Origin: Neolecta irregularis DAH-3
Lineage: Eukaryota
DNA: 32,608 nt
Reading direction: 5' to 3'
NCBI GenBank assembly: GCA_001929475.1
Contig: LXFE01000467.1
Coordinates: 1 to 32,608, forward strand
Shown: positions 1 to 32,608 of the stretch, one piece after another
Numbering within the stretch: position 1 is the stretch's first letter
Layout: every line of letters starts with the position of its first letter
Program-made: the position numbers and the translations under genes
Notes under the pieces: model-generated
What the model was told of the DNA's origin: nothing
The model's input: the letters and a program-made list of their open reading frames with translations, nothing else
Databases searched by the model: none

Positions 1-50
1 CTCACACACCCCTTTGGCCCCGCCGCAATCTTCCCTCACACTCCCCAATC

Positions 51-2796
51 ATGGTTAGATTCACCGTCGAGGAGATCCGTGGTCTCATGGACAAGCCCAC
101 TAATGTGAGGCATGCTCTCCTCGTCTCCAGAGCCCGCTGCTGACCCCGCAGGAACATGTCCGTCATTGCCCATGTCGACCATGGCAAGTCGACTCTCACT
201 GACGCCCTTGTCCAGCGAGCCGGTATCATCTCGGCTGAAAAGGCTGGCACCGCCCGCTTTACCGATACGCGGCAGGACGAACAGGTTGCTTTGGTGCTCG
301 CCTCTTTTAACAGCGCAGGAGCGTGGTATCACCATCAAGTCTACCGCCATCTCTTTGTACGCAGAGCTGAGCGAAGACGATGTCAAGGATGTTCCTCAAA
401 AGTCTGATGGGAATCAGTTCTTGATCAATCTCATCGACTCGCCTGGCCACGTCGATTTCTCGTCCGAAGTCACTGCTGCTCTTCGTGTTACCGACGGCGC
501 TCTCGTCGTCGTTGATACTATCGATGGTGTCTGCGTCCAGACCGAAACGGTCTTGCGCCAAGCTCTGAGTGAACGGATCAAGCCTGTCGTCATGATCAAC
601 AAAGTTGATCGAGCTCTCCTCGAATTGCAGGTCGGCAAAGAAGACTTGTATCAATCCTTCTCTCGAACAATCGAGTCCATCAACGTCATCATTGCAATGT
701 ACCTAGACAAGGCCATTGGTGATGTTTCCGTCTACCCGGAAAAAGGCACCATTGCGTTTGGCTCTGGCCTTCATGGCTGGGCTTTCACCATCCGTCAGTT
801 TGCCCTCAGGTACGCAAAGAAATTTGGCGTCGACCGCGCCAAGATGATGGAGAGGCTTTGGGTATCGGTCCAATCAGTCTTACCCTAACACCTTAGGGAG
901 ATAACTTTTTCAACCCAAAGACAAAAAAGTGGACCAAAAACGGCACAGATGCCGACGGAAAATCCCTAGAGCGAGCTTTCAATATGTTTGTCTTGGATCC
1001 AATCTTTAGAATTTTCTCAGCCGTCATGAATTCAAAGAACGACGAAATCGCCACACTCCTCGAGAAACTTGAAATCTCGCTCAAAGCAGATGAACGAGCT
1101 CTGGAAGGCAAGCAGCTTCTCAAGATTGTAATGCGAAAGTTTCTTCCCGCTGCTGATGCTCTCTTGGAAATGCTCGTTATCCACCTTCCTTCTCCTCAAA
1201 CTGCTCAACGATACCGAGTCGAGACTCTCTACGAAGGTCCTATGGACGACGAATGTGCCAATGCGATTCGCGAATGTGATCCAAAAGGTCCTCTCATGTT
1301 GTATGTTTCCAAAATGGTTCCTACCTCCGATAAGGGTCGATTCTACGCTTTCGGTCGTGTCTTCTCGGGTACCGTTCGACCAGGTCTCAAGGTCAGAATC
1401 CAGGGTCAGAATTATGTCCCGGGATCCAAGTCAGATTTATTCATAAAGACTATCCAAAGAACAGTTCTTATGATGGGTAGAAATATCGAAGCTTTGGAGG
1501 ATTGTCCAGCCGGTAATATTGTTGGTCTTGTTGGTGTCGATCAATTCCTATTGAAAAGCGGAACCCTCACCACATCCGAAGTCGCCCACAACCTCAAGGT
1601 CATGAGATTCTCCGTATCCCCTGTTGTCAAGCGATCAGTCGCATGCAAGAATGCCAACGACTTGCCCAAGCTTGTCGAAGGTCTTAAGCGTCTCTCAAAG
1701 TCTGATCCTTGTGTTCTTTGCTACACCTCGGAAACTGGTGAACACATTGTCGCCGGTGCTGGTGAATTACATTTGGAGATCTGTTTAAAGGTATGTCTAT
1801 GCTTACAACCCGCTCTTAGTATCAGGATCTTGTGGAAGACCATGCCGGCGTTCCCCTCAATATTTCCGACCCAGTCGTTTCTTATCGAGAAACTGTTACA
1901 ACAGAAAGCGCAGGAACTGCTCTTTCAAAATCTCCGAATAAACACAATCGTATCTATATGAGGGCTGAACCTCTCACTGAAGAAGTCTCGAAAGATATTG
2001 AAGACAAGAAGATTTCCCCTCGTGAAGACTTCAAAACGCGAGCTCGTTATATGGCGGATGAACACAGTTGGGATGTGCAAGAGGCTAGAAAGATCTGGTG
2101 TTTTGGTCCCGATGTAAATCTGGCAATTTCATGCTTTTAACTTTTAGGGTCAAGGTGCCAACTTGCTAGTCGATCAAACAAAGGCTGTCGCCTATCTTCA
2201 GGAAATCAAAGATTCTTGCGTTGCTGCTTTTCAGTGGGCTACAAAGGAAGGACCCATCGCCGAAGAGGAGATGCGTGGCGTCAGATTCAATGTCCTCGAC
2301 GTAACGCTTCACACAGATGCTATCCATCGAGGTGGTGGCCAAATTATCCCTACCTGCCGTCGAGTCCTTTACGCTTCTGCTCTCATGGCTACCCCTGGTC
2401 TTCAAGAACCTGTTTTCTTGGTTGAAATACAATGCCCAGAGGCCGCTCTCGGTGGTATCTACTCCGTCCTCTCAAAGCGACGAGGTATCGTTTTTCAAGA
2501 AATGCAACGGCCTGGAACACCGTTGTTTAATATCAAGGCTTACTTGCCCGTTAACGAGTCCTTCAAGTTTGACGAGGAATTACGAAGTCAAACTGGAGGA
2601 CAGGTTTGTTCAATCTTTGATACTCGTTGACTCTTCACAGGCCTTTCCCCAGTCTGTCTTCAGTCACTGGCAGGATCTTCCAGGTGATCCAATGGATGCA
2701 AACTCTAAAGCGGGCGGCATTGTCAAAGAGACTCGTCTTCGAAAGGGACTGAAGGCTGAAATCGCGGGAGTAGAACATTACTATGACAAATTGTAA
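51..2796 (+). CDS. EFT2: Translation elongation factor 2 (eEF2), 7 exons; introns 110-151 (GC-AG), 285-318, 862-896, 1791-1825, 2114-2147, 2604-2640
   Basis: Spliced product [33 protein letters not shown]...ERGITIKS...[14 protein letters not shown]...NKVD...diphthamide loop [16 protein letters not shown]...YYDKL*. Each intron restores the conserved eEF2 sequence. Confidence 0.98.
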
Positions 2797-3056
2797 GATC
2801 CCCTCAGTTACTGTCTGCCCTAGAAAACAAAAAGAGAAATATGTCGATGCGCGGAATATCTACTTTGTATATCCATCAGTGCTTGAATATATTTCCCTTG
2901 TGTGCCTTTTACATGATCTTTGCCTTGACATTTCTAATTTCCCTTGTAATAATTCAAAATACAGCAGGCGAGGCCGGTAGGAAGGCCGTTAGGGAGGAGA
3001 CAGAAGGAGAAGCGCTCATAGTATGTTTTAATATCACTTGGAAAAGATGATGGAGG

Positions 3057-3283
3057 CGTACGGCCGCCGATGTCGTCAAAGGAGCCGTCGACGGCGGCGC
3101 GGTGTCGATGAGCAGGAGGAAGCAATACAGCGAGACCCTGGCCACGGCGAGCAGCAGCAGCGCGGAGAAGAGCAAGCCGCCGTTGGAGAAGCTGCGATGT
3201 TAGCACGGGCCGGCACCGCTGGGCGGGCACGCTTTGGGCAGAAACAGCACGTCGGTGCCGGCAAAGGACTTGAGCAGCAGAAC
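3057..3283 (-). pseudogene. Fragment of an Aa_trans (AVT3/AVT4-like) vacuolar amino-acid transporter gene with one intron (3192-3230) and a frameshift
   Basis: Spliced reading VLLLKSFAGTDVLFLPKA|FSNGGLLFSALLLLAVARVSLYCFLLLIDT, then after a 1-nt shift RAAVDGSFDDIGG. This matches the Avt3/4 motifs LLKSFVGTGVLFLP.AF.NGG and GSFGDIGG. The intron reads GTGCCC...GCTAAC...CAG. No start codon or downstream helices. Confidence 0.8.
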
Positions 3284-3510
3284 CTGCTTATAACGAATGT
3301 GGTTTTCAAGGGTAATGCTTTCCAAGTCATATAGCTGAGTATAGAACTAGGTACCAGACAGAAATGGGCGCCTTCTATAGCCGTTGCCGGCGAGGCTCCC
3401 TGCAGGTCAACAATCAAAGAGAGACAAAAGGAAACAAAATAGGAGGGCGAATCAATAACAGAAAAAAAAGAAAAACAACAGAATGGGAAGATTGCTACTC
3501 GCGAGAGGCC

Positions 3511-4875
3511 TTAGCTTTCAGTAATGACATCAACTAAAGATTCTCCTGCTAAAGTCCATGGAATGCTTTTCAACATTCGAGAGCCAAGATGATTTTCACT
3601 TCCGAGATCGCTTTGACGAACCTTGTAAACCCATGATAATACGAATGTCATCATACGGTATACGGTCCTTATTGGAAGGTGAGATCCAAGTACTACATGC
3701 TGTCGATAACCCATTGCACTCGTAACGTGCGCGACTACTAATAGTGCTGCTGTTCGCTGAGGACAAGATAAGTCTCCGAAACTGGGAGAGGATTTCTTTA
3801 TGGGGGACCGAATCACCGTCGTTCCCTTCTCAAGTTGAAGTAAACGATCTGTCTGCTGGCAGTATATTAAACAAGCTTCATCTATTCTCTTGGTTGCTTG
3901 GTCAGATTTACCGTCTGCAGAAATGTATGCAATCTCATCATGTGATTCGCCCGCAGTTATGGTAACATAGTGACCTGACCCAAACGAAACGGCCAATACA
4001 CGAGTGGGCTCACCAGTATCGTGCCTTTGTATGGCAAAGTAATACAAATCGGACTGATATGCATAAGAATCTTTGGGCCCGTACAACTTGAGAAAGATCA
4101 ATGCAAGCTGATCAAAGTAGGTTGTAGATTTAGGATCTGGAAGAGTCCATGATTTGAGTGCGGAAATGAGTGACTTTCGATTGAGGTTATGCGATAGCGA
4201 AGCTTGAGTTAGAGCACTTGAAGATCTAGGGCCGAAATCTTTCTCTGATCGTTCAGCAGCGTTCCCGGAAAGCATAATAAAATTGTCGCAAATCGCTGTT
4301 TGTTTATAATTGAGCGACTTGCATAACTCTTGTTGATGCCAACTTATCCATACCCCAATACGGTTAACGTAGAATATTAAAGACGATTTGTAAACAGCCG
4401 TCACAAAATCGCCTTTACGGTTGTTGACCCTAGAAAATAAGATGACTTTACAAATCTCGCTTTCATACTCATATAGCGACCGTAACTGATAGTCCCAATG
4501 AATCTCGCCTTCCTCCTGATAGAGCGACCGTAAGTGATGGACCGGGTCATCCAATTTCCTTAGGTCAAATGCGACTGCTTGCGCTGAATGACCAAAATGG
4601 TAGCAGTTGAGTGTTTTTTCGACATATGTTAAAAGGAAAGAATGGCAGAAATATGGGGCAATGACACATCTTGCAGCACAAACCTCTTCTGGAGTTTCTG
4701 TTTGGAGGCTTTCCATACCCTCCTCACAGATCTTCGTAAAATGAAGAGCGGTGTCTAATTTTTCGGGATTTACTGTCGCGACACCAACATGCTCAAACTC
4801 GTTGAAATCATGGAGGTACGAGTTTGCAAAGCAAAGCTTTCCATACAACGCGATAACAACCAAAGTCGACAACAT
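3511..4875 (-). CDS. Intronless secreted hypothetical protein (454 aa) with an N-terminal PAN/apple-like cysteine motif
   Basis: Long ORF with signal peptide MLSTLVVIALYGKLCFA. The motif EVCAARCVIAPYFCHSFLLTYVEKTLNCYHF fits the PAN pattern C-x3-C-x5/6-C-x-S-F...C. The remainder is unrecognised. Confidence 0.7.
   Translation of the reverse strand: MLSTLVVIALYGKLCFANSYLHDFNEFEHVGVATVNPEKLDTALHFTKICEEGMESLQTETPEEVCAARCVIAPYFCHSFLLTYVEKTLNCYHFGHSAQAVAFDLRKLDDPVHHLRSLYQEEGEIHWDYQLRSLYEYESEICKVILFSRVNNRKGDFVTAVYKSSLIFYVNRIGVWISWHQQELCKSLNYKQTAICDNFIMLSGNAAERSEKDFGPRSSSALTQASLSHNLNRKSLISALKSWTLPDPKSTTYFDQLALIFLKLYGPKDSYAYQSDLYYFAIQRHDTGEPTRVLAVSFGSGHYVTITAGESHDEIAYISADGKSDQATKRIDEACLIYCQQTDRLLQLEKGTTVIRSPIKKSSPSFGDLSCPQRTAALLVVAHVTSAMGYRQHVVLGSHLPIRTVYRMMTFVLSWVYKVRQSDLGSENHLGSRMLKSIPWTLAGESLVDVITES
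4453..4538. repeat. Tandem duplication, period 48 nt, inside the secreted ORF
   Basis: AATCTCGCTTTCATACTCATATAGCGACCGTAACTGAT (4453-4490) versus AATCTCGCCTTCCTCCTGATAGAGCGACCGTAAGTGAT (4501-4538), 32/38 identical. They encode LRSLYEYESEI and LRSLYQEEGEI. Confidence 0.9.
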
Positions 4876-5609
4876 GGTTTGTGATAAGTTAAAATAGGAT
4901 CAGGTAGTAAATACTGTTTTCATTCAGACGTAACTATGTACTCTGTCTCAACATTATGTTTCAGAATGTCGGAGGGTGTTGGAAAATGAGTTATTTCCGA
5001 GTAAGGCTGAACCCTAACACCTCGCAAGATCAGCAGCAGCAGACACAAAGGCGGCGAGGGCAGCAGCCGCGGGGGTAGGAACGCGGATATGGGTGAACTC
5101 ACAGAGCAGGGCAGGAGGTAGAGAGGCAGACATTGGAATAACATTTCCAGGAAATTATGAGATGACAGAACAAAAGTCTCTGATTCGAATGGATGTGGAC
5201 AATCAAGAGTGAAACAAGGTTTTCTGTGAGATAATATCTTAAAGATTATTCAAAAAGAGCATGTGGCACAAGCAGTGTTGGGGATGGTATGAAGTGGAAA
5301 ACAATGGTGATACAAAGATTTAGAAAAATAATGCAAGTCATGAAGAAAAAGCATTCCAAGAGGTGGATAATAGTGATTGGGAAGTGAGATGTTTGTATAT
5401 AGAGATGGAAGTTCCAGAGGGATAGTCTATTTTGTATCAACAAGATATCTATGGTATGAGAGGTATTGGATTTTTGTTAGGACGATGAGAGGAACCCACT
5501 CAATTTCACACAGGTCAATTTGATGGAATTCTCATTGAGATATCGAGGAAACAAGATCCTAACGGTATTAGCCATAAACATTGAAGAAAATTGTCAAATT
5601 AATTTTCGC

Positions 5610-6010
5610 AAAGGAGACGCCCAGATGCAGAATCGCGAGGCGAATCCGATGCAAGTGGTCCCGATCGAAACGGAGGTGAACTCGGAACTATATAACGAAA
5701 ATAAGCCAGAAACCCGTTATACTGTAAAACTTCCTGGATCCCAGCCGTATCTCAAAACGGTGTTAGTACGCCATACTCAGAATCGCAGCGCAGATCTGAT
5801 GCAAGTCCAACGAGTTCAAACGGATCAAAACTCACCATGTTATCAAGGAGTCAAAATCCAAAACTTGATGAAAAATAAAAAGGTTGATTGTTTTATTGCT
5901 GAAGAGACCCCCATGTGCAGAATCGCAAGGCAAATCCAATGCGATGGTTTTTATCGAGATTGAATGTACTCGGAGCTGTGTGGACGAAAACCTAGAAATG
6001 TTATATTACC
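5610..6010 (+). repeat. Degenerate tandem repeat, period 140-150 nt, three clear copies, overlapping ORF 5520-5963
   Basis: Core CAGAATCGC-n3-(G)C-n2-ATC-n2-ATGC at 5628, 5778 and 5918. Copies 1 and 3 align for about 100 nt. Copies 1 and 2 translate in frame as QNREANPMQV and QNRSADLMQV. Confidence 0.75.
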
Positions 6011-6085
6011 CTTGAGATTTTTGGAACAAATATTTGGATATTTGGATGGAAAAGGTGGCTGCTGAGCACGACTGGGTCAGTATTC

Positions 6086-6121
6086 TTTTCTTGAGATATT
6101 TTTCAGAATATCTCAAGAAAA
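6086..6121. repeat. Perfect 15-bp inverted repeat with a 6-nt loop
   Basis: TTTTCTTGAGATATT-tttcag-AATATCTCAAGAAAA. Confidence 0.9.
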
Positions 6122-6313
6122 CGTTGGAATAGAACGTGGCGTTTTCCGCATTAAATTATGGGATGGGCAGGGCTAGTAGAGTTGTGTAAGAGCTCAGATT
6201 GGAATGCTTGCTGAACCAAATTACCATAGTCCAGGCAATTATGAGGCATACATTATGATATGAAAGTATTACAAGCCCTGGCTCCTGTACAAAGTGCCTG
6301 TGCCATTTACATG

Positions 6314-8003
6314 TCAAATAAAAGTTAAATAGTCGCTCCAGTTTCCATCTAATGGGATGGGTGTCCAGATCGTGTAATCGACAGGATTTTCAATGACGTA
6401 GGGAATTGAGCTGGTATCCCATTCCGAGGTTTGTGTGTCTAAACGAGCTCGAGAAAGAATATCATACTACAACGGTCAGAAACTCTAGCAATGCTTGCGA
6501 ATCTCATACAAAATTCTCCACGCCTCTCCATAGGGATTTAACCCGTTTCAAGTGAGCCAGACATTTTGTCAGGGAATTTTCATGATCAAGGAGAACCATC
6601 GCACAATGAAATATGGCAAAGCTAACGAAAGGCACGTTTACCACAGGTTCTCCGACAGAAAGCAAAGCAAAAGCGTGACTTCTGGCTTTCGGACGGTCGA
6701 TATCACGATGAAGACAGATATGAGAGTAATGATAAAGGATGTGCATGAACTGGACCTTGGGAAATTCGTAAATTTCGGTGATCACTGGAAGATCGTTATG
6801 CCAAGCCTCCAGCAGGGTCGCGATTTTAACACGATCTGAATCCGAAACTGGGAACAGAGAAGGGAAAATTGTTTGGAGCTTGACGTTTTGAATGTAGTTC
6901 ATGGTACGACCATATATATCGACCAAACGTATAAGATGGGCAAAAGGTGTAAGCGGCATTGAACTGGCCGATGATCCTAGTGCAACATTGATCACTGGGA
7001 TCGGGGAGAAGACCTGAGTATCGTCGACAGGAAGCTGCAAACCTTGATCAAATGTGTTTGTGGTTAATGTCGAGCCAGACACATGCAGTCGTTCAAAGAT
7101 GAATAGCTGCCAGTATAATCGACGACCAAGCTCTCGATCCGTAAATAGTGGATGAGGTGGATCATGGTGGTCTGAGCTGCAGTCTCGTTCAAAATAACTG
7201 TCATATCTGAGCGCTCGACACATACGCAACGCAGTTCCTTTTAATTCAGTCATATGATAGTCAGAAAGAGGTGGGCAATTTTACCAAGGAAGAACCATGC
7301 TTTAGTGCCACGACCACATCCAAGCTCTTGGAGATAGAGCAATGCCAGAATTTGAGCTGCAGTGAAAGACGGGAGTTCGTTATCAAGGAGAGTCATTCGA
7401 GAGGCCGAAGCATACAACTGGCCTGAAAGGAATGACTGCTCACGATACTCTGCCTTTGGCGAAAATCTGATGTATTAGCAAATTGTGAAATTGTAACATG
7501 GACCGGGCAGAAACAGCACATATCGCATAAATTAAATGAGGGTCCAATCGATTCTGCTGCAGCTCGTTTAAAAACCAAGCCCGGTGTATAATTTCACCTA
7601 GATGAAGATTGATATGGGTGAAAAAGAGTGTGAGTAGTAATATTTGCGCCTCCTGATCAAGTCCATCGAGAGGAAGTAGAAGATTTGCGGGAATTGGTTC
7701 CAGCGAATGTGCTGTAGGATTGCTGGACCTTCGTCGCCCCTTCGCATTATCAGGCTTCTTTCAGTAAATTCTCAGATATGAACTAATGTATACGTTTGGT
7801 CTTGGCCCTCGTCGTGACAGGGCAATATCGTACTCGCAGGAGAGTCTCAGTTTTTCGCACCTAGCACACGGGTCTCCTCCACTACACTTAATCTAGAGAA
7901 TTAGTTATAGAAATTCTTCAATATTTGCCTTTCGTTCTCTGCAACCATGACATGCCTGGAGGAGTCGAGATCGTCTGCTTGGGCTCGCTGGAGAGGATAT
8001 CAT
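6314..8003 (-). CDS. Zn(II)2Cys6 transcription factor with a fungal-specific TF (middle homology) domain, about 6 exons
   Basis: MISSPASPSRRSRLLQACHGCRERK|IKCSGGDPCARCEKLRLSCEY, spliced over the GC-AG intron 7893-7928. Later motifs: FFTHIN...IIHRAWFL, KAWFFLGTALRMCRAL, RELGRRLYWQLFIFER. The last exon ends ...DYLTFI* at 6314. Confidence 0.92.
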
Positions 8004-8269
8004 TTTGGAGTTGCTAAGAGAAGTAGAAGGATTCTTATACAGGGAACAGTCGGTTATATCATTGCTACAAAGTGAAAAGTTTGAGAATTCGTCCAGGAAA
8101 GCAGGGATGGTATTGCAAAAAAGAAGCTAGGTCATTCTTCTTTCGACACATCATTTTAATCCGAAGTGGAGACGTGTTCACTTTGGGGATTCTCGCGTAG
8201 ATGTAAACGAGTTGGTAAGACGATCGACATGCCTTTTGTACCTTCAAACCAGTATTAGACGATGGAGAT

Positions 8270-8940
8270 CACGATAAGTTTCAAAAAATATGTTAAATCG
8301 ATGACACCGCCTCCTTAGGAAGCGGCCCATGCAATCTAAAATAGAACGGGCAACCATGTCAAAAGAATCCGATATGAATAATCGGAAGTGACAGCGTTAA
8401 AAGGTCCGTGTAAATCATTTTCTCATCACCAGAAGTCGAAAGACACGGCATAGTCCCTGAAAGGCATAAAGTTTGGTTGGTGTTCAGACTTGATTGACTG
8501 CAGACAATACTTATGGCTGTAACAATCGCCAACGATTGTTTTCACAGAACCTATGAAGGTATGGTCCATACCGTTAGTCGGGAGCCTCTTGCTGATAACA
8601 TCGATAAAGATAGCAATATTGAGGCGCGAGTGATGAATGACGTCCGGCGAGCAGCGTTTTCGAGGTAATGCGATGCGACGCGATAAACGTCAAGAGACAA
8701 ACAGGTTTGCGAGCCAATCTGCACACGATATTACTCTCGTTTCGAACAATCATCCCAATATCCAAGCGGTTTATAAGTTTATTACCACTATGATGTGGTT
8801 CCATGCGCCAATCTCAGTCCTCACCGCTTTCGGAACAACAAAAATAACATCTCCAACTTAAATATTGGTTTCATCCGGATGTCTCACATTAAGTCGTTCG
8901 CATCCGGAATTCTTCCGATGACTTCTCTAATATCCTCCGC
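8270..8940. promoter_or_regulatory. Bidirectional intergenic region with clustered GATAA sites and a repeated CATCCGGA box
   Basis: GATAA near 8273, 8594, 8603 and 8682. CATCCGGA at 8872-8879 and 8901-8908, with more CGG/CCG triplets just upstream of the permease ATG. Confidence 0.4.
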
Positions 8941-8969
8941 ACGTCCTCCATTTCCTGCTTGCTATCGAA

Positions 8970-10801
8970 ATGGTGTTTGCTTCTGAGCCGGCTCGCTCGG
9001 AAAATTATGTCCCCGTGAAAATTGATGAGGGCAGCGGTCTCCAGGGCCAGTTATCTTCTCGTCACATTCAGATGATTGCCATCGCTTCAGCAATTGGTAC
9101 TGGATTATTTATTGGTACAGGTCCGGTTTTGAAGAATGGAGGTCCGGGTAGTCTACTGGTAGCATACATCTTAATCGGCGCTGCTGTATGTCTCTGCGTA
9201 TTGCTCTCAGTATGACCGAAAAGGTGTTTTTTATGATGCAGTGTCTAGGAGAAATGGTCGTGAACCTCCCTGTAAAAGGTACTTGATTTTTATATCATGA
9301 ATATTCCGTTTTTGAAACTAACCTGCCAGGGTCTTTCACAAAGTACGCGGCACGGTTCATTGATCCTGCCCTTGGTTTTGCACTAGGGTGGCAATACTGG
9401 TTTGCGTGGACCTGTGCCCTTCCGGCCGAAATGACTGCTTCAGCCATTCTTATGCAGGTATGCCACTAGTGGTCAAAGTCTTTTCTTTGATCCTCGTAGT
9501 ACTGGACAGAAAAGGTGCCCGTCGCAGTCCTGATCACTATCTTCCTCGTCGGAGTAGCGTGCATCAACTTTTTGCCCGTTCGAATCTATGGCGAGGCAGA
9601 ATTCATCAGTAGTTCGATTAAGATGATAAGTATCATTGGTTTCATCATTCTTTCGTTCGTATGAGTTTGTTCAACGAGTGTAAGCTGAACCTAGGTTTTG
9701 TGCGCTGGTGGTGGTCCAACTCATCACAAACATGGAACAGAATACTGGAGAGATCCAGGTGCATTCAAAAATGGCTTCCGAGGAATTGTTTCTGCCCTCG
9801 TTAGCGCTGCTTTCGCAAGTATACATCTTCCTTGCTCAGCACTTATTGCTTAGTGGGCGGAACTGAGCTCGTGGGAATTGCAGTCGGAGAATCGAAAACC
9901 CCAGCTCGAACTATGCCGAAGGCTGTTCGCGCTATCTTCTTCCGAATTGTGGTATTTTACATCCTTGCAATTTTCATGGTCACCTTACTCGTGCCCTCCA
10001 ATGATCGTCATCTCAACAGCAAAGGTATGACCAATACTTCACCGTTTGTGATTGCGATTCGACATGCTCGTATTCACACACTTCCTTCGATTTTCAATGC
10101 AATGATTCTAATTTGCGTCCTGAGTGTGGCTAGCTCCTCTATTTATGCAGGATCGCGAATTTTGGTGTCTCTTAGCGAGGACGGCTTTGCGCCTGTATTT
10201 TTATCCAAGACCGACAAACAAGGACGACCCCTCTGGGCCCTTGCGGCGACCACTTTAGTTGGAACCGCTCTCTCTTATCTCAATGTTACCGATTCTGGAA
10301 CAGTAGTATTTGGATGGTTTGCCAGTGTTACCGGGCTTGCTATGCTTCTTGTTTGGGCCACGGTATTTCTTGCGCATTTGAGATATAGATCCGCCATGAA
10401 GTTACAGCTCGCCGATTACGAATTGTTAAACACTTACAGAGTATCTTGGTACAAGAGTAAATTTGTCTTCGGATTCGGTGTATGTCTTTTGACCGTCATT
10501 TTTCAAGGGATTGTTTCAGTATGGCCGATCCCTGATACTGATCTCGGTCCTTATGACAACCATTTTAGAGTAAAGGTACTTGTTGCTATGGAATATGTCA
10601 CCTGATCAGACTTAGACCTTTTTCGCAAACTACCTTGGGATTCCGGTGTTTGTTATCATGTGGGCCACTTGGAAGGTTTTCTCTAGATCAAAAATTGTCC
10701 CTGTAGATCATATTGATGTCACGACCGGACGTCGGGACTTCGATATTATTGACTCGGAAAAAGGGAGGAGTAATTGGACAGACTTTCTGAAGAGGAGGTA
10801 G
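8970..10801 (+). CDS. Amino-acid permease (APC/YAT family), multi-exon
   Basis: LSSRHIQMIAIASAIGTGLFIGTG, CLGEM, RFIDPALGFALGWQYW, YGEAEF, YWRDPGAF, GGTELVGIAVGE, SPFVIA, FFANYLGIP, IDVTTGRR. Stop TAG at 10799-10801. Confidence 0.95.
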
Positions 10802-11521
10802 GGGAAGAACCTCTTGTTTTGAGATTATCATGAATAAGGCCCTGAACATTTCTTATTAATATAGTATTCTTCTTTCTTCTTGCAGTTGGTATTCTTGCCA
10901 TCCATTCAACCCTCAGACGTGTAATTTTTGTAGCCAATATAATCAGAACCAATAAGTCATATAATACTTTTTTCCAGAAGAGGTCTAAAGTCGAAGAGCT
11001 TGAGAACTTTCTTTCACTCGGAGTCATTACAAGTTGTATAAGGCGGTCACAATAGTGGTTGATTGCGACTTTTTCACTGTTGAAATGAGTTCTAAGGAAG
11101 ACTACACTAACTGTATTGTCTGTTTATTTGTTGAAACCGCTTTTCTACTCCATTTAACCTTATGTAGGGCTTTCCGTTAGAGCAGAGGTGGGATTGTATC
11201 TCCTTTTGTAAGATTCAACCTCTCCCCACTAATTTCATCTATTGATTCACATACAAATTCATTCAAAATTTTCTCATTCACAGAAGGGATTTAATTTCCT
11301 GCTTCGCGCCTGAGATAATCACCGGTTACCACAATTTGTAAAATTTGGCTTACACCAATTTTTATCCGAGCCATTCAACTAATCTGCAGGTTTCCTATTT
11401 ATTCCATTTACCGCTTAAGCGGAAGATTCTCGAAAGACCTGCTAGGAAAATGCATTCTAAGAGACCCTCATTCAACCATAGTTCCGAGCAGACCATCCTT
11501 GCGGACCCCATAAAATATACG

Positions 11522-12260
11522 TCAGTCTTTAATTGCGGAACCAGAACATTTGACGCATGCAATTAACATAGCTGCCCGTTCTCCTTTTGAAGGGATATAT
11601 CGGCACTCGGTGCATCTTACTCCACTCTTTTTGTACCTGGATGTCAAAATCTCACCAATATCAAATATACCGTAACCCGCAACCATTACACAGGTGACTT
11701 TCTCCCTCAACCCATGGAGCAGGTCTCCAACACGGTGTGGAGTCTGCGGAACAGGACCAACACTTTCTCATGTAGGTCGAGCTTGAGATTTTGGTAGTAC
11801 CTCGAGCAGAAACTGGAGAGCTGGATGAAACAGAACGGCGTTTCCGTCTTTCAGGATGCGGTTTCCGATTCTGAATCTTGAATGACTGAGTGGGATTTGC
11901 TGTTGAAAATCTCCGCTTGGAAGTTGGCTGGCGCATTACATCTTCATTCTCTTCATCGCAAGTAGAGGGGGTTTCGTCTGCCGATGAACTTTCTAGATCG
12001 AGGTCTATTGGAGAGGAAATGTCTTTGGCTGCAGCCTCCTTTGACGAACCAGGGCGTTTTCTTGATGGCGGAGCCGCGTTCCGCGCTAGAGTCTGCTCGT
12101 TCAACGCCGCAAATTCCCTTGCGCGCTGAGTTCTATCCACGACTATCACACTACTGCCCGGGACAGGACTGTCTTGAGTGCTGGTGAATATTGCAGCACC
12201 TTGAGCGCCAAAGAGGTCTGTTATGTCTGCATCTTGCTGGCTTTGATTCAGCTGGTACAT
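11522..12260 (-). CDS. Ash1-type GATA zinc-finger transcription factor; intron 11637-11670; start uncertain (frame open to 12653)
   Basis: CWSC-x20-CNGC finger: CWSCSADSTPCWRPAPWVEGESHLCNGCGLR|YKKSGVRCTECRYIPSKGE...CVKC. PCWRP, GLRYKK..RC and IP.KGE are hallmarks of yeast Ash1. It is preceded by a basic/Ser-rich disordered region. Confidence 0.85.
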
Positions 12261-13215
12261 TTGCGACGGCAGACTGTTGGATGAAAAGCAAGGAGACTGT
12301 AGATCTCGCTCTTGAGCAGTGCAAGCGAACGGAGATTCGCGCGTTGCAGCAGTCATAAGCGTCGGCACCGGATCTCTCACGCCAGACTCTGCTCTGCTGC
12401 AAACAACACCAAAGCCTGTCCTGAATCCTATTGCGAAAGAAGAGTCGAGCGGCAATTGCGGGGTTTTCGTTTTCGCGGCGAGTCTCAGACTCGCAGCAAC
12501 AGGCATGAATTGTCGGGAGCGGCATAGTGGGAATCTAATAGTTATGAGGAACCAGGTACTGGGCGTTCGCAGAGTTGTCCAAGTTCTTGCGCATGGGATC
12601 AAAGAAGTTTGTACGACGTTTCGCAAGGTCGGGCCGCCTAAACGGATCAACACCTCGCTTCAATGGCATGACTCGCTTTGCGCGAGCCTCGGAAATCCGA
12701 CTCCCTTGTCTTGTCGTTCCCTACTCTTTGTGCCATGCTGCTACTATCTGCATAAGCTGGAGGCGGGTGTTGAGACGATTCCGCTGGAGCTCGGTCAGTC
12801 CAATTGACAAATAGTCCAAGACCGGGAAGCCCGCGATGTGAGAAATAGCGCCATGAGCGCAAACAAACACAACTATGCATGGTCACAGGCTGTGAAGCAT
12901 GATCCCTGCTAAATTTTGTCTCCCTTCAGTTCTTATTCGATCTCGCTTTACACCTGGGGATGATAAGAGGATGAGTATACCTTCCAACAGATATTGTCTC
13001 TTTATCTAGCTGAAAACTCTTTCGCTGTCGAATCTTTGTGATGAATCATTACTATTAATAGAAATATTAAAAGTCGATGAGCTTTTGTATAGGCCCGCAA
13101 AATATAGGAAAAACTCTTTGGGAAAACAGCCTCATGTTTTTCTGCTTTGTTCCAAGAAAAGAGTGCGCCAAAGCAAAGGTGAACAGCTGTACTTGCCAAA
13201 TCTACTTGCCAAATC

Positions 13216-14010
13216 CTAACCCGGTACTCCCCATGGCCAATGGTGGCCGGCTGGTTTAGGAGGCCCGTTGCCGTTCGCTTGTTGCTGTTGCTTCAGTAAG
13301 TGCTGCCGCCGTTCCTCTTTCCTAAGTTTGACGAGGCGCGATTCTTCTTCTCGCAGACGTAGAGTCTCTTTTGTAACATCGCCAGTGTCCCTATCGGACC
13401 AAGCATCCAGAAAAGTTAGAACGCTCATTAACAAGCAAATCTCCAGGCCTTTCAGATCTTGGATGCCTAGACGCAACACATTATAGTCCAGCATAGTGAA
13501 TTTTGATGCCTTTGATAAAAGCATGTGCGATTCGAAAAGTGCCACGCTTATCGGGTGGTCATCGGATTTGCGCAACGGGGTATATGAACACCGAAGATTC
13601 CGGCTCAGTAAATTCTCTCGTGTCCCTAGAAAAATCACTCTTTGAACCAATTGAATAAATACAGGTATACAATCCCCCCTCAAATTCAAATTTCCAATTA
13701 AACCGCAATCCCGAAGCTTCCTTCAACGCGACGACATATTCGGGATCGTGAAGAACAATTGATCTTTCCTTCGCATCGAGGTCCTGTGCTTGGACTTCTG
13801 CATTTGTATGTCCATTGATTGGATCTGAGAGAGCGATCAAATAGAAATCCGGATGATAAACCAGGGTCTTGGAATATAAAGGATCGGCGTAATTAGAAGA
13901 TGTTATCGTTACCACTTTATTAGAGCCAGCGGATAACGTATAAGCTGTCCATATAAGATAGAATTTATCGAATAGATGTTTTTACTGATCAGATTATCGT
14001 CCAAAGGCAT
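13216..14010 (-). CDS. Conserved fungal hypothetical protein, 3 exons
   Basis: MPLDDNLIT...LSDP...IVLHDPEYVVALK..GLRFNWKFEFEG.LYTWTRE...RKSDDHPISVA...MLDYNVLRLGIQDLKGLEICLLMSVLTFLD, then a coiled-coil tail. Two short GT-AG introns join ORFs 13559-13915 and 13216-13689. Confidence 0.85.
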
Positions 14011-14189
14011 TTGCACAATGATAAACGAGCTGCGACAGAAAAAACAGGTATAAGACTTGCCGCGCTGCGATTAAGAACCATTCATCTGTCATCCATATAT
14101 TTATTCAGATCAAAAGATTTTTATTACCCGAGAAGATTCATGTAAAGAAAAACGCCAGAGAACCTTTCAATGTGTCGTTTCAGATTGAT

Positions 14190-14777
14190 CACATGTGTTC
14201 CCCGCGAAATGTATGGTACAGGAAACGTAAAGGGAAATAACCACCGCCACCACCCCCGTACCTTGAAAACTTTGTGGCCAATTTGAAGAACCAAATCCTT
14301 TTTGATCCTCTGAAATACAATTGGTACAAGGAATATAAGCAACTCCCAGCCTATTCCTAATACAGTTTTTATACAGGGCTAAAGGCTTTGAGTTACTGCT
14401 TCTATTGGCTTCTAATAGCAATCTCCACTTTGATGCCTTGATACAAAATAGAATTGCTAGATAATTACATCCTGTTCTGTTGCTGACTCATTCTGCTCAA
14501 TCGCTCTGTTGTTGCGAAAAGAGACTTTGAAAAACGCTTAGGGGAATTACCCTCCAGGAACTCGGTTTTCAGAGGCGAGGAGGTCGTGAAGGATGGGTTA
14601 TTTAGGGTTAATGTCAAGTGAACAAAATAAATTGTAATGATTAAGGTGGAGGAGCAGTGGCTGCGAGATAAATGATCTAGGTGGGTATAAGCAAGGCTAT
14701 GAGTGGGTGTGGTGGCGGTGGTTATTATTTCCCTTTACGTTTCGTGGACTTGACATTTCGCATGGAACAAACACGTG
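14190..14777. mobile_element. Non-autonomous DNA transposon relic / MITE-like element with imperfect ~70-bp terminal inverted repeats
   Basis: Left GAAACGTAAAGGGAAATAACCACCGCCACCAC (14222-14253) is the reverse complement of right GTGGTGGCGGTGGTTATTATTTCCCTTTACGTTTC (14709-14743), with a 3-nt indel. Similarity continues outward (GCGAAATGT/ACATTTCGC, TGTTCC/GGAACA) to CAC...GTG ends. No TSD or credible coding interior. Confidence 0.65.
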
Positions 14778-14833
14778 GCACTTTTGCCGTGGCTGAGATA
14801 ACCGTGAATGCATAGATCTATAAACCCTATCGA

Positions 14834-16088
14834 CTAGTATCCCTTGTGAGCAAGCATATCTATAATCAGACCATTGCCAAGCATACTTATCAGACCAGCA
14901 ACTCCTAAATAGAATGCAACCGCATTGAATGCAGGACTATGTCCCAATATCAAATTCCAGGTATTCCGTATCCGATTTGTCTACCTTGAACAAAACAAAC
15001 AGCAGAAAAATGATATACCCAGTTTATGATATCCAGCTGGAAGTCAGAAATATCACATGGGCAGGGGACGTGCATGGTCTACTTCTTCAATTGTCCCGCA
15101 ATACTCCCCCCAAACCGCACTCTTTACACTAACAAGGCCGTCGTTTGGCCCCTCCACTTTATTGATTATTCCTCTCGATCAACTATACCAAAATAGTGAG
15201 ACCTTACTATTACTACCCCAAAAAATACTCCAGAACGCAGGATTCATTGCCGCTCCATAGCTAAAATAGCCTACATCTGGCAAATTCCCGACGTCTGGAT
15301 TGAACTGGTCAATCATATACTTTGCGGTGAGTTGTTCAAATGCTCCAGTCTCCAGACCCAACGATTTAAGAAAATGATAAATCCTGGGCTGTCGCTCAGT
15401 TCCTATGAATTCACAGCAATAATCGGCAAAAGACGATCCTTGAACGAGTCAATTGTTGCGTTAGAAAAAGATAATACCACGATGCGGAGTGACGACTGTA
15501 GTCAGACTTTTCACACCTTTGCAACGAATTTTGGAAATTAGATAGCGCGCATCAAGACCTCCCTATCCTCTCAGAAAGCGATTGAAAAGACATTGGCTAC
15601 CATACTATGTCTACAGCAAGTCAATTTAATAAATTGAGAGGTTAACTAGTTACCCAATTAAATTGACTTGTCTTTCTCCTACTTTAATTCGCATTTCTTC
15701 GGCAAGGACTTGGGCCCGTTCTTGAATTGTCGCGCTCTGAGGGACTCTGGTAATTATAACTTCGATGTCGTTTGCCTCGAGAACTTCTTTGATGCCTCTC
15801 CAGTAGCTGATCGGTGCCACTGAAGATAAACTCAGAGCTTTCGGGAAAAGATCTAAATAGTGAAATTGGGACAACAAATTTGTCCTACTTATAGTATCGA
15901 ACCCAAATAGGCCATGACATAATACAAGTGGCTTGGTGATATCAGCTTTTCGTTCAAAGAGCATGCAAGCACACATATTTCGGGATTCTAGAAATCTTTC
16001 TAATCTTTGAAAACTCATTGGTAAACGTCTTTCCAAACTTTGATATTCTGGGATCGGTAGAGTACCTCCGAATAGCCGAAACAGTCAT
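14834..16088 (-). CDS. TGL2: TGL2-like triacylglycerol lipase (alpha/beta hydrolase), probably mitochondrial, about 10 exons
   Basis: MTVSAIRRYSTDPRI (presequence-like), PKY|PLVLCHGLFGF, YWRGIKEVL, VNLIG|HSM|GGLDARY, TPHRGSSFAD, FNP, NDGLVSVKSA.WG, VDH|LDIINW|TNR, AFYLGVADMLAHKGY*. Confidence 0.93.
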
Positions 16089-16175
16089 TGATAAGAGGAA
16101 ATCACTCAATCTGGGACAATTAAACGATGTCACGCGATCGAAAATGAAGGTGAATTATTTTTCATGTTTTCTGAT

Positions 16176-16206
16176 TTCATGAAATTATTTTGATGATGCT
16201 GCAAAA
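16176..16206 (+). repeat. Partial copy of the right end of the 24856-25066 element
   Basis: TTCATGAAATTATT-n7-TGCTGCAAAA versus TTCATGAAGTTATT-n5-TGCTGCAAAA at 25031-25059. Confidence 0.5.
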
Positions 16207-16363
16207 CGGGTCTTGAGATAAAATGTCCTCATTTAAATGCTAATCTAAAAAAACAATGAATGTATGGAAGTTAAACTAACGAAATCGTCGTGAATACATT
16301 TTCGTTGATCCTCAAAAAAGTCATGCACATAAAATGGAAAAAATACAAAGTTAAGAAAGCCAG

Positions 16364-18439
16364 CTATCTATAATACACTAGTTGCGTCAACTTTGCTGCC
16401 CGAGCCTGAAAATAGTTGCGCTTAATTGGGACTGAAGAATGGGTGGAACTCGACGCCTGAATCGTAGTTGTAGAAAACGGTGATCTCGTGGTCATTGAAG
16501 TTGAAGTATTGGAGGAGCCGAAGGAAGAACTCACAGAGGCCGTTCTAGTTGGTGCACTCACCCAGGTAGTGCTTGTTATGGTAGTTGTCGAAGAAAAACT
16601 TCCCGAAGTATTCGTGGTCGGAGTTGTAGTATTGGTCAGTACAGTAGGCCAAGGAACGCTGTTAGACGTAGTTAAAGTTGTCGCATTCCTTGTAAGACTG
16701 CTCGATGATGTCAAATTTCCAGAGAACGTCTGATTGGAAGCGCCATTTATCTTCGTGATGTTGCCGCTGGCGGTAATGGTAGGCAATGCGACAGTTGAGC
16801 TAGTCGAGTTTCTGTAGATTGGCATTGTGGTGCTTGCTACCATAGTACTGTTGACAGACGATGTGCCGTTGGTAGTAGAATTTGAATTCAAACCACCATT
16901 TGTAGGAATAGCAGTGGTCTGAGTCTGGAGGAGCAGCGAAGTAACAGTAACGGTTTGCAAAACATCAGTTTCGTAGATGTAAATGGTTGGTGCAATTGTG
17001 ACATCAATAGTGATTTGGGCGTTGATAACAACGATACCGGTCTGGAGAATTGTGGTAGTACACGGTTCATGTTGAGTCCTTACCGAAGGAACATAGCTCG
17101 TGATGGTCATGACTGATCCATTCGAACCATTGTAGACCCCGTTAGTTGGCTGAATACCGATAGTTGATGGTACGACTTGAGTAATCGTTTGTGTGGCAAG
17201 AATTGTAGATTGATAGACATACACGGATGGTGCAATGTTGACTGTGACATCAATATGCTGGACAACGAACACGCCAGGATCTAGGAAAGTCGTAGTGGCT
17301 GGCAGGAACTGGGTAATAACTGAAGGCCGAAACTGGGTGACAGTGACGACAGAACGAGAGCCGGTAATTTCATTATGTTGAACTCCAGTAGGAAAGAGGC
17401 CAGAAGTTGAATTGTCAGATCTTTGAATGTTGACAGTTGAAAGTGCAATTTGCGTAACCGTTTGAGTTGCAATTACTGTGGACTGATAAACGTAGACGGA
17501 AGGAGCAACTTCGATCGTAATCTGGATGTTTTCGACAAAGTAGACGCCTACTGCCTGGAATGTTGTAGTCGCCGGGACATAAGAAGTAACAACAGTAGGG
17601 ACGACCGTGGTAATGGTGATAACAGACGATGTTAATTCGTTCTGAACGGCAGAGGGCAACCCGGAACTGTCAGAAATTGTGGTAGCCGGATCAACAGTAG
17701 TTTCAACGACCTGCGTGACAATATTCGCAACAGTACTGACGATTGTCTTGGTGTATGTGTACACGGTCCGAGCAGGAACAGTAATCGTACTATCTTGGAC
17801 AATGTGAGTACCAATTCCAAGCAAAGTTGACTGTGGAGCATAGGAAGTAACATAGGACGGGACAGTGATGTATTGGGTGATTGTTGATACTTTTGCCGGA
17901 ATAACATGATTCTGAACAAGAACAGGAGATCCCATGCCACTTGCTGAAGAGACAATCTGGTTGTTGATGTTGACAGTTTGTCTAGGTGCGGAGGTTATCG
18001 TGCTTGTAAGAACATTGGAAACGTGAACGGTCTTGGTTACTGGGACAACTGAAAGCGGGTCGACTCCGGAGGATGCGGCTTTGCCAGATGGATAGATTGT
18101 TTCATAAGTGATAACGATTTGAGTCGAGTAAACAGTAAAGTACTGAACCGAAGTCACCGGGACTTGATTCGCGTTTAAGTCGGCTATGGATATGCTTGCA
18201 GGCGTTGTCGGACTAGCCTTGCAGGCTGCGTTGTTGGTAACCGTAACATAGACAGTGGTCAGGTTAACTTTAGGAGTTTGCGAGCTGGAAGAGAGTGCTA
18301 CCGGTGCATTCAAAAGAGCGGCAGAGTCCAAGGACGATAAAAGAGAGGAAGCCCCAGAAGAAGCAGAACTCGTCAACGAGACAGCAGGAGCTCCAACGAC
18401 GAAAGGGATGACCAGCAAGAGGGCAACTAGTGCATACAT
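16364..18439 (-). CDS. Secreted Ser/Thr/Val-rich adhesin/mucin-like glycoprotein (about 691 aa) with four ~60-aa beta-rich repeats
   Basis: The probable start is the signal peptide MYALVALLLVIPFVVG at 18439, not the ORF start at 18721. Repeats follow the pattern T.T...P.V.T.Y.P.TTT....G...V....T...AP.VY.Y..T...T.T.TQ. Many N-x-S/T sites. Intronless. Confidence 0.85.
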   Translation of the reverse strand: MYALVALLLVIPFVVGAPAVSLTSSASSGASSLLSSLDSAALLNAPVALSSSSQTPKVNLTTVYVTVTNNAACKASPTTPASISIADLNANQVPVTSVQYFTVYSTQIVITYETIYPSGKAASSGVDPLSVVPVTKTVHVSNVLTSTITSAPRQTVNINNQIVSSASGMGSPVLVQNHVIPAKVSTITQYITVPSYVTSYAPQSTLLGIGTHIVQDSTITVPARTVYTYTKTIVSTVANIVTQVVETTVDPATTISDSSGLPSAVQNELTSSVITITTVVPTVVTSYVPATTTFQAVGVYFVENIQITIEVAPSVYVYQSTVIATQTVTQIALSTVNIQRSDNSTSGLFPTGVQHNEITGSRSVVTVTQFRPSVITQFLPATTTFLDPGVFVVQHIDVTVNIAPSVYVYQSTILATQTITQVVPSTIGIQPTNGVYNGSNGSVMTITSYVPSVRTQHEPCTTTILQTGIVVINAQITIDVTIAPTIYIYETDVLQTVTVTSLLLQTQTTAIPTNGGLNSNSTTNGTSSVNSTMVASTTMPIYRNSTSSTVALPTITASGNITKINGASNQTFSGNLTSSSSLTRNATTLTTSNSVPWPTVLTNTTTPTTNTSGSFSSTTTITSTTWVSAPTRTASVSSSFGSSNTSTSMTTRSPFSTTTIQASSSTHSSVPIKRNYFQARAAKLTQLVYYR

Positions 18440-19273
18440 GACTGAAGAAAAAGAGAGGATAGAAACATCTGGAGGGAGGCAGACAGGGTTATATAGGATG
18501 TGGAATTGGCTGGATCCGATTTGGGTGGAAGGTTGATGGTCGCGATTTACGCGCGCGAGGTAGGAGTCAGCCTCGCTGCGCGGCAAAGCAATTAATGTTC
18601 TCCCCAGCCACCTACAAATGATACACGCGAGGAAAGGTTTCCTGTCGCCGCTGGAATGTTCCTGGTATATTCTGATAGCGGCAAAAGTGCGAGCAGGGGA
18701 TGCTCCGTGAAGCTCGTGCACGAATATCGGACGGGAACCTCGTCAAGAAAATGATGATTGGCTGCCACATGTGCACTATGGTGAATTCCCACTTGATGCT
18801 CTTTTTGCGTTCCGGCATGGGAAGAAATAGACTGCTATCAAGAAATCGTTGACTTTCGTCGAGATTAACAGTAGGAATGATATTGTTCTTTGCGCCACTT
18901 TCCATAATGGAGGGAGTGAAGTTAAGTCATAGATGTAGAGTATTTAAAGTTAACTGTATGGATATTGGGGTGTTGAAAGAGACGTGCATATGAGCAATGT
19001 GGGGAGATGAGGTCGGGCTTTTTTGCAAGTTTGGCGGTACGACGTTAAAATTGGGGGGAGGGGGGATCTTGGTGTTTGGCTACATATATTGATGATATAT
19101 TTGATACAAGTATATTGTTGTAATGTACTATGTATTCTCTAGAATTCTATCAATACTGTAGGATTCGATATTATGTCAATGTTTGATTAAATAAATGCAT
19201 ACAATGAAATGATGCTACATCCCAACTCCAAGCAAATCTATATCTATAATTTACATGAATACCGGTCCGTAGA

Positions 19274-20215
19274 TTATGATGTTGTGCATGGGACAGGAAT
19301 GGTCTCATAGACGGTTGATTGAAGCAGACCGCTGTCTGCTGGAGGTGGCGAAATATTGGGAACGGGGCTAGCTATTTGAGTAGCAACATTGTTAGACATT
19401 GGAGCCAAAGAAGCGATAGTTTGGTTATTCTGGAGAGATGGCAAGATAGAGATAGATATTGTTGTGAATACTGGAGCTTGGGTGGGCGAGTATAGTGGGA
19501 GGACACATGCTGTCGGATGGGAGGGGGGAGAATCTGTTTGTGTGACAAGAGTCTCGAGAGATATTGAGTCGAGGACTAGATTGGCTTGCGGGATGGGGGA
19601 GTAGGTGGGCAACTGCAGAGTGGTGGGGACAGAAGGGGCGGGGTTGAAACCAAGAGGTGTGTATGGGAGGGTGCTGTTGAGCAGCGCAAGTGTGGGGCGA
19701 AGAGCGAGGGTGCGAGGCGGCAGCACAGTGAGGGTGCTGGTAAAGAAGACTGTCGAAACAAGTGTGAGGGTGCTGATGGCGGAGACGGTCGATGTGAGCG
19801 TGAGAGTGCTGGCAGCGGGCACGAGAGTGAGGGTGCTGACAGAGGAGATGGTCGACACGAGAGTGACTGTAGCAGGCGGCGGCGGGCTGTTGTCGGCGAC
19901 TGGGAGCGGCACAGGGGAAGCGACAAGCGGCGGGGACGGCAAAGCGCCTTTGCCCTGGTCGCCGATGCTTCCCGACCCGTCGATGAGGACGGCGACTGCG
20001 GACTGCTGGACACAGGCAGCAGCAGCAGTTACGGTGCGGACAAGCGGCGACGGCGTTGCAGTGACGGTGACGGTGACTGGTGCGGCAGAGAGATCGGGGC
20101 TGGCGGTGTGGGACAAGGACACGGCGACGGGTGCGAGACCAGCGGCAGAGGGCAGCGGCACAGCGAGGACTGGCAGCACAAGCAGCGGCAGCAACAGCAA
20201 CAGGTACAGAGACAT
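19274..20215 (-). CDS. Secreted Ser/Thr/Pro-rich protein (about 313 aa)
   Basis: Signal peptide MSLYLLLLLPLLVLPVLA. Low-complexity STLTL-type repeats (GAGGGTGCTG recurs on the + strand at 19668-19840). Intronless. Confidence 0.75.
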   Translation of the reverse strand: MSLYLLLLLPLLVLPVLAVPLPSAAGLAPVAVSLSHTASPDLSAAPVTVTVTATPSPLVRTVTAAAACVQQSAVAVLIDGSGSIGDQGKGALPSPPLVASPVPLPVADNSPPPPATVTLVSTISSVSTLTLVPAASTLTLTSTVSAISTLTLVSTVFFTSTLTVLPPRTLALRPTLALLNSTLPYTPLGFNPAPSVPTTLQLPTYSPIPQANLVLDSISLETLVTQTDSPPSHPTACVLPLYSPTQAPVFTTISISILPSLQNNQTIASLAPMSNNVATQIASPVPNISPPPADSGLLQSTVYETIPVPCTTS

Positions 20216-20770
20216 TCGGGTTACCAGCAGCAGCAGCACTCAGCCGTGGTTATATGCGCATCGCCCAGGGCGGCTGGTGATGCAATTGTCGCTAAAAAGG
20301 CTGGCTCTAACCCGCCCCGCCCCCGGTTTTTGCCATCCTTTCTTTTGCGCATCAGAAATACCCGCCTCTTCCACTGGCAACTCAGATGTACGCATGAGGC
20401 TGTCGCGTGCCAGGTTGGGACTGGTGGGAGGATGGCCCGAAACAGGTGGTTGTTTAGCCAACAGAGTCGCAACAACGTGCACTCACTTCATTCCTCCTCC
20501 CTCCACGTTTTATCTAACACAGCTCTAGCAGACTTTCCCCTTCTTAATGTGTATAACTCTGGCATCAGTGTCATTTGAACATATGCCATCCATGTATTCT
20601 TCTCTCATAGATACTCTTTAATGTTTCCACAGAACTAATTGTGGATACCTGCTGCATTCCGGTTTGTAGTAAATAAAGACAGCAACGAGAAGGCTAGAAA
20701 TATAGTTGTATAGTAATTGGTTACCTTTTTTTGTGTTTGCCACCCCAGGCACCGCCGCACTTCGGCCCCT

Positions 20771-21674
20771 ATGCCCGTCTTCGCCCCAACCTCCTTCCTT
20801 TTCCTCTACTGGTTCCTCCCAGACCTCATCTATAAGATTTATTCTCGCATCTTTCGCGGTGGTCGTAGAGTATACATCGCCATTTGCTCTCTCTTCACTG
20901 CTTTCTATATCGCATACGCCTTGTTCAACATAATCTCAAGCTACGGCCCTACATACTACGACTTGCTATCTGTACACCCCTCCGTCTCAGAGAAAGACCT
21001 CAAGCGCCAATTTAGAAGACTGTGCACCTCATCTTCCTCACATCTTGTTGATTAAAAAGTTCCCTGACGCATCATCCCGATAAAACCGGCGACTCGGACG
21101 TCTTCATTGAATTGAAAACAGCCTATGACGTGCTCTCGTCGCCGTCTTCACGATTCGCTTACGATGCTTTTGGACCCGATATAGTCCACTGGAATTTCAT
21201 CACTACAGAAGAATACGTTTTTCGCGGACTATACACATCCGCTGGGTATTATATCGTCTCTACCTTTGTTTCCCTTGTCTTGGGTATGATAGGTAGAGCC
21301 TCATGGGGGAAATTCGTATGCCTCCTACAATCCCAATTTTGATCGTCTAGTGGAGATACTTGGCAATCGTAACGTTGGCTTTCGTCGAGTTGCACATGAT
21401 CACTCGCCCGCTTCAACTGCCTTTCTTTCTCCCGTTTCAATGGATCGTGTTATTACGTGAAGCATTCTCGCTTTTGGCTATCGCAATGACCCAGTTGGGT
21501 CCCTTGCTCGTACCCGATAAACCTGATGTGACACAAGAGCTGTTAAACAGCATTGATACGAATGTCAGCGAAATGCTGAAATTCGAGGCTAGCGGCGTGC
21601 CAGCAGAAAAGCTGCGTGAGTTGATAAATGAAGAGTTGCTTAGAAATTGGGCCATTAAAAATATGCAGCATTGA
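20771..21674 (+). CDS. Membrane-associated DnaJ (J-domain) protein, 3 exons
   Basis: N-terminal hydrophobic segments, then TYYDLLSV...DLKRQFRRL|SLTHHPDK...FIELKTAYDVL....RFAYDAFG (HPD restored by intron 21022-21059), followed by further TM helices. Confidence 0.92.
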
Positions 21675-21899
21675 AGTGGCTTTCGACCGTATTTTTCATT
21701 TTCACACATGAACCAAATCCGATCTTCTCGGAGTTCGGGAATGATGGCTGTCTGAAATTTAAAAGGGTTTTGTGTTTTCCGTTGCACTTTACTATCCATC
21801 CTAGATCACTTACCCGCTCTTAATATGATGTTTCATGTTTTGGCTACCTCAAATCCTCCTCAATGACCTCCACTTTTGTAGTCGTCGTATAACGCCATC

Positions 21900-23402
21900 A
21901 TGTATTCGTTGTTGTTACTGATTCTCTCTTATACAGCCACATTAAATGCACTCAATATCGATCCATCATCTAGAGGTAAATATTTCCCACTTGGAGACAT
22001 ACCAACTTGCTAGAATCCATTGTTGAGGCATCTGGGATTGTTGGCCAGAAAATGTTCAGTTTCTACAAAGGCGATGAACCCGGTCATGTTCCTGGGTTAT
22101 TCGAGGGAAGTGGGAGCCACTGGTGGCAGACCGGAGCAATGTTTGGCGTACTTGCATTCGCGTGTCATGCCTGACCAAACAGGCTTTGATCGATTATCGA
22201 AGATACACAAACGATACCAGATACGACGCTTCGGTAACGAAGGGAATGCTCCACCAAGTCGGCGGAAACAATAATTATCTCCCCGCAAATCAAACGTTTG
22301 TTGCTGGAAACGACGATATTGCATTCTGGGCATTTGCAGCTCTCGGTGCTGCAGAATCAAAATTTCCTGATCCGCCGGCTGGACAGCCGCAGTGGCTGGC
22401 TCTTGCTCAAGCAGTCTTCAACGATATGACGACTCGTTGGACGAATAAATGTGGCGGCGGTATTCCCTGGCAAACATTTAGCTTTAATTCAGGCTTTCAG
22501 TATAAAAACAGTATTTCCAACGGCGCCTTTTTCAATATCGCAGCCCGATTGGCGAGATATACCGGAGATTCGCATTATGCCAAATGGGCGGAAAAAATAT
22601 TCGACTGGATGACGACGGTCGGCTATATCACTGAACATTACTGGGTTTTGGACGGAGCTGACGAACGGCAAAATTGCAAGATGATCGATGACCGACAGTG
22701 GAGTTATAACAGCGCCGTAATGCTCGGTGGTTCCGCCTTCATGTACGCTTATGTAATCCATTTTCCTTGCTTGCACACGCACTAATTCTATAGACCAATG
22801 GCTCGGATATCTGGAAACAACGAGTTGATGGATTCATCGATGCTGCTTCATATATTTTTGTGGAGAACGGAGTGATTGATGAATACACATGTTGGCTAGC
22901 CACCGTTCCTTGCAATGACGATCAAGTCACATTTAAAGGCTACCTCGCCCGGTTCATGGGATATACCGCTTACCTCGTTCCACACACTGCCCCACAGATC
23001 TTTTCATTATTAGCCTCTACAGCCGTCGCTGCCGGAAAAACATGCACGAATATGTGCGGTTTCGATTGGCGGAACTCCACGTTCGACGGGCGGACTAGTG
23101 TGCAGGTTCAATTGGCGAATTTTGAAGTAATTCAATCGAATTTGATGAAATTTATGCCGCCGTTAGGTGATGGATCAAATGATGTATTCGTCACTGCCTC
23201 GTCGGGGGGAACTTCCAAGGGCGATCCTAACGCAGGAGCAAGTAGCAAGAGCGGTATACCTAGCCCGGAGCAGATCAGAGACAATACAACAGCCGATAAA
23301 GTTGGTGCTGGAATTCTGAGTTTGTTGACTGTTGCTGCCGTCTTGGGTATTCATTGATATTTTCAATGCTAATATCAAGTACTGAACATTTGGATTGTGT
23401 AG
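21900..23402 (+). CDS. DCW1: GH76 mannan endo-1,6-alpha-mannosidase / transglycosidase (DCW1/DFG5 family), GPI-type C-terminus
   Basis: Signal peptide; WWQTGAMF; catalytic GNDDIAFW; CGGGIPWQ; YKNSISNG; WSYN; NDDQVTFKGYLAR; GGTSKGDPNAG. Hydrophobic tail GAGILSLLTVAAVLVLNIWIV* after intron 23347-23379. DCW1 versus DFG5 cannot be resolved. Confidence 0.95.
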
Positions 23403-23560
23403 GTTGTGGGCTTTTGGTGTTTTTATTTAAGGGAGGACGTATTATATTATTGAATTGGGATACTCTTTTCCCGGCACGTTATTCATTTTTCCCCACCATG
23501 ATTCCTGAACCTTCGTTTCCCACTTTCGAATGACAAGATTCAAAAATTTGAATAATTCAA

Positions 23561-24478
23561 ATGGACCAATTCCTCCTACGTCGTTCTTTACGTAGGCAAT
23601 TTGTCTCAATCAGCCCGGCTAGATTCTACACAGAAATCCCGATATCGTCTCTCGACCCGGGTATTCCTTCGCTCAAAGAGCATATTTTAATCGGGTTTGT
23701 ACCATCGACTGATCTATTTTTGACAATCCCAACATGGCCGAACTGCGGGCTGTCGATTTGGCGGTATGGGGAACCAGCTACCCTTGTCCGATCCATTGAT
23801 ACTCCGTTATCGAATGTTGTCAAAGTGCAGACTGCATGTAGCGAATGCCATGTCTATCAACTTGTCTCCACCAAAGATTTCCTCGAATTCCGGAAATTCG
23901 GGTTAAATTCAGGAGTCTCTTTTGGGGGAATGAGCGTCTCGTCACCAGGCATGATTTGTTGGAAATACTTGTCCAGCTCGAACATGATGGTGACGCTTAT
24001 AGATGATATTGCAGCTTGTTATCCTATCAGGCGCCAAACTCGAAAATGGGAAGAAGCTGATGACAATGGACTCTTGCGGATAAATCTCGATTTGTACCTC
24101 GAAATTTACATGACTCGAAAACTACAAACGACTTTTCGAGTTTTGAATTTCAGATCTTTGGTTGTGGATTCGGAAGATGATAAAAATCGTTTAAAAGTCT
24201 TTGCCTGGGCGGTTCAGGGGCTGGAGCGGTTGGTTTGGGTTTTACTTCTCAATCTGTATACAGGTGAGATCCAAGTAACCAGTGTTAAAAAATACCGCTC
24301 AGCCTTTCAAGTCGATCCCATTTTGCTCAGGTTGGGCTTGCAACGACATATCTGCAGTACAAAGTGTCTGGGGAAGAGTACCAAGGTCTTGGAGACATAC
24401 GAATTTGGGAAACGTAAGGGTGTAGAGAAAATTGTATGGGATGATGGCGCGCGAGTGATTACTGGATGGGTTTTGTGA
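23561..24478 (+). CDS. Intronless 305-aa protein, possible compact DCAF15-like CRL4/DDB1 substrate receptor
   Basis: Clean ORF, beta-rich. N-terminal H-box-like MDQFLLRRSL; HILIGF...LSIW...LVR; C-terminal LNLYTGEIQVTSV and ...RVITGWVL*. The family call rests on remembered DCAF15 motifs only. Confidence 0.65.
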   Translation: MDQFLLRRSLRRQFVSISPARFYTEIPISSLDPGIPSLKEHILIGFVPSTDLFLTIPTWPNCGLSIWRYGEPATLVRSIDTPLSNVVKVQTACSECHVYQLVSTKDFLEFRKFGLNSGVSFGGMSVSSPGMICWKYLSSSNMMVTLIDDIAACYPIRRQTRKWEEADDNGLLRINLDLYLEIYMTRKLQTTFRVLNFRSLVVDSEDDKNRLKVFAWAVQGLERLVWVLLLNLYTGEIQVTSVKKYRSAFQVDPILLRLGLQRHICSTKCLGKSTKVLETYEFGKRKGVEKIVWDDGARVITGWVL

Positions 24479-24855
24479 TAGAGAAAGAAGTTCTCATTTT
24501 GTATTAATCGCCTCTTCCCCCTGGGTCGTTTGCGCCAACGCACCCTTTCTTTTACTGATATACCAAGGAGAAGTTTGTGCAGATTTAGTAATCTGTTTCT
24601 ACCGCATCGGGACTTTCAAGACTTTTCGAACACATCTGTTCAATGTTCCATTTCAAGTAGTTACCAAAATGCAAAGCCACTGCGGAAGAATCAAATTAAA
24701 GCGAAGGAGAAGCTGCCATCTTCTTGAGAAACCCTTGTGCATAATTTCTCACTAGTAGGATACAGATAGTCGACTCTCCGTCATTAATCTAGCCCATTAA
24801 ACACGGGTTGTACACTGGCTGGTGGCTTGCACTGATATTGCGGCAATTAAAATAA

Positions 24856-25066
24856 GGGCGTATTTTGCAGCCAGTTCTTTGGCCCGATTTAGCCGAACTT
24901 CATGAAATTCGGATTTAAAAATAGCCTCTGTTTTTTATGATGTCAAGAGATCAGTGATAAGGAATTGCGATAAAATTTGGTGAGGGGCTGCAAACCGGGT
25001 TTTTTGGAATTATGCGAAATAAATTTCAACTTCATGAAGTTATTGAGCGTGCTGCAAAATGCACCC
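24856..25066. mobile_element. 211-bp MITE-like element (PIF/Harbinger/Tourist-like ends)
   Basis: Left TIR GGGCGTATTTTGCAGC (24856-24871); right GCTGCAAAATGCACCC (25051-25066), 14/16 as inverted repeats. Subterminal near-palindromes AACTTCATGAA(A/G)TT near both ends. TAA precedes the left end, but AAG follows the right end. Confidence 0.6.
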
Positions 25067-25182
25067 AAGTATATAAGACAGAAGATAGCCATACCTAGCC
25101 TGAGCTCAACAAGTTTACTTAACTTATCTTAGGCTAGACAATATAACCTATTCTTATTTGGAACTTGGGCGCAAGACTTACA

Positions 25183-27251
25183 TCATAGGTATTTTACTGC
25201 AGCTTCGCCCACAACTTCCCCGTTATATAAAACCTCAAATTTGAGCACTGAGGCTGTGAATTTCATCGCTATTTCTATATTGAGCTCAAAGTACTGGGAG
25301 CCATTGGTGACAGATCGTCGAGTTCGATACATTTGTCTGTGATCTTGGGTTAGATTAACAGTGAGCTGACATAGTGATTTGATAGAAGCTATATATTATC
25401 AGCAAGGCAATACCATTAGAGAAACATCATACGATGACTTGAACGCTTAGGAGGCGTTTCGGCAACAGAACAAAGAAGGTCGTACTCATAGCTAGTCCTC
25501 TTCTTGCTCCTTGCGTTGTGGATGAATGGTAATTTGATTGACTCTGCATGCTGCACCTCATCACCCTATCGAATATTATTCAATCTCAACCAGAGCCAAA
25601 ATATACCTGTGTCACATACCAGCTCATACAGCCAGACGCTTTTTCGTCGCCTGTAACCTTGCAAACATAATGCTGATCCTTGTCATGGCTTTCAGGGTCC
25701 CAATGGCAATTGCAAGATACTCCGTAACTTTGTCGAACCTTTCTAGTCGTGACTATCTTCTCACAAAGACCATGAATCACAGCACCACGAACAACGGCCG
25801 ACCAACTAGATTATGAAAACTTAGTTTCGAGAGATACATACGCATCAGAAGGCTGTTGCACAGAAATATCTGGATACATCCCTTGGATGCGACTACGAAG
25901 ATATCCATTGGAGCCAAATCCACCAACAAGGAAAATGATCTACTAACTTTAATCGATACCTCTGGCTGATAGACAACCTCGATAGTCCTGTTCGATTTCG
26001 CAATCTGATTTTCGATAAGGTCAATGACTTTATTTATTACTGGATCGAAAACGCTGACCATTTCGGCTCTGTTTACTGTCAAAATGTTTTTTTTGGTGAC
26101 GGAATGTATTTACCTACTGAATATCAAGCACCCAACCGATATTCCAGCTTCTTCATCTTCGTCGATGTCACACCCACATAGGGTAATGTTAAATTCATCT
26201 TCATCGTCATCTTCGCCAAAATTAACTTTGAGATAGTCGTTAAACTCTCGAAAAAGACTAGAAAGTCCCCTCTCATTGAGGAATTTATCCCCAAATTTGC
26301 TCAGCCTCTTCCGCAAAAGCTTTTCAAATTCATGTTCAAGATAGGTGGCTCCGCATAGGCCGCCTTGATACCATTTAATGATGAAAATGACTCTCAAATA
26401 CCTGTGCCTACTGTGATCTCCTTTATTTGCAGTGGTAGAGCATTTGTAACTTGATATGAGATAAGATCGACAGTACCACCTCCCGCATCGCAAACAAGAA
26501 ACCGGTTTCCCTCCTATATGATTCAAACCAATTAGAGTCGCGAACTCATACCTTCAAATCGACGTGTTCAATATGTGCACATGCAATCGCAGCAGCTTCA
26601 GGCTCTCGAACAATCTCTAGCTTTCCTTTAAACCCGGCATTGACAGCTACGGACTTGGTGACCGCTTGTGCCTTGTCTGACCAAATAGCAGGGACAGTAA
26701 TATAGTACTCAATCGGCGTACAGTTAAAAAGCATACACCCATAAGTGGACTTCAAATGGCTAATGAGATGATCATGAATAAGAGTAAGATAATCCGTTAC
26801 AACTTCAGCCGCTGTCTTTCTGGGAGGTTTGGATGCATGACGCGATGCCGTGCCTAGGTAATTCGAATGGGTATCATCGAGAAGCAATTTAAACCATCGA
26901 GCTATCGTTTGATTAGATTTTAATGTTTTTTTCTCAGCTTGGGCTCCCCAAGCTGAAATTGTTCCGTCTTCTTCGAAGATCATAAGCGATGCATTTCTCC
27001 CAGGTCAATGAGGTTTTTTGGAATACGCATGTTACTTCACACTAGTTTGTTGGTTTGAGCCCGGCCAGTGTCTGATGAGGCTTATTGTATTTGGATCACC
27101 AGAATACGCAAAGGCAACGCCTGAGTAAGTCGTACCAAAATCGATCCCAACAATCTCGTCAATTGTCAGAACGGCCGTCATGAACAAGGATTCTTACGAA
27201 TCGATTCTTTTGGTCATCGAGGCAGAGACTATGTGGTTCTTGAAATTTCAT
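25183..27251 (-). CDS. Atypical Hsp70-family ATPase (HSPA12-like fungal subfamily), about 10 exons
   Basis: IVGIDFGTTYSGVAFA, WPG, WFKLLL, ITVPAIWSDKA, EPEAAA, VCDAGGGTVDLISY, GLCGA, FLVGGFGSNGYL, WSAVVRGAV, SYG. The short beta C-terminus ends ...GEAAVKYL*, with no helical lid or EEVD. The frame is intact after splicing. Confidence 0.93.
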
Positions 27252-27486
27252 GGCAATGTATATGAACAAAAGATCCGGCGAGATGAAAAGGCCAGCATTT
27301 AAGCTTAGCTAGCTCGTCGACTCGAAATCTGTTGCCTATCATTGACCCCTGAAAACCCCCTGCATATCATAAATATTTGCGGCAAACAGTGAGAAAATAA
27401 AGTGCAACTTCTCTCATTTGCGCCTGATAAATTGTCCATAAGTAGCATCACTGTAATCGGTCGACATTACGACGAAAGTTCTGGAC

Positions 27487-28622
27487 ATGTCCAACGTCTC
27501 TGGCACGTACAGCAGATATTCAAACTGCAGAGTCGGAAAGAGAAGCGAAGGCAACGAAAGATACTCGAATGAAAAAGAAAAAGAGTCAGACTTTGATAAA
27601 CGCCATATAAACGCAGAAGCGCGCGAAAGAGGAAGGACTGAAGAGTGGAACACTGTTTATCGAAAACCGAATGATGTTGTTCGAAAGTACCGACTGTTAT
27701 CGCAAAGCTACTCCGACCTGAAAGAAAGGAACAAATTTCTCGAATCTCAACTAGTCTCAACAATCGCTAAAGCTGAGGATATCAAAACCCAATTTGTTAT
27801 CGCAAATCATCCGGACAACGATATTCGCGACGACAAGTATTACATCGACAAAATAAACCAACTATGTGGCGATATTAAACAAATGGCTGTAAAGAATTTC
27901 CGCCGAGCGCCAACTATTTTGGAAACTACTTATTTCACCAACGACAAATCAAATTTCTGTGGCTGGTGTGAAAATATCTGTGGTGTTTCTTGGAGAGAAC
28001 TTCAAAATGAAATGATTCATAATAGATCTCTGAGAATAGCACTTATCAGAGGATGGATGATGAATGTCTTGTGGAAATCTATATTTGGTCCGGTAGTTCC
28101 TTTGAGGTCAATGCATGTATCGAACGGATTTGAAGAGGTGTATAATGAGATGGCAAAAGGTAAATCATATATTCAACATTTCTGATTAATGAAGTTGATT
28201 GGGATGAGGCTAGAAAGTGGCGAAAGCATTATTTTAAGACTTTGACTACACCCGACCTTGTCGAGCGAGAGGCTGTTTCTATACGACATCTAGCAGAATG
28301 GGTGACCAGGGATATGGCTCTAATAACAGGGACGAACCAGTCTACCATGATGAATGCCGCAGAAAAGATTATTTCCAAAGCTTTAGAAGTAGCTTTTGCG
28401 GCACGTTCCGACGATGGGTGTGTTACGATTTCACTTTCAGGTGGACGCATGGGTATGGCTGAAAGCGTGGAGAGTGTTGGAACGCACTCGATGAGATCTA
28501 GGAAGCCGATCACGATAAAGTGTAATCCGGGAATATATCGATCTTTTGATCGTCAAATGCGGCCAATTGAACTCAAAAGCATCTCTTGGATGCGGTCCGA
28601 CGTTGGAGGCTTCAGTAAGTAG
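27487..28622 (+). CDS. Coiled-coil hypothetical protein (366 aa, intron 28160-28194), putative GrpE/MIEAP-like partner of the adjacent Hsp70
   Basis: Charged N-terminus; heptads YRLLSQSYSDLKERNKFLESQLVSTIAK; helical body DDKYYIDKINQL..DI, ARKWR....TL, IISKALEVA; beta tail ITIKCNPGIYRS...MRSDV. A 35-nt GT-AG intron joins the two ORFs in frame. Confidence 0.8.
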
Positions 28623-29369
28623 GTTTGTCGAATGCAGAATGTGTCTGAAATAATCATATTATAAATGAGGAATATTTTGATGATACTGACGAGGGTAAAT
28701 TTATTCATCAATGTTATGTTCGGCTACAGAACAAAGAGCATCTTCATATTGGCATACGTCGAGGTGCAGATTTTAATAAAGCCACTACGATTATTTATCA
28801 AAGCTGAGACTGGTAACGTGATCTTCCTCGGGTTGTTCTTTCGTTCTTCGATATATTTCCGATTTGCATACCAAGTTCCTGCCTTGCATAAAAGAGTTAG
28901 GATAGTAAAATTTCCCTGTATAATGCATTAGTGGTATCCATTAATTACAGTGAAATTATCACAGTGAGTATTCACTCAACCTGACAGGTGTAAAGATCGA
29001 GGGGCATCGGTGCAGTGAGGTGATGGTCAGGTGGGGTGAGAGGAAGCGAGTGGGTGACAAATTTGAGTGAGGGTTGAAGTTTTCTATTAAGCTGACTAGC
29101 CGTTACTTTGAAGGTGTTGGCCTTTCATCTTCACTAGGTCATTAACTCGGAAAATTAATTACTCACCCTATGCGATGAAGGATCTGGCTCTGGAAATGCA
29201 AATATGTTTGAGGGCGCCCCGACACTGGGAAGACTCTGCAGGTGGATGACCGGGACAGCAATGCGGAGGAGGAGACAGAGGCTATTCTGCAGGGTTAGTA
29301 TTCGTTTGAGCTGGGTGAGTGAGTGTCTGCGATGGGTATGGGCGGCAAGGGCGGACGACGAGGGCGGGG

Positions 29370-29619
29370 GGCAAGGGCCAGCGGCATAAGCTTATGGCTT
29401 TTCATAGGCCAGGGCTTAGCCTGGCCCGTCCACAACACTGCATATGCAAGCCTCATACAAGGTATCATTATATAGTCTCACATTTGTATATATAAAGGCT
29501 AGTTCTGGGATGATGGCTCCTTGCCTTTGGTATAGGACTCATCATCCATAGACTCTTCACTCAGTACTCAGCTAAGCTCCCTTGTTGGTAGCAGCATAAG
29601 GACAAGAACCATCCTTACA
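29370..29619. mobile_element. Possible transposon relics: hAT-like terminus (about 29370-29440) followed by an LTR- or promoter-like segment
   Basis: The minus strand from 29440 begins CAGTGTTGTG, with hairpin GGCCAGG-n6-CCTGGCC (29407-29426) and palindrome CATAAGCTTATG. Then TG...CA (29439-29619) contains TATATATAAAG at 29487. No partner terminus or TSD found. Confidence 0.3.
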
Positions 29620-29633
29620 CTGAACCAGTGGAA

Positions 29634-30198
29634 ATGACTGGGAGCAGAAAACTTAGTATCTTACTTGTGGAAGAGTACTGTTCCCTCTTTTAATTGCTTA
29701 TTGTTCTATAGCAATAAGCTCAATATGATGGTAGCTATTAATCTGCTTAAATGGGAAGGCTTTGATGAAGTGGATGTTGCACATGATGGTGCCGAAGCCG
29801 TTGAGTATATCAAAATTTCAATATCAAAGTTTGACAAAGCAGGGCTTCGGGGGTGAAGTGTTACGATTTGATTTTGATGGATATCAATATGCCACGAATG
29901 GACGGGTTACAAGCAACTTCTCTTATTAGACAAACACAATCACCTCAGGGTTCATGTAAACCAAATTTTCAAATCTAATATCTAATATATAGCCCATATC
30001 GTGGCACTTACGGCAAATGCCATGTCTGGAGATCGCGATCTGTGTTTAACAGCTGGTTGTAATGACTATCTCACAAAACCCGTTAAATTGAACGAGTTGC
30101 AACGAATACTCAAATTCTGTATGAGTGATGCATTTAGAAAACGGCAAACAACAATTAAGCGGCAATCAAGTGACATTAGTGATAGGTATGTTAGTTAA
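29634..30198 (+). CDS. Stand-alone response-regulator receiver (REC/CheY-like) protein, about 150 aa, 4 exons
   Basis: [26 protein letters not shown]...[36 protein letters not shown]...|[30 protein letters not shown]. Introns 29675-29711, 29805-29842, about 29956-29992. All canonical REC residues are present. Confidence 0.88.
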
Positions 30199-31184
30199 CT
30201 TGAAGTAGAACCAGTGGATGAATCATAAAAACACAGTAACAAACCGAATCATTTTGACCATGGAATTTTATTTTAAACAAATATGGATAAATAGCGCGTT
30301 GAACATTTGAATCTTTTCAGGTTGCATTATAGGTTCATGTATGTGTTTAACGAGTCATATCTAGCAATATATTACTTCCATATGAATATTGATTTAATTT
30401 TGTTTGTACGTCAGAAACAATCATGGTTGATAATAATCTCAGCCCAGTTCCAGTGTTAGTTTCAAATTGTCAGTACGAATCCGTACATCGGTTTCTGCCA
30501 TTTGAAGGGGGCTCTTTGTTTTTCCAAAGATGGCAAATAGCTATGCAATGAACCTGTTAATCCGCTCAACTATGGCGGTGCTATCAGACGACCTGAATGT
30601 GGTAAGTCACGTCCATTGGTCACAAATTTGGAATGGATCACTTGCTTATCAGGTTATCTCCCACCTCCGCTCCATTCTACATCTTGACTCAGAAATTTCC
30701 ACTTTGTAAAACTCACCTCTACAGATCATGCGTCGCCTCAAATAATATACCTGCAGATCATCCGCCGCCCTCGTCCTTGTCACATGCCCTGCGGCCTCAC
30801 CGCATCGAAAGATCAGCGCCAGATTTACCAGAGCCCCGGAACTAAAGTCTCGTCTTAAGGCATACCAGAGCCTCGGAGCGCTTTTCCCTAACTCCAGCAG
30901 GTTTGAATGCAGATTGGAGACAAATGCAAGGACACCACCGCAATTTCCACGAAGCTTGATCCAAATAAAAGTTCGCTGCCCGGTATTTTGAAAGTCAAGA
31001 GGGCGATACTGTTATCTGGTCAAGTTATGCGGCGTATGTATTGACCTTTTCAACAGTCATGCTCAATACGGATCAAGATAACCCTCTAGTAAAGGTAAAT
31101 CTGTTATCAACTTGTGATTAATCTCAGAAAAAAATGGAACTCTGATTTTGCAATATATGTTCACTGAGGAATGACAACGAAGAT

Positions 31185-31340
31185 TTGCTAGATGATTTCC
31201 TGCGAGAAATATACCCTGCAATTCAAATACGCGAATCTGAAGAACACGATAATCAGGCTTTGTTCGATCTTGCATGGATGGAACTTCACAAGTCGACGGG
31301 TGCAGGAGATCTTACTATTAAACTGATACAAATTACCCCC
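31185..31340 (+). pseudogene. Degenerate WD40 fragment resembling Cdt2/DTL
   Basis: HDNQALFDLAWMELHKSTGAGDLTIKL resembles the Cdt2/DTL blade AH.NA(I/V)FDLAW......L.T.(A/S)GDQT.K. No complete gene can be built around it. Confidence 0.4.
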
Positions 31341-32088
31341 ATAGTTGCGATTTCAAGTCGCTTTGGCCTTGTAGTACGATGGACCATATCGTTTTATGTT
31401 TTTCACGAATTACCAGGCTCTCGCCTTCAACGACATTGAACCCTACTATTGACATTGAGGGAAATGGTGTCACCATTTCGGAACTCACTCTTTCCTTGGC
31501 CGGGATTTCAAAGCAGTTCGCGATGTTTGTACTTGCCTATGTTGTCATATAATTTTACTTTTATGATCCTGTAGCAGAATTGCTTATTGAGAACTCTAAT
31601 TGAGCTCATTATGCCATGATCGAGCGGTGCTTTAGATATTTGATAGTTGTCTTTGAAAAGGCCAGGAAAGATCTCTAGTGCAAATTTCTCAATTGACATT
31701 ACCAATTAATATGAGTGGTTTATTCGGAGGACTATTATATAGTGTATAGTATTGTGAAATCAAGGTGGTGGGAGCAATCAGTTTATATAATCATTAGTAA
31801 TAGGATAATACACTAGTGGGTGATTGTAAGCAGTGTTTGGAGTGATAATGTTATGGTTATGTTCTGGTAATGTGCGATTAGATGATAATAATGGTATCAT
31901 GATTATTGGGATGACGTCACCAACTGGCTCACAACGAAATCAAGATAATACGACGAAATCAGCAGTCTAAAAGAATACAACACAAATAGAGACACGATAC
32001 AATATGGGACATTGAAGATTTGCGGATGTAGAAACAGATATAGGGAATCGAGATGATTAGGTGTGATAGGGAGAGAGAGGAGTGTGAC

Positions 32089-32608
32089 ATGGACCAACAT
32101 TCGAGTTGGAGTGTTCATCCGCGCACAGCGATTCCATCGTACCCTACTCTAGCACCGTATGCTGTTCCTGATGAGGATATCAAAGGGTACCAGGAATGGA
32201 GGTAGGAGAAGAGAGGGGGCCAGTGGCTAATCAGAGGTATGAGAATCGACGGGAGATTCAAGAGATACTGCCCGGGATGTATTTGGGACCGCACTCGCAG
32301 ATCAAGCATACGGTTGAGCTTGGGGAGGTGGGGATTACAATGCTGATAGGGGTGTGTACGCCTACGACGCGGAGTTTTCTGCGGCCGCGAGTGGAGAGCG
32401 GGTTGAGGTTTGCGAGTGTGTGCATTGACGAGGGGTTTATTGTGCGGGGGGTTCCCGAGTTTAAGCGGCTAGTGGACGAGGAGATGGGCGGGTGTGGGGG
32501 CAAGGTGATGGTGTTTTGCGAGGACGGGAATACGCGGAGTGCAGCGATGTGTGTGGGGTACATTATGGAGACGAAGGGGTACGTGTTGGGGGGGGGGCAG
32601 CGGGGGGG
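32089..32608 (+). CDS. STYX-like dual-specificity phosphatase family protein, 5' part (runs off window); intron 32202-32236
   Basis: EWR|YENRREIQEILPGMYLGP...GIT...FLRP...GGKVMVFCEDGNTRSAAMCVGYIME matches the STYX-family pattern EW.Y.MRRE.QEILPGL.LGP...GGKVLV....G.SRSAA.V.AYIME. It is not listed in the ORF track. Confidence 0.88.

Follow-up and report, generated by a model that had tools for sequence, protein, structure and literature searches.

Known nucleotide-exchange factors of Hsp70 use one surface of its nucleotide-binding domain, made up of lobe IIB and the IA/IB hairpin. The BAG domain, HspBP1/Sil1 and Hsp110 are helical in build and hold this domain by its lobes IB and IIB. HSPA12-type proteins are widespread paralogues of Hsp70. 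MIEAP is a p53-regulated animal protein.

The locus analyzed here, from Neolecta irregularis DAH-3, resembles the DnaK-GrpE pair (PF00012, PF01025) in that a gene for an Hsp70-type ATPase lies beside a gene for a coiled-coil protein, called here the partner. Like GrpE, the partner is predicted to contact the nucleotide-binding domain, at lobe IIB and in the IA/IB region, and its C-terminal domain is tied through bacterial intermediates to weak matches to the GrpE profile. In contrast to GrpE, however, the partner has no direct match to that family, and it is predicted to make contact mainly through a helix specific to its own family. The Neolecta ATPase differs from DnaK in apparently having neither the canonical substrate-binding domain nor the lid. 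The two genes are divergent instead of forming an operon, with no J-protein seen beside them.

The partner shares with the eukaryotic cytosolic exchange factors a predicted contact through a helix on lobe IIB. BAG, HspBP1/Sil1 and Hsp110 nevertheless have no sequence relation to it, and none of them was among the fold-search matches obtained from a poor model. With MIEAP/SPATA18 (PF16026) it shares a layout in which a C-terminal domain comes after a coiled coil, but no fungal member of its family matches Pfam MIEAP.

Bacterial HSPA12-type operons in cyanobacteria and actinobacteria have an ATPase of the same subfamily (25-30% identity) and an adjacent coiled-coil partner, whose C-terminal domain matches that of the fungal partner. 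Their genes, unlike those of the fungal pair, are on the same strand, often together with genes for an AAA+ protein, a zinc-ribbon coiled-coil protein, a second Hsp70-like protein and a patatin. The middle region of the fungal partner, with the predicted contact helix, has no detectable counterpart in bacteria. Vertebrate HSPA12A and HSPA12B are likewise lidless Hsp70 paralogues; their tie to the Neolecta protein is one of database names, the Neolecta ATPase proteins and several relatives being named 'heat shock protein 12A/12B' in the source databases.

In the accessible passages of a 2026 review (PMC13580251), the function of HspA12 is called unknown and mechanistically untested, and no cofactor is named. 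Our literature search found no paper on a pairing of HSPA12-type ATPases with coiled-coil partners, and none on bacterial HSPA12-type operons with a coiled-coil gene in queries that did not name the operons. The combinations of HSPA12, fungi and coiled-coil (judged by the listing) and of Neolecta irregularis and Hsp70 gave nothing related. In a 2020 eLife paper on conflict systems, those Hsp70 passages that were available concern prokaryotic GTPase systems.

Structure of the gene pair

The window, that is, the whole stretch of 32,608 nucleotides analyzed, carries two intact genes in head-to-head orientation. The HSPA12-like (lidless Hsp70-type) ATPase gene occupies 25183-27251 on the minus strand. 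Its splice-site model has 10 exons (27251-27198, 27154-27036, 26996-26552, 26513-26402, 26363-26114, 26068-25978, 25939-25842, 25805-25607, 25565-25433 and 25388-25183, stop included) and encodes 568 amino acids; the nine introns are all GT..AG and 36-45 nt each. The product is collinear with that of the Neolecta paralogue P0003 (residues 1-567 vs 1-566, 69% identity, one gap), and this collinearity is the sole support for the start ATG at 27251. The GenBank model (P0002, 496 amino acids) starts at 27181 and lacks the last intron and the last exon; 482 of its residues are identical to those of the 10-exon model. An alternative model with the start at 27181, another fifth intron and 560 amino acids was dropped in favor of the one collinear with P0003.

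The partner gene, NEOLI_001685, occupies 27487-28622 on the plus strand and encodes 366 amino acids in two exons (27487-28159 and 28195-28622, stop included), separated by a GT..AG intron of 35 nt at 28160-28194. Its translation is identical to the database protein (P0001), and its splice junction is collinear in two Neolecta paralogues, P0122 and P0123. Both gene models thus bear out the original prediction of an intact pair with ATGs at 27251 and 27487.

The spacer between the divergent start codons, at 27252-27486, is 235 bp long because the ATPase ATG was taken at 27251; the start at 27181 would give 305 bp. The two genes presumably share a promoter there. Heat shock element (HSE)-like words are found at 27474-27486 and 27237-27249, and the number of such words in the window is at chance level (14 found vs 13.9 expected).

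The pair had been described as having a MITE to its left and repeat debris to its right. Just past the 3′ end of the ATPase gene, at 24856-25066 in the flank outside the system, there is indeed a nested inverted repeat, which is imperfect (88% over the 16-nt arms and 82% over the 22-nt arms), but the window holds no second copy of it. The debris on the right came down to short repeats at chance level.

The ATPase carries an Hsp70 nucleotide-binding domain in which the motifs were kept, as had been claimed: both phosphate loops, EPEAAA and the GGFG adenosine motif were found. Its Pfam HSP70 match (33.6 and 40.4 bits, cut-off 20.6) covers the nucleotide-binding domain only, at profile positions 1-371 of 599. 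Similarly, its match to DnaK in the PDB search spans DnaK residues 4-382, and no PDB match was found past the nucleotide-binding domain. The C-terminus does not end in EEVD. As judged from the sequence, the protein appears to lack the canonical substrate-binding domain, the helical lid and EEVD, in agreement with the earlier description of a lidless Hsp70.

For the partner, the predicted order was a long coiled coil, a helical bundle and a small beta domain. An AF2 model from three sequences gave helices at residues 31-101 and 113-297, in agreement with the first two elements at low confidence (pLDDT 48); the putative beta domain (residues 298-366) falls outside this model. The long helices at residues 31-101 (27577-27789, plus strand) presumably form the coiled coil. 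AF2 from the single sequence reached a pLDDT of 36. Two fold searches from such poor modeling gave only generic helical matches with no GrpE chain listed, and Foldseek against the PDB gave no match at E up to 0.001. Pfam searches with the partner paralogues returned coiled-coil-type noise only.

Head-to-head pairing in Neolecta and other fungi

A direct search of 1.84 billion protein representatives gave a partner family of three members, all from Neolecta. A word-index search with exon 1 returned just the partner protein itself (1 of 95 candidates), a profile of the three members confirmed only two Neolecta members (2 of 6,010 candidates), and none of the 390 pattern matches from a metagenome scan with the partner profile was confirmed. 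The contigs of all three members (3/3) carry an HSPA12-like gene. P0122 and P0123 share one contig of 6,956 bp, which holds OLL26368-OLL26371, with the ATPase paralogue P0003, and the accessions of P0122 and P0003 are consecutive. Identity between the Neolecta paralogues is 35-39% for the partner vs 69% for the ATPase.

Outside Neolecta, the sample consisted of 80 metagenomic HSPA12-like loci with 6,311 six-frame ORFs, these loci being assigned to fungi solely by their similarity to named fungal proteins. With a profile made from the Neolecta proteins only, the best matches without exception fell on ORFs of the minus strand lying immediately upstream of the ATPase gene (best E = 7.7e-6). After one iteration, 24 of 25 matches were upstream and divergent, a position class that holds 9.9% of all ORFs. 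After the second iteration the figure was 28 of 32. Among the 43 loci with at least 800 nt of upstream DNA, 19 had profile matches, all of them upstream and divergent (18 of the 36 that have 1,500 nt or more), while a detectable partner was missing in 24. When the three Neolecta proteins were aligned with eight metagenomic upstream ORFs by hhalign, the match reached 94.0% (E = 1.4e-7) over 274 columns.

These results show that the seeming Neolecta orphan belongs to a large fungal family missed by sequence searches. The ESM Atlas also pointed to unnamed Ascomycota clusters with up to 4,377 members. The synteny with HSPA12-like genes is conserved head-to-head beyond Neolecta, with the partner-family gene directly upstream of the HSPA12-like gene and divergent from it. 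The expectation that partner homologues would preferentially adjoin HSPA12-like genes therefore held both for the Neolecta contigs and for the metagenomic matches.

In the ATPase tree, 11 of 18 loci without a detected partner form one tight clade. Elsewhere in the tree, 19 positive and 7 negative loci are interleaved with named Ascomycota homologues. The partner and the ATPase co-diverge: their distances were correlated (Pearson 0.73, Spearman 0.30), and not one permutation out of 5,000 attained the value observed. Any two linked genes that are passed on vertically should show such a correlation, so this result speaks for joint inheritance, not for interaction. The partner evolves much faster, with a mean p-distance of 0.83 vs 0.62 for the ATPase.

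Predicted complex and the role of the partner

A complex of the two proteins was predicted in three runs with ipSAE values of 0.67, 0.65 and 0.66, compared with 0.29, 0.00 and 0.00 for three controls. The runs had 77% or more of their contacts in common, and the pLDDT of the partner was at least 67. When the test was calibrated, mostly on microbial proteins, 51 of 78 solved complexes came up to its mark, as did 2 of 108 mismatched pairs; it was also passed by 7 of 44 neighbors drawn blind. The anticipated interface was thus recovered in the models, at 0.66 against 0.29 for the best control.

In the models, the most conserved helix of the partner sits on lobe IIB of the Hsp70. It belongs to residues 98-140 (27778-27906, plus strand), which by invariant columns are the family's best-conserved block and form the main predicted ATPase contact (interface residues 100-140). 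The invariant residues at 135, 136 and 139 lie in this helix, as does D116. The helix motif of this block is also conserved in the metagenomic relatives. Invariant residues make up 16 of 34 predicted interface positions on the partner vs 58 of 332 others (Fisher p = 1.9e-4). The ATPase side of the predicted interface was no more conserved than the rest, with 28 of 36 residues identical to the paralogue vs 314 of 454 elsewhere, a difference that was not significant.

We regard the partner as a probable helper protein dedicated to this ATPase. We consider it fairly probable that fungi have a conserved pair of an HSPA12-type ATPase and a divergently encoded, dedicated partner, which may bind the ATPase, as the predicted complex suggests, and would regulate its nucleotide exchange or cleft opening. 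The ATPase would consist of a nucleotide-binding domain and a non-canonical C-terminal region without a helical lid. The predicted clamp on lobe IIB and the IA/IB hairpin involves the conserved helix of the partner (about residues 113-140) as well as portions of its C-terminal domain. By analogy with GrpE, control of nucleotide exchange or cleft opening is the most likely mechanism, and the coiled coil might dimerize or tether the complex. A dedicated module of ATPase and partner, as originally proposed, is supported by the adjacency of the genes and by the predicted interface; the exchange activity would follow from the analogy.

Alternatively, the two genes might form a module for conflict or stress, with the partner as its client, effector or sensor and with the ATPase holding, remodeling or activating it, like an ATPase that gates an effector in immune-type systems. 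The faster evolution of the partner (in p-distance and in paralogue identity), the local expansion of its family in Neolecta and the AAA+ and patatin genes in the larger operons of the bacterial relatives are all consistent with such a role, and the predicted interface would suit a client as well as a cofactor. We nevertheless regard it as rather unlikely. PADLOC gave no match for the ATPase, the partner or the bacterial relatives, and Pfam no enzymatic or toxin-like domain in the partner. Furthermore, its best-conserved part is the predicted contact helix and not a separate effector part. The role in stress, defense or non-self recognition that had been suggested for the locus has so far gained no support.

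A bidirectional promoter could also account for the arrangement, if the genes were co-regulated and co-inherited while their proteins never touched. Shared regulatory DNA can keep head-to-head pairs together, linkage alone yields correlated divergence, and some of the blind-drawn neighbors also passed the complex test. However, the score of the pair was 0.37 above the best control, and the predicted contact falls on the most conserved block of the partner. The pairing in bacteria takes the form of a same-strand operon, with partners that have the C-terminal domain in common, and therefore is not explainable by promoter sharing. This explanation thus seems to us slightly less likely again than that of a client or effector.

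Relation to GrpE, MIEAP and bacterial partners

Of 61 bacterial loci, 31 have a member of one of two coiled-coil families as the next ORF downstream of the HSPA12-type gene. The two families are related through their C-terminal domains (97.9%). The C-terminal domain of the fungal partner (residues 271-366; 28332-28619, plus strand) had no direct Pfam or PDB match. In a profile comparison by hhalign, it aligned with residues 437-519 of the bacterial L001 partner at 93.3% (E = 2.8e-7, 83 columns), a link that needs the enlarged fungal profile and depends on where the alignment is cut. With this enlarged profile, whole-length templates gave 73% and 92% and the C-terminal-only template 16% and 40%; the actinobacterial family gave 28% or less. 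The Neolecta-only profile reached at most 7.5% in hhalign against bacterial partners, and in an hmmsearch of neighboring ORFs its best E was 0.062. In sequence, then, the C-terminal domain appears to be remotely similar to that of the partners of bacterial HSPA12-type ATPases.

Of the 34 bacterial C-terminal segments in turn, five matched Pfam MIEAP, in the C-terminal half of the profile, with a best E of 3.8e-6. Five of the 34 matched Pfam GrpE, the best of them at E = 0.024 and thus below the cut-off of Pfam. For the fungal proteins, no GrpE (PF01025) or MIEAP (PF16026) match was found with P0001, P0122 and P0123 at E up to 10, with the C-terminal piece of the partner alone, with 10 relatives from the metagenomic loci at E up to 1, or with nine C-terminal segments at E up to 10. 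Sequence profiles therefore do not support placing the fungal partner in either family. The label 'GrpE/MIEAP-like' given to it earlier stands only indirectly, through the domain of the bacterial partners and not through matches of the Neolecta protein itself.

In the ESM Atlas, the nearest named clusters were those of MIEAP, at 0.85, 0.84 and 0.84 for P0122 and 0.81 for P0001, all under the 0.9 bar, and the structural row to MIEAP had a TM of 0.44. We treat these similarities as leads only.

If the partner were a true, diverged member of the GrpE family (PF01025), the locus would encode an ordinary Hsp70-GrpE pair. The order of coiled coil, helical part and C-terminal domain in the low-confidence model resembles GrpE, and the weak GrpE matches of the bacterial counterparts point the same way. 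This membership is nonetheless very unlikely, given that neither the Neolecta nor the metagenomic proteins match GrpE and that the helix predicted as the main contact is without a counterpart when the partner is aligned with the bacterial partners. PDB profile searches from the fungal and bacterial profiles did not find GrpE either: one had a coiled-coil adhesin (E = 3.4) as its sole match, two returned no relevant match, and two more were swamped by coiled coils, with no GrpE chain among the best 60 matches listed for each or among the fold-search matches listed.

We find it hardly credible that segmental duplication simply left the genes adjacent in Neolecta and that the matches elsewhere reflect coiled-coil composition: the direct homologues do all lie in one genome and coiled coils do draw spurious profile matches, but the hhalign match extends over parts that are not coiled coil, the metagenomic matches are position-specific, and within the window the enlarged profile matched only the partner's own two exons.

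Implications for HSPA12-type ATPases

If the helper role is true, the partner would be the first candidate cofactor for the poorly understood HSPA12 chaperone family. A partner that is conserved, genetically linked and apparently co-diverging makes for a concrete hypothesis for laboratory work, namely, whether the partner binds the ATPase and whether it changes nucleotide release. It also offers a route to equivalent partners in other lineages. If the remote link to MIEAP holds, a p53-regulated animal protein would be tied to the control of an Hsp70-type ATPase.

A wider reading, possible but doubtful in our view, is that HSPA12-type ATPases and MIEAP-like coiled-coil proteins are one ancient two-component machine derived from a DnaK-GrpE-like pair. 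Its genes would be kept as an operon in bacteria, head-to-head in fungi and unlinked in animals (HSPA12A/B and MIEAP/SPATA18). HSPA12 would then have its long-missing cofactor in the 'mitochondria-eating protein' domain, and that domain its missing biochemical activity in HSPA12.

We found no paper joining HSPA12 with MIEAP, or joining any two of MIEAP, DUF641, GIL1 and IRKI. A search for MIEAP and GrpE yielded nothing related, judged by the listing, and in one paper that mentions both SPATA18 and HSPA12A, the two are unrelated proteomics entries.

If the reading of an ancient machine is true, both families would be expected to be expanded in molluscs. A bivalve expansion of HSPA12 is noted in the accessible part of the 2026 review (PMC13580251), and the MIEAP clusters of the ESM Atlas are commonest in Mollusca.

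Gene models and the spacer

The partner gene, on the plus strand, has two exons (27487-28159 and 28195-28622) separated by a 35-nt GT..AG intron. Its spliced product is exactly P0001 (hypothetical protein NEOLI_001685, Neolecta irregularis DAH-3, 366 aa), the sole database protein retrieved by exon 1. The HSPA12-like ATPase gene runs on the minus strand from 27251 to 25183. In our final model it has 10 exons encoding 568 aa, with nine GT..AG introns of 36-45 nt. This model is identical across 482 residues to the corresponding GenBank protein, P0002 ('Heat shock protein 12A', 496 aa), and is collinear end to end, with 69% identity and one gap, with the Neolecta paralog P0003 ('Heat shock protein 12B', 567 aa). 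P0002 starts at 27181 and lacks the final exon (25388-25183), a conserved exon that P0003 retains. Because the 568-aa model, unlike P0002, is collinear with P0003, the GenBank entry seems to be mis-modeled, with its first exon missing and its last intron (25432-25389) read through. The 5′ exon with its ATG at 27251 is proposed only from collinearity with P0003.

Both genes are thus intact and head-to-head, as originally predicted, and the distance of 235 bp between their ATGs is borne out if the ATPase starts at 27251. All ten introns of the two genes (25389-28194) are GT..AG introns of very small size, 35-45 nt, which seems to be a trait of the Neolecta genome. Heat-shock-element-like words bracket the spacer at 27237-27249 and 27474-27486, one a perfect GAAnnTTCnnGAA and the other a copy with one mismatch. 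The word at 27237-27249 lies within the proposed first coding exon, or ~60 nt upstream of the ATG if the start is at 27181. Across the window, such words are as frequent as chance would give.

The ATPase

Pfam HSP70 matched only the nucleotide-binding domain of the ATPase (profile positions 1-336 and 1-371 of 599), as did solved Hsp70s (DnaK residues 4-382 against residues 19-400 of P0003). Conservation across 43 fungal homologs extends to the phosphate loops, EPEAAA and the adenosine motif; EEVD is absent from the ATPase. Relatives are frequent in Ascomycota: of 1,559 candidates, 358 proteins matched at E up to 0.001, some of them named HSPA12A-like by their source databases. According to a 2026 review (PMC13580251), HspA12A/B have no helical lid, their mechanism is untested and their function unknown, and bivalves show a massive expansion of them. 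Our literature searches found no paper on HSPA12-like genes in Neolecta.

The partner in Neolecta

No Pfam family matched the partner, and a PDB sequence search with it returned no relative. Searched exhaustively with phmmer, 1.84 billion representatives yielded three proteins only: P0001 and its Neolecta paralogs P0122 (406 aa, 39% identity) and P0123 (401 aa, 35%). The two paralogs (OLL26370 and OLL26368, respectively) lie on one 6,956-bp contig, which also carries the paralogous ATPase P0003 (OLL26371), so that every directly found member shares a contig with an HSPA12-like gene. Linkage within this single genome cannot by itself tell function from segmental duplication.

The three Neolecta partners share 74 invariant columns, densest at residues 98-140, 179-206, 230-250 and 317-351. 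AF2 models of the partner were poor (pLDDT 36 from a single sequence, 48 from three). The latter model, of low confidence, had helices at 31-101 and 113-297 and no prediction for 298-366. Fold searches with these models gave nothing specific.

A conserved head-to-head pair in fungi

The pair in the window represents, in Neolecta, an arrangement conserved in fungi, in which an HSPA12-like ATPase gene stands head-to-head with the gene of a fast-evolving coiled-coil partner. In the ESM Atlas, P0001 fell beside unnamed Ascomycota clusters, one with 4,377 members (score 0.95); a cluster of 90 Ascomycota members was both near P0001 and its best structural neighbor (TM 0.51). When metagenomes were scanned with the ATPase alignment, 472 of 590 pattern matches encoded a relative. 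We used the best 80 loci (28-39% identity), which we infer from sequence similarity to be fungal, and searched their 6,311 six-frame ORFs for partners.

The ten best-placed matches of a profile built from P0001, P0122 and P0123 were all minus-strand ORFs directly upstream of a plus-strand ATPase (best E 7.7e-6). When the flank ORFs were clustered independently by blastp, a family of 10 ORFs from 8 loci emerged, every one of them upstream and divergent. The three Neolecta partners aligned with eight upstream ORFs at 94.0% in hhalign (E 1.4e-7, 274 columns), the match spanning residues 58-359 with the helix motif and the C-terminal domain included. One profile iteration raised the matches to 25 at E below 1, of which 24 were upstream and divergent, compared with 9.9% of all ORFs; the single exception was located at a contig end. 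Partner homologs therefore preferentially adjoin HSPA12-like genes, a point on which the original prediction had been open to refutation. Of the best 80 loci, 43 had 800 nt or more of upstream sequence, and a partner was found in 19 of these; for 1,500 nt or more, the figures were 18 of 36. A second iteration (28 of 32 matches upstream and divergent) added no further locus in that arrangement, and its profile matched only the partner's two exons in the window.

A FastTree phylogeny of the ATPases grouped 11 of the 18 negative loci in one tight clade. Outside it, 19 positive and 7 negative loci were interleaved with named Ascomycota proteins. Partner and ATPase distances were correlated over 18 pairs, one of them (from locus L084) non-adjacent (Pearson 0.73, Spearman 0.30, 147 of 153 locus pairs; 0 of 5,000 permutations as high as observed). 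This shows joint inheritance of partner and ATPase and is by itself no demonstration of interaction.

At L084, the contig ends with a strong partner-family ORF (9435-10106, minus strand, E 5.5e-26), which is 4.4 kb downstream of that locus's ATPase; the divergent neighbor of this ORF would fall past the contig end. No divergent partner was found in the tight clade. One member, L124, has a plus-strand ORF (6121-7308) 2.7 kb upstream that matches a profile enlarged with the metagenomic upstream ORFs (E 1.9e-5), and the arrangement there may be tandem, not divergent. Members of this clade carry an extra same-strand ORF directly upstream, probably an N-terminal extension.

Bacterial counterparts

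Scanning bacterial genomes gave 80 HSPA12-type loci, mainly from cyanobacteria and actinobacteria, at 25-30% identity. ORF calling recovered the ATPase in 61 loci. In 31 of these, the directly downstream same-strand ORF, at most 150 nt away, fell into either of two coiled-coil families (16 loci for one, 15 for the other), whose C-terminal domains are related (hhalign 97.9%, E 6e-13). Pfam MIEAP matched five of 34 bacterial C-terminal segments (best E 3.8e-6) and GrpE also five (best E 0.024), every other Pfam family being matched by at most one. PDB profile searches with both families had no GrpE chain among the matches listed.

The Neolecta-only profile showed no link to the bacterial families (hhalign at most 7.5%). 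The enlarged fungal profile reached 73% with 12 sequences, 92% with 20, and in a further hhalign run 93.3% (E 2.8e-7, 83 columns), aligning P0001 271-366 with the final 83 residues of the partner in cyanobacteria. The link depends on the template, with 16-40% for a C-terminal-only template and at most 28% against the actinobacterial family. These alignments tie the fungal partner remotely to the partners of bacterial HSPA12-type ATPases.

The GrpE/MIEAP-like nature originally proposed for the partner is thus supported only indirectly, by way of the cyanobacterial protein end and the Pfam matches of the bacterial domains, but no fungal member searched, from Neolecta or the metagenomes, matched Pfam MIEAP or GrpE directly. 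The nearest named ESM Atlas neighbors were MIEAP clusters (0.85, 0.84 and 0.84 for P0122, 0.81 for P0001); the Atlas also listed a MIEAP cluster with TM 0.44 and, at 0.77, a plant DUF641/GIL1_IRKI_C cluster. All these values fall below the tool's bar. The C-terminal domain of the partner probably belongs to a diffuse GrpE/MIEAP-like superfamily. Literature searches found no paper linking HSPA12 with MIEAP, or MIEAP with GrpE.

The cyanobacterial HSPA12-type genes (L001-L016, for example L002:2434-11232) lie within larger same-strand clusters. The order is a double AAA+ ATPase (840-880 aa), a zinc-ribbon coiled-coil protein (~300 aa), the Hsp70-like gene, the coiled-coil partner with the MIEAP/GrpE-like end (~520-610 aa) and a second Hsp70-like gene. 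A patatin-like gene lies close by in several actinobacterial loci.

Predicted complex

A complex of P0002 residues 1-490 with P0001, predicted with no part played by custom alignments, gave ipSAE values of 0.67, 0.65 and 0.66, against 0.29, 0.00 and 0.00 for three controls. Contact agreement between runs was at least 77% and partner pLDDT at least 67. Of 78 solved complexes used in calibration, 51 attained the mark, as did 2 of the 108 mismatched pairs, but so did 7 of 44 blind-drawn neighbors. An interface between the two proteins, which the original prediction had set as a check, is accordingly present in the models.

On the partner, the predicted interface comprises residues 100-140, 180-184 and a few in 279-351. 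Its residues are invariant more often (16 of 34) than those elsewhere (58 of 332; Fisher p 1.9e-4, or p 0.0036 within 98-351). On the ATPase, the predicted contacts are at residues 26-49, 133-142 and chiefly 277-315, the last being the helix and hairpin of lobe IIB by alignment to yeast Kar2/BiP. Lobes IB and IIB are the site of action of GrpE, BAG, HspBP1 and Hsp110. Conservation of the ATPase interface between the paralogs was not above that of the rest (28 of 36 against 314 of 454), and across other fungi it was lower (17% identity against 33%). The partner is probably a dedicated binding cofactor of the HSPA12-like ATPase. The original observation was essentially right, and computation, as far as it goes, supports its interpretation.

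Flanking sequence and other genes

Of the repeats said to bound the pair, the left one, taken for a MITE, is an imperfect nested inverted repeat (24856-25066); no repeat debris turned up to the right. The window's longest inverted repeat, at 14196-14769, has 59-nt arms that are 81% complementary and separated by 456 nt, and makes a stronger MITE or foldback candidate than the one beside the pair. Nothing supported the suggested defense role, PADLOC giving no match. The window's other genes encode ordinary proteins, namely an EF-G-like GTPase, a fungal transcription factor, an amino-acid permease, a GATA factor and a GH76 glycosidase.

Three long open frames matched no Pfam family: 3511-4899 (minus strand, 462 aa), 16364-18742 (minus strand, 792 aa) and 23561-24478 (plus strand, 305 aa), the last just left of the pair and on the strand opposite the ATPase gene. 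The stretch 19274-20578 is G+C-rich (GC 0.51-0.53), with strong GC skew and long open frames on both strands; the only frame scanned there, 19580-20578 (plus strand), had no Pfam match. Inside this stretch are three copies of a 49-nt repeat (19719-19866).
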